Shown here piece by piece: positions 1-64,000 of a DNA stretch of 64,000 nucleotides. A program made the position numbers and the translations under genes. Numbering within the stretch: position 1 is the first letter of the stretch; the number at the start of each line of letters is the position of its first letter. The notes under the pieces were generated by a model that saw nothing but the letters and a program-made list of their open reading frames with translations, did not search any database and had not been told where the DNA came from. The DNA comes from Selaginella moellendorffii (taxonomy: Eukaryota > Plantae > Lycopodiophyta). The stretch is taken from the NCBI RefSeq assembly GCF_000143415.4, contig NW_003314269.1:2487544-2551543 (forward strand), read 5' to 3'.

Positions 1-586
1 GTAAAATATCTTATTTTAACTAGTAATTTAATGAATGAGATAAATAAATTTAAAATAAATTTAAAAGGGAAGAAAAAATACTGAATTTTATAATTGTAAA
101 CACTGATTTGACAAGATTTTTGTCATTTTAATATTTTTTATTAACTGTTTAAAGATTAAAAAATTGCAATTCATGTATTTCATTTTTCACAAAATTAATG
201 ATAAATTGATGTATATTGCCCTTGTGTGAGAGTAATACCAATATCAGAAGATAATGAATTTTTATAATCTGTTAGATGGATGCCATTTTTGTTTATTTCA
301 ATACAAAATAACTTATATTGTATAAATTATTTAAATTTATTTATAAATTAAATTATAATTACTAAATTTAACAAATAATTTCAATATAGTAAAAATATTA
401 TAAATAAAATAAACGTAAAACTGAAATAAATTAAAAGACTCATGAGAGAATTTTATTTAACTTGTTCTTAGAAGATCAAAATAATTTTTATCCTTTATTA
501 AGATTATATATAATTAAAAAAGCTAAAAGACATATTAAATTCTGGTTTAATGTACTTATTTTATTATTGGATATATATATTTATTA

Positions 587-686
587 NNNNNNNNNNNNNN
601 NNNNNNNNNNNNNNNNNNNNNNNNNNNNNNNNNNNNNNNNNNNNNNNNNNNNNNNNNNNNNNNNNNNNNNNNNNNNNNNNNNNNNN
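587..686. other. Assembly gap (run of N)
   Basis: 100 consecutive N bases. Confidence 0.99.
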
Positions 687-786
<100 letters not shown>

Positions 787-2874
787 TTTAGATTAATCTT
801 CTGTTTATAGATTATATTATATAATTTATAAACTTTTCTAAAAATCAGCTGCAATAGCCTCCAATCTTTAAAAAAAATCTTTGTATAAGGAAATTTCAAA
901 ATTACAAATGTGTTGTTAAATTATATGTTTCTTCCTAGTTCTTTGACTTATATCTCTATAGCTCCCACAAGAATCACTGTGGAACACTAATGAATTCTCT
1001 TTTCTTCCTGTGCACACACCTCATCACTCCTCTAATCAATGAGAAAGCATGTATGCTCTCTGGGTGTTTCTATCTCTCACTTGCATGTGTTTTGGCTGGT
1101 GGAGATGCTTGTAAAATGTTTGTTTACAAGCTTCCTGTCCCGCAGATCAAGTATTCCTCAGCTTGCAAAGTCAGAATTGTGGATCCAAGAGAATGTAGCC
1201 GTCATATCCAAATCATGGACACTTTTCCAGAATCACCAATTGAACTTAGGTTGGTTTTTTCTCACTTTTTGAAACTGCTGGATAATTAATAATAAATATT
1301 ATAATAAATAAGCAAACCATTATTTTATCAGGGACAATTTTAGAAAAATATGACCAGATATCCTAAATGTTTTTCAAACTAAAAAGAAGTCTTGCTGTGT
1401 TGGCTGGAGTTTCATTCATTGTCGATCTAACTCTTTCCTCTGTTTCGCACTGGTTAGAACAACGCTGGGTCCAGGAGGTGCGTGTGCCCATCTCATTGGT
1501 CCAGGCAGCCAAAAGCCAGTCAAACAATTCAACTCGTATTGACCGGCCACACACAAAAAAAGTGATGCCGGCATGACACACTCAACCTCTGTTACACGGC
1601 GTTTGGTGGTGCAGCGAATCCAAGATGACGAGCCAAGTGTAAAGACGTGAGCCAAGCTACCCGTCGCCATGGGAACTTCTCGCTCGCGTACCGGACATTT
1701 GGAAAGTTGTGTGCTTCTCTCGACACTTGGCCTGTGATCTGGGAAGATCATCCCTTTGTTTTTTTAAGACGCTTTGCGATCCTCTGTGTGGGCGGTGCCA
1801 GCCAGCCAGCCAAGTTCTAGCTCGTCCCCAACACTCCACTTGTATCGTCACCAGATCGTCCCGGGGGGCACTGTTGGCGAGATCCTCTTCGTGCGCACTG
1901 TTGGCGAGCTCATCTTCTATAAAAGAATGTGTGAGCGGTCCTTGATGCCAAATGTTATCGCCGTGGTGGGGGGTGATATGGACGCGGGCCACCTTCGCAG
2001 CAACCTGGGCTGGAAAAACATCTCATCTCCCCCGAGAAGCGAGCGCATCATATATCGTGCTGGCATGTTTGAGATGCGAGATAGTGTGGGATCTTACGTT
2101 TGTGCCGCGTATGCCCCAGCCGGGCACCACTTTTGTGCCCAAGAGGCGTCGTTTTAATGCAAGGCGTGGGCGCGTCCAGTGTTCCACTAGTGGAGTCATG
2201 CACCTCTTTTCATTTCTCTTTCTTTTTGTCAAGCCTCCCCACTGTAGGCCATTTGTCAACGGGCTGACTTTGTGTTCGTAGCTACCCCCTAGTTCACTCT
2301 CTCACCTGCATGATTGACCGAAAGGTTGCCTTCTTTTCGATAACAATGCCACGACATGATTTGCTTCTCCGCAGGGAAAAGCTTTGCTTGCAGCTGCATC
2401 GAAGCTCCCCTCGAAGTTTCGCCTTTCACACCCTTCACGGGACGGCTTAGGACTGTTCACAATTCAAGTCTTTTGGAGACCTCCAAACAATCTAACAAGA
2501 AAGGGGCGGTCAATATTGCTAGGACAAGGAATGAATGACCCCAACGCTTTGGCGGTGTGATACAGGAGAGGACTTTGGCGGAATGGATCTTTAAGGAGAC
2601 CCCACTTGACCTTTGATTCGATACTTCCGGTGATCCAAGGAGTGCTCATTCTCAAATTGACTGTGATATAGAGTAGTCTTTGAGGAGTTTAGTTCCACCA
2701 GCGAAGTTGCCATGGAAGCTTCACAGGGTCTTGCAAAGGAACGAAGCGAAACAAAACAAACACCATTCAAGCCAACAAGTGACCTTGCGATTGCGTGACA
2801 ACAAAAAGATCTTACAAGGAGTTTTTGGTCCACCTTCGTGGCGGGAAGCTTCCCGCGAGGGTGAGTTTTGCGCC

Positions 2875-3435
2875 CACGTGATCGAAATCCAAGCCCTTGG
2901 ATTGGAAAGGTCCCCCTAACGCGACAAGAAAGAGAGTTTCGTTCCTCCTTGATCTCACTCGCGGGAAGCTGCCCAGGAAGACGCTATCGTCCTCGACAAC
3001 CACCACGTGATAAAATGCGAGCTTCCTAGCGCCTTCCTTGCGATCCATAAGTGCCAGTTTCTTTCCAAGGAAGCTGCGCCAAGGCCAGACACCCACTTTC
3101 CTGGCAGCTCCCTTTGCATCAGCTCCACGTGAAAGAAATGGGTATGCCAGTTACCCATGTGGTGATATCCAGCCACCGGATGGGAACCACGCAAGCGATT
3201 TTAACCCGTACCATAGCTTTGGTTTGAAATGCCCACATTGTGGACCCAGTGGCATCCATGTGCAAATCATGCTACGAGAACAGTAAGGCACGAGGCCACC
3301 CAGTCATGGAAAGAAAAGAAATATCGCCAACCCAGAAAATTAGCATATTCCCGGGGGGATGCTACTGGCCAATAACGTGCTGCCCGGGCCAGCTACCCGC
3401 GATGTCACGCCAATGCGAAATGGGGCGTGATTGGC
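2875..3435 (+). promoter_or_regulatory. G-box/ABRE and CCAAT elements upstream of MAPKKK-1
   Basis: CACGTG at 2875, 3004 and 3126; CCAAT/ATTGG motifs at about 3369, 3410 and 3430. Confidence 0.4.
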
Positions 3436-3709
3436 GGTGTCCGGGTCGCTGCCCAGACTGCCCGAGACTGTAGCAGCCCGCCCGCCCGCCGTTGGGCCGA
3501 ACTGGAAATTTTTTTCAAACTTTTGCCCAGTTTACCCACGAGTTTTGCCTTTTAACCTTTTCCCTTACCTTTATCCCCGGCTGTATTTAAGCCACGCCCC
3601 TCCTTCCAAATCCCTAGACCAGTTCGTGGTGTGTTTCAAGAGAGGGGGAAAATCAAAAGGAGGGAAAGGAAAAATTCTCGATCTTGGATCTTGAGCTATA
3701 GCAGCAGCG

Positions 3710-5431
3710 ATGGCGATGGCGATGGAGAATCAGCAGCAGAAACAGGGCTTCTCGTGGATCAGGGGCAAGGCAATCGGCGCTGGATCCTTTGGCACCGTGA
3801 GCCTGGCAGTGAACAGGGCGGATGGCTCGCTCTTCGCGGTGAAATCCGCGGAGATGGGCAACAGCGGCGAGATCGCGGCTCTGGAGAACGAGCGCCAGAT
3901 CCTGGAGAGCCTGGATTGCCCACAGGTCATCCGGTGCCTTGGCGGCGACGACACCGCCGCGGAGCCCAGCAAGCCCGCGATGAAGAACGTCTTCCTCGAG
4001 TACATGCCCGGGGGGAGCCTGGTGGATCTCATGGCCAAGCTGGGCGGGAAGCTGGACGAGTCCCTGGTGAGGATCTACACGCGGGGAATCCTTCAAGGCC
4101 TGGAATTCCTCCACAGGAGCGGGATCGTGCACTGCGACATCAAGGGGAAGAACATCCTCGTCGGCTGCGAGAGTGTCAAGCTCGCGGATTTTGGGGCGGC
4201 CAAGAGGGTCGGGGCCAAATCCATGGCCGGGGGAGTGAAGGGGACGCCGCTGTGGATGGCGCCCGAGGCGGTGAGGCAGGAAGAACAGGGCGCGGCGTCG
4301 GATATCTGGTCGCTGGGCTGCACGGTGATCGAGATGCTCACGGGCAAGGCGCCATGGGGCGAGGCGGTGAGTGGATCCAACCCCATGGTCGCCATGTACA
4401 AGATTGCTTGCTCCAACGAGATCCCGGAGCTGCCCAGCTTCGTCTCCAGCGCTGGGCGAGATTTCCTGGCCAAGTGCCTGTGCCGGGATCCCTGCTCCAG
4501 GGCCTCGGCCGAGGAGCTCTTGCGGCATCCCTTTGTGAGCGGCGAGATGGCGGCGGAGGAGAAGGAGGAGGAGGAGAAGATTGAGGCAGCGTCGGTGACG
4601 CCCATATCGCCGAGGAGCCCCTTGGATTTCTCCCGCTTCTTCTCGATCAAGAGCAGCGCCACCGGCGACCTGCCCCGGCTGGAGGAAGACATCAAGTGGA
4701 TTGTGGTGCGATCGCCGCAGGGGCAGCCACCCGCCGCGAATGCGTTCGAGCACCTTTCGGATTTCGCCGAGGAGCTCGAGGAGGAGGAGGAAGAGCAAGC
4801 CTCAGCTTCGCCAGCTATCTCCAAGGCCGTCTCCAAGGCCGAGGACGAGGAGAATTCGATCGAGCAGCCGCAGGATTGCGGCATTGCCAGCGGATTGCGA
4901 GTCGCCCAAGAGCCGGAATCATCGGATTGCAGCCCCAGTTCCTCCGGATCATCGTCGGCAACTCCCCTGTTTTTGGGGGATTTGCCGATTTCGAGGGGTG
5001 GAATCGCGAGGGCTTTTGTGGGGATTGGGAGAACCGGAAGATCAATTCGGCTGCCGCCACGGGCAACCGTTCCAAGAAGCCGAGGCCGGATCAAGCTGGC
5101 TAGCAGAATTGCCGCGGGGGGAATATCCGCGAGATATTCCCCCCGCGCTGTTGTAACTCCAAGTCTGAAAGATACTGGCACCAATTTGACACTCGAAAAC
5201 CGTGTAGCTCTCGTTTTTGTGCTGCTTGTGGTATGTGTGCGTGCGTGCGTGCTGTTGTGCCTCTGCTCGTTGGATTCATTGTCCCACTCATTCTCGTTTG
5301 ATTTTGTTTGGCAGTGGCGATGGTGGCGATTCCGCTCGCACGCCCTGATCGATCCCTCTTGCAGTTGCAATGTCGAGCGCAAGATTGGTATTCCATGGAT
5401 CCCGCCGCTTCGGTTCCGGGATTGCGATTGA
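3710..5431 (+). CDS. MEKK-type MAP kinase kinase kinase (NPK1-related, MAPKKK13-21-like clade), copy 1
   Basis: GAGSFGTV, AVK, HCDIKGKN, DFG, GTPLWMAPE and SDIWSLGCT motifs; kinase domain has no intron; post-kinase SP(R)SPLDF and WIVVR motifs. Possible in-frame intron at 5231-5314. Confidence 0.95.
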   Translation: MAMAMENQQQKQGFSWIRGKAIGAGSFGTVSLAVNRADGSLFAVKSAEMGNSGEIAALENERQILESLDCPQVIRCLGGDDTAAEPSKPAMKNVFLEYMPGGSLVDLMAKLGGKLDESLVRIYTRGILQGLEFLHRSGIVHCDIKGKNILVGCESVKLADFGAAKRVGAKSMAGGVKGTPLWMAPEAVRQEEQGAASDIWSLGCTVIEMLTGKAPWGEAVSGSNPMVAMYKIACSNEIPELPSFVSSAGRDFLAKCLCRDPCSRASAEELLRHPFVSGEMAAEEKEEEEKIEAASVTPISPRSPLDFSRFFSIKSSATGDLPRLEEDIKWIVVRSPQGQPPAANAFEHLSDFAEELEEEEEEQASASPAISKAVSKAEDEENSIEQPQDCGIASGLRVAQEPESSDCSPSSSGSSSATPLFLGDLPISRGGIARAFVGIGRTGRSIRLPPRATVPRSRGRIKLASRIAAGGISARYSPRAVVTPSLKDTGTNLTLENRVALVFVLLVVCVRACVLLCLCSLDSLSHSFSFDFVWQWRWWRFRSHALIDPSCSCNVERKIGIPWIPPLRFRDCD

Positions 5432-6721
5432 TGGATGGATTGGCTCCGATTTTTAGATCCAATCTTCGCTAGGGCTCTCTTTGTTGGATACACAGGACGA
5501 ATCTCCGACGTCACTCGCGCGCGCGGGGGCACCCAAATTGGCGCCAGGGATATGCGCATACACTCGCGGGGTTAGGTGTGGCAAGTTTGAAGTTTCAAAC
5601 TCTCGAAAGCCAAAGCCAACCCGATTTTAATTAACCAATCTCCACCACCACCACCACCACCACCTAACGTTCGTTTGCTCGTTTTTTTCTTTTTCTTTTT
5701 TTCTGGCGAGGGTGACCTAACTTGGTCACCCAATTTCATGTTTCTTGCCCCATCCATCAACTTGTGACAAGAGCAAGCAATGGACAAGCCATCCTCCACC
5801 ACACGCGCGCACAAGAGACCTTTAAGCTAACACCAAAGAAAGGAAAGGATAAATTCTTTGAAAAAGGGGCTTAAATTTCAAAAGCCAGGAAACATTGGCC
5901 CCTAACCTAACTGAAAGCTGCCGCAAGCCCCCGAGCTAAAGTCCATACAACTCAGGAAGCGAGTCCCACTGGCCGGCAGATTTTCTATTCCATATATCGA
6001 TGATGCAACGCCATTTGTCTAAGCTTAAATGCGATGCGCCGCAACTAACCGGCCAAGGCCTCGTATTTTAATCGCACCCCAAAACACTATATGTGCTTCC
6101 GCCGAGATCGCGTCCGTCCAGGCCTCCCTTCCGCTTGTTTTTGGGATTTCTGGGCTCGCAATTGCCGGGGCGGGGGGCGATTATGTGTGGACAACACAAA
6201 GAGCTGGAATGTCTGTGCTGTGATCCATGGGCTTGCGTTATCTCTTTCGTTGTTAAATCGCTGTTGTTTGCTGGTTCGGCTCACTCTGGCGGGAAGAAAC
6301 AGGACAAGCAAGGCGATTGCTTGTGTAAACAACGGCGGCACAGACAAAAACGTATATAGCAATAGAAAGCCAGCCTAGCGCGAGATCAAAGTCTTGTTAT
6401 ACACACAAAAATACCACCACCGTCGTGCCTCGACCGACACGCCACCGGCACAAAGCACTCTCTTTGGATGCCCCTTCAAGCCAAGTTTTTCTCCCACAAT
6501 GTTTTTTTATACACTTTTATTCGGGAAAAAACTAGAAAACTCTGGGAAAAGGAAATATCTTGTTCATGCTTGGCATGCACTCTACCGTGATTGAGAAACC
6601 TAAAAATATACAGAACCACCGCTGCCGCTGTCTCTCTCTCTTATAATCAAACGCCCAATTCTGCTCTCCTACATGCACTGCACTTTGCTTGGCATTGTGA
6701 CAATTCCGGTCGTTATTTCCC

Positions 6722-6881
6722 GTGATTGGCTACGCGCCAGGGCCAATTGGATTGGGCCCTCGGCCACTGTGATTGGCAGTTGCTCGGCATTGGCGCGCGG
6801 GGCGGGGAAGAGTTTAGGGCGTGTGATTGGCTAATCGTCCCCTTGTTAAATATGGCACACGATTGTTGCCAACACTATTGG
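6722..6881. promoter_or_regulatory. Dense CCAAT-box (ATTGG) cluster upstream of MAPKKK-2
   Basis: ATTGG at 6725, 6746, 6751, 6772, 6789, 6826 and 6877; GTGATTGGC occurs three times. Confidence 0.45.
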
Positions 6882-7366
6882 TAGCTCGCGATTTTGGTAA
6901 ATCCATATCTGATTCTCTCTGTTTATATTCGTGAAAAGCGAGCGTCGGACCTTTTCGTCTTATCCCCAACAAGCTTGCCATTCTTAGCTTGCGATGGCAC
7001 TCCTCTGAAAATTTCAATCAAGCTGCGCTGGGGTTACCCTGTCATTTAACGTGAAGCAAAGTCCCAGCAAAGTTGACCCGTAGCAAGCAAGCACACGAGC
7101 GCCAAAGGGTTTCTTACAATCTGTAATTTTTTTGTTTTTTTCTCGTCCTTTTTTCTCTTTAAATTTTATTTATTTACTTTTGCTTTTAATTCCTTGCTTT
7201 GAGGCGTCGTTTGTTTTGTTGTAGATATAGATAGCAGAAGAAATCTTCGATCAATTTACCTCGACGAGGAGCGCACCACCTTCGTCCATCCCGTCCACCG
7301 GTGGAATTGAGGCTGGGCTGGCGCGAGAGTGGCGACACAGAAAACACAGCTCACGCTCTCGCACGT

Positions 7367-7458
7367 AGTTCCCTTCATGGCCATGTAGCAAGCATCTTAA
7401 ATCGAATCTTTCCAGTTCCCTTCATGGCCATGTAGCAAGCATCTAAATCGAATCTTTC
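7367..7458. repeat. Tandem duplication, ~47-bp unit x2
   Basis: AGTTCCCTTCATGGCCATGTAGCAAGCATCT(T)AAATCGAATCTTTC at 7367 and 7414. Confidence 0.95.
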
Positions 7459-7679
7459 AACACCCCCACACCAGACGTCGTGTAATAGTGTAATCGTTTC
7501 TATTGGCTGCCGTCCTTTGCTGCGCCCTAAAACAGAGCCTCCCCCTGTTAAAAGCCGGTGAGGCGCGGCCACCGGTAGGTACAGTGGTTGATCTTTGTGC
7601 CGAGTGGCCAATCAAGAGAGCCGCCGCCAATTGCCGTCCAATGGGAGCCGCGTTGGCCCTTTGAAACGAACCCGGGCCC

Positions 7680-7689
7680 GCCACGTGGC
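7680..7689. promoter_or_regulatory. Palindromic G-box/ABRE GCCACGTGGC
   Basis: Perfect 10-bp palindrome about 240 bp upstream of the MAPKKK-2 ATG. Confidence 0.55.
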
Positions 7690-7926
7690 ACGCATTACCT
7701 GAGCGTGGCGGCGAATCTATCCTGATGCTTTTTTCCCGCCAGAGAAGGAGTGCCTTCGGTCGGATTCCCCAAAATATTCGGGGTGGATCAAGGGGGGTAA
7801 AAGGGCAAGTAAACCCGCTTGGTTTTTTAACTCATTTTTCTCGGCGTATATTTCTTTCAAGCCCTCGAATGAGAAAGAACTGAGCGAGAGAAGAGTGAAG
7901 AGCGTTGGCGCTCGTTCTTGACGGCT

Positions 7927-9729
7927 ATGGCCGATCGGGTCGTGAGGTCGTGGGTGTGCGGCGGTCTCATCGGCGCGGGGGCCTTCGGTAGCGTAAATTT
8001 GGCGGTGGACAACGAAACAGGGGATCTGTTCGCGGTGAAATCGACCGAGTGTAGCGGCGGGCGGTCCAGCGATGGCGCGCTGCTGGCGCTGGAGAACGAG
8101 TTGTCGATCCTCCAGAGCCTCCAATCCTCTCCCCGGATCGTCAAGTGCCTGGGATCGGCGTGGTCGAGTTCGGCGGAATCGGGGCAGCCGGTGCGCAGCG
8201 TCTTCCTCGAGTACATGCCCGGCGGCAGCATCGCCGATCTCATGGCCAAGCTGGGCGGCAAGCTCCACGAATCTCTGGCGAGGATCTACACCCGGGGGAT
8301 CCTCGAGGGCCTCGAGTTCCTCCACCGGCGCGGGATCGTGCACTGCGACATCAAGGGGAAGAACGTCCTCGTCGGCGCCACCGGCGTCAAGCTCGCGGAC
8401 TTCGGCGCCGCCAAGCGCCTGAGCGGCGCCGCCCACTACCAGCACCACCAGCAATCGCCCATGATCAAGGGGACGCCGCTGTGGATGGCGCCCGAGGTGG
8501 TCCGGCAGGAAGAACAGGGCACGGCCTCGGACATCTGGTCGCTGGGATGCACGGTTCTGGAGATGATCACCGGCCGCGCGCCCTGGGGCGATGTCAAGCA
8601 CACATTCTCGGCGCTCTACCGGATCGGGTGTAGCGAGGAGCTGCCCGAGCTGCCGTGGTGGCTGTCCGAGCAGGGCAAGGATTTCGTGATGAATTGCCTG
8701 AGGAGGGATCCCCGGGAGCGGTGGACGAGCGCCCAGCTCCTCCAGCACCCATTTGTGATGGAGGCCATGGAATCGCCATCGCCGTCGCTGATCGCGGCGC
8801 CGCGGCGAGCTAGCGCAGGGGATTTGGACAGCGTCCAGATTACCAAGCTCCTGGCGGATATGCCGGTGGTGGCGGAGGAGGAGGAGGAGAAAGGAGTCGC
8901 GGAGGCGGCGGAGAGGCGGCGATTGGTTCGTCCCAGATTGGAAGTTTGCGGCAACTGGGATGATCAGGGTCACGGGAGCGATCCGGGGATGAGCCCGAGC
9001 TCCGCGGGGGGCAAGTGGATCGTTGTGCGATCGCCGCAAGGGGGAAACAACTGGAATCTCCCGGACCCATTCAATCTCCTCTCGGATTTCGAGTCCGGGG
9101 AGGATGGCGAGGTTGTCGATGCCAGCAGCGATGATGATGAGCGCAAAGCGGTGGAAGTGGAGCTCGAGGTGGAAGATCAAGAGGAAGAGGAAGAAGAAGA
9201 AGAAGAAAAGGGTGTGAGGAGTTTGGAATCATCGCCGGTGGATCATGCCGAGGAAGAGGCCTCTTCTTCCTCGACTTCTTCGTCTTCTTGCGGTTTGGTT
9301 TTCTGTTACGAGTTTTGGGCGTGGACGAATCCACAACCGAAATTCTACCGCGCGAGTTTGCTCCAACAAGAAGGCCACCGGATTGGATTCCCCCCCGGCT
9401 CCTCCTCCTCCTCCAGATCCGATCGCCGCCCTTGGCAATGCGGGAAAGATCCGCCGCCCCGGCGAAGGAAGAAGAATCGATCCAGGAAGAAGAAGAAGAA
9501 GCGGAGGAGGCGACGAGGGAGGTGGATCATTGCTGCCGCTGACGGCGATGATGAGCTAGGATTGCCGGATTCATGCGTGGAGTGCAAGAGCCGGAAGCGT
9601 CTCGCATTGTTCTTGCTTCTGTTTGATTCCTCGTCAAGAAGATGGAGGAAGAAAAAGAAAAGTAAAAGAAAATCCTTGTCTTCCAACCGTAAAAACAGTA
9701 GTACTCTTTGGCCCTCCCCTGTTTTTTAG
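7927..9729 (+). CDS. MEKK-type MAP kinase kinase kinase, copy 2 (tandem paralogue)
   Basis: Complete kinase motifs, highly similar to copy 1 (VFLEYMPGGS..DLMAKLGGKL.ESL.RIYTRGIL.GLEFLH); shared KWIVVRSPQG...F..LSDF motif; first ATG at 7927 (the ORF track starts at an upstream TTG). Confidence 0.95.
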   Translation: MADRVVRSWVCGGLIGAGAFGSVNLAVDNETGDLFAVKSTECSGGRSSDGALLALENELSILQSLQSSPRIVKCLGSAWSSSAESGQPVRSVFLEYMPGGSIADLMAKLGGKLHESLARIYTRGILEGLEFLHRRGIVHCDIKGKNVLVGATGVKLADFGAAKRLSGAAHYQHHQQSPMIKGTPLWMAPEVVRQEEQGTASDIWSLGCTVLEMITGRAPWGDVKHTFSALYRIGCSEELPELPWWLSEQGKDFVMNCLRRDPRERWTSAQLLQHPFVMEAMESPSPSLIAAPRRASAGDLDSVQITKLLADMPVVAEEEEEKGVAEAAERRRLVRPRLEVCGNWDDQGHGSDPGMSPSSAGGKWIVVRSPQGGNNWNLPDPFNLLSDFESGEDGEVVDASSDDDERKAVEVELEVEDQEEEEEEEEEKGVRSLESSPVDHAEEEASSSSTSSSSCGLVFCYEFWAWTNPQPKFYRASLLQQEGHRIGFPPGSSSSSRSDRRPWQCGKDPPPRRRKKNRSRKKKKKRRRRRGRWIIAAADGDDELGLPDSCVECKSRKRLALFLLLFDSSSRRWRKKKKSKRKSLSSNRKNSSTLWPSPVF

Positions 9730-10570
9730 GGTTCTTGGCGCGTGTTTGGTTTCGCGCGCTTTGGCGCGTGCGAAGGAAGGGATAAAACCGCAATCGCAAA
9801 ATTTTCCTCTGCTCGGATTCTGCGCGCGGGCGGAGCTGTTTCGTTCTCAGATCTCTCAACCTGAAGCGCGCAAGCGGCCAGCCCGCGCTTTTCCGCCTTT
9901 AATCTTTTTCCTCTGCGACGAGAGCGAGAAACTTTCGCTCTCCCGGGGCCTCGCAACTTGCACTTGCACTTTGCGCACATCTCATTCGCGCACCTCTCGC
10001 TCGCCGCCGTGTCACGAGTGTCGCTATAAGGCTCTGCGCGCTGCTGGTACCATAAAAACTCGTAACGCTAGCCAGGGAAACCAACGCACCGCTTTTGGGC
10101 GATGGCAAAAAAGCGATACGAAGCGAGCGAGCGAGCGAGCGAGCGCTGCAAGCGAGCTCTAGTTGGCTTTGCTGGCCTTTCGGTTTTCGCTTTTGTTTGC
10201 TTGGCCCTTGGCGAGCGTGGCTGGCAATTGGCTCGCTCCTTTTCCCCTTGCTTGCCTCATGAGGAAACTGCGATCCAGCCATCATCATATCACGCCCCGC
10301 CACCGCCACCGCCGCCCCCCGGATTACGCGACTAAGCTAACGCGACTGCGCTTGCGCTTGCTTAGCGACGGTGCTTTGGATTTGGATCATCCAGCGAAGC
10401 CTCCAGTCTTGTTTTCTTCTCATCCATATCGTGCTCTGTCGCATACACTGCTCTGTTTTGCTGCTGCTTCTGTAACCTACACACGCACCAAACACAGCGA
10501 ACCTGTTAGCTCTGTCTGTCTGTCCCTCTCCCTTTGTCCATTTTTTTATTCCTCTTCTTCCAATTTCTTC

Positions 10571-10762
10571 CTCAAGTGGAGTGGAGTTTAGCTACAAAGA
10601 TGGAGGACAGGATCAAATCTATATATCAAAATCAGAGCAAGGAATAGCTCTCTCTCTCTCTCTCTCAAGTGGAGTAGAGTTTAGCTACAAAGATGGAGGA
10701 CAGGATCAAATCTATATATCAAAATCGGAGCAAGGAATAGTTCTCTCTCTCTCTCTCTCTCT
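10571..10762. repeat. Tandem duplication, 93-bp unit x2, each ending in (CT)n
   Basis: CTCAAGTGGAGT(G/A)GAGTTTAGCTACAAAGATGGAGGACAGG... at 10571 and 10664, in the 3' region of the RPC9-like gene. Confidence 0.95.
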
Positions 10763-10793
10763 GTGACGGAAGTCCTCCCTTCCTCTCCGGAGT

Positions 10794-11827
10794 TTATAGC
10801 GTTGGCTGCGTCGTCCAGTCCATTAATTGGGCGTCGTGATCATCCGGATCGATGTCAAGCGCTGCTGCTGCTGCCCCTTGTGCCTCAGGAGCAGCCGAAG
10901 ATGGAGCGGGCGCGGGTAGTACTTGGTTCACGCGGCTGACGAGCTCCTCCACTTCCTCGTCTGTGAACCTGTTTTGGATATCCTCGACAATCTGTTTGAC
11001 AGAGCTGGTCGTCACTGCTCATGCTTGGAGACTCTAAACAAAGATATGTGAAAATTCCTGTCGATCCATGTCTAGTGGCTGTCTCGTGCATGAACCTTGC
11101 ATTTCCTGGATGCAAATTGCTACTGATCTTCCAGAGAGGGAGAGAGAAAGAGAGAGACGAGACGAGACGTCTACCAAAGAGATACCAGAGATGAGACGAT
11201 ACGGCTACTAGGGAGAGAGAAGCAAAGACGTCTTACCAGAAGAACTTCCACCGAGAGAGAGATCTACCAGAGAGAGAAGGAGAGCGAAAGATGAGACGAT
11301 ACGTCTACCACAGAGAGAGAAAGATCAACCAGACAAAGAGTCAGAGAGATGAGTCTACCCAGAGAGAGAGAGAGAGATCTTTCTCGTCTGTCTCTAAGGA
11401 GCGAAGAGACGTCTTACCAGATGAACTTCCACAGCGGAAGCTGGGCGTAAGTTCGCGACTTGCAAGCGTTCCGGCCTGAGTAGCCGGGCTGCCAGGGGCT
11501 CCTTGGATAGCTTCGCCAAGCTCTCTCGGGACTGTGTGGCAGCGGGCGTGTGGATGAGATAGTCGTACACCTAGAAGCTCGCAAAAGCCATCGATCGGTC
11601 AGTGCTCTCTAATTCTCGTACTCACACAAGTTCTGTGGCTTTCTTTACCTTGAGCTCGGACTGCGTTACGGTACTCACAGCTCCCGCAAAACCCTGGTCG
11701 GCTCCTCGCTTGCGCAGCAAATCCAGCACCTCGAGGTTGCTGAGGATTCCAGTGTGCGCCTCGATGCTGCCCAACAGCGATTCAAGCCGGTCAAACCCAC
11801 CACACGATTCGCAGCTTACATTTTCAT
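10794..11827 (-). CDS. RPC9: RNA polymerase III subunit RPC9/C17 (CRCP, RPB4 family), 4 exons
   Basis: Manual GT-AG splicing gives MKIIEAHTGILSNLEVLDLLRKRGADQ...SELKVYDYLIHTPAATQSRES...ERLQVANLRPASAVEVHLIVEDIQNRFTDEEVEELV. This matches the RPC9 pattern LSN.EV..LL / V..YL / E.LQ..NLRP.S.VE..LI.E....R. The ORF track shows only the last exon. Confidence 0.88.
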
Positions 11828-11879
11828 CGCTAGGCCTTTTGCGCTCAAGAACCCTAAATCTTAAATTTTTTTAGGGTTT
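11828..11879. promoter_or_regulatory. 52-bp bidirectional spacer with inverted telo-boxes
   Basis: AACCCTAAA (11850-11858) and TTTAGGGTT (11870-11878) lie between the divergent ATGs of RPC9 and LpxK. Confidence 0.7.
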
Positions 11880-13415
11880 ATGGTCATAGCAGCGCGGGAG
11901 AAGAAGCGATTGCGCGATGCGGTCGTGCGCATTGCCGCTGCCTCCGATGCGCGCAGCTTGCCGCTCCTGGAGCGCTGCATTTCTCCGCTACTGCGGGTGT
12001 CCAGCTCGGTGTACGCTGCAGTGGTGCGCGCCCGGCGAATGCTCTACGATGCAGGAATTTTTCGGGCAACGAGGTAATCGAATTGCTTTTGCTCCTAGTT
12101 TCGATAGAGAGCTTGCCCTTCCATCCAGACTGCCGGTGCCGGTTGTGAGCGTTGGAAATGTGACTTGGGGCGGAAATGGGAAGACACCCATGGCGGAATT
12201 TCTTGCATGGTGTTTCGTTTACGCTGGAATCAATCCAATTGTTCTCACAAGGGTAAGGGTACAGCCTTCTAGTTTCGTTTTTTCCAGCATTCATCTTGCT
12301 GGAACTGAGCAGGGGTATGGAGGCGGGGATGAAGCTCGAATGCTGGCGAAGCATTTTCAAGGCTCTCCCGTCAGGCTTGGAGTTGGAGCTGACAGGGTGA
12401 AATCCGCGCTTTCGATTCTGGAGCAGTGTGGCAAGCTGGACACGGCCAGAAGAAGATCGCTTGCCAAGTTGATCGACTTTGGAGGCAATCCACCGGCTTG
12501 GCCTAGAAACTCTGAGATTGGAGTTGCCATTCTTGATGATGGTATGCAGGTTTGTTTGCTTAAGTTCGCATAGACGAGGTCTCACTTTCCTTCTCTTCTT
12601 TTCTCCTTCTCTTTGGCATTTGACAGCATCTCAGGATAGCAAGGGACGTTGAGATTGTCATGGTGAATGCCGTGACACTGTTTGGAAACGAGAGGATGAT
12701 CCCTTGGGGTCCTCTGCGTGAACCTCTTGATTCTCTACGACGAGCCCAAGTTATCGTCGTTCACCACGCAAACCTTGTAAGCTCCAAACCTCGGTTCTTT
12801 CAGTAACGAGTACTTTTCTTTCAGGTCTCGACAGAAAGACTCGGAGCCATTGTATCCATCCTGGAAGGCCATTTGGATGGATCAAAGCCAGTTTTTGCCT
12901 TCTCCGAGATGGCTCCGCAACAGTTTTTCTGCCCGTCACAAGATCGATCGCTTGCATTGTCTTCTGTCGAGGGTGCCGTGGTTGTTTGCATCTCCGGTGT
13001 GGGATGCCCGGACTCCATGTCTCTCTGCCTCGTTCAGGTATCACTAGTTTACCTCGAATCCTTGGCGATGACAGAACTTCGTTTATGGATAGCTTGGAGC
13101 TTCGGAAGTTCACAGACTGGATTATAATGATCACCATATATTTGAAGCGGAGGTTTGCTGATTTTTTCTTAGTATTGTCTAACCATGTTCACTGATTTCG
13201 TGGCTAACTTCCAGGACATGGTGGCTATGGAGGATAAGATTTTAGAGCTGAAGAAAAGCACTCGCGAGGTCGTAGTTGCTGTAACATCTGAAAAGGATTA
13301 CTTGCGACACCCCCAATTGTGGAAGCGTCACGAAGTTTTGGTGCTGTGCTCGGCTCTTAAGGTGATAAATTCGCGAGATTTCATGGATTTGCTCGCGAAT
13401 ACCATGGCCAAGTAG
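11880..13415 (+). CDS. LpxK: Tetraacyldisaccharide 4'-kinase (lipid A pathway homologue), multi-exon
   Basis: LPVPVVSVGNVTWGGNGKTP, LTRGYGGGDEA, ILDDGMQH, GPLREP and VTSEKD motifs; short GT-AG introns (e.g. 12074-12128). Confidence 0.93.
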
Positions 13416-13583
13416 GAAAAATTCGATTTTTACATTGAGGATTTAATGTGAGCCGTGCGATTCATCCATTTGAAAAGATTCTCTTTTACTCGGAGGTTTA
13501 GGGCTTTTGGGCCCATGGCTAGGTCGGGCCGGGAAATGGAGGCTGGATGAATCGCGAGGTACGCAATGGCGGCTTGAGCGCTC

Positions 13584-15070
13584 ATGAATGCGGAGAGAAT
13601 GGTGATATGCCGCGAGCTGCTGCTAGCGAGACGGCTCCTCGGGCATAGTTTTAATAGTGCGCGATTCGGCTATAGCGGCTTGCGATTCCAATCGAGCGTA
13701 GTAGCGGCCGAGTGTAAGATTTCTTCGTCGGATGCGGCGGATAGCGCTAGAAAGACGCCTGGGGATTTTTTGCCGGAGGATGGCCGTGTAGGAGACCTGG
13801 TAGTGGGCGAGATTTTGAGGGAGGCCTCGCAGGAACAGAGAGAGATAAAAGAGAATGCTAGAAGTTCGTCGTCCAAGAAATATGGAGAAGTTTCTATAGA
13901 TCAGAAAGCTGTGGAGCAGGCTTTCGACTACTTTGTGGTGATCGATTTCGAGGCAACGTGCGACTCGACCGTGTTCTTCCCGCAGGAGATCATCGAGTTT
14001 CCTTCGGTCCTGGTCGCGGTGCATTCTTTATCAGTGGAGGATAGCTTCCAGACGTATGTCAAGCCCACATTCAATCCCCAGCTCACGGATTTTTGCAAGC
14101 GGCTTACCGGTATTGAGCAGACCCAGGTTTCGATGCATCACCCTTCATCTTTGCTCGTAGTTTAGTTCGCAGTTTGCTTGTAGTTTATTTCATCTTTGCT
14201 CGTATTTTAGTTCGTTTTGAGCGTAGTTTAGTTCGTTTTCCTCGTAGAATAGTTCGTTCGTTCGTTCGTTCGTTGGTAGTTTAGTTCGTTTCTTCGTGTA
14301 TTTTTTCTATCCGTGCTCACGCTATAGTTTTTTTCTTTCTTGTCCAGGTTGATAATGGAATGGCTTTGGCCGAGGCTTTGGTCAAGCATGACAAGTGGCT
14401 TGAAGATAAAGGCGTCAAGAGTAAGAGATTTGGGGTGATAACTTGGACGGACTGGGACTGCAAAGTCATGCTCGATTTTGAGTGCCGGTTGAAGGGTCTG
14501 ACGAAGCCATCCTACTTCAACAAGTATGACGCCAGTGCTTGGATCTTTCCTTTCCTGAGCTTACTTTTTACTCTTTGCAGGTGGATAAATCTCAAGTCTT
14601 GTTTCCAGGAGAAGTTTGGCGACAAGTTCAACTTGAAAAAGGCTGTGCAGCATGCCGGGCTGCAATGGCAAGGGCGAGAGCACTGTGGTCTCGATGACGC
14701 GAAGAACACCGCCTCGCTTGCAATGGAACTCGTGAAACGCGGGATGCAGATCGGGTTCACCCAGCATCAGAGCTCCCGGAAGCCAGCCATCACGAATATC
14801 AGCTCGGAGTTCATGCCAAAGCTGAAGAAAATCCTCGAGGCTCTTCCACGCAGCAGTGACATCGACGAGACGAGCATCACCGTCGGCGCAGATAACCTTT
14901 GCTACTGCGGGGTAAAGTGCAAGACGAGACTTGTGAGAAAGGCCGGGCCGAACCAAGGCAAGTTCTTCCTGTCCTGCGGCAACTGGACGCTCACCGAGGG
15001 TGGCAAATGCACGTACTTCGAATGGATGAATCCTCCGGAGCAACACTCGCCATCACCCGCAAAGTCATGA
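13584..15070 (+). CDS. DEDDh 3'-5' exoribonuclease, ERI1/ERI2-like, with C-terminal GRF-type zinc finger, 3 exons
   Basis: VIDFEATC, EIIEFPSV, LTGI.Q..VD, TWTDWD and HCGLDDAKNTA motifs; CYCG...GPNQGKFFLSCGNW...CTYFEW zinc finger. Confidence 0.92.
14148..14300. repeat. Degenerate GTAGTTTAGTTCGT / (TTCG)n repeats in exonuclease intron 1
   Basis: Repeated TTTAGTTCG units and a TTCG run enlarge this intron to about 220 bp. Confidence 0.7.
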
Positions 15071-15362
15071 CATCAACATGGTATGTCCGTCTCAACTTTC
15101 ATGTTTCACTTTAGATCAAACTTCCTTCTCCAGGATCTCGCAAAGTTCACAACCAAATGGTATGAGTATAAACATTTAGAAGTTTTCTGTACAAGTTCAC
15201 TTGGAACTTTCTTTCCAGGATCCCGTGAAGCAGGAAAACAGAAGGAAACCAAATGGGGTATGTCACAACCTTCAAAGATTCACAAGTTTTTTCTCATTCC
15301 TTCAAACCCACCTATCCTGTATCTAACTTTTTTTTCGTTACTTTGGCGAAACTCTATATATC

Positions 15363-16340
15363 TTAGAATCCCGTGGAGCACTGCTTGAGCCCGGGGCTCC
15401 ACACAGCCGGCAGCAAAAACTTCCTGCCATCCAAACCTTGCGCATTGTAGCTACTCCCGCTGGTTTTATCGACGAGCAACTCTCCAGGATACCCGGGGTA
15501 CGACCCCGTACCGAAGATTCCCGTACACGCCGTACCGGACTCTAACGGGACGCTAGCGTCACCCTGGTAGTAACCATCGCCGAATGGATTGGTGGCGGCG
15601 CCGGCCAGCATGAGCGCCAGGTTGATCACCATGCCGTCCATGCCCACGTCAGCATTTGGCGGGACGAGTGGCTGGCTATCTCGGGGTCCGTACTGGGGTA
15701 GCGCGAATGGCCAGGCGCACATCCCCGGGCACTGGGTGGCCGAATTGCCCACCCAGGCGTACGGAAGCCGGGGTCCTCGCGTGGCCAATGAGCCGTTCAG
15801 GTAGGAGTGGGTGGCGCAGCTGTCCATGCAGAAGCGCTCTACCGCCACGTCGGCGGCGGTGAGGAGGACGTAGAGGGATTTCTGGTGAGCTGGCAGCTTG
15901 GCACTGGCCAGCGCGGTGGCGATTACGCGCGGAATGTCGCTGCGGTGGAGGCTCTTCCCCAGCGGAATGCCCACCGAGATCTGACCGCCCAGGCGCACCG
16001 AGGATTTGACGCGGTCGGATGCGGCGTCCGTGTAGGTGGAGATTATTTTCCAGAATCCGTACGTGGACGGCGAGGCCGTGTTGGATGCGTTGAAGGAGTG
16101 GAGGAAGTCGACGATGATGGATTGCTGGGCAGGCGTGAAATCGCCGTACCAGACGAGGAAGACCATGAGGCAGCCGCGGCCGGTGAGCAATCGCCCGCCG
16201 TGGTAATCGAGGACGAGCGGCGCGGTCGGGACGAGCTCCTGGAGCTGGCGAGCTGCGCGGCGATCGATCGAGGGGGCGGCGCCGGCGCTGGCCGCGATCG
16301 CCAGTAGCAGCAGGAGCGCGAGCTTTGCGACGATCGGCAT
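15363..16340 (-). CDS. EXORDIUM / PHI-1 family secreted protein
   Basis: Signal peptide; LDYHGGRLL, WYGDF, FCMDSC, WVGNSATQCPGMCAWPF, PPNADVGMDGMVINLA and GYPGELL motifs. Confidence 0.95.
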   Translation of the reverse strand: MPIVAKLALLLLLAIAASAGAAPSIDRRAARQLQELVPTAPLVLDYHGGRLLTGRGCLMVFLVWYGDFTPAQQSIIVDFLHSFNASNTASPSTYGFWKIISTYTDAASDRVKSSVRLGGQISVGIPLGKSLHRSDIPRVIATALASAKLPAHQKSLYVLLTAADVAVERFCMDSCATHSYLNGSLATRGPRLPYAWVGNSATQCPGMCAWPFALPQYGPRDSQPLVPPNADVGMDGMVINLALMLAGAATNPFGDGYYQGDASVPLESGTACTGIFGTGSYPGYPGELLVDKTSGSSYNAQGLDGRKFLLPAVWSPGLKQCSTGF

Positions 16341-17057
16341 ATCCGTGGCAGGAGAAATCGATAGAATTCAAGTATTTCTTGCCAGAAGATCGATTGGAAT
16401 CCCTGGACAGAAGGGAGAGAGAGAGAGAGGAAATGTAGGAATTAAACAAACAACGAGCGAGCTCGTCTTCCCTGCAGCGATTTATATACCTCGAGACAAA
16501 GCGCCACGCCACGAATGTAGCTAAGCTAATGGCGCTTTGTCGCGCAGTGGAGCAAAGAGGAGGAGGAGGAGTGGTGCGTCGGCGCCAGCCATAGCTTAGC
16601 TTCCATCACACGCCCAGGAGCCCTAAAAGTAAGTTCCTGGCATTCGAATTTCTCGGGGAGGCCAATGGATGTCTGACACCTGTTCTGGCGCCATGGTGAA
16701 TGCCACAGTAGGAAAACTGTAGCGTCGAGATGGAGGCCAGTTGTCACGGGGGACACGTAGAGCGCGATCGGGCCGCCCGTTACCCTGCGCGTGGTTTTTC
16801 AATGATTGCTCTCGGCGAGCTTATCGACACCAGCTGTCAGGCGGATCGCTGACGTGGAATGGGGAATATCCTTGCATTCAAAGTTCAAAATTTTAAAAAC
16901 CTTTTTGCCGGGAAAGAAGTAATTCTAGCGATTGACTGATTCGAGAAGCGAACGTCATCAAATTCGATTCGATCGAGAATAAAAGTTGGCTTGCCAAATT
17001 TTCCTGGTCATGGATGATTCGAGTGACAATGATTGATCCATTGGTTTGGGATCAGCC

Positions 17058-18730
17058 AGCTCCCGTGAGCCCGAAACTTCATGGTTTTCTGATCTCATCG
17101 GATCAGAAGAGGACAGCATTTGTTTGTTAGGTGCATCGTCCGATTCGTCGTTTCTCTGGGTGGTCCAATCTCGTCGCCCGAAAGTGTCCTGGGATATTGC
17201 CTGAAGACCTTCGCCTCGAACTCGTTTCATTGGCAAAGGGAGGTCTAACTACGGAATTCGTTTTCTATTGATCCCTCCACTTTTGCTTGACACTCACTTG
17301 ACACCAGCCGTACTAAATTGGTCCGATTGACGAGGGAGGATGGGTCCGGACTTTGTGGCTTGGATTCGACACTAGTGTCATTCAATCAAGTCAGCTCCAC
17401 TCAATCATTCAAGCCCGTGTAGCATGGCTCATTCGTAGAAGGACACATCAGCTTTGTGCAAGTCCTTGTTGTTGGAGTGTCAATTTCCGTACTGGATTGG
17501 TTCTTCTTCTTTTGGTAGTGTTAGTGCCTGCTGCGGTGCGAGTTGATGTTTTCACCCTCAAAGGGTGTCCTATGAAACTCTAGGATGATAAAATTCTACA
17601 TAGTGCTCTGGAAATCATTCCTGGAATCACATGATTCAACGTCAACTTTCGGGCAGCTTGTGAAGCTGGCATTTGGTTTAGGATCACGAGGAACAGCCAA
17701 TCAGCAAGTTTGCTGCTCTTGAATCATGGTATTGTTCTGTCTGTGCAACCCACTTGTGGAGATGACGCCAGGACCAAGTTCAATGGTAAGAAGAAGATTG
17801 ATAGCGTACTGAGGTTCATGGCTCGTGCAAACCCTGCTGGCATGGCCAGTCGTGTGCGTTGAGCCGGGGAACTGTCTAAACAGCTTATCATGGCAGGCTT
17901 CCAGCAGATATCGGACGACAGTGACGACATCAATGTCCATTATCCAGTAAGTGCCATGAAAAGTGGTGCAAGCTGTACCTGTGTCAAGTTCCTTAGTGTG
18001 GGGATTCAGCGTTGTTCCTCTTCCTTTGTAACTCCTATGAATCTTGCTATAAGAATCTTGATTGTAGAGTGGAAGAAGTTGCATGATAAAACCTTTAAGA
18101 TTATAGATTGACCCTAGATTGGCTTCTTGATGCAACGGATGGCATACTTGTGATGTAATTTACAGGGTTGATCTCAAGGTGATCTCTGGCATTGCAAGGG
18201 TTCTATAAGCTGGAAGCTGTTGAAAAAGAGTCGGCGATCTCAAATTGCTTATTCACTTTAGGAGCTCGTGCTCAAAGGTTGATGCTTTGGGATTTGGTCA
18301 AGAATGAGAGCCGTTTCTTTGTTAGGTGCGTCGCACCGTTCGTCGTTTCCATGGTGGTCCGGGATATTGCCTGAAGATCTCAAGTATTTTAATGACTTTG
18401 CCGTACTATAACTCGTTTCATTGCAGAGGTGTTTTTCTATTGTTTCACATGCCGTACTCACTCAATGAAAGTCGTGAATCATTCAAGTCCCTGTAGCTCT
18501 GCTTCTTCATGGAATGAACCCATCAATTCCTTTCTTGTTGGAGTGTCAATTTCCGTACATGGTGGATCCACCTCGAAATAGTACTTCGGCCAATTTTCTC
18601 AAAGTGCCCCTGGAAAATATTCCAGGAATTCACATGATTTAACATCAGCTTTCTGGCAACTTGGTAGGCTGGCACTTTGTTGGTGTGTCAATTGTGTTTA
18701 CGCTCACGAGGGATGCATGCAGCAGCCAAT
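17058..18730 (+). repeat. Degenerate direct repeat pair (~17058-17700 and ~18263-18730)
   Basis: Collinear shared blocks: TTGTTAGGTGC, GGGATATTGCCTGAAGA, AACTCGTTTCATTG, GTTGGAGTGTCAATTTCCGTAC, CACATGATT..AC, TCACGAGG...CAGCCAAT. Confidence 0.75.
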
Positions 18731-19766
18731 GGGGTGGTACCAGCACTGGCTCTTCTGAGGGTCTTGATTCTCAATATTTATGGGCTTCTATAAGAGAAAA
18801 GAGGCAAAATATCTTTACCAAGATCTTGTAGACCGCGCAATACTGCTTTCCTGCTAATGCCGGTTGGTGTGGGGTTTTGGCAAGAAAATACTATCCATTA
18901 TCCATGGAATGCACCGTTGACTTCTTCGGACAGTGCTTTGACCATAACTTTCTTCTGCTTGGTGTGAGCGAGATCACAAAATCCTTGAACACGGCTATGG
19001 GCTGGTGTTTCTTTGTCGCTTTCCCAATTTCCTTTTTAACACTTGTGCACAGCGCCCTGTGTGTTCTTTGCTGGAATCACGCAATAATGTAATGCGAGGT
19101 GGGCATTGGGAATCACAGACAAAGGCAGTGATCGATCCGATCAGCAAAGCAAAGCCAATCTTATTCGACTGATTGCGAGCAATTGTTTGGAAGGCAGCTC
19201 TCTTTCTATATGTTAGATCCGTGGTGCTGAAATACCACCCGAAATGTTTCAAACTGTGTCGGTATAGATGTGACGAGGGGACCAGATCACCTTTAGATAG
19301 TAATCCCCTCCAAAGAAGCTTAGAAAACACAAAGCTTTCTTCTGGAAGGATGGTGCTGGTGGTCCTCATCTCTGCTTGACAAACAGTTCCAACTTGTTTT
19401 GAGAAACCCAAAGTAGAAAAAACTATGGATCTGGCCCAGAGCTTTGCTGGGTGTCCAAGCAACAACAGAGATGCCGTCTTCGAGTAATGCACTACTACTA
19501 TACTACATTGGGAACTGGACACTGCGAGAATAAAAGAACAGCACCACATTCTTTTCGTTTTTATTGCCTTTGGTATTAGAAGATACTTTCCTCCCTGGTG
19601 TCACTCTTTCCACTTTTTTCTTTCTCCGCGATTTGTACATTCTAAACATGTTATGAGCGATCCTCTCTCTCAAGTTTCGTGTAAGATCTATAGCTGATCT
19701 ATAGCTGAAGAAAGTTTCTTAGATATGGAACCTGCGTAGATTGATGGATGGAGCTCGAGGTTCTCG

Positions 19767-20759
19767 TCACGAGGAAGGATAAGCGCAGGAGAGAGTGGAA
19801 GGATTCCACAGCGCGGGCAGCAAGAAATGCCTGGCATTGCTGCCCCGCGCGTTGTAGCTGGCCCCGGTGCCTGCATCGCTCAGGAGCTGGCCGGGGTAGC
19901 CGGAATATGCCCCCTGCCCGAAGATTCCCGGGCAGGCGGTGACGGCCTCGAGGGGCGCGGTTGACGGGCCCTGGAAGTAGCCCGTCCCAAACGGGTTGGA
20001 GGTGGCACCCGCGACCATGGCCGCGATGTTGATCACCATGCCGTCCACCCCGACTCCATTGGGCGCCACCAGAGCCTTCGTGTCGGGTCCTCCAAAATCC
20101 TTGGGATTGGCATACGGCCACGCGCATTTGCCCGGGCAGCGCGAGGACGAGTCGCCAATCCACGCGTAGGCGATGCTCTTGCCGCTGGCGGCCTTGAGAA
20201 CTCGATGCGATGCGCACGACTGGACGCAGAATCCCTCCACGTCGATGCCCGCCGCGGTGAGGACGAGGTAGAGCGCCTTTGGATCGGTCGGGAAGGCCGC
20301 GGATTCCAGCGACTTGGAGAGGAGTGACTCGAGATCGGCGGGCTTGAGGCTCCGGCCCAGCGATGCGGCCGCGTCGTCGGTGTGTCCCGCGTAGCGCAGC
20401 GATGGGAAGATCGAGGCGCCGGAGGCGTCCTTGTAGCCGGAGGTGATCTTCCACCAGCTGCTCACGGTGGTGGCGGGGTCCTGGAAGGAGGCGAAGAAGT
20501 CGGCGATGGCGGACTTGTGCGAGTCCTGGAAGTCGCCATACCAGATTGCGTAGACGTTGAGCGATCCAGCGCCGGAGAGGAGCTCGCCGTTGTGGTAGTC
20601 GAGCACCAGCGGCGGATCCTTGACGAGCGCGCTCAGGTGGCGGCGATTGGCGATGCCGCGAGAGGCCGCGCAGGGATTGACGAGAATCGCGAACGCGGAG
20701 AAACAGAGCAGTAGCGAGATCAAGAGCATTGGGCGATCGAGCAATCGCAGGGCAGCCAT
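19767..20759 (-). CDS. EXORDIUM / PHI-1 family secreted protein (paralogue)
   Basis: Signal peptide; LDYHNGELL, WYGDF, CPGKCAWPY, APNGVGVDGMVINIA, APLEAVTACPGIFG and FLLPALWNP motifs. Confidence 0.95.
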   Translation of the reverse strand: MAALRLLDRPMLLISLLLCFSAFAILVNPCAASRGIANRRHLSALVKDPPLVLDYHNGELLSGAGSLNVYAIWYGDFQDSHKSAIADFFASFQDPATTVSSWWKITSGYKDASGASIFPSLRYAGHTDDAAASLGRSLKPADLESLLSKSLESAAFPTDPKALYLVLTAAGIDVEGFCVQSCASHRVLKAASGKSIAYAWIGDSSSRCPGKCAWPYANPKDFGGPDTKALVAPNGVGVDGMVINIAAMVAGATSNPFGTGYFQGPSTAPLEAVTACPGIFGQGAYSGYPGQLLSDAGTGASYNARGSNARHFLLPALWNPSTLSCAYPSS

Positions 20760-21829
20760 GCTAGAGGAATGCTAGAGGAATTTCTTTCCCTCCTCGATCT
20801 TCTCCTGGTGGAGTGGTCTGATTGATCGGAAGGATGGAGAAATCTCGAGAAACCTCTGGGGTTTTAGAAGAGGAGAGGGAAAGTGAGGAAGAAGAGGAAG
20901 GTGGTGTTTATATACTTGTGACATGGATGATGACTGACTGGCGGTGAGCTGGCCGGGCCGGGCTGGCAGCATTGACGGGCGGGACGGGCGGGCTGACGGG
21001 CGCGCGAACGGACGGGCGCGGGAGGAGAAGCCAAACCGGACGGACGGACAGGATTGAGTGGAGCAAAGCGTGCCACGGCTGCTCCTCGGGCCACGCGTCA
21101 GGCGATAGCGCCGCCGGATGAAGGAAGGTGGTGGGAAGGAAAAGTATGGAGCTTGATGAGAAAATATTTATTAGTAGTGGGGCTCTCGCTTAACGCTAGC
21201 TGTGTTGATAGCTATTAGCTGCGACATTGATTGGGATTTGATTGATGTACAGGGTATGATCGTCGTCGGCCAGGGAGGAACACCAAGAACAAAACGCTCG
21301 AAACTTCAACGTCCAAATTCTCGAGGAAATATATTAATCGTATTGGTGAATGATGGCGATGGTTAATCCATTCTTCCTCTCTCGTAGAACGAATGAATGA
21401 TTGTTTACTAGAGACAATACAATGGTAGGATGGCGAACAAGTTTGCGAAGAACAGCAAGCAAACAAACCGGTAAAAGTCCCAATTTTGTAGGCGTGATTT
21501 CTGACACTAAAATCGTCTGCCTGTGTGACACGCTTTTTATTCCTCGCTTCGAATCATGCACAGTACACAAACAGCGGGCGGAGCTACCGTGCAAGCGCAG
21601 AAGCTTTTCTCTCGCTCGTCCCACGCCCGCAAAAAGAACTTATTACGTGATCGAAGTGGTTTCCTCCACAGTCGTTAGTATACACTCGAAAAAGTGAAGA
21701 AAACCAAAACAGAGAGAACCTGGCTTTCGTCGGTTGTTCGTCGTGGAAAAGAAGAGAAGTTCCCCCTCCAGTCCATTCCCTGGCAACTTTGTTTGGTGGC
21801 TGCTGCTACGAGATTTCTTGCTGCTCGGG

Positions 21830-24800
21830 CTAGCAATTGAGGCCGCATTGTTGCAAGTTGGGACCTCGAACCTTGGGCAGGAAAGGATCGATCCGGACCC
21901 AGAGGAGCGAGAAGATGGAGGCGAGCAGGATGGACCAAACGATGACGATGGTCGGGGTGCGGTTCTGGCGTCCCATGAGACCCTTGAGGAACGGGTATAG
22001 ATGTACGATGACCCAGAAGGCGAAGAAGATCTTGCCGAAGAGCGGACCCCATGACTGGTAGCCGTTGTTGATTGCGTCCGACAAGCCCGCCACCACGCCA
22101 ACCATGTTGATCACGAGCAGCGTCGTCGGGGGGATGAGAAGAGTCGTCCACTTGAAGGTGTAGAGCTCGGCAAAGTCTTCGTCCTCTGCGGCTTTGGTCG
22201 TGACCGTAAAGTTGGTGTCTATGCCCGCCAAAACCTTGAGCAGCCCCTGGAAGACGGCGAACAAGTGGGACGAGACGCCTCCAATAACCCAGAACTGTTC
22301 GTTTCGCCACCACTCGTCAATGCCGACCCCACTCCACCGAATCTCCAGGATACCAGTCGCGAAGATGGAGACAAAGAGAGAGATGAACCAAAGGCTGGCA
22401 AAGTTGCTTATCTGCACGTAAAAGCCAAGCACTTGAGACACATGAGAAAGGAGTGAAAGAGACGAATCTTACCGTCGGAATGATGAACTTGTTTGTGAGC
22501 AAGCAAATCGCCGGTAGAGTGCAATATGCCACCAAAGGTATGGACGTAAGGGGGTAGACTATTGTATTGATGTATGCCACCCGTTGTAGAAGTTTCAAGC
22601 CTCCACCATAGCCGTACCAGATAGGACAATGCCGACTGAGCATAATCTCCACTGACCCGAGAGCCCACCGCAGGACCTGGTGCAGCCGGTCGGACAGGTT
22701 GATTGGAGCAGATCCTTTAAAAGCTGGTCGAGCTGGCATGCAATAGATCGATTTCCAACCGCGAGCGTGCATTTTGAAGCCTGTTAGAATATCCTCCGTA
22801 ACAGATCCATATATCCAGCCAATCTGAAAGGCAAAAAGGAAATCAGGGCTGTAGAGCCATTTAAAACACGAGAAACTCACCTCTTTCCCCCAGTCAGTTT
22901 TATCTTCGTATCCGCAGCTGATAACATGTATGGCCTCTTTTAAAAGTGAAGCTGGTGTTGCACTTTCAGGAACTCCTCCATTTTCCAGAAACGTTGAGGC
23001 GACAAATACTGGAGACTGGCCGAATCTTTTTTCAAAGTTCTTTTGAGACATCAACGATGATTTTTCATGGTTGTCATAACCTGTGACCACATGTTAACAG
23101 CGAAGTAGATAAATAAAATCAAATGCATACCTTCCAAGCCTTCCTCTATTCCCTCGAGACTGAATATCGGTATACTTGATTCGCTTCTGTTGGTTTTCTT
23201 GTCTGATTGTTTCGTTTTAGAGCCCTTTGATTTTTTGCGGGGACCACAACAGCCTCCTTTACCCTTTGCGTTCTGCTTGGGCGGCGGATCGTATCCATAA
23301 AGTGCTTGCCTCCTGAACATGCATCCCGTACCGACGTATACAGGCCCTTGAACTCCATCCAGACCTCTCAAGTTGATCTGCAATCGCATGAATAATCTTA
23401 GAAAACAAAAAGAGATGAACATTAACTACTGCTTACGTCGAAAAACACAGTATTGTGATTGGCGTATCGATCGTTCTTGTCAATGCCGTCGAACCTTTGA
23501 GGAAACTGAACGTAACAAACTCGTTTTCCTACAGTAGGATCCATCATGAAGCACATTCCTTCCCGCAATGCCTTGCTGTTGTTGATATAATGATCACAGT
23601 CAAGGTTCAGAAGGTAGGGAGCGTTTGTGAGGACAGCGGATACACGAACCTACACCAAGCCGGGTCAAAATTATCAATAAACACAACGAACAGACATACC
23701 AAAGAGTTCATAGCACCCGCTTTTTTGTGATGCTGAAACCCGGGCCTCTTTTCACGAGAAACATAGACGAGACGAGGCAATTCATTGCCTTCTGTGTCGT
23801 GGCCTCCACTATGCCCCAAGAAAACCTGCCATTTCGATATCAGTTTTAATCCTTTAATTCACAAGCTATACCTGTATCATTCCAGGGTGATCACGAATAT
23901 TGTTTCCTGGCCAAGGCGTTCCGTCTTGCATTGTCCACCCCTCTTCTGGTATCTTCTGTGCTTTGGCCACCAAGGCATTCATCCGCACCTTGAATTCTTC
24001 GTATTCTCTCTGGTAGACCATATCGTGAGTTATTCCAAAAAAAATATGCGCTGGTAGATTACCTTCATAGCTCTCCGCTCTTTCACGAATGAAGGCTGAA
24101 CTTTGTCCTTGAGGTAGTCAATTTTTTGAGCAAAGTACATCTCTGGTGCACGAGGCTCGATACTGAATTTCTTGCAAAACGGTACCCACTTTCGTGCAAA
24201 TTCCGAAGTTTCAGATAATGCTTCGAAGGTGAGCATGGCAGCACCATCGTCAGAGACGAAGCAGGAGACTTTGTCCACGGGATAGTCAACGGCGAGTATG
24301 GACAAAACAGTGTTCGCTGTAACAATTGGTGGTTCTTTCATGGGATCCACTGTACTGACAAAAATGTCCACGGCACAAAGTTGAGACACCTCGCCTTCTC
24401 TATCATATCTGTAAGAAAAGAAAGATGACATCACAAGCATAAAAAAACAGTACCAGCGCAAGTCTGGTATATAGTTTTACCGCAGCGCAAGCCTATCAAG
24501 GTATGTCTCTCGATTGATAGGCAACCACTTGGGAAACTGGTCGAGAATCCATGAGATGGCAAACCAGACCTCGCAAATAATGGAGGTAAGCCATAGGCCA
24601 TACGCATTCTTTACGGGGTTCAAGATTCGATAACGTAGAAAAAATGCCAGAACCACAAGACGGACAACAATAATCATCCGGTAAGGATTGATCTTACTGG
24701 AAGCAATCGGAATTTTTCTCGAGAGAGGCTGCCTGGACTCGTCCATTCTGCATGTAAGTACACGAGCACGTCAAAGAAACGCATCTAGGAAAGAAGCTCT

Positions 24801-25812
24801 TACATTGGCAGCTCTCCTTCATCTCCTCCTTTGCCATCATTGTAATGATGGTTTCCATCCGTTGTTGTTATGGACATCCTATCTTGCTTCAACTTCCAGC
24901 CTTCTAGCCTCTCTTTCCAGGCCACACTTCCATAACCGTAAGCTGAAGGGTCCTTCGTAGGGTCCATGGATCTTACTTGAACTAAAAAGCCATGACTTCA
25001 GACCAATCACGTAAAACACAAATATATATCCATACCATCGAGATCTGAGACCGGATGAATTCGTTTGCCCCCGGGCCCAACGCTAGGAACGACCAATGCA
25101 TGGTGATCCGGAGGAATTTCGGTTGGATCGACGCCCTGCACGAGTGATTTAAGTAAAAAGAAATCGACAGTAACAAACACTTTTACCACTTGTCCATTTG
25201 TAAGGAGAGGGATTCCAGGCTGAATTGGCATGTCCGCTTCTTCACCATCTCCTCTCCCATACGTCATATGCGCGTGGAGCATAGCCTCGGCAAGATGCTG
25301 CTGGTCCATCTTATCATCCGACTCGTGAACGCTGAATTCATTGTCAAGATCATCTACGTCCTCCTCCTCATCATCGCCCTCGACCCGAGCGCTTCCTGAA
25401 GAGCAAATGGTCAAGGAAAGGAAAGACGCAGAGAGACAAGGAGAGCTTTACACACCTTTGAGTCGCTTATATCTCGTCTTGCACTGCGGGCAAGACTTGT
25501 TTCCATCCTTGCGCTCGTATTCGTAGCAGGGGCGGCAGACAGGGAATCCACATTCGTTACATGCGACGAATGTCTCGCCATCGACCGTCAATCCCACATC
25601 GTCGCCACAGATTTGGCAGGTCTCGCTCTTGCAATGGCTCAGGGGCTTCACCTGGGAACGAAGAAACAATGCGAGTCCATCAAAGATCCACCCAAATCGG
25701 AGATAGCGTAAGCATTTCGGAAAGAGAGAAAGATCATTACTCCGTCTCCGCGAATGACAACGAGCTCGTTGCGCTTGTGAGATCCCGCGACCAGCCCGGC
25801 GTTGGCCTCCAT
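21830..25812 (-). CDS. CesA: Cellulose synthase catalytic subunit, multi-exon
   Basis: Starts [20 protein letters not shown]; N-terminal zinc finger CQICGDDVG...[10 protein letters not shown]; DDG, DCD, TED and QVLRW motifs; C-terminal transmembrane helices; the junctions I checked are GT-AG. Confidence 0.98.
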
Positions 25813-27356
25813 CGCTTCTTGGACCGCCGCCTAGACCGCGAGGGGGAAATCCATTGCCGCGCCGCTTCTGCAAGAAAGAAAGAAGACGCCGCGGGGCACT
25901 GGAATGAGAATTTCGCCCGATAATCAAAGATCCGCCATGGCTGACCTGCCGATCCTCGAGCAATCGCCTGAATTCGCCGAAAAGATTGTTAGATCGATGA
26001 CGCCGCTGGGCGGGAGCTCGGGCGCCAGGGAAGAACAAACCCTTGCCGCATTCCCTCGCCCCTCACGCATTCACTCAAATGGAAGTCCTACCCCTGGGAA
26101 AACTCTCAAAGCCGGGGATATTCTCGCCTAGACACGGTGATGAGAACCGCGCGTCGCGGGGTTTTCTCTGCGCGTCGACGTCTACGTGCTATCAACCGCG
26201 TCGGCAAGGCGGGCCCACGCCAGAGGTGTTAAAGCCGCATGGTTCGGGACTAAATCGTGCGCTTTTGTCCCTTTTAACCGCCGTTATTTACCATCGGATG
26301 GTCCATCCGACGGGCCCGAGCACGGGCTCCGACACTGCCATGGTGAAACTTTAAATGCGAGGCAGATATCTCATTAAAGACCAAAACCATGTACCATATA
26401 GTTTATAGTCTATTGCGAGACAATATACAACGATATGGTTGGTCATATAAATCGATCAAAGTTTGTTACTCAGGAAGCTTTGCTTGTTTTTTATGTTGCG
26501 AGACGAGCAAGGCTCTTCATTCCGGTGCTGTGATATATATCGTTTGGTGGCCGATTGAACGTCTCACCACACGGCTCATAAAATCGCCCTCTTACACATC
26601 CAACCGATTCGTTCTTTCGTTGGTTCCACTTGGAAGCTACGAAATCTCCTGTAAAGTTGTTAGATTCGTGTCTTTGTATGGAAGCAGCTGGGCTGGGTCC
26701 ACTTACACTTGATCACTGTTGCTGCTTAGAGTGTTTTCAAGGATAATCTTTTCTCTCGAGCGGCATCGTGTTTGATTGATCTGGAGCTTTTCCTGTCCAC
26801 GACCGACTTGTTAAATGGCCGAGCCTGAGAGAGATACGCTGGAAGTTTGAAGATAATCACGCAACTCTCTGTCGTGGGCCGCTGCCAATTATTCGCTGTT
26901 GACATCCTGTTTTGCAGTGGCATTTGTAAAAGCTGGGATGAACGAGTACCTTAAGAGCGTTGTTTAGTGCAAGTCAAACGTCGTGACACTCTTCTGGCTG
27001 GCAACACATGTGAAAGTCTTCCTTTGCACGAACTGCTAGTGTGCTTTGGATCCACAAAACACGAACACGTCCTGTGGATGACCCGTTCAATCAACTCTAG
27101 AAGAAGAAGCTGCGGAAATCATCCCTGTAGCAACAAAAGCTTCGTCGTCAGGACGCGAGAAAAAAAAAAAGAAACGCCAAAGAAAGAAAATCCACAAGCA
27201 GTGATACCAAACGCACTCACTTGTAGTGGCTGACATAGGATCCAGCAAAATCAACACCACCTTTTCCTCCATTTTTCGTCGATTCCTGTTCCCGGTCTGC
27301 TGCTGGAAACTTGGTCCAGATCTCCGTGCTCCATATGTATGTACTGTGCCAGATTT

Positions 27357-29678
27357 TCATCCTCCCACTTGCTGGCGTGACTTCATCTCGGAGAAGAGCC
27401 TCGATGCTTCGTTGAGCTTGCTTGCTCGCTCGTAAATCCGGATCATTGTAAGGTAGAGCTCGTCCCCGTCGAGGCCTTCGAGTTTTAACGCCGCAAACAT
27501 GTCCTCGGCCTCCCGAATCTTCCGAGCGTCACCGTACAGTTTGAGCATCTGGAAGTGGACTTCCTTTTCCAGCGTGCACCCCCGCTCGCGCATGTCCAGG
27601 TAGAGCTTCTCAGCGTCCTCGAGTTGACGGAGCTGGCCATAAGCTGCTAGCAGCACCACAGTCGTCTCCGAGTCGGGCAAGAAACCGCTCTCTCGCATGT
27701 TTTCGAAAACGTCGATTGCGTTCTTGCTCCTCTTGTTCCTCATGAAGAGCTGAATCATGGACTTGTATGTAACCGACTCTTTGATCTCTCCAGCCTCGTG
27801 TGATCGCCAGTAAAGCTTCGCTGCCTCCTCCAGTTTTTCTGCCTTGGCTAGGATGCTGATTGCTGTATCCCTTGGAACGATGTCCGGTTGCTTAAGTTCT
27901 TCGAGCAAACGCTTCGCATGAGCCACCAAGCCGGCCCTCTCGTACACCACGATCATTGACTGGTATAAAATCTCGTCCATCTCGAATCCCTTCTCCCTCA
28001 GCGTCTTGAAGAGGAATGCTGCTCTATCGTATTTTCCAGTCTTCCCGTATATGGATATCAAAGTCGAGTAAGTCACCGCATTTGGCTCTATCCCTCGCTG
28101 CTGCATCTTCCGGACGAGCCTCATGGCTTTCTCGTGTTGAAGCGTCAGTCCATGCAGGAAGAGTATCGTGTTGTAGGTGATGACATTCGGCTCCACACCT
28201 CCCTTGTTTTGCATGTAATAGAAAACGTTGAAAGCCTCCGACAGCAACTCGGCCTCTTTGTAAACTTTGATCATGGTGTTGTACGTGACGACGTTTTGTT
28301 GAATCCCCAGTGTCTTGCTCATGCTCCAGAAAAGCTCTTCCGCGTCTCTGACCATCTCCAGCTTCCCGTACACATCGATCATCATGTTGCAAGTCGTGAC
28401 ATCAAGTTGAATCCCCTTCGTCTTCATCTCGAGAAAAACTTGTTTGGCTTCCAGATATTTCTGGGACTCCGCGTAAGCGTTGATGAGAATAGTGTAGCTC
28501 ACAGTATCCGGCATAAGCCCCGCCTCCTTCATCTCCGCTAGAAGACCCTGCGCTTCCTTGTAGAATTTTGCCTTCCCGTAGAGATTTATCATGGAGTTGT
28601 AGATCACCTTGTCAGGAGCGATCCCGGAAGCCTTGAGTTTCGAGAAGAGTGATGTTGCTTTAGAGTAGTCCTTGACTTTACCAGCGAGCTCGATCAATGT
28701 GCTGAAGATAACAAGGTCCGGTTTGATTCCTCCTGCTTCCATCTCTTGCAGCCATCCCATTGCATCTTCCAGCCGGTTCGCTCGTCCATACCCGCTGATA
28801 AGCGTCGAGAAAGTGAACTTATCCGGCACCAAGTCTTTCTCGACCATCTCAAGCACAAGGCCCTCGGCGAGCTCCCACTGTCTCGCTCGAAGAACGTTCT
28901 TGAGAACAACGTTGTAAGCAAAGATGGATGGAGCGTAGCCACCTTTCTCGATCATCCAGTCGTGTAGAGCCAGTGATCGCTGCCAGTCGTCTTGCATGTT
29001 TAGAATCGTCACCATGAGCTTCGGAGAGATCTTTCCTTTCCATGGCAGCATCGCGGCTTCAAGCTCCTCCATAGTAGCCGTGCCTCGAAGAGCTTTCATC
29101 ACATCGTCAATGTTGATGAGACGATCTCCTTGAGGCAACTGGGAAGAACTGGAGCTCTGCGAAGATTTCGACCACTTCCATATGATGGACTGTGCTTGGT
29201 TCCATTTATCACTCGGAGAACTTGAGCGATTGCCTCTGCCAGACCATCGACTAGAAGGAGCACCCGACGGAGCATGGATTGACAAAGAAGAATTCGTTCC
29301 TTGCGCCTTTTCTAGCCTCGAAGAAAGAATAGCTCGAAAAGAATCGCCACTAACTTCTCTAGTGCTTTCCTCCAGCCTCTTAAGTTCCTCAAGCTCTGAG
29401 GTCGACAGCAGAAAACTATCGCCTCTCCCACCGCCGCCACTGTGCCTTAAATCAAATCCATCATCCACCCTATCGAAGCCCTCGGCATCGAAATCGGAGT
29501 CTACATTCTCTAGCTTACCTCCGCCGATTGGCGCGGATGAGCAAGGGCAGAGCACCGGAGGCGCAAGCAGCGCGATGCTGGTGGACAGCCGATCATATTT
29601 CCAGCGCCGCTCGCCGCCGCGATTTCCACGAGACCTAGGAAGCCCAAGGAAAGCAATGGAGTCACAGCAAGACGCCAT
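27357..29678 (-). CDS. P-class pentatricopeptide repeat protein, probably plastid-targeted (resembles Arabidopsis At5g39980)
   Basis: Tandem 35-aa PPR motifs following DWQRSLALHDWM; Ser-rich N-terminus; telo-box AAACCCTAAACCC just upstream of the MASCC start at 29678. The orthology is from recollection, not a search. Confidence 0.92.
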   Translation of the reverse strand: MASCCDSIAFLGLPRSRGNRGGERRWKYDRLSTSIALLAPPVLCPCSSAPIGGGKLENVDSDFDAEGFDRVDDGFDLRHSGGGGRGDSFLLSTSELEELKRLEESTREVSGDSFRAILSSRLEKAQGTNSSLSIHAPSGAPSSRWSGRGNRSSSPSDKWNQAQSIIWKWSKSSQSSSSSQLPQGDRLINIDDVMKALRGTATMEELEAAMLPWKGKISPKLMVTILNMQDDWQRSLALHDWMIEKGGYAPSIFAYNVVLKNVLRARQWELAEGLVLEMVEKDLVPDKFTFSTLISGYGRANRLEDAMGWLQEMEAGGIKPDLVIFSTLIELAGKVKDYSKATSLFSKLKASGIAPDKVIYNSMINLYGKAKFYKEAQGLLAEMKEAGLMPDTVSYTILINAYAESQKYLEAKQVFLEMKTKGIQLDVTTCNMMIDVYGKLEMVRDAEELFWSMSKTLGIQQNVVTYNTMIKVYKEAELLSEAFNVFYYMQNKGGVEPNVITYNTILFLHGLTLQHEKAMRLVRKMQQRGIEPNAVTYSTLISIYGKTGKYDRAAFLFKTLREKGFEMDEILYQSMIVVYERAGLVAHAKRLLEELKQPDIVPRDTAISILAKAEKLEEAAKLYWRSHEAGEIKESVTYKSMIQLFMRNKRSKNAIDVFENMRESGFLPDSETTVVLLAAYGQLRQLEDAEKLYLDMRERGCTLEKEVHFQMLKLYGDARKIREAEDMFAALKLEGLDGDELYLTMIRIYERASKLNEASRLFSEMKSRQQVGG

Positions 29679-29789
29679 TCCCCATCGTAATGGATAAACC
29701 CTAAACCCCACGATAAGTTTATTATATCTAAAGTATTTATAATCGAATGCTTGGAGCAAAAACGTGATCGAGTCTATCGCGTTTCCAAC

Positions 29790-30050
29790 CTGATAAGCGT
29801 CGAGAAAGCTTAACGTTGATGAGACGATCAACTTGGGAAGATTTGGAGCTTTGCAAAGATTTCGACCACTTCCATATGATATCACTTAAAGAACTCTTTG
29901 CCAGACTATCGACTCCCGAGCATGGATTGAAAAAGATTTCTAACCTTGACAAAGAATACCTTGAAAAGCACTTTTTTCCCTTAAGTCCTCATATCTCTGC
30001 CGATGAGCAAGGGGTGAGCACTAGGTGGACATTTCCACCAGCACCGCTCA
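29790..30050 (-). pseudogene. Deletion-condensed fragment copy of the adjacent PPR 5' region
   Basis: Blocks match 28795-28813, 29112-29186, 29208-29286 and about 29535-29555, in the same order. Confidence 0.8.
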
Positions 30051-31807
30051 CGGTGTTTTTTTTTTTTTTTTTTTTTTTCTCCCATCGAAATCTTTCTCTT
30101 ATTAATTTACAAAAGAAAAAGGAATAAGAAGCAAACTAAGTGTTCTGGTGGACAGAACACTTAATTCACAGGACAGGACAGGACAACTGCACTCAGCTGC
30201 CATGATTTCCAAGGAATACTAATTAATTAATATATATTTATGTAATAAATAAAACACTAAGAAATTCAGAGTTAAGTATTTAGACCATTTAGCTAATAAT
30301 TTTAATTAGAGAAAAGAAAATAATGGGGCTATCATTAAAATAGGTTTAAAAGCATAAAGAATTATAAAAAATAAAAAGTGTATTGCTTTAGTGTTTCTCT
30401 TTGTTTTTATCTCATGTTGATTCTGTTGCTGAGAAGCAAAATTGTCTGAGTGCCATGTGGATAGCAAGCTCAATAGCTTTGCAATGACTAAGAATTAGCA
30501 TTTTTTAACCTTAAATTTAACCATCATAGAATTTTGCTCCATATTAAAGGTGAATCTTGGGAAATATCTACTTTGTATGAGATTGTACTCTTCATCACAA
30601 ATCCTGAAAAATTTGGCTACTGTGACTATATTCTCAAAAATGGTTATAAGGATTACTTGGAGTTGTATCAATACTTTCTAATATCACTTGGTTTGCTTTT
30701 GTGTTATATATTCATTTGTGTTAGGGAAAATTTATAAATCCATCTTTCTTGAGGACAAGAAAGGTTTGGTCTGCAGGGTTATATTGAATTTTATGCTTTA
30801 AGATTTATTTTGACATTTATTTATTGAAAAGTAAAAATATGTGTAATGTTTGAAGGAGATTATAGTTAATTTTCTCAAAATAATTTTATTATTTTACAAT
30901 ACTTTATATTCTGGAAGTTTGATTGGAGGAGATAATGGAGAGTCTATATAAAATAGTATAGTCTAGGGGAGATGATGGGTGTGAAATAGCAAAATGGTTA
31001 TAAAGTAATAAAGGAGTGTTGCTTTGGGTTCTCTTTGTTTCTCTCTCCTGTCACCAATCCTCATCAGGATCCATCAAGTTGCAAAATGCCTAAGACCATA
31101 ACCACACCTCTAAATTTGTTAACAAATTTTCTTTCAACATCTTCATCAAGCTGTTTGTGGTTGCTAACCTAGACGTAGATATTGGTTGTGCTAGTTCTTT
31201 GTCATCGAATGCCTCTCTTTATGGCTCACGCTACAAACGTATCTCCCATCGAAGTTGGATTCACCCCTGCCTCTACAAGAGAGTGTGAGAAGCTATCGAA
31301 CTCAATCTGATAAGCTTGTTCTGGCTTGTCAAGAATCTCAAACAGTGAACTGAAGAACGACTCAACTTTCAGCTTAACACCCTTGTCTTTTACCTCTAAA
31401 CCAACAAAGTATTTAACACTTTCTGGTACACATCTGGTTCTGCCGCCACACTTGGATTTTCCTTAACCATTTCACGAAAATGCCTCTCGTTGGGTGACAG
31501 ACAAAGAACATTCTGAAACACACAAATCTCACGTTTGTAGCCCAAACCCTTCATTGTGTCCATGGCTTCCAAAAGCTTGAATGAGAGCCCTCTCAAACGG
31601 ATGAGCAAGTACTCTGGTGAAAGTCTCTTGATCATAGCAAATCTAGAGCGCAAAGCCAGCATCAATAAACCTTCGAACCATGCTGTTATTGCGCCTTTTC
31701 CCAATAAGCTTGTGGAAAACTGACACCTTTGTCAGTAGTAACGTCTTGTTATCAAGCAGCTCATCTGAAAAGAGTTCTTGACATTCTTAACCAAGCGCAT
31801 GACCGTC

Positions 31808-33163
31808 TGAAAACACCCCAGGGAATGTCTAGGTGTTTGTTCTAAGGTAAACCCGCTGCCCACAGTGAGGACACGGAATGCTCAAGGTGGCTTGACGACG
31901 CTCTCTTGCTTCCCTCCGTACTCAAAGCCGCTCGTTCACACGATCTAGACTGCTTCGCCAAGGAACTCTTCGTCGAAGCATCCTTTATTCTTCTTCTTCA
32001 CTTCCTTACATACGATAATCGACTGTTTTTTCCCTTGTGGACTTCCCTTCAAAATACTGATGTGGCTGCAAATAGAATATTCCCTCAGTTCTACATCACC
32101 CCCCACCTATTGAGCTCCGTCCCGGAGCACACAGCTCCACGGCAGCTTCATCTCGCTCATGGTACTTGCGCAGGCAAGCCCCATTAACACGAGTTGGTAA
32201 CAAGTTCCTACTAAGATCTTCAAGCTGGACCGAGCCATTGGTAAAAACTTCAACGATGCGATATGGGCCAAGCCAGCGAATACGGAGTTTCCCATGCTAT
32301 CATATAGCAGAACCTGATCACCAGCAGAAAAATTTTTAGCACGCAAATGACGATCGTACCAGACTTTGCGGTGCTTCTGAAGTGCTTCGCGAGCTTGGAA
32401 GGCGAGAAGTCGACGCTCGTCGAGTTGGAGAAGTGTGTCCAGTCGAGCTTGAAGAGTGTTGTCCCAGTCCAAGTTGTGCTCGACAGCCATACGGAGAGAT
32501 GGAATCTCAAGCTCAAGTGGTAGGATGGCTTCTTGTCCATGAACGAGCTGGAACAGTGAAGCTTTGGTGGTGACCTTGTAAGCAACGCGGTACGCCCAGA
32601 GAGCATCCAACAAGCGTTGATCCCAATCTGTGCGAGAAGCACTGGCAAGCTTCGTGATAATGTCGCACAGTATCTTATTTGTGCGCTCCACCTGTCCGTT
32701 AGCACGAGGGTGATAGGGAGTGGACTTACGATGAGCAATGCCATACTTCTCCACCAAGGTTGCAATCACTTGATTGATAAAGTGAGTACCTCTATCACTC
32801 ACCAGCTCCGAAGGGCAGCCAAATCTCGTGATGATGTTCTTGTAAAGAAAAGTCGCAACCTTGGCAGCTGTGTCTTCCCGGGCAGTGCACCAGTGAAAAC
32901 ACCCAGGGAATGTCTAGGTGTTTGTTCTAAGGTAAACCCGCTGCCCACAGTGAGGACACGGAATGCTCATGGTGGCTTGACGACGCTCTCTTGCTTCCCT
33001 CCGTACTCGAAGCCGCTCGTACACACGATCTAGAGCACTGCTTCGCCAAGGAACTCTTCGTCGAGGCATCTTTTATTCTTCTTCTTCACTCCTTACATAC
33101 GATGATCGACTATTTTTTCCCCTCCCCACGTGGCGGCAAATGGAATATTCTCTCAGTTCTACA
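31808..33163 (-). mobile_element. Small non-autonomous Ty3/gypsy-type LTR retroelement (integrase remnant only)
   Basis: LTRs at 31808-32095 and 32894-33163 (TG...CA on the minus strand); 5-bp TSD CCGTC (31803-31807 and 33164-33168); PBS TGGTGCACTGCCCGGGAA next to the 5' LTR; PPT AATAGGTGGGGGGTGA next to the 3' LTR. Confidence 0.95.
32107..32876 (-). pseudogene. Retrotransposon integrase core/C-terminal fragment
   Basis: IITRFGCPSELVSDRGTHF, STPYHPRANGQVERTN and DWDQRLLDALWAYR motifs; frameshifted near the GPY region. Confidence 0.9.
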
Positions 33164-33485
33164 CCGTCAACACCCGCAAGATCCATCTTTCCAAACCCGA
33201 AGTTATTACTCCAATTTGCTTTTGAGCACTCAAGCTGCATCACCTAGCACAGATCCAGCGTACGCAATCTCAGGCACCACTCTTACAGCTTCCAGAAGCT
33301 CCAGCTCGTCCGCCTTCCTCTTCTCTGCTGTCGCTGTCCCCTAGCCCTGCTAAATGCCCCCATCCATTGATAAACCTTTAGCACATGCTCCCATTGCAAG
33401 GAGTGCTTTCCGCATCTCCTTACATTGTTCTAGTTCATGAACAAGAAACTCAAATCCCGGTCAAAAACTGAGAATATCGAAAACA

Positions 33486-34589
33486 AAATAGTAGACGAAG
33501 ACTTTGTTGCTCGGGGACCAACGCACAATCAAAATTATGGGACAGAATGGCTAGAGTTTGATAATCTCATGCTTTGCACCTGCGGAAAGGGGTGGAATTC
33601 CAGCTTATCCGAATGAGTGGAAGTGTCGAGGAACAGAAAAGAGAATGCAAGTAGTTTAGTCCGACAGTCATACCCAAAGAAGTGCTAGCATGATATTCTC
33701 TCCAAATAAACAGGAAGATAAAAATTATAGAGACACTAAATTCAGACAAATGAGACAGACCACTGAATGCTCAAACGAACCATTCTTGACGAAGTACTAC
33801 CTCTCTCTACTGCCAAGAAGTGAACCCATTGCACTCAACCATCATATTCAACACTACACAGTGCACTCAAGGCTTCTTTTGCCTACACAGAGTCCCAGAC
33901 ACAAGATATCAACTGGGACCCAAGAAACACTCAATCCTGGCCATAAGAAGCAACAATGGTCAAGACTACGTTGCTCAATTCACTTACACATATTCTAGAT
34001 ATATTTCATCTGCCAGACATGAATCTCCACAAATACTGCTTCAGCTCCTACATAAATAACCAGTTCGGATGCCCTGCGTGTGCTTATAAACAGCCTGTAA
34101 TGCAATGTAAATCAAGTACTAAAGATTGCAAGCCCCACCAAAAATGCACGCACCAGCTCACTTTTTTTTTCTAAGAAATAGAAAACTGCGTTACCCAGTC
34201 ATCGCAGGAGACGAAGAAGTGATCGGAGCCACGGGTCAGGTTCCAAAACGGGTTCTTGCTGGCGATGAGATTGACGTAGTCCATGAAAGTGATGAGTGGA
34301 AGCATGCTGTGCGAGCCTGGAGCAACGCTATATGGAATGTGGGCCTCTTCGGACCGTTTTGGTTCATCTCGTGAATGAACCGCCCCTCGGAGGAGTAAAT
34401 CCCCGTCAAAGGTTCCTTGTGGACGAGCCGAGGATCCCCTTCCTCGTATACGTACACTTTGTTACACTGACACCAGAGAGGAAACTCGTAGGACCATTAG
34501 AGAATAAAACAATGGCACGGGCGAGAGCGAGCGGAACAAACTCTACGTACAGGCACGAAAAGAAGAAAGAATGAACATACTTCTGGAAT
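33486..34589 (-). pseudogene. Partial, deletion-riddled copy of the GT47 gene (introns retained)
   Basis: VYVYEEGDPRLVHKEPLTGIYSSEGRFIHEMNQN and NLIASKNPFWNLTRGSDHFF match 37286-37636; intron sequence matches 36835-37280. Confidence 0.88.
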
Positions 34590-34602
34590 GCGCGGTCGAT
34601 CG

Positions 34603-34770
34603 CTGTGCCTTAAATCGAATCCATCCTCCACCATATCGAAGCCCTCGGCCGAAATCGGAGTCTAAATTCTCTAGCCTTGCCGATGGATGGGCGCAAGCAG
34701 CGTGATGCTGGTGGACAGCCCACCATATTTCCACCATTTCCTAGGAAGCCCAACGAACATTCATAAACCC
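34603..34770 (-). pseudogene. Second fragment copy of the PPR 5' end
   Basis: Matches 29440-29710 (CTGTGCCTTAAATC, ATCGAAGCCCTCGGC, GCGCAAGCAGCG.GATGCTGGTGGACAGCC, CCTAGGAAGCCCAA, TAAACCCC). Confidence 0.85.
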
Positions 34771-34826
34771 CAGGATCAACTAGAAAATAAACATCTTAAA
34801 AAATATATTAACATTATTGAACGAAT

Positions 34827-35975
34827 TTACGGGAGATAATAGTCCAGCAAATAACTAGCTTCGGTAGTCATACCATATCCATCGAGTTTTCCAGCCATTT
34901 CGCGACATGTATCTTCATCAGGATTCATCAAGTTGCGAAATGCCACATAGCAGAGCCACACCGAATCTGCACCAAAGCTTGTTCGTAGCATCTCCTTCAG
35001 GAGTAGAGGGAATGGCTGGCAACTGTTTGTGGTTGCCAACTTAAAAAGTACTCTAGCATTCTCCTGCTTAGTCGCAGTAGTGTCCCACTTAGAATAAGAG
35101 CGTGCTCGAAAACACTCTGCTAGTTCTTTATCATCCAATTTGAGAAGGTCTCTCTTTATGGCATCTGCTAAAAACGTATCATCCAGATCCTTTTTCACCA
35201 TTCCAAGCATGGACATAAGGCTTGAAGTTGGATTCACTTGCACCCCTGCCTCTACAGCCCCTTTCAAAATAGATACAACGATAGGGCAACTTAAGGGGTT
35301 ACTATTCAACCCAACCCGATAAGCTTGTGCTGGATTGTCAGCAATCTCAAGCAGTAGACGGAGACCCCTGTCCACATCACTTTCAGGTATTCCTTGGAAG
35401 AACGATTCAATTCTCAGCTTGACACCCTTGGCTTTTGCCTCTAAACCAACAAAGTGCTTAAACTCCATGTTCCCCATGATGTCAAACATTATATGGTACA
35501 CATCCGGTATTGCAGCCACATTTGGATGTTCCTTAACCATTTCACGAAAGAGCCTCTCGTCAGGCGACAAAAGAAGAAGAACATTTTCAAACACACAAAT
35601 CTCGCGTTTGTAGCCCAAACCCTTCATTGTGTCCATGGCTTCCAAAAGCTTGCCCTTAGGAGGGGGAGGCCTCTCAAAAGGATATGCAAGTACTCTGGTG
35701 AAAGTCTCCTGATCACACGCCTGGTCAAGTGAGTTCAGAGCATCGTTTGCAAACTTGGCATCAAGAAACCTTCGGACCACAGTGTTACTGCGCCTTTTCC
35801 CAATGAGCATGTGGAAAACTGATACCTTTATCAGTGGTGCCTTGTCAATAATCAAATCAATCAGCTCATCTGAAAAGAGTTCTGGGCATTCCTGGTGAAG
35901 GTGGCCAAGCCCAACGCAGAGATGATCCAACCCCACGTTTTCGACCACCACCCACAAGACTTGCTCACCACGCAT
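34827..35975 (-). CDS. Uncharacterised 382-aa single-exon protein, helical-looking
   Basis: Long open frame in moderate-GC DNA; telo-box AAACCCTAA immediately upstream; decayed paralogue nearby. No family recognised. Confidence 0.7.
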   Translation of the reverse strand: MRGEQVLWVVVENVGLDHLCVGLGHLHQECPELFSDELIDLIIDKAPLIKVSVFHMLIGKRRSNTVVRRFLDAKFANDALNSLDQACDQETFTRVLAYPFERPPPPKGKLLEAMDTMKGLGYKREICVFENVLLLLSPDERLFREMVKEHPNVAAIPDVYHIMFDIMGNMEFKHFVGLEAKAKGVKLRIESFFQGIPESDVDRGLRLLLEIADNPAQAYRVGLNSNPLSCPIVVSILKGAVEAGVQVNPTSSLMSMLGMVKKDLDDTFLADAIKRDLLKLDDKELAECFRARSYSKWDTTATKQENARVLFKLATTNSCQPFPLLLKEMLRTSFGADSVWLCYVAFRNLMNPDEDTCREMAGKLDGYGMTTEASYLLDYYLP

Positions 35976-36112
35976 CTTGCCAAACCCTAAGCTTACAAAT
36001 ATAGATTATATTTGTTTATATCTTAACTTGCTCATACCATGAAATGAATTTTATTCGTGAAAAAAGTATGCACACAAGGTAGATTCTCTTCCAAAACCAT
36101 TGTTCTATCACC

Positions 36113-38887
36113 TCAAACCATGGACGTCTCATGACCGATAATCGCATCCATCTGCTGCAGCCTCCTCGTCCAAACCGAGTGCAAGATCATATGAAACATA
36201 TCAAACCTCTCCGCGCTGTCGTGCCACAAGAAATGCTTCCTCACCTTCTTGAGCCGGCTCTGCATCTTTCGGTACCGATCCTCGGACACCGCCAGTAGCA
36301 GTTCCTTGAGCCGGGGAACGTCCTTCTCGCTCACCGTGAGCGAGAAGGATCCCCAGTTGAGAACGTCGCTGAATGGCAGCACGAAGTTGTCGGCGATCAG
36401 CACCGGCACGCAGTCGTAGTATATCGACTCCACGATCCTGGGGCTGTTCACCTCGAATCCCATGGCGCAGATGCAAAACTTGCTGCTCTTCATGTGCTGG
36501 ACGTAGCTCGTCCGCCGCGCCACGTCGGGTGGGAGCACCTCGTAGATTCTCATGTCGGGGTCTCCTCGGTCTTTCCAGTGCTTGATCAGTGCCGGCCGGA
36601 CTCTCCCGTGCATCTGACCCGCGAAGAAGGCCAGGATGGGCCGTTTGCTCGGCCCCGGGCCCCCGAGCTTGGTCGGAAGCTTTACCGCATGGAGATACGT
36701 CTCGGGCAGCGACGCGTCCTTGTCCGGCACGAACTCCTCCGTGAGGTCCGAGTTGCACACCACTTTGACGGAGTTTTTGCGGAGCTCCGGGTGGTCTCGG
36801 GCTGTTGCGGGGCCCTGAAAGGAGCACAGGTCAGAAATAGTACGAAGACTTTAATCAGACAAGTGTTCGGCACAATCAAAAAGCACAGAAATTATGTGAC
36901 ACTTCCACTCATTCGGGTAAGCTGGAATTCCACCACACTTTCCGCGGGCGCAAAGCATGAAATTTTCATGTAGCACAGGAAAGTTCCCGTGGAAAGGAGA
37001 ACAAACCGTGTTGGGTACAAACTTTAGCCCAGGAACAAAAAAGAGAATGCAAGTAGTTTAATCCGACAATCATACCCAAAGAAGTGCTAGCATGATATTC
37101 TCCACATGAACAGGAAAAAAAAAATCATGGAGGAGAGACTTTATGCTCAAACAAATGAAAGACAGACAGACCACTAAATGCAAAAACGAACCATTCTCAT
37201 TAAGTGCTAGCTAGACGATAAGACTGCAAGCCCCACCAAAGATGCACCATCTCAGTTTTTTTCCTAAGAAATAGAAAACTGCGTACCCAGTCATGGCAGG
37301 AGGCGAAGAAGTGATCGGAGCCACGGGTCAGGTTCCAAAACGGGTGCTTGCTGGCGATGAGATTGACGTAGTCCTTGATGAAAGTGGCGAGCGGCAGCAT
37401 GCTGTGCGAGCCTGGAACGTAGAGGTCGAGAACCATGTGAGCAACGCTATACGGAAGAAAAAACATGTGGGCCTCTTGCGGATCGTGCGTGACAAAGCGG
37501 CTGTTTTGGTTCATCTCGTGAATGAATCGCCCCTCGGAGGAGTAAATCCCCGTCAAAGGTCCCTTGTGGACGAGCCGAGGCTCCCCTTCCTTGTATACGT
37601 ACACTTTGAACAATCTCTCCATGAGTTCGTAGCTCCTGCGATTGAAACAGACGAACCAAGTCAGTCGCTGCCACGAATTCGCAAAGAAGTAAGGAAAACT
37701 CATTAAGCAAGAGCTTAAACAGCGAAGAAGTTACACTGGAAACTCGTACGAGCATTAAGAGAATAAAACAATGGCACGAGCGAGCGAACGGGACAGGGCA
37801 AGCATAACAGCTCAACAAACTCTACGTACTGGAAGAGAAAAAAACTCCAGGAAAACCAAAAACCACAAAGAAAGCATTCCAGGCAACTTGCGGAGACAAT
37901 GTATCATCCATGCAAACTGTGGTGGAACGAACTGGCCAACTTACAAACTAACTCAAACTCTGGTTCTTCCAGTGACTGTCAGTGTCACTCTCGAAAACAG
38001 GCACGAAAAAATTTGCACGAAGAAGGAGAAAGAATGAACGTACTTGTGGAATTTGTAGGCATTGAGGTAGATGGATCGGGTGGCTTGTGGATCCAGCTGC
38101 GTGTTCCGTGGCCCTGCGACCTTGATCTCTTGCTTCGCGCGACGAAGATCCTCTTCCAGAATCACACGCCATTGCGGTATCTACATGACCGAAACCAAAG
38201 AGTTAAATTCGGGACTGAGAAGCGAACCACGAGACGCAATGTGATTCGACCCCAAGAGATCCAATTCGAGATCCAGCCAGAGATTAGTAATTACTCGGAC
38301 CTCGACAAAATCGAAAACTTCGAAAGGAAAAAATCCAACGAGTTTGGAGCATGAATCCATGCAGCGGAAGAACGCACACGAAGGAAGAAGAAAAAAAGAG
38401 GAAATCCACCGACCTCGCGTTTCCTGACGACTTTGCGATCCAAATTGGCAAGAGCGGAAGCATTGAAATCCGATCTTTCCTGTGTCAAATTCTTCTCCGG
38501 AAGAGAAATTTCTTGCGTCGGCGAGGGAGCAATCGATGGAGGAAGAAGAGGAAGCTCGTCGCCGCCGCCTTGTCCTAGTTCTTGCGAAGGAACCGGCGGT
38601 GGGCTGCCAGGAAGTAATTGTGGCGGTGGAATCGAGCTGGAAGTGGCCTGGGAGACGAGCTCGATGGCGGGCTTGGATCGCGTCGAATCGTTGCCGGAAA
38701 TGGCCGACGCGGCCTCGTGCCTCGTTCTTCCGGGGCTGTGAAAAGAAAACCAAGAAGAAGAGGAGGAGGAATCGCTTGGCTCCTGGAAGCTCTGGTAGAC
38801 GAAGACAATGCAGGCGAGGAGCGCGATCGCCGCGAGCGATGCCCTCCGGAGCTGGATCTTTTGCCGCTGCTTGTCCCAAAAATCCAT
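36113..38887 (-). CDS. Exostosin-family glycosyltransferase (GT47), multi-exon
   Basis: N-terminal transmembrane anchor; RSYELME..FKVYVY, GIYSSEGRFI, GSDHFFASCHDW, LAFFAGQMHG, SKFCIC..GFEVNSPRIVE and CVPV motifs. Confidence 0.95.
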
Positions 38888-39716
38888 AATCTGGTGCTAC
38901 CTCGCGGCGAGGCGGCCAAGAAACCGGATTTCTTGGATCGATTGAGCGATCGGCGAGCTGCGCATGGCGATCGCGAGAGGCGAAAGAGGAGGAAGGCGAA
39001 GAAGAAGCGTCGGCAAAAAATTGGAGCCCTAATTCCCTCTCCTCTGCTTCGAATCCATCACATTGATTTAAAAGATGCTCGTTTTTTCCATCTTTGGTAT
39101 GATCGCCGGACGTGGTTTTACTCCAGTCATGATGAACAGGGTCGCCATAGCCAGGCATATTCCCCCGCAACGTGGCGAGATATTCCACCGCGCTTGGTGA
39201 TAAGTTATAATCTGGAAACTGCTTCGTGGCAGTTTTGTGAGATTTTCCTCGCGCATTGTCTCGATTGTTCTTCCCGCTCTTCCGGAATTTGGGAGAGAGC
39301 CGTGAAACGAACAAATATGTCAAAGTCTCGAAGAGATGCTTGACACGCTCGCTGCCAATCGCAAAAATCTACGTGTGCTTGGATTTAATCAAGGCGACAC
39401 GCCCGTGCTTGTCTCAAAAGAGCCAAAGGACTTATATTTTTCTGCCCATCAGCCTCAACATTGACAGACGTCGAAAGCCATACATTTCATCGAGATAAAA
39501 TCTTATCATGAATCACATTATACGCTAGACCCCATGCAAACATCTGTGAGAACCCTTACCATCCTTATGTTCGTTCCACCAGCCCGCGGGTATCTTTGAC
39601 TTTGGCAACTCGGCAGCGAAAATCACGATCCATCTCGTTGACTTTGCGGACCCCCGCTCCAATTAGTCGCATAACTGCGCCCCCAAATCACTCGTTAATC
39701 TGTGCGTCGTCCAGAG

Positions 39717-40368
39717 ATGGCTGACAAGCATGTTGCACATTTCACAAGTTTGCTGATCATGACTTTGGTACTCGCAATCTCATCGCTTGATCTTCCTCCC
39801 ATATCAGTAAGTTTTCTATATCACTTATCTCATATGATTTTTAACAACCAAAACTTTCAAGCTTCTCGACTGCTGCTGCGGGCTTCCAAAGAACTTTGTG
39901 TTCTACAGCCACATTATCAGGAGCCCAGCCAACTCGAGCCAGATCCAGAGCGAGCGGGCGATTCTGGGAAGCACAAGCTTGAATCCGAACTTTACCGCCG
40001 GATATGGAGCTGTGTTTAACAATCGCCTCACTCTCACTCCATCTTACGAGTCCCAAGAGATTGGGAGGGTCAAAGGGACGTTCTTCGTGCCGGTGGCTGG
40101 GAGCTTGGTCACTTACAACAGCGCGGTTGTCTTCTCCACACCGTTTTACAATGGTTCTTACGTTTCCGCGGATGGTCTGTTCGATTTCTCGCTGATTGCC
40201 AATGATCTCCCAGTTTTTGGGGGAACTGGGGACTTGTACTTCTCAAAGGGTCGCCAGGTTGCCACCCAGGTTCTTGCGTACGCCGGTGGAGCAAACATGG
40301 TGCTCAAGCACGAACTCTTCCTCAAGGTTAGCAAACTCGATTCCTGCTCCCTTGGCCTCCACCTCTAA
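39717..40368 (+). CDS. Divergent dirigent-like secreted protein, 2 exons
   Basis: Signal-peptide exon 39717-39806 joins in frame through a 55-bp GT-AG intron (39807-39861) to NFVFYSH...GAVFNNRLT...IGRVKG...PVFGGTGDLYFSKG. Confidence 0.78.
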
Positions 40369-40647
40369 ATCCCATCACAATCTTAAGTTTAATGACCGAA
40401 AGTCTTTCACGCAAAGCATGGAATCCAATCTTAAAGCCTGATCTGTAGTGGCTGCCTTGATACCAGCATACATAATATACCATACGTAGACACATTGAAA
40501 GAGTATAATAAAAGTAATTAAATAAAGAGATAATGAGTTCCTTTAAGGTTTAGGGTTTAGGAGTTTTGACAATATTCTAGAATATACGTTTTAGAATATA
40601 CCTGAATATGTTCAAAATCTTTGAGGCACAGGTTTAGGGTTTGGGCG

Positions 40648-42329
40648 ATGGCGAACAGGTCGATCGCCAGGATGGGGCTCGACGAGGCCGTGGTTCGTCT
40701 CTTCGCAGCTCGCAAGATCCACAATGCCAAGGTAATATCCGGATTGCGAGCGTTCTTGGGCCGAAGATCGCCTGCATTGTGGGCAGGATGCGCTGGGATT
40801 GACAGAAATGGAGCTCATGGAACTCCTCGACATGCCGATGGATTCTTTCGAGGCCGCGCTCGCGCGCATCAACAAGAGCGTTTGTCCGCCATTCAAGACG
40901 GTGTGATTGCGCTTCTTCGACATTTTTTTCTCGCCTTGTTTGATTTGTTTTTCTTTCGCCGTTAGGTGCTCTCTATCGTGCAAATGCGATCTAAGAACGA
41001 GGTTGCTATGGGTCACCTCTCGACTACTTTGAAGCTCCTCGACGACGCCCTGTGTGGTGGGATTCCATTCGGTGTTATCACTGAGCTTGTTGGACCCCCA
41101 GGCATTGGGAAGACACAGGTCCTTTATAAATTGTTTTTCCTGGCAATGACAATGGTTCGTTTCTTTCTTTCTTTTTTTTTTTTTTGCCAGCTCTGTCTCA
41201 CTCTGTCGATCCAGACGGTCATTCCGACGAGCTTTGGTGGCCTTGGGGGCAGTGTTGTTTACATTGACACTGAGCGAAAGTTTTCCACCACAAGGTAATG
41301 TGAAAGGAAAATACAAAATGTACAAAGCTTGAAGTGCTCGATGCGTGTGAAGGATGATGCAAATAGGCTCCCACAAATATCCCGGGATTTTTTGTAACGA
41401 GGCCAGTGTCCGAGAAGTGAGCTTTCATTTTCTAATCGCTCGAATGACTCATTGTCTTTTTTCAACGTAGATTGCGCAGCGCATGATGATATTGACGCCT
41501 ACTTCTGCTCCGGAGCTCGTAGAAAGGTGCAAGGTACCATCAAGACGGATATCTATTTTCTTTAACATGCGTCTTCTCGAGCTTTCAGCCTACAGAAACT
41601 GCAATCTATAATACCTGAAGATAATGTCAAGCTCTTGGTGATCGATAGCATTGCAACTTTACTGGAAGGGTAGGCTTCACCTTGAAATGGGCATATGACC
41701 TGAGGCACCCCTTGCAGAGACAACGAGGACGAGATTTTCGAAAGGCAGGAGTTGCTTGGAAAGCAAGCATCGTTGTTAAAGTAAGTCTCAAGTGACATCA
41801 AACTGATAGATCGTGCATATTTCCAGGTACCTCGCCGAATCATGGAGACTTCCAGTCGTTGTGACAAATCACGTGAGGGCCTCGGGCACATACGAAGGTG
41901 TGGATTCTATCTCCTAACTATTGTGTGTTTACGATGTATTGTTGTAGGATATGGTGATGGTGAGTCAGAGCTTTGGGTCGCTCTGGGTACAGCTTGGGCG
42001 CATGCTGTTAATATCAGACTTGTTCTAGAAGTTCGTGAAGGTGAGCTTTCTGTTGCTTTCTTTCTTAAATTGTTTTTCAACCATTTGCAGGTCGTCGGTG
42101 TATCCGTATAGCGAAGTGTCCTGTGTCTCCTGCCATTGCTATGCCGTTTCTGGTAACGAGCTACGGCATGGAAATCGATGGAAATGAGTTTTGGCAAGTA
42201 AGCGAGCAAGATGTCATGGCTGTCTACAGAAACTGTAAGTGAAACTGTATGTTTTGACTTTCTGGCTTATTTGTCCTGTAATCAGATGACGGTGATGATG
42301 ACGAGGAGATAATTCGTTTCAACTGGTAG
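40648..42329 (+). CDS. RAD51B: RAD51 paralogue B, multi-exon
   Basis: LDDALCGGIPFGVITELVGPPGIGKTQLC (Walker A), GSVVYIDTE.KF, LLVIDSIA (Walker B), PVVVTNHV and ALGTAWAHAVNIRL motifs; telo-boxes upstream. The last exon is uncertain. Confidence 0.9.
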
Positions 42330-42442
42330 AAGCTTCTCCATCTAAGTCTTTTGCCCCTGACTAATTGAATGGTGTGTTTTCTCTGTGCAGATGACTAGTT
42401 TGCCTCCCGGGTGATGTGGCTTATACTGTGAATATTCGAACT

Positions 42443-42515
42443 GGGGATGTAGCTCAGTTGGTAGAGTGATCGCTTCGCATGCGATAGGTAAGGGGATCGA
42501 TGCCCCTCATCTCCA
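42443..42515 (+). tRNA. tRNA-Ala (anticodon CGC)
   Basis: 73-nt cloverleaf: acceptor GGGGATG/CATCTCC with G3:U70, anticodon arm ATCGC-TTCGCAT-GCGAT, T arm AGGGG-ATCGATG-CCCCT, followed by TTTT. Confidence 0.97.
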
Positions 42516-42675
42516 TTTTCTGCTTTTTCCCCGTGCTTCTATCACTTCTGCGGCAACTGATTACTCTGGTCGCTTTTTCTAGTGGATCACATGATGCGTC
42601 TCGGACATGACTCTCAAGGCTTTATATATGAAGCAAAGGGTGAGAATTTTCAAGCAGCCATTTTCACTTGCGGCG

Positions 42676-43728
42676 ATGACAACCTTTCTCGCGCAGGTCC
42701 TGGTCGTCGTTGTGAATAGCGTTTTGATCTATGCTCAGCAGTCTAGCATTTATCCATCCGCTTTACTTCACTCCTCTGGGAGTAATTTTGTCGCAACACT
42801 GACTTTCAAGGTTGGCAGGAGCAACCAGTTCCAGTCTAGAGACTTCACTCTGGACACAAGTGCTCAGCTTCCTGTATCCAAGTGCGCGTCGACCAGCGAA
42901 ACCTTCAACATCTCATTTACCGGCCTTTCAGGCGGCTCGATTCCTACAAGCCTGGAGCTTCCTGTCCGAATCTCATGCAGAAGCCAGAAGAACGCACCCA
43001 GCATTTTGGCACTGGGTTCCAGTACGTCCAGCTTTCCCTTCCAGGCTACTAGCGCCGCAAAGCTTCCTCTCACGTTTGCCTATTGCCTGGGAGCAATGCA
43101 AGACGGTGGTCGAGGCCAGCTTTCGTTCGGAAGACGGAGCTACTTCCTGTTTAACAACTCGGACGTTCTACAGTCCCGACCTGTTTCCTTCATCCGGACT
43201 CCGCTTTTCGTCACCAACAATCCTCGTTCCGGCTCGACAACGTATTTGCTCCGGTTGCAAAGAGTCCAGTTTGGCTCCGTGCCCGTCAAGGCACAGGAGT
43301 TTATCCAGATTGGAACTACGGCTCGGTTCACAAGCCTTCCAAATGCAGCATACGATCTCGTCCGGCAGCAAGTTGTCCGAGAAGCAGCGCGAAAGAAGAT
43401 CAGGAGGGAACCGGCGACTTTCAAGCCGCTGTCACTTTGCTACCGCATGAGCCCAACGCAGCTCGGCTCGTTCCCCAGCGTTGTCATGGACTTTGGAAAG
43501 AACGCCTTGTGGACGATCACGCCGGGAAACTACATGATTCCAACAGGCAAGAACACCGGCGTGGTGTGCTTCGGCTTTCTCAAGACTGGGGCCGCTCAGG
43601 CGGTCATAGGAACGCTCCAGCAAGAGAACTACTACGTCGAGTACAATGAGAAGCGAAAAATGTTTGGATTCACCGAGCCTCTCATCGTCAAGCATGGGCT
43701 CGGGTGTGCACAAACTTCCGGAAGCTAA
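42676..43728 (+). CDS. Pepsin-fold secreted protein, xylanase-inhibitor (TAXI/basic 7S globulin)-like, probably non-catalytic
   Basis: Signal peptide from MTTFLAQ (TATA-like element at about 42621); FAYCL, YLLRL..V.FG, LCY and VIGTLQQENYYVEY motifs. The second catalytic site reads IQIGTT, so its Asp is lost. Confidence 0.85.
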   Translation: MTTFLAQVLVVVVNSVLIYAQQSSIYPSALLHSSGSNFVATLTFKVGRSNQFQSRDFTLDTSAQLPVSKCASTSETFNISFTGLSGGSIPTSLELPVRISCRSQKNAPSILALGSSTSSFPFQATSAAKLPLTFAYCLGAMQDGGRGQLSFGRRSYFLFNNSDVLQSRPVSFIRTPLFVTNNPRSGSTTYLLRLQRVQFGSVPVKAQEFIQIGTTARFTSLPNAAYDLVRQQVVREAARKKIRREPATFKPLSLCYRMSPTQLGSFPSVVMDFGKNALWTITPGNYMIPTGKNTGVVCFGFLKTGAAQAVIGTLQQENYYVEYNEKRKMFGFTEPLIVKHGLGCAQTSGS

Positions 43729-43779
43729 ACGAGCTCTCCGGACAATAGTAAGGTCCACACTTCTCTCTTTTTCTCTATG

Positions 43780-44292
43780 CTAATATGTGAGATAAACTTT
43801 GAACAGGAGCACTGCGTTGAGCCCCTTTAGAGCCTGCGTCTCGATGGTAGCGTAGCCTCGCACCGATCTAAAATCTCCGGTTCCTCCCGTCACAGCGAAC
43901 TCTCTCACGGTCAGTGCAAGCATGTCGAGGCCGTGGAAGCTGATGGTCCCTTTATACTCTGGAGTGTCCAGGACAGCGGCGAAACTGAAGAGCAAGTTAA
44001 TGCCGGTGAGCGAGCACACCATATAAGTTCCCTGGCCCCGTCCCAAAACTTTGGAGCTGGAAGAGGGTCCTTGCGTGATGAGATCGTCTATTATCATCAC
44101 CAGGCCAAACGAATCGTTCCTGGAAGGGGGCTTGGCCACCATGACGGCGGTGGGATGCTTGGCCGTGACAATGTCGTGCATGTAGAACTGGAGGAAGGTT
44201 ACCTTACCTTGCTTCTTCGTGGTAGATCCATTGGCAGTGGCAACCAGAAAGAAGAGGACGCAAAGCGATAGAACAAGCGAGAGATATCTCAT
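43780..44292 (-). CDS. Dirigent protein
   Basis: Signal peptide; FYMHD, FG.V.IIDDLIT.GP, LGRGQG and REFAVTGGTGDFR..RGYA motifs. Confidence 0.95.
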   Translation of the reverse strand: MRYLSLVLSLCVLFFLVATANGSTTKKQGKVTFLQFYMHDIVTAKHPTAVMVAKPPSRNDSFGLVMIIDDLITQGPSSSSKVLGRGQGTYMVCSLTGINLLFSFAAVLDTPEYKGTISFHGLDMLALTVREFAVTGGTGDFRSVRGYATIETQALKGLNAVLLFKVYLTY

Positions 44293-44832
44293 TGGAAGAG
44301 GGGCTACAAATGTATGGGCTGTGTGAGAAAGAAGAGAGGGTTTATAATGTTTGGAAAAACCATTATGGTCGTCGTTGCAAAAGTGCTGGCCACAATGACA
44401 TGGACCCTTGAACTAAAAGCTAAGATTCCTCTAGAAATCGAAGAATATCTTAAATTCGTTGTTTACAAATAAAAGGTGGTACCTTTAATTTAGTACGATG
44501 TTAAGCACATGGTTATGTTAACAAAGGTCGTTAGGTAGACTGTTGCTCAATCGAGCAATAGTTAGCGTCGCAGCCACAACCATAGACAATGGACAAGTAT
44601 CCATATATCGATCAAGACACAAGGAATTAAAGTTAAGGTTTGCAAGAGACACGGTCAAATACAACGCTGCCTTGGTTTAAACACACACCGCTGGTCAAAT
44701 AAACGTGCGGCAGGAGATGTTTATCCTCTGACACGTGGCAGCACCGCGTTCTGGTTTTTCACGAGCGCGGATTCACTCGTGGTTAAAAGTGATAGGTAAG
44801 AGAAGATTCACATAACTTACATGCCGTGTTGG

Positions 44833-44834
<2 letters not shown>

Positions 44835-44867
<33 letters not shown>
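44835..44867. repeat. (CT)n microsatellite upstream of the O-fucosyltransferase-family gene
   Basis: Perfect CT run. Confidence 0.95.
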
Positions 44868-44871
<4 letters not shown>

Positions 44872-44993
44872 CTCTCTTCTCCCTTCTTGCTCGATCATCG
44901 ATTCTTAGTTTCTTGGTCCCCATTGCGCGTGGGATAATTGACGACGACTCGGCGCGGCGGCGGTCGGAAGCGGAGGCGTAATATCGCCGATCC

Positions 44994-47147
44994 ATGGCGC
45001 CGCAGTGGAGCAGAGGTCATCTCCCGGGCGGCATGATGTCGCGGGATGTTGCGGAGATCGTTCTCAGCCCCAGGCTGAGCGGCGAGAGCAAGACGCCCGT
45101 CTACCGGCGGTCGATCTCCACCAAGCGGATGCAGGTTGATCCCTTCCACGCTTTGGCCACGAGCATTTTCCAGAGCGATGCCAAGGATTCCAGCTGCGCG
45201 GCCGCCAGAGCGTGGAGGAAATCCTTGCTGGGACTCATCGGCCTGCTCTTGATCGTTCTTGCCCTAGCCAAGATTTTGTCTGTGGAGTGGCTGGGGGCAG
45301 ATTTCGATCAGCTCTTGTTGACGAAGGTATGGGCTCCGAGACTAAAGGACGAGGATCACACTGTTTCTTCTCTTTGTTTCAGCCAGCCGAGTCCTACCAG
45401 CGAGCGATGATCGAGAGCACAATCACGAAAGTGTCTCATGTCGAGAGGAAGGTAACGTGAATTCTTTCATGCATTAGGCTAGATCATTTGAGAGAATGAA
45501 TTTGGCAGCTCTACAACTCCTTGTGGGCGAATCCAGACTCCTCAAAGTACGAGCAATGCATAGCACGACCCAAGAAATCTCGAAGTAAGTTTTCTCACTC
45601 TCTTGTGGAAATGCTAAGAATTTTCTGGCAGAGGCTGGAGCAGCTACAAATGGTTATCTTCTGGTAAACGCGAATGGTGGCCTCAATCAGATGAGAACCG
45701 GGGTATGCGCTTGTCTGTTTCTTTTCTATTCATTTGGAATAATACGGATATGTCGTTCTCAGATATGCGACATGGTTGCTGTAGCCAGGATCATGAATGC
45801 CACTTTAGTCATGCCTACACTTGATCACAGCTCCTTCTGGGAGGATCCAAGGTACTTTTAAATCTGGAGTTGAATGCTTATGCCAGTTTCATAGTGCAGT
45901 GAATTCGCGGACATTTTTGACATCGATCACTTCATAGAGACCTTGAAAGACGATGTACGAATTGTGAAAGCCCTTCCTTCCCATTTGGAGAGCGTCGAGC
46001 CAGTCAAGAAAGCTCCCGTATCATGGTCGAAGGTATAGCTTGCTACGCTGTCTCGTTTGGATAGTATTGACGTGCGATTTACCAGGCATCTTACTACAAA
46101 GAGGAGATTCTTCCCTTGCTCAAGAAGCACAAGGTTGTCTACTTCACCCATGCGGATTCACGTCTAGCGAACAATGATATTCCTAACAGTGTACAACAAC
46201 TTCGCTGCCGAGCAAATTATCGAGCTCTGAAGTACGCCAAGCCAATTCAAAGGTTGGGACAAGTTCTTGTTGAGCGGATGCGAGATAAAGGGCCGTATAT
46301 AGCTCTCCACTTGAGGTAAAATGTGATATGTCCTACCTATCAACTGCAGTTTCTGAGGCTTCACCTGAATGTAGATACGAAAAGGACATGTTGGCATTCA
46401 CGGGTTGTTCGCACGGGCTAACAGCCGATGAAGCGAACGTGTTACGTGATATGCGTTACAGCACTAAGCACTGGAAAGAAAAGGAGATTGCTGCGGAAGA
46501 AAAACGGATGGAAGGAGGTTGCCCTCTGACACCTCACGAAGCTGCTCTTCTACTGAAAGGCTTGGGATATCCGGCATCCACCAACATTTACATTGCGGCA
46601 GGCGAAAGTTTCGGAAACAACAGTATGAAAGCTTTCCAAAGCGTGTATCCAAACGTTTACACCCATTCAACTCTTGCAACGGAGCAGGAGTTGGCGGAGT
46701 TCAAGGGCTTTCAAAACAGAATCGCAGGCCTGGACTATATCATGGCATTGAAGAGCGATACCTTCGTTTATACATACGACGGAAACATGGCCAAGGCTGT
46801 TCAGGGGCACAGGAGGTTTGAGGGACACAGGAAAACGATCAGTCCAGACCGGTACGTCCTGGTTGTTTGGTTCTCTGATGGATTATCTTACAGTTGGTTT
46901 TTGTTGCAGACAAAGTGTAGTAACTCTCGTGGATGATTACGAAACAGGAAATCTCTCGTGGGACAATTTCGCAGCAGAAATCAGAAGAGTGCATCACAAG
47001 AAAATAGGTGCTCCATCGTACAGGGAATCCGGTGAATCTCCGAAGTGGGAAGAAAACTTCTACGCAAATCCGAATCCAGGCTGCATTTGTCAGTCAAAGA
47101 AAACGAGCAGCAGAAGGCTACTTACAAGACAGCAAAAACAATTATGA
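44994..47147 (+). CDS. Plant O-fucosyltransferase-family (GT106-like) glycosyltransferase, multi-exon
   Basis: Transmembrane anchor; [82 protein letters not shown] and [11 protein letters not shown] motifs. Confidence 0.95.
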
Positions 47148-47217
47148 GAACGCGTGTACAGCGAAGGCTTTTGGTTAGTACCGGGGATCATTTTGTACAG
47201 TCCGGAAATAATGCCGC

Positions 47218-49248
47218 TTAAGTCGAGGCTCTTCGACGACGACTTTCAGCTGCGAAGATGTTAGCCAGAGAGATATATGGTGCCGAGTTCTCAGGGTCCA
47301 GCTCAACGACGCGCTCGGCTATATTTGATCCGGCAGACGCACCACCGTAAGCTGACCACACTCCCAGCAAGGCTCCCAAAGTTGTGCCATCGGGAAGGTA
47401 TGGCATCCCTTGGAGTAGCTCCTGCGCATGCTTCAGCTGCCCAGCACGGCCGAGAACGTTGATCATGCAGCAGTAGTGCTCGGCAGACGGATTTAATCCG
47501 TAGTCCTGGTTCATGAAGCCGAAGTACTGCAAGCTTTCCTTGAAGAGGCCACCGTGACTACAGGCACTCAAAAGACCCGTGACCGTGATCTCATCGGGGC
47601 TGAGTCCGTCGAGACCCATCAGTTGGAAGAGCTCGACGGCAAGCTTACCATGGCCAGAATGGGCATAAGCAGCTATCATGGCTGTCCAGGACACAACGTT
47701 TTGTTTTGGGAGGCAGTCGAAGATCCTCCTGGCTTTGATCAGATGTCCTGCTTGGGCGTACGCGGCCACAAGCACAGTCCAGGCAACTATATCCCGCTCG
47801 GGCATCTTCTCAAAGGTGGCCCTTGCTTCGAGGAGCTGGTTGTTCTGGGCATAAGACTCCATTATCACGTTCCAGGACACCATGTCGGGCTGCGGCATTC
47901 CATCAAACAGGACCTTGGCCTCGTCCGGATAACCGTGGTTGGCATAAGCAGAGATCATGGTGTTCCAGGCTACTCCATCACGTACCGGCATTCTTTCAAA
48001 CATCTCTCGGGCCTCGTCCAGTTTTCCAGACTGAGCGTACGCAGTTATCATGTTGGTCCAGGCAACCAGGTTCCTCTCCGGCATAGTGTCGAAGGTTTCT
48101 TTGGCATCGCGAAGATGGCGGGCTTGTGCACAGCAGGTTATCATCGTCGACCACGCGACTACGTCGAGCTCGGGCATGCCGTCGAAGATCTGCTTCGCCG
48201 ACCTCACGTCGGCTTCCTGCCCGTAGGCAGTGATCAGAGCAGTCCAGGACGCGAGGTTTCGCTCGGGCATCCTGTCAAAGAGCTGCTTTGCCTCGGCTAA
48301 GTTGGCCTTTTGGACGTGGACTTGGATCATGGAGTTCCAGGAAACGATGTTCCGGTGCTTCATGCTGTCGAAGATGCTCTTGGCGGCCTCCAAGTTCCCG
48401 TGCTGGGCGTAACCGGTAAGCATCGCATTCCAGGATTGAGTTTCTTGTTCGGGAATCTCGTCAAAGATTAACTTTGCCTGTTCGATGCTCCCGCAGTGAA
48501 CGTTGGCGGTGATGATGTTGATCCACGAGACGAAGTCGCGCTCGGGCATTCGGTGGAAGAGCTGGTTGGCCTCTTGGAGGTTCCCGCTGCGGGAGTAGAC
48601 TTGGATCATCGCGTTCCAGGAAGCGATGTTCCTGCCAGGCATGGAATCGAAGAGTTTTTTCGCTGAGGGAACTTGGCCTTTGTCGGAATAAACGGTGATG
48701 ATCGCAGTCCAGGAAACTACGTCTCTCTCCGGCATGCTTTGGAATATCTCCTGGGCTTTTTCCAGATGCCCGTTCTGGGCATATCCTGTTATCATCGCGT
48801 TCCATGTAACAAGGTTCCACTCGGGTATCTTTTGGAAAAGAATCTCTGCTTCTTGGATTCGACCGTGCTGGGAGTATGCCGCGAGGAGCCCATTCCAGGC
48901 GACGTGGTTGCGCTCGGGCATCTTGTCAAAAACCCGTTTGGCATCGTCCAGATGCCCTCTTTGGGCATATGCCGTGAGGAGGATAGTCCACGAGAAAACG
49001 TTTGGGCGGTTGATGGCATCAAAGACCGCGCGTGCCTCGTCAATCCTGCCAAACTTTCCATAGACTTGGATCGTGAGATTGGCAAGGTAGAGATTCTGGC
49101 GATGCTCGCTCTCCAAGATCCGAGCCCGGATGCCTGATGCCTCCCGAAAGTCGCCGCTTGATCGGAGAAGCGCTGCAAAGTAGTCGGATCCATCGTCAGG
49201 AAGGGCTCGCAGTGGAGGCAGCACAGCCACATTGCTGCTGGGATTCAT
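47218..49248 (-). CDS. PLS-class PPR protein with truncated E domain (organellar RNA-editing factor type)
   Basis: Long run of 31-aa SW(T/N)AMI...G..EA..LFD.MPERN motifs, then LLSACSHGG, HYCCMINVLGRAG and ELDPENSAPY; no DYW domain. Confidence 0.95.
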   Translation of the reverse strand: MNPSSNVAVLPPLRALPDDGSDYFAALLRSSGDFREASGIRARILESEHRQNLYLANLTIQVYGKFGRIDEARAVFDAINRPNVFSWTILLTAYAQRGHLDDAKRVFDKMPERNHVAWNGLLAAYSQHGRIQEAEILFQKIPEWNLVTWNAMITGYAQNGHLEKAQEIFQSMPERDVVSWTAIITVYSDKGQVPSAKKLFDSMPGRNIASWNAMIQVYSRSGNLQEANQLFHRMPERDFVSWINIITANVHCGSIEQAKLIFDEIPEQETQSWNAMLTGYAQHGNLEAAKSIFDSMKHRNIVSWNSMIQVHVQKANLAEAKQLFDRMPERNLASWTALITAYGQEADVRSAKQIFDGMPELDVVAWSTMITCCAQARHLRDAKETFDTMPERNLVAWTNMITAYAQSGKLDEAREMFERMPVRDGVAWNTMISAYANHGYPDEAKVLFDGMPQPDMVSWNVIMESYAQNNQLLEARATFEKMPERDIVAWTVLVAAYAQAGHLIKARRIFDCLPKQNVVSWTAMIAAYAHSGHGKLAVELFQLMGLDGLSPDEITVTGLLSACSHGGLFKESLQYFGFMNQDYGLNPSAEHYCCMINVLGRAGQLKHAQELLQGMPYLPDGTTLGALLGVWSAYGGASAGSNIAERVVELDPENSAPYISLANIFAAESRRRRAST

Positions 49249-49270
49249 GCGACCATTGCGCTCTAAATCT

Positions 49271-49312
49271 TTTAGGGTTTATGTTCTGTTCTGGGTTTTA
49301 GGGTTAGGGTTT
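49271..49312. promoter_or_regulatory. Telo-box cluster in the divergent PPR / MFS promoter
   Basis: TTTAGGGTTT and TTTAGGGTTAGGGTTT within a ~300-bp head-to-head interval. Confidence 0.6.
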
Positions 49313-49553
49313 ATGGGCAACTCTATATTAGGGCTGATGGGAGGTGGACACGTGTCCTGCCAGGATTTCGGACCGCCGCAGCCACGACATGAGCAGCAAA
49401 CAGCGGCAGGGTTTTCCTCTATTCCATTCTGTTTGGTGTCAGACTAATCATCGCGAGTCGCCCACCAGTGCCATCCAGGTGGGTGTCCTTGAAATCCCCC
49501 TGCCAGATGCTACTGCTCTCGTGGGTCGATCGGCGGAGAAGCGAGCAACAAGA

Positions 49554-51723
49554 ATGGCGTCGATCTCTTCCGGGCCCTCGTCGCAGCTGACGATCAAATG
49601 GCTGGGCCTGGCAGCGTCGATTTGGATCCAGGCATTTGCCGGCAACGCCTACACCTTCTCGCATTTCTCGCCGCGGCTCAAGGCGGTGCTCCACTACTCG
49701 CAGATTGAGCTCAACAATCTGGGCGTGGCCAAGGACATCGGCGAGAATGTGGGGCTCATCACTGGCTATCTCTCCAACAAGCTCCCTGCATGGCTCATCC
49801 TCTTCATTGGGGGGCTGGAGGCGTTCCTCGGATATGGCGTTCTTTGGCTCGTCGTCAGCGAAAGGATCGCTCCACTTCCATACTGGCAAGTAAGTTTTTC
49901 CTGACATCTAGAGATAAGTTTTGCGTTGCAAGTTCTCTTTCATTCTCGGATTTCTTTCTCATTTCCTGGCAAAGCACGAGGTAAAAAAAACAAATTTTTT
50001 TTTCAAGTGCTAGTTTCATTTTCTAGATTTTGCGTTTCGCTTATAGAGTTAGTCAACGAAAGAGTGGCTGAAAGAGTGGAAAAGCTTGCAAACTATTTTG
50101 GGTTTCTGAGCTTGAAAGTCCTTCCTTTTTCTTTTCTTCTAATATTCATATTTTGCAGATGTGTCTAGCTATTTGCATCGGTGCCAACAGTGCCACATTC
50201 TTCAACACCGCGGTTCTCGTCACAACCATGCGGAACTTCCCCCAGAGCCGAGGTACTGTTGTGGGAATCCTCAAAGGCTTCGTTGGTCTCAGTGGTGCCA
50301 TTTTCACCCAGCTCTACACGTCCTTCCTCTTTAAGAACCCGGTCTCGTTGTTGCTGCTTCTTTCCACCAGTCCTTTCGCCGTGTCCGTGGCTTGCATGGG
50401 TTTCGTTCGTCCAGTTCCCGACGCCACCCGTGAACCCGAAGAGAAACGAAACTTTTTCCTCGTTCATGTTATTTGCGTGTCCCTCGCGCTCTACCTTCTC
50501 GTCGCCACTTTTGTCCAGGACTTTCTCCCGAGTAATCCAATCGTCTCCGGAGTTATAGCCACTGTCATGCTCTTGTTCCTCTTTGCTCCGGTTTTCGTCG
50601 CTCTCAAGTTCTTTATCCTCGGGTTGTTTAAGAGAACTGAGGAACCACCATCGAGACGTAACTTGGAAAAAGAAGACGGCGGCGTGAGCGAGCCCCTCGT
50701 GCGCGAGGAAACCGTCCAGTTCCAAATAGGATCCACCGAAGAAGAACTCGGGCAATCTGACGAGGAGGACGCGAGAACTCTGCCAACTTTCCGGCACGAC
50801 GATAGCTACATCGAGCGGACCGAGGAGGAGCTCTCCTGGGACGATCGAAAGAAATTCCCGCCGGGGATGAGCACCAGCGACAGCGCGACGAGTCTGAGTG
50901 AAGCCGAGATAGAAAACGATACGGACGTGCTGATGGCCGTGGGAGAAGGCGCTGTGCCGAGGAAGAGAAAGCCGAGGCGTGGAGAGGACTTCAACTTGAG
51001 GCAGTCGCTGCTCAAGGCGGACTTCTGGCTGCTCTTTTTCACGTTCTTCTGTGGAGTCGGGTCGGGTGTGACGGCCATCAACAATCTGGGACAGATCGGC
51101 CAGGCGCAGGGATTCACCGACGTGACGATCTTCGTCACACTCCTGGGGATATGGAACTTCCTGGGCCGGCTTGGAGGCGGAGCAATCTCGGAGAAATACG
51201 TCCGGTAAGATCTCAGCTCGTAGAAGTTCTATAGCGCCAATGGTCACTGACCAGCATTCTTTGCAGGAAGGCTGTTCCTCGGACTCTCTGGCTGGCCGGA
51301 GCCCAGTGCCTGATGGCAGTCGCGCACCTCTTGTTTGCATGGGCCGGCACGAGCTCGCTTCACGTCGGCTCCATCTTGCTGGGCTTTTGCTACGGCGTCC
51401 ACTTCTCGGTCATGGTTCCCACCGCGTCGGAGCTCTTCGGCCTCAAGCACTTTGGCAAGATCTACAACTTCCTCACCATGGGCGACCCGGTGGGATCGCT
51501 GCTCTTCTCGGGGGTCATCGCCGGCTACCTCTACGACATGGAGGCGCGAGACGGGCCGCAGGCCGACCAGTGCATTGGAGCTCACTGCTTCCGGCTCACG
51601 TTCTTGATCATGGCTGGAGTGTGCCTCGTCGGGTCCGCCGCCAGCGTCTACGTGAGCGTCAGGATCAAGCCCGTGTATCAATCTTTGTACAAGTCTGGCC
51701 GCGCGGTCAGGGACTTGCATTGA
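49554..51723 (+). CDS. Nodulin-like / MFS transporter (NFD4-like), 3 exons
   Basis: WLGLAASIWIQAFAGNAYTF, LGVAKDIGENVG, RNFPQSRGTVVGILKGFVGLSGAIFTQ, INNLGQIG, SELFGLKHFG and C.GAHCF motifs. Confidence 0.95.
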
Positions 51724-52769
51724 GGAAGACAATGATTGTGTGATACAAGAGCTTCCTTCCCGATCTCCCAGTGATTCACGAGGATTCAAAGATACTCATA
51801 CTTGCTTCCATAGCCACAACTCGTGCATTTCTCTGCTTCCGAGTCAACGCAACGGCTTCACTAGGTCTTGGAGAATTTGGAGCCGAGCAGGATGAGGATT
51901 CGGACGAGATCGTTTTTTTCCACACCCAGCAAGTTCCTCCAGCGAACTGTAATCTCGGTAAGTTGATGGCTAGAAGATAGCTCACCTTCAAATTTTGCTA
52001 TAAAATATTATGGAGTGGTTAATATAAACAAATTCAAAGATGTGTGGCATTCATGCATAAATTAAGATCAAAGTTTGACCTCAATAACAAACGATTTCTA
52101 CTCTAAGAACATTAGTGGGCTTTTAAGCTTATTAATCTTTTTGAATAAACAAGAGCAGAAAGGTATCTTTTCCATGGCAACTTCAAAGCAGCGTCTATAA
52201 ATTATGGGAATATGCTAGATATAAAGGTGGAAATTAAAAGATATTTAATAAAACTCCCTTTACCCAAAACTTTAAACACCCTCAGGAATTGAATCTTGAG
52301 GATGTGGATGATGAAGAGATGCTAGATCTCACATTTGAGGAGGTTTCTGAGTGCCAAGAACACAAGGAGGCCTTGATGGAAGTTCAAATTAAGAAATGAG
52401 CTAAATCCTCCAAAATGTGGACAATGTGCATGTTATGCTTGAAGAGGATTCTCAAGAGCAGCTAGATGCAATGGAGGCAGACATTGATTTTGCTTTTGAG
52501 CTTGAATAAGATCTTCAGGCTAAAGAAGATAGGTATAAAAACGAAATAATAATGTTGTGGAAGAATAAATTTGGAGAGCTTTAGATTTGGTGGTATTTTA
52601 AATTTCAAAATCGAATCACCATAGTAATATTTTTTTACTGATCAAATTAATGATCAAATCAACACAATTAAAATGACATAAAAACAAGATCAACACAAAA
52701 CTTTCCATGTTTAGTCTTAAAAGGACCACTTTGGATGATGTTCACATAATTTTTAATTGGTTCTGAAAT

Positions 52770-52870
52770 CAGGAAGCAGTCTGGGCATGTATCAAAACCT
52801 AGCAGTTCCGGACCTGTTCTTTCCCAGATGTGCTGGTGCAGAGAAGCCTGCCAAGGGGTGCTCCAATGGA
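52770..52870 (-). pseudogene. Degenerate fragment of the neighbouring F-box last exon
   Basis: CAGTTCC.GACC..TCTTTCCCAGATGTGCT.GGTG...CAAGGG..TCTCCA resembles 53655-53730. Confidence 0.6.
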
Positions 52871-52996
52871 ACAAATAAGAAAGCTTCACCAAGGACATTC
52901 CACCTTTCTCCATTGATCCTGCAGCCCTGCTGGTCTTGACGAGTTTTATGAGAAGCACCTGGATCGCTTCGTATCCAAGCTGTAACTTGCTCCGAG

Positions 52997-53171
52997 CAAT
53001 TGACTGCTGAGGATTTGGCTAAGCTGGTTGGCTTCGACCAGCAGATTGACGTTTATCTATTCAAGTTTCGTTCTTCTCACTTCCTGCGATTTAGGCTGAA
53101 GGTCCCGTGTATACCACGGAGGATTGGTTGTCGTGTCAAATCTAAAAAGCCTCTACTAATCGTTGTGTAAC
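52997..53171 (+). pseudogene. Inverted partial copy of the JmjC gene (exon-intron-exon)
   Basis: CAATTGACTG..GAGGATTTGGCTAAGCTGGTTGGCTTCGACC, CGTTCTTCTCACTTC and AGGCTGAAGGTCCCGTGTAT...GGAGGATTGG match the minus strand of about 61286-61494. Confidence 0.88.
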
Positions 53172-53357
53172 ATCCATTCCAGATGTTTGTGACTTCGTCT
53201 AACTGCTCTATGAATAATGCTTCTCGTTGATTTTTAAATCTAAATGGCTTTGTAATTTCATGCATAGTCTGGTGTTAGTTAACACCAAGACTGGTGTTGT
53301 CTTCTGCTTCCTTCTGCTGCTCAGTGATTCATGTTGATTCATAGATGCTCATGATAG

Positions 53358-54855
53358 CTACTGCCAGCCGCATGGTATGTGCGAATGCGACTCATGCATC
53401 CCTCTGCACCAGTGATCGATTGCAGCGTAGGGAGCTTCCGAGTCAACACTTTCCTGCCAAGATCGCCACAGCATGCCGCAGTCGCTCCGGGGCACCCACT
53501 GCAGGGGCTGCAGCTTGACACGTCCTGGGTGCTCTCTCGCAAACTCCTCGAGCAGCGCAGGAATCTGTGGACTAGCATCTTTGTTAGTCCAGTAGACACA
53601 CTTTAGCTCGACCTTTGTGCCGCTGCTTCTCTCCACCAGCCCACGGACGAACTCCAGTTCCAGACCGTTTCTTTCCCAGATGTGCTTGGTGTGGACGAAC
53701 TCGACTCTAACTGTCAAGGGTTTCTCCATGCTGCTCCAGTTTGCAACGTATAGTTGCTGCATTTAGTCACACACACCGTGAGGCATTGGAACAAAAAGCA
53801 AAAGCTTCACCTTGATACTTATGAAAGAGACAATGAACTCCTCAAGGCCCTGGAACGGCTCCAGCAGGGCCACAAGATCAATAGAGCAGGGTGGAATGCC
53901 ATCGTCAAAGATGCAGAAATAGAACTTCTTCAGGCTCAACGTTCTACACAAAGCTACCTTGTCCATTACTTGGGCAGGGCTGCTAAACGGGTTGAGGAAG
54001 ATGATCTTTTTGAGCCTGGAGTAGCGCAGCCCCTGGATATGCCGCATGCTCTCTCTCACCCGGATCCACTCTACGTTGCATGTAGTGGGCTGCAGTTGGA
54101 TGCGCGGAACGACAAAGAACATCCACCGGAGCTTTGGTGTGTCAAGTGCAAGCGTAAAGTTGTCGCGTCCATCACCCTCGCAGAATTCCGACTGGCAGCT
54201 GTCAAGGCTGCGGCTTTTGAGCACGTAGGTACCTATAAAGTCACATATTTGAGAATGCAAGCTGACAACAAAAAATGCCCAAACTGGGGAAATCGGGTTA
54301 GCTTTACATACCGGGCGAGCTCACCACTATCGTACCCATCCGCACTGCAAGAAGGGAGGGGCAGATCTCGAGCAGCTGCTGCAGCACAGTCACGTTGATC
54401 GGTCTGTGAAAACTGAGGAAGAGGAGATTGGGCAGCAGCGGTGAAGGCAAGGTTGCATTGCCGAGCGTGGAGCCGAGTTGTGTGACGTGGACGTGGAGAC
54501 AGCGGAGCTCCTGACACGCCGAGATATTGGACCAGAAGTCCTCGAACTTGTGCTGCGGACCTCCGTAGATGGTGACTGAGTGGAGCCCTTTCCCGATCTG
54601 GTGCAGCCAGCGAGTGCAACTTTGCTGGAACCGAATGGATAACTGGCGAAGATCGTTGTGGCCAAACCAGCGGATGAGCCCCTGCTCCACATCACGACTG
54701 CTCGACTCCAAGGAGTAGTGCGTGACGAGCCTTGCCAGCTGCGCCCACCTCTTGCTTACCAGAGACGAGGGATTCAAGTCGCGCGACCAGGCGAGGAGAG
54801 ACATGATCCGAATGAGCACCTCGTCTGGAAGATCGTCAAGGCACTGCCTCCGCAT
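53358..54855 (-). CDS. F-box protein with LRR-like C-terminus, 3 exons
   Basis: N-terminal F-box LDDLPDEVLIRIMSLL...SLVSKRW; GT-AG splicing joins ORFs 54304-, 53763- and 53358- in frame. Confidence 0.8.
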
Positions 54856-55082
54856 CGTAACTCCAAAAGCTAGACCGAACTTTTCGATGTTTGCATAGCG
54901 TAGAAACCGTGGAGAGGAGAGTACTTGAACACGACACCAGCGGATATATCGTGCTGGCTGGAGCCCAGTGCCTGATGATACGCACCTCGGCCCAGCCCAG
55001 CAAGACCGTCTATGCCCGGCTACCATGGCTGGAACGACGTCGATTCTCATTTCGAGCAAAAAAGTTTACAAAACACGAATCA

Positions 55083-56435
55083 TCAGTAGATGAGCCATTC
55101 CGGGTCCACGTAAGGCGCGCTGTCGCCACCACCCCCGCCGAGTCCGCCGCCACCACCATTCCTACCATTGCCGCCACCACCATTCCCACCATTGCCGCCA
55201 CCACCGTTGCCATTGCGCGCACCGTTGCTACTATTTCCGCCGCCCGCGCCGTTGTTTGGTCCGTCCGCCCCGCCAGCACCGTTGGGTCCGTCCACACCGT
55301 CGGCTCCGCGATTGCTGGGTCCGTTCCCACCGCCCGGTTCGCCGTTGCCCACGCCAGGTGACCAAGAATCGGTTTCCTGATAAGAAAACAAGAATTTCCA
55401 GTGACATTACAGAGAAAGAACAACTAACCGACACAGGAGATCCCCACGACGGCGGAGGCGCGTCCCTCAAAGACATCTGTGAATCTTGCCCGGATGTGAC
55501 CGACGATGGCGAGGGCGTGTCCCAGGACGACATTGGTGATCCAGCAGCTTGCCCAGCTTGCTCGGAGGTGGCCGAGGACGACGACGAAGAAATGTCCCAG
55601 TCCCACGACGACATTGGGGATCCACCTTGCCCGGAGGTGGCCGACGACGATGAAGACGCGTCCCAGTCCCACGTAGACATCGGGGATCCAGCTTGTTCGG
55701 CGGTGGCCGACGACGGCGAGGGCATGTCCCGAGCAGCAGGAGGTGCGCCACCGTCAGCAGCAGGAGGAGCGCCAGGACCGTGAGCAGCAGGAGGAGCGCC
55801 TCCGTGAGCAGCAAGAGGAGTGCCACCGTTAGCAGCAGGAGGAGCGCCACCGTCAGCAGCAGGACCGTGAGCAGCAGGAGGAGCGCCACCGTTAGCAGCA
55901 AGAGGAGCGCCTCCGTGAGCAGCAGGAGGAGCGCCTCCGTGAGCAGCAGGAGGAGCGCCACCGTTAGCAGCAGGAGGAGCGCCACCGTGAGCCGCAGGAG
56001 GAGCGCCACCGTGAGCAGCAAGAGGAGCGCCACCATCCATGTTCTCGTTGTCAGCTCCTGCAGCTTGTTGGGCAATGATCAGGGTCTGGCTACGCCAGAT
56101 CCTCTGGTCTTGGCCTGTCCCCAGGATCACACTGTGCTCGGACTGCTCCACATCTGAAATGCAAAGAGGATCTCTGAGAAAGGAAGAAGAAACAAAGACA
56201 TTTTAAAACAAACGAGTGAAGCTTGTTTCCCATCCACGACCACGAGATCCGAAGTTCCTAACAGAGAAAGAACAAACGAAAGGACGGAAGAGCCGAGCGA
56301 AAGCCATAGCCAAGCGAAGAAAACCAGAAGGAAAGAGATCCGGGAGAGAAAAAACGAAGAGAATGATGTATACCTTTTATACTTAGAATACAATAATGAG
56401 TATAAACCCCCGCAGCTGTGAATATCTTGATTCAT
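55083..56435 (-). CDS. Orphan low-complexity repeat protein (GGAPPAA, SPMSSWD and Gly/Asn repeats), putative 4 exons
   Basis: GT-AG introns at 56258-56373, 56154-56213 and 55377-55428 keep one open frame from ATG 56435 to the stop at 55083. An internal ATG at about 56040 is an alternative start. Confidence 0.6.
55731..56037. repeat. 24-bp coding minisatellite
   Basis: GAGCAGCAGGAGGAGCGCCACCGT-type units encode (H/N/D)GGAP(P/L)AA. Confidence 0.95.
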
Positions 56436-56550
56436 TATTATCCTTCGAGCAAGAAGTTTCTAGGGGCACAGAAATCCTAACCGTAATAACAGCGATTGTG
56501 CCTTTTTTCGATCACCGTGCCAAGCGAACAATTTGACGAGGGTCGTGATT

Positions 56551-57142
56551 GCATCGAAACAAATTCTAGCAGCTCCTTCACCTTGATTGATCGACGCAGA
56601 ACGGGCAGGAAATCTGACCTTGCAACCGTCCATTTTACATAGTCAAATGTATGTCGAGCCTCGCAGAAACAAACAGATTTCTAACAAAGGGTGACCGATA
56701 AATCGTTTGAAATTTGGTCTTGATTGAGAATATAAAAAGCTCAAGAAATTTGTAATAACCATTTGACGTTGACACTAAAAGTAATGATGTTCTCCACCTC
56801 TCATTATTCTATCAGCAACTCACGTCTTCTTTTAGATGTTTAACTATTTTCCGTACTTTTATACCTGTGCTCGACCTAGCCCGGGAATCCGCATCGAAAC
56901 AAATTTGCTCCTTCACGTTAATGATAGACGCAGAACGGGCAAGAAATCTGACCCTGTGACTCCATTATATTCCCATTTTGTCAATAGCTTTACAAAGGGT
57001 GACCGATAAATCGTTTGAACTTTGGTCTTGAGAATATCATTCGTTCATTCACAGCCCAAGAAGGTCAAAACAAAGGGTGAGTCCACCTCTCACGATTATT
57101 CTTCCAAATTATCAACAACTCACGTCCTCTTTTTATGTTTAA
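56551..57142. repeat. Degenerate tandem repeat with 340-bp spacing (56551 and 56891)
   Basis: Shared blocks GCATCGAAACAAATT, GACGCAGAACGGGCA.GAAATCTGACC, ACAAAGGGTGACCGATAAATCGTTTGAA and TCCACCTCTCA...CAACTCACGTC. Confidence 0.85.
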
Positions 57143-57436
57143 GCACTTGGGGAAACTTCACTGATTTTCGCGAGCCACTGGATGACTCTTCTCATAGCCC
57201 AGCCTGGCATCCAGCATCAGAATTTCACCCACTTTTCTCCTCATCCGCAATTGCGCAGCGCCAACCGCCAAGAAGCCATGGACAAGGTGCTTATGAGATC
57301 GTCAAGAGGACTGTGGAGGTGAGGTGGGTTTGTTCCCAAAGCTCTTATTGGGTATAATCCTTGAACCAAGCACAAGCTTGGATATTTGCTCAATATTCCT
57401 GGTGGTCATAGCGGTGAGAACAACCCAGGATGCCCC

Positions 57437-57476
57437 CTAGTGGCAAGATTACTCGCCAGCCAGGCCCTCTTCCTGG
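57437..57476 (+). repeat. Perfect 40-bp inverted copy of glyoxalase coding sequence 57807-57846
   Basis: CTAGTGGCAAGATTACTCGCCAGCCAGGCCCTCTTCCTGG is the exact reverse complement of 57807-57846. Confidence 0.97.
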
Positions 57477-57641
57477 GATGGTTCGTCCTTTCCATGGCTT
57501 ATGCTGTGGGGTTGATCACATTGATTATGGCTTTGTAAAAAGCATTTGCAATAATGTATACAAACCATTTTTGGCTGGATCTCATATTTAATTTTTTTAA
57601 AGCGATTAGGCACTAATATATTTGAAAATTGCAGTTCTAGT

Positions 57642-57899
57642 TCATTCGAGTTCCTTGAGAAAGTCCTTGTTATCAACGAAGACCTGAAGGAGAAAGGAAA
57701 GGGAACAAAATAGTCGTGTGAGATGGATCGAGAAACAATGCATTAGGAAAAGCTTACAGTCTTCCAGCCATCCGGATCGAGGCAAGCTGTGATTTTCGTG
57801 CTGATGCCAGGAAGAGGGCCTGGCTGGCGAGTAATCTTGCCACTAGAAACTTTGACTGCTTCAGCAGTTTTATAGACATCATCCGTGCCAATAGCAATC

Positions 57900-57936
<37 letters not shown>

Positions 57937-59191
57937 TATAAAGGCCAAAGATGGAGTGATGCACGAACCTGGGCATAAGCATTTCCTTTGGTGTACTCGG
58001 TAACACCATAGTTGTAAGTCAGCTCCATCACAGTGGTCTTATCTTCCTCCGCGTATCCCATCATCGCAAGCGTGTACTGCACACTCACGCACGAGACAAG
58101 CATAGAAGCATGAGGCGAGAAACTTTAAGCTTACCTTGTACTCGGGATTGTCACGCTTGCGGAGGAGCTTCATTCCAAGCGCCTGGAACAAAAGACCATG
58201 AAGAAAGACACGAATGGTTTAAGCACGTTGATATACCTTCTCATAGAAGCTGATGGATCGATCGAGATCACCAACACGCAGCATGACTTGACACAGAGGC
58301 TCCGGGGTCGCTGGTCTCTGAATAAGCTCGAACTTGTATCCATCGGGATCATCCACAAAGGCTATCACAGTGGATCCTCCTTTGACAGGACCCGCCTCTC
58401 TCGAAACTTTCCCACCTTTGGCTTTAACCAAATCCACGGTTTTGTACACCTGTAGTTTCATATGAGCTCACAGCTATGAATCTCAAACTCACTCACGTCC
58501 TCGACAGCAATCCCGAAATGTCCAAATCCAGTTCCAATATCGTACTTATCAACTCCATAGTCTTGCAAAAAGAAATTGATCAAAACAGCGCATTGAGAGG
58601 AAAGGTCTGAGAAAAACTTACTGTATGTGAGCTCTACGACGAAGTGACTGTCCTCGGGTCCATAACCCAGGAAAGCATTCGTGTACCTCTCTTCGGGAAT
58701 GTCACGCTTGCGCAAGAGCTTCATTCCAAAACACTCAGTGTAAAATCTAAGGACAAAAAGCAAAGATGATCCCACAGAAAAAGAAAAAAAAAAGAAAAAA
58801 AAACCAACCGAAGAACTCACTTGATCGTCTTATCCAAATCGCCAACACGGTACACGACATGTAGCATGCGGCGATTATCCTTTTGTGCCCATTCCAGAAC
58901 GCTCTCCTTTCCAGTGTCCAATTCCGCCGCTTCGGTAGACGCCATCCCTCTGATCCTCTGCCGGAAACCACCTGCAACACCAAAGCCATCGATAATCCAA
59001 GCCCGATGGAGTAGAAAATCCATACCAGCAGCGGGAGCTCGATCAATGCGGCGCCCGACGATCCTCGCGCAGCTGGAATGCAGCGATGTGGATTGAAGAG
59101 ACGAAGAGCAGCGATTAGACGAAGAAGCTAGCGCCGCCCTGTGGATCCGCGACACACAAGGGACCGAAACCCTCAATGCCATGTCTCCCAT
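57642..59191 (-). CDS. GLXI: Glyoxalase I (lactoylglutathione lyase), two-domain type with transit peptide, multi-exon
   Basis: [84 protein letters not shown] and [12 protein letters not shown] motifs. Confidence 0.96.
57901..57933. repeat. (AG)n microsatellite forming a glyoxalase intron polypyrimidine tract
   Basis: Perfect AG run directly before the 3' splice site on the minus strand. Confidence 0.95.
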
Positions 59192-59331
59192 CTTTCCACC
59201 TGGCTAAATATTTCGTTTCGCGGCCTCCCTAGATTCGACCTCGCGACCGGGCTAGTTAGCTATTGTCCAGACGATAGAATACATTCTATACATCCAAATG
59301 AAGCATAAGCATATGACTGGTTCTTATTCTC

Positions 59332-61916
59332 TTAAATCCTCGTGGCTTCTTCCCCATCGAATTCGTCTCCTTCATCGCCTTCTTCTTCCTCCGGAGGGGG
59401 GCTTTCTTCTCGCTGCCTCGGCTTTTGCTGCCTGGGATTGAAAGGCATCCTCGGATCTACTCCGATCTTCTTCATCAATCGCTCCCTCACGGTCGTGTTG
59501 GCTTTGGTGTTTGAGGCTTTCTTCACCGGCGATGGCTTCGTTCCGTGCATTAGCTTCGACACCGAGGCCGACTTTACTTCCTGGAATTCGAGCTCTTGTG
59601 ATATCTAAACACGCGGGGGAAGAGTATTGAGACTTTTACCTTTCGTCCTCCTCGAGAGTATGGCTTTGGTTTCCGACGTGGTCGATCACTGTCTTCTGAG
59701 TACTCTGATTCATCGTCAAACTCTTCGTCAGTGTCGCTGCTGGTCGCATCTCCGTCCTTTTCCACGTCGAAATCCTCGTCGTCGTCCTTCCGGTTTTCAT
59801 CGTACAATACCTGCATTGGCACGAGAGGTGTGTGACTACCACATGTAGAAAGTATGAGCTTACCTCTCCTTCATCGTCCTCTTGCTCTTCCTCCACCTCT
59901 TCTTCCTCATTTTCGAGCTTTTCTGGCTTCACCTGAAACATATGCAAGAATTATAGTAGATTAAGTCGAATCCCTTCGCTTACGCTTGTCTCGCCTTCCG
60001 TCGGGCTCGTCAAACCCACATCCGGATTGCTTTTCTGCCACATACACATGTGAGCAACCATAAAAATGCCACTTTGTTTGTTACCTTCACTTTTAAGATG
60101 TTCTCGAGTTCTTTCAAAAGTTCAACCGGGTCAGAAATGTCGGGAGGCACCTCACCGCCATCCTTAGACTGAAGAAAACACGAGTCTTGTAAGAACGTAA
60201 GCATGAACACTACCCATCTTACCTGCAACCAAAACTTGAGACCTCTTACAAGTTTCGGAAGACCTTCCTTTTCCCAGCTAGTAACCTCTTCTTTGCCAGA
60301 GTCATCTTTTAGTAGCTGTAAATAGCGAGTTGCAGTATACCTATAATTTCAAACATGAGCTACACAAATCTGCCATGGAAGTATCACATACCACATTAGC
60401 TGCTTATAGAAGGGAAACCGAAACTTTTGGCGAACTTTGAGCCGCTCCTCCATCAGCCAAGTATTGTAAGGTCAAGGAAAAGAATCTGTCGCTGTCATCC
60501 AAAGAACAAGATAAAGGATATATGTCGAGCTGAAGCCCCAAATTGTAGCCTGTCAGGAAATTTCCACCAATAACTATCGAGTCGGCGTGAGTTACAACAC
60601 AATGCGGCCAGCCCCCAGGCCTGCAGCAAAAGAAACGTTAGATGGATGTGCAAACTAGCGAATAGAAGAACGGCTTACAGTAGGAGAGTGTCTCCAGTCG
60701 AGAGCTCGACTTTCTGGCCTCCGCTAGCTCGCTCTGCAAAGAACACGCTAGCCTGCAAGGCCGCTTCTCTCATAAAACAATGCTAACATCGAAAACTAAA
60801 TACCTGCCTGCCTATCTGAAGAAGACCATTCTTCGAAAAGCATGAGGTTTCCCTTTGTTGGAGGGATCATCAAAAATGTCTTTTTCCCACTGCAAAACAA
60901 GCGTTTACACAAACAGAAAAAAGGAGACAATACCAGCACCTACCTTATAACATGATACCACACCGAGGAGCCTCCAAAATCAAGATGAAAATCCATGAAA
61001 CAACCCTCAACGCTCATTATCGCATAGAGCTGGACCTATTTGTAGACTACGTTTGAGTAAAGCCATGCGTACAGTGACGAAGTCGCAAACCTCTGGAATG
61101 GTGGTACTCTGGTTACGAGGCCACGCCTTCTCCACAAGGTCCAGCTCTTTCACTAAGGAAGGCGCACTGACCTATACAGGAACATGCCGTGTTATCCTTC
61201 TGAAAAAATAATGACTTTTGAGCTCAAGGTGAGGGAATTTACGGCCTCACCATTTTCTGGAGCGGAGTGTTCGCCAGATCCAGTGACACAACGTTTAGTA
61301 AAGGCTTCTTTGGATTTGGCGACGAGAAATACGACACCCAATCCTCCATAGCATACACGGGACCTTCAGCCTGATTCCCAAAGAAGAAGTGAGAAGAACG
61401 ATAAGCAGAAAAAAAATACCTGTGTGGTAACATCTATAGTTTCGATCTGCCGGTCGAAGCCAACCAGCTTAGCCAAATCCTCGACAGTCAATTGTGTCTC
61501 CGGGAGCCTAGAACAACCAGGAATGCGAAAGAGATAAAAGAATTTAGCAAAAGTAAGCGAGAACAAAGAAAAAGAAAGCATCCATACCTTAGCCCAAGAG
61601 CAGAGGCACCATCGTCCACAGCTCTCACGACACACGGGTTCTTAAAGCCCGTGGAGTGCACATAGTGTGACAAATCCTTGGCCTCCACGACGGGCACGGC
61701 GGTGGCTGCGAGAGTCTGGCCCCCTCCGCCTCCGCCTCCTCCTCCGCCTCCCTGGCTGCCGATCTCGGCCTCGCCTTGAGAAGCATCGTCCCACTTGGCC
61801 ACCGCCCGCGACAGCTTCCTGTACTGAACCCTGGTGCAATCGTCGAAGCCCGTCTCGTCCAGGCGCGCGTAATCCACCGCCACTCTCTGCCGCTTGGAGC
61901 GCCTCACCTGTGCCAT
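59332..61916 (-). CDS. JmjC-domain histone demethylase, KDM2/KDM7 (JHDM1/PHF8/Jhd1)-type, multi-exon
   Basis: Spliced sequence reads IETIDVTTQ...WVSYF...LLNVVSLDL...[49 protein letters not shown]...[25 protein letters not shown]...[28 protein letters not shown]. The HxD...H triad is present. Confidence 0.92.
60461..60521 (-). other. U12-type (minor spliceosome) AT-AC intron
   Basis: 5' site ATATCCTTT, branch site TTCCTTGAC about 11 nt before the terminal AC. Removing these 61 bp restores the conserved JmjC frame. Confidence 0.92.
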
Positions 61917-64000
61917 GGTTTCTCCCCCTCCCTCGCGAAATTCAGTCACATTCTTCGCGCCCAGGCGCTGCCGCCTAGCTCGCGCCCACCAAGATTAGCT
62001 CGCCCGTGAGCTTTAGGTCAAGATAGAATATTCTACCTTCGCAACGGGAATATTATTTTCTTGCCCTCTGTTCTTTTGCGATGCAACGAAGAAGCTAAGC
62101 GCCACGAGCAGCCAGGGTAGCCAAGTCTTTGCGTGTGAGGAATATGGACTTTCTTCGATTTTCATTTTTCCCTGTTCATTCAGTCTGCTTTTTACAAGCA
62201 TTGTGTAGTGGATTTGCAGCAGCCAGTTTGTCCAAATGAAGAAGATCTCGCAATGCAACCTCCACGCTGATGGATCAATTTGCATTGGTATCCTGCAACA
62301 ATTCTTGGCCACAAAGTCAGTCTTCACATCTTGCTCCTGGCTTTGCAGGTGAGAAACTTTGTGAAACTTTTAGCTTCCCACGTCAAACTTGACTATTTTG
62401 ATTTCACTACAAAGGTGATCCATTCTAGTGTTAGGCACCAAGTTAAGATGATAAGATAACAAAATGTAGCTCCATTCTAGTAGGGCAAGAATAATATTTA
62501 ACATGTGGTGGCAAATCCTAAAGGACCTTCTAAAGGGAGACTTATGACAAAAACCATGGTGATCAGAGGGTGGGTTATATATGATCATAGATGATCATTC
62601 CTGAATTTGGGAGGGCACTTGTATGCAAACCATGAGAGACTACAGCATAGATTAGCAACGAAAATAAAAACTAGGAAACTTTAAAAGTAAGACACTAAGT
62701 CTCATTCCCTTTAGAACATTGGAACTCTTTATTTCCCTATGCTATAATCTCTTATATGGTTTGAGTACAAGTACCCTCCCAATGGTCGTGGGCTTATGTA
62801 CTTGTGGAGTAGTGAGTCAATAACTTGCTCTTGAAAATCTAGAAGTTGTGAGAGTTGGAGATGCAAGAATGCTTGGCCTTTGCATTAGTTGGCTCTCACA
62901 AAGAAAATCTTACTCATGAGCAGCAAACTGGGTAAAATAGAAAAGATTCACATACTAGGTTCCAATTGCCTTAAGCACGCTTGAAAAAGGCAAGAGCAAA
63001 GCTAAATTATCTCACTCTAGAGAAGGGAGAGGAGTAAGGTTGTTAATTGTCACTAGAAGGGCTCATGGTAGGAAGTGCAGTAGTAGGCACAGATGTGGCA
63101 AGAGGAGTATGACATGTCAACAGCTGTAAAGAGGAAGGAGTGGATATATAGGTGACCTAAGCATCTTGGGCAGATGGAATGACATGTAAAGAAGGCAATG
63201 TTTGAAATTGGATCTTTGTAGGCTCAACCAAGTGACAGGATTCAGGTAGTGCATTAAAAATGATAATTTGGAAACACCTAAGTTTTTAGAAGTGAGACAC
63301 CAAGTCTCACTCACTAACACTAAATAACAACCTTGATCAAATGAGCAGAATAGAATGATACATTGCAATTTTAATTTCAAACGATAGGTTAAAGTTGAAG
63401 AAATCAATACATTCTTGCTTGAGCCAGTCCACCACTGTAGCATAAAGACTATCTAAAGGATTTGGAAAGGGAAAAGATGAATAAAAAGGTAGAGAGATAA
63501 AAGTGATGAAAGTTAAGGTGGAACAAAAGTGAGAGGAATAAAAGATATAAGAATATAAGATAATCAGGAAAAACTTCAAATTCATACTTGGCATAATTGT
63601 GTTACAATTGATTTATATTAAGTATGAAGTCAAAAATTTAACTTGACACCACCTATAATGATTGGAGCTCAACCTTGAGATCACCTATATATACATCTAA
63701 ATCCACCTCATTTTGTGCATATATATATGTACACAATCATTGTCATAAAGAATGAAGATTAGCTCTATTGCATGACATAAATGTAAATAACAATCTATTA
63801 TAACAAATTGAGCAATAGAAAATAAATTAAAACCTATATCAACTAATACAAAAAAGATAACAAGGGACTTTTTGTTATAAAACTAAACTTGAAACATAAA
63901 CATTGGATGAATTAGTGTTAAATGAATATTTTTATAGTATTCTTGAAAAAAGGATGGAAGGGTCACTAATTTATTCATGCAAGGTCTCTCTATTATTTAC

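Follow-up and report, generated by a model that had tools for sequence, protein, structure and literature searches.

A KDM2/KDM7 (JHDM1)-family JmjC gene in the spikemoss Selaginella moellendorffii and other seed-free plants

Gene structure, transcripts and introns

The window, a stretch of 64,000 nucleotides from the lycophyte Selaginella moellendorffii, carries a KDM2/7-type JmjC gene whose whole coding region lies at 59332-61916 on the minus strand, as defined by a gene model, RNA contig junctions and a protein match. A glyoxalase-family gene, judged by eye to be of plant type, lies 140 nt away from it. The JmjC gene consists of 15 exons with 1776 nt of coding sequence (591 codons), and runs from an ATG at 61916 to a TAA at 59334-59332. 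All 14 introns are backed by spliced RNA contigs (four runs from four studies), a single RNA contig of 2890 nt contains the entire coding sequence, and runs containing the gene stretch come from eight studies, all labelled as the same organism. Compared exon by exon, the gene is identical at 579 of 586 residues to a RefSeq S. moellendorffii protein of 591 aa (here P0158), which is named ‘jmjC domain-containing histone demethylation protein 1’, and the split codons all fit. All whole-protein analyses described below were done on P0158, which differs from the window exons at 7 of the 586 compared residues.

Exon 1 (61588-61916) encodes an N-terminal basic motif (61857-61904) and a Selaginella-specific run of 13 glycines, and is followed by exons 2 (61420-61507), 3 (61251-61370) and 4 (61091-61171), all supported by the gene model and RNA junctions and, in the case of exons 2 and 3, by the match to P0158. 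One run shows minor use of another acceptor for exon 4, at 61200. The JmjC core residues M220 (60994-60996), H223 (60985-60987), D225 (60979-60981) and Y233 (60955-60957) are encoded by exon 5 (60944-61035) and the 2-oxoglutarate (2OG)-binding lysine K240 (60880-60882) by exon 6 (60808-60889). Exon 7 (60679-60752; gene model, RNA junctions and P0158 match) leads to exon 8 (60522-60620), which encodes PGGWPHCV and GGNFL and provides the third Fe ligand, H295 (60602-60604), and the pocket residue N309 (60560-60562). The helical JHD domain begins in exon 9 (60392-60460), together with the flap residues K334/F335 as well as E326 and R336, continues through exon 10 (60223-60340; gene model, RNA junctions and Pfam) and ends in exon 11 (60085-60168), where the last well-folded helix of the AlphaFold2 (AF2) model spans residues 398-416; KFRFPFY..LMWY is encoded by exons 9 and 10. 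By gene model and AF2, exon 12 (59984-60034) encodes a disordered linker and exons 13 (59864-59932) and 14 (59640-59810) acidic, disordered segments. Exon 15 (59332-59580) contains a conserved C-terminal motif (59440-59499) and closes with an acidic stretch and the stop codon. The JmjC motifs recognized in the initial annotation, which was made from the DNA letters, all fall within these minus-strand exons; the conserved C-terminal motif and the two non-canonical introns described next are features beyond it.

Intron 6 (60753-60807, minus strand) is a GC-AG intron of 55 nt whose RNA joint was found in four runs. This joint has seven possible slides, of which only GC..AG pairs a 3' AG with a 5' GC or GT. 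A GT donor at 60803 was rejected: it would introduce an in-frame stop or remove the conserved SVFFA, and it is ruled out by the RNA joint. Intron 8 (60461-60521, minus strand; 61 nt) has the donor ATATCCTTT and a branch-like TTCCTTGAC that ends 11 nt upstream of the 3' AC, and its joint (60460/60522) is exact in four runs, with no slide possible. Introns of the U12-type AT-AC class are recognized by AT..AC termini, a donor of the form /ATATCCTT and, 10-20 nt upstream of the 3' end, a branch site resembling TCCTTRAC. In its termini, donor and branch site, intron 8 agrees with this consensus and is classed here, from sequence and RNA joint, as a predicted U12-type AT-AC intron. Reading it as a GT-AG intron was discarded, as this has no in-frame solution. 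The moss Ceratodon also has the AT-AC intron, at the identical codon. The short, Selaginella-type introns and the U12 intron in common with a moss are consistent with a gene native to the plant.

Family assignment and distribution

Searched against PDB sequences, P0158 matches KDM7A (E 1e-71), KDM2A (2.5e-71), PHF8 (5e-64), PHF2 (1.5e-52) and ceKDM7A (5.5e-38), and the next JmjC protein, JMJD6, follows at E 0.077, some 70 orders of magnitude away. Exon 5 alone matches KDM2A at E 7e-11, and the PDB matches of exons 5 and 8 are confined to KDM2A, PHF8, KDM7A and ceKDM7A (and, for exon 5, PHF2); the motif likeness lies far above chance. Pfam detects JHD, Cupin_8 and JmjC in P0158, each above its cut-off, with JHD (PF17811) at residues 315-407 (E 4.8e-10, 40.2 bits versus a cut-off of 23.4); exon by exon, the pieces are too short and the sole result is a weak JHD match on exon 9 (E 0.04). 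An AF2 model built from 141 sequences, which supersedes one built from 15 sequences with a pLDDT of 50, has a pLDDT above 90 across most of residues 71-420, and helices 316-416 also exceed this value. The 30 best Foldseek matches of this model are all KDM7A, PHF8, KDM2A, PHF2 or ceKDM7A. Target-normalised TM-scores (TMt) are 0.71-0.88 for human KDM2/7 structures, 0.59-0.63 for ceKDM7A and about 0.5 for JMJD6, and the rmsd to most KDM7A, PHF8 and PHF2 chains is 2.0-2.4 Å.

Phylogenetic analysis of 60 proteins (no outgroup, unrooted; support given as ultrafast bootstrap/SH-aLRT) recovers land plants (100/99), Viridiplantae (100/100), fungi (100/96), animal KDM2 (100/99), animal KDM7/PHF (100/100) and KDM2 plus KDM7 (95/90), and a split uniting fungi and Viridiplantae has a support of 98/91 in this unrooted tree. 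The spikemoss protein sits within the land-plant clade, outside both the animal KDM2 and the animal KDM7/PHF clades. The KDM2/KDM7 pattern that the initial annotation had read in the core is therefore borne out by sequence (E 1e-71 to 1e-52), fold and tree, which together support membership of the KDM2/KDM7 (JHDM1) family in the broad sense. The protein is neither a strict KDM2 nor a strict KDM7, and represents a green-lineage branch of their common ancestor. As it lies outside both animal clades, it would be a co-orthologue that predates their split, provided that the root of the tree is not within the plant and fungal side.

These data also bear on whether the gene belongs to a plant-wide JmjC clade (JMJD6, JmjC-only, KDM3, KDM4 or KDM5) with orthologues in angiosperms. 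In a 2022 survey, the plant JmjC genes, 12 of them from S. moellendorffii, were all assigned to five plant subfamilies other than KDM2/7 (PMC9029850), which would favour such a placement. It is contradicted by the E value gap between KDM2/7 structures and JMJD6, the lower TMt of JMJD6 compared with both human KDM2/7 and ceKDM7A, the above-cut-off JHD match, a domain that accompanied KDM2/7-family proteins in the Pfam scans done here, and the absence of angiosperm proteins from matches that did include fungal and animal KDM2/7 proteins at 35-45% identity. No grouping with JMJD6, KDM5 or another plant-wide clade was found, and we consider this placement very improbable.

Orthologues are present in lycophytes and mosses (Selaginella, Diphasiastrum, Physcomitrium, Ceratodon and four Sphagnum species) as well as in liverworts and ferns (two Marchantia species, Riccia, Calypogeia, Psilotum, Pteridium, Ceratopteris and Adiantum); the Marchantia orthologue is MpCupin43. 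Two further early-fern-like orthologues were placed by the tree and their cluster members. The land-plant branching matches the species tree (lycophytes, bryophytes and ferns) and is nested in a green-algal grade. This topology bears on whether the gene, instead of being ancestral to plants, could come from contaminating DNA or from recent horizontal transfer out of a fungus or alga. Mucoromycota and chytrid proteins are the closest non-plant relatives by score, and Selaginella introns are short, like fungal ones. Against such an origin stand the single land-plant clade that tracks plant phylogeny within the green-algal grade, the AT-AC intron whose position, to the codon, is shared with a moss, the neighbouring glyoxalase-family gene, expression in runs of eight studies labelled as the same organism, and the RefSeq placement of the gene on a 6.9-Mb Selaginella scaffold, leaving this explanation extremely improbable.

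In a collection of 5.8 billion proteins, three word-seeded searches of predicted proteins, among them one with a fern query and one with a land-plant profile, found no seed-plant orthologue; gymnosperms, hornworts and most streptophyte algae are sparsely covered in this collection. Of the distribution proposed in the initial annotation, retention in seed-free plants holds for bryophytes, lycophytes and ferns; the proposed loss in angiosperms is deduced from protein collections, with no angiosperm orthologue among the matches from those searched. The gene was most likely lost on the seed-plant branch or early within seed plants, as judged from these searches, and the thin coverage of gymnosperms leaves room for more than one point of loss within seed plants. 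The idea that the seed-free distribution is tied to flagellated sperm was considered and dropped, as the family is also found in Mucoromycota and Coccomyxa, which lack flagella.

Qian et al. (2015) are said to have found the KDM2 subfamily missing from plants. A second comparative JmjC study makes the same statement; the text of Grau-Bove et al. (2022) does not name KDM2, and no description of a plant KDM2/7 protein was found in the literature that could be read. The identification itself is not new, as RefSeq already names the Selaginella and Physcomitrium proteins as JHDM1-type. What is new is the presence of the family, which is missing from the readable plant JmjC literature, and this is a finding about family distribution and not a new kind of system. 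It corrects the published record on plant KDM2/7 and opens bench tests: the green lineage inherited the KDM2/7 ancestor, and the tractable models Marchantia (MpCupin43) and Physcomitrium (XP_024385568) retain the gene, while seed plants apparently do not. On balance, the spikemoss gene is likely the Selaginella orthologue of a single ancestral eukaryotic KDM2/KDM7 (JHDM1) gene, vertically inherited in the green lineage, encoding a predicted demethylase and lost toward seed plants.

Domain layout, active site and predicted activity

The protein is composed of a short conserved basic/acidic N-terminal motif, a folded core (residues ~70-420) in which the JmjC double-stranded beta-helix leads directly into the helical JHD, a long acidic disordered region and a short basic C-terminal helix motif; it contains neither a reader nor a DNA-binding domain. 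As the initial annotation had stated, PHD, CXXC and F-box domains are absent from P0158 by Pfam, which finds only JHD, Cupin_8 and JmjC; CXXC, PHD_4, F-box and LRR, all four of which are found in animal KDM2 representatives, were detected by Pfam neither in P0158 nor in any plant orthologue. The short basic N-terminus and acidic tail that it described are both present, but the former is nothing new, being a motif conserved in the family. Its R[RK]SxR...(D/N)Y pattern also occurs in fungal JHDM1 proteins, where it trails a PHD finger, and the plant protein starts four residues upstream of it. The C-terminal basic motif (residues 539-549) matches the ...TAKQRLGKILK... pattern of animal KDM7, PHF8 and PHF2, of nematodes and of Mesostigma. 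Overall, the frame resembles KDM7 minus the PHD finger, with the C-terminal motif of KDM7/PHF8 retained. Because PHD and CXXC domains are absent, recruitment would proceed via partner proteins or the conserved terminal motifs, and such a PHD-less form of the ancestral enzyme is useful for the question of targeting.

The Fe(II) triad H223, D225 and H295 corresponds to KDM2A H212, D214 and H284 and is invariant or at least 90% conserved in the 141-sequence alignment. The 2OG contacts K240 and Y233 (KDM2A K229 and Y222) are kept, as are the flap residues K334/F335 (K323/F324) and E326 and R336 (E315 and R325), while Y210, F226, N309, V167 and I212 form the methyl-lysine pocket at the positions of KDM2A Y199, F215, N298, I144 and L201, whose roles in binding mono- and di-methyl-lysine have been described (PMC4197961). 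Of the KDM2A sites named in that study and in PMC11168414, the plant clade retains all but T209, which hydrogen-bonds the C5 carboxylate of 2OG in KDM2A (PMC11168414). Contact of a Thr, a Lys and a Tyr with this carboxylate is common in the family without being its defining trait. Across the sampled land-plant orthologues there is no variation at either histidine, at the aspartate, at the 2OG-binding Lys or Tyr, at the pocket Asn or at the second-sphere Glu or Arg. At the position of T209, which is at least 90% conserved among 141 family members, the spikemoss protein has M220 (codon ATG, 60996-60994), in agreement with the Met reported in the initial annotation; Met and Thr differ by one transition, ATG versus ACG. 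Met is found in most of the land-plant clade, namely in lycophytes, mosses, liverworts, Psilotum and the two early-fern-like sequences, and Thr in leptosporangiate ferns and in all sampled algae, fungi and animals. The Thr of leptosporangiate ferns suggests that both states may be functional, and the distribution offers a natural experiment on a cofactor-binding residue.

In the proposed mechanism, Fe(II) would be held by H223, D225 and H295 and the C5 carboxylate of 2OG by K240 and Y233, with M220 in the place of the Thr that gives a second 2OG hydrogen bond in KDM2A. A mono- or di-methylated lysine would enter a pocket with V167, Y210, I212 and F226 as its walls and D225 and N309 as its floor, a predicted geometry equal to that which restricts KDM2A and PHF8 to me1/me2, and the methyl group would be hydroxylated and released as formaldehyde. 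Gene structure, expression, family membership, phylogenetic position, residue conservation and distribution in the searched collections come directly from the data, and we infer activity, methylation-state preference, substrate, recruitment mode and the timing of the loss.

Activity is low or conditional in family members whose active site has changed, PHF2 among them, so that with the conserved 2OG-binding Thr changed, it may be reduced or lost here too. The protein may then have kept the KDM2/7 fold and become, through the Thr-to-Met change, a catalytically dead or strongly impaired scaffold with a reader or adaptor function, similar to the role proposed for Epe1 and unmodified PHF2. The replacement of a residue that is conserved in at least 90% of 141 members and bonds 2OG in KDM2A (PMC11168414) is consistent with this, as is the lack of a reader domain to explain targeting. 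However, the remaining catalytic and pocket residues are invariant in the sampled land-plant orthologues, which is unlike relaxed catalytic constraint, and leptosporangiate ferns carry Thr again. Furthermore, active JmjC demethylase subfamilies have Phe at this position, where the 2OG residue is given as ‘F/T’ (PMC9029850), which makes a hydrophobic side chain compatible with catalysis. We regard a scaffold function as unlikely, albeit the most plausible of the alternatives considered here. We expect M220 to alter cofactor affinity or oxygen access without abolishing catalysis, and the spikemoss protein is, by its conserved residues, probably an active histone demethylase.

The protein could also be an active Fe/2OG oxygenase whose physiological substrate is not a histone lysine, for instance one that acts on a non-histone protein or hydroxylates instead of demethylating. 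For several JmjC enzymes, reassignment to a non-histone substrate has been reported (e.g. PMC3798130). PHF2 has been crystallized with a non-histone VRK1 peptide (PDB 8f8y), and the plant protein has no chromatin reader domain. Conversely, the KDM2A methyl-lysine and H3 flap contacts Y199, F215, N298 and K323/F324 are all kept and all characterized family members act on histone lysines, so we find this explanation rather improbable. H3K36me2/1 would be the foremost candidate target, at slightly less than an even chance; H3K9me2, H3K27me2 or H4K20me1 would together come somewhat behind, and another substrate or no catalysis at all would be a distinctly less likely outcome. The protein supplies seed-free plants with a hitherto missing candidate eraser of H3K36me2 or H3K9me2.

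A bolder and quite doubtful proposal is that the Thr-to-Met change dates from the first land plants, has persisted for more than 400 million years in bryophytes, lycophytes and early ferns and retuned the enzyme, which, with no PHD finger, would then be the main H3K36me2 (or H3K9me2) eraser of seed-free plants. If true, retuning could mean, for example, a lower affinity for 2OG or O2, as in metabolic or oxygen sensing, or the use of another 2-oxoacid, and seed plants would have passed the job to other JMJ proteins on losing the gene. Such an eraser would be of particular importance to Selaginella, where the KDM3/IBM1 group is reported to be missing (PMC9029850).

Comparison with known systems

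The Arabidopsis JMJ proteins (KDM3, KDM4, KDM5, JMJD6 and JmjC-only), which together erase H3K4, K9, K27 and K36 methylation in angiosperms, have the JmjC superfamily fold and Fe/2OG chemistry in common with the spikemoss protein but belong to other subfamilies and lack the JHD. None of them matched the plant KDM2/7 profile, and no solved Arabidopsis JMJ structure is among the PDB matches listed for P0158.

Human KDM2A and KDM2B (JHDM1A/B, FBXL11/10) share with the plant protein the catalytic and pocket residues named for KDM2A, with the exception of T209, and an N-terminal basic segment of similar pattern, and the KDM2A sequence score (2.5e-71) is on par with that of KDM7A. In contrast to KDM2, the CXXC, PHD_4, F-box and LRR domains are all missing from the plant protein, and its fit to the KDM2A fold is poorer (rmsd 3.6-6.6 Å). 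The loop before the VQKY strand has 11-12 residues in plants versus 24 in five of the five KDM2 proteins compared, where it carries N186 and forms the Gly33-Gly34 channel, and such a loop is absent from the plant protein.

Fungal Jhd1/JHDM1 proteins (Mucoromycota, chytrids and Saccharomycotina) form the nearest non-green clade in the unrooted tree. They have the short loop, the same core and the upstream R[RK]SxR...(D/N)Y motif, but many, unlike the plant protein, have a PHD finger (PF00628) before this motif, and the residue at their 2OG site is Thr in every case.

The best sequence and fold matches are human KDM7A (KIAA1718/JHDM1D) and PHF8 (KDM7B). They differ from the plant protein in having an N-terminal H3K4me3-reading PHD finger, which steers the substrate choice of KDM7 (Horton 2010, as summarized in PMC4197961), and Thr instead of Met at the 2OG site; the flap reads Lys-Phe-Arg in the plant protein and in KDM2A but Leu-Phe-Lys in the KDM7 proteins of fish. 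The plant protein and KDM7A/PHF8 are alike in their JmjC plus JHD core, their identical Fe, 2OG-Lys/Tyr and me1/me2 pocket residues, the short WP..VQ loop and the C-terminal (S/T)(A/V)(K/R)xRLxK motif.

Structure and expression of the gene

The KDM2/KDM7 (JHDM1)-type JmjC demethylase gene lies on the minus strand, from an ATG at 61916 to a TAA ending at 59332, and is composed of 15 exons, which sum to 1776 nt (591 codons). The 14 introns between them are short (49-80 nt), and 12 of them are GT-AG. The exons were translated singly and each compared with P0158, a 591-residue RefSeq protein of Selaginella moellendorffii that served as stand-in for the window protein in whole-protein analyses. All 15 pieces align on it in order and gap-free, with 7 amino-acid differences over 586 compared residues, and five split codons coincide exactly with the positions missing from the comparison. 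Window and P0158 come from the same species, the window probably being the other haplotype or another strain; the amino-acid differences, together with single bases at which RNA contigs deviate from the window (59256, 59895, 60586, 60847 and 61000), fit two S. moellendorffii haplotypes or strains.

The gene is expressed. An index of sequencing runs places the demethylase stretch in 20 runs (8 studies; one organism label for 19 of the runs), and these runs, whose RNA status is a guessed label, contain about half of its 31-mers, matching the expectation for spliced RNA. Four runs, each from a different study, supplied contigs that were aligned to 59200-62000; across them 14 of 14 predicted junctions were recovered, 13 being present in every run, and a single 2890-nt contig spans the entire coding sequence. 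The intron-3 joint is absent from one run (X2), where a minor alternative acceptor at 61200 (61199-61251, minus strand), 29 nt upstream of exon 4, appears instead; seen in this one run, it would shift the frame and is either a minor isoform or splicing noise. Exon 1 carries 13 Gly codons (61714-61756) in a variable region past the N-terminal motif, which no orthologue has; as a repeat, it was not covered by the read comparison.

Two introns depart from GT-AG. Intron 6 (60753-60807, minus strand), with RNA joints in four runs, must be GC-AG, the sole option preserving the family-conserved ASVFFAERA; of the seven placements compatible with the RNA joint, the GC..AG placement is the only one with a 3' AG plus a 5' GC or GT. 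Intron 8 (60461-60521, minus strand; 61 nt) has no in-frame GT-AG solution: it starts with ATATCCTTT, contains TTCCTTGAC ending 11 nt before the intron end, and terminates in AC, with zero positional ambiguity in its RNA joint. In these features it conforms to the consensus of U12-type AT-AC introns. The moss Ceratodon also has a U12-type AT-AC intron, of about 240 nt (DNA locus L005, about 8387-8626; donor ATATCCTCC), which cuts the JmjC/JHD boundary at the identical codon (..LD I|W..), and the minor-spliceosome intron is thus of at least land-plant age.

A glyoxalase-family gene (PF00903; 58458-59191, minus strand), which by eye looks like plant glyoxalase I, follows the demethylase gene on its own strand, beginning only about 140 nt past the stop codon, across a gap at 59192-59331. 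In two runs, RNA contigs extend from the demethylase 3' end beyond 59200 toward this gene, which could reflect overlapping UTRs or read-through; a third run stops at 59237. A glyoxalase gene also adjoins the demethylase gene in Ceratodon, about 5.7 kb upstream and on the opposite strand.

Family assignment and active site

The initial annotation had placed the protein in the KDM2/KDM7 family, and sequence scores, domains and predicted fold all show this to be correct. Searched singly against all PDB sequences, exons 5 and 8 match solely KDM2A, PHF8, KDM7A and ceKDM7A (exon 5 also PHF2). For P0158, the E-values are 1e-71 (KDM7A), 2.5e-71 (KDM2A), 5e-64 (PHF8), 1.5e-52 (PHF2) and 5.5e-38 (ceKDM7A), the next JmjC protein being JMJD6 at 0.077. 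A Pfam scan of P0158 returned JHD (PF17811), Cupin_8 and JmjC, each above cut-off, and nothing beyond them; PHD, CXXC, F-box and LRR were not found, bearing out the earlier remark that the first three are absent. An AlphaFold2 model, resting on a 141-sequence alignment, is confident over most of residues 71-420 (pLDDT >90 there) and at one short helix near the N-terminus, and the last 170 residues are disordered except for a short helix at 540-547. Its best 30 Foldseek matches are exclusively KDM7A, PHF8, KDM2A, PHF2 and ceKDM7A, followed by JMJD6 at a target-normalised TM-score of about 0.5. Most chains of KDM7A, PHF8 and PHF2 superpose with an rmsd of 2.0-2.4 A, against 3.6-6.6 A for KDM2A. 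The E-value gap to JMJD6 and the best 30 Foldseek matches, all of them KDM2/7, exclude membership of a plant-wide JmjC group.

Residue roles were taken from KDM2A (PMC4197961, PMC11168414). Equivalents of its Fe ligands (H212, D214, H284), 2-oxoglutarate (2OG) contacts K229 and Y222, pocket walls (Y199, F215), pocket floor (N298, which hydrogen-bonds the dimethylammonium group), second sphere (E315, R325) and flap (K323, F324) are conserved in every land-plant orthologue; I144 is Val in all plants, and L201 is Ile in both lycophytes only. The sole exception is T209, one of two residues, K229 being the other, that hydrogen-bond the 2OG C5 carboxylate (PMC4197961, PMC11168414); alignment confirms that the window protein has Met here (M220), as had been noticed. 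Met is shared by Selaginella, Diphasiastrum, Ceratodon, Physcomitrium, Sphagnum, Marchantia, Calypogeia, Psilotum and two early-fern-like sequences, the change being common to most of the land-plant clade; Thr occurs in leptosporangiate ferns and in all algae, fungi and animals examined. The most parsimonious history on the gene tree is one Thr-to-Met change at the land-plant base and one reversal in ferns, the codons (ATG vs ACG) being one transition apart. Because the rest of the active site has been conserved throughout land-plant history, and Phe occupies the equivalent position in other active JmjC subfamilies (PMC9029850), Met is probably a tolerated change, possibly altering kinetics, rather than an inactivating one.

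Distribution, phylogeny and published record

A collection of 5.8 billion proteins was searched with a Psilotum orthologue, a profile of 15 land-plant orthologues and a Pteridium orthologue, followed by cluster look-ups. Orthologues were found in lycophytes (Selaginella, Diphasiastrum), mosses (Physcomitrium, Ceratodon with two copies, four Sphagnum species), liverworts (Marchantia polymorpha, as MpCupin43, M. paleacea, Riccia, Calypogeia) and ferns (Psilotum, Pteridium, Ceratopteris, Adiantum with two loci), below which come lower-scoring proteins of green algae, fungi and animals. Gymnosperm and angiosperm proteins were both absent from the matches of these shared-word seeded searches of predicted proteins, a collection with sparse coverage of gymnosperms, hornworts and most streptophyte algae, though fungal and animal relatives of 35-45% identity were detected, which supports a loss in seed plants. 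The proposal of a gene kept in seed-free plants and lost in angiosperms is thereby supported at the level of predicted proteins.

In a maximum-likelihood tree (60 proteins, 480 columns, LG+C20+F+G4; ultrafast bootstrap/SH-aLRT), unrooted and without an outgroup from other JmjC families, support is 100/99 for land plants, 100/100 for Viridiplantae (land plants, Mesostigma, chlorophytes and environmental sequences), 100/96 for fungi, 100/99 for animal KDM2 (labelled by CXXC-PHD-F-box-LRR architecture), 100/100 for animal KDM7/PHF8/PHF2, 95/90 for KDM2+KDM7 and 98/91 for the split of fungi+Viridiplantae from the rest. Land plants branch as lycophytes, then bryophytes (liverworts plus mosses), then ferns; within the ferns Psilotum splits off first and the leptosporangiate ferns last. 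Read with the species tree, this unrooted tree says that the gene was passed down vertically and that the plant protein belongs to neither KDM2 nor KDM7 but is co-orthologous to the two jointly.

In RefSeq, automatic naming gives both the Selaginella protein and its Physcomitrium counterpart the title 'jmjC domain-containing histone demethylation protein 1', and in our full-text literature searches no plant KDM2/7 protein was found described. Qian et al. 2015 reportedly leave KDM2 without a plant member in their abstract. Zhou and Ma 2008, with moss within their JmjC sampling, state that KDM2 has none in plants, and a 2022 survey placed 12 of 12 Selaginella JmjC genes in five other subfamilies, KDM2/7 being unmentioned (PMC9029850). 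The identification can therefore already be found in databases but not in the comparative literature within reach. The sequence evidence supports an expressed orthologue of the KDM2/KDM7 ancestor in the green lineage, one that lacks a PHD finger and whose active site is intact bar the Thr-to-Met change. It adds a plant member to an established family, corrects published distribution claims and is directly testable in Marchantia and Physcomitrium.

Comparison with fungal and animal relatives

The short basic N-terminus described in the initial annotation is present but not distinctive, being a motif conserved family-wide, R[RK]SxR...(V/I)(D/N)Y..L, which in fungal relatives is located right after the PHD finger; animal KDM2 begins with a similar segment. 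The acidic tail likewise exists, but its description was incomplete, as it contains a second conserved motif ending in (V/L)DPR. Five leptosporangiate fern orthologues (P0033, P0157, P0160, P0161, P0325), which bear Thr at the 2OG site, end at about 400 residues, just past JHD, without acidic region or C-terminal motif. Two chlorophyte members of the clade have a C-terminal GYF match instead of the PHD finger that fungal and animal relatives possess, an architecture that we have not seen described. In Coccomyxa (P0226, residues 864-903) the match exceeds the Pfam cut-off, and in [Myrmecia] bisecta (P0168, residues 552-587) it is weak and falls below it.

The (S/T)(A/V)(K/R)xRLxK pattern of the plant tail also ends animal KDM7, PHF8 and PHF2 (KKGxATAKQRLGKILK) and occurs in nematode relatives, Mesostigma and environmental algal proteins, whereas KDM2 is without it. 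The WP-to-VQxY loop is 11-12 residues long in plants, 12-14 in fungi, 12-16 in KDM7/PHF and 24 in animal KDM2, where it bears N186 of the Gly33-Gly34 channel (PMC4197961). With its short loop and KDM7-type tail motif, the plant protein looks like an ancestral KDM7-like frame minus the PHD finger.
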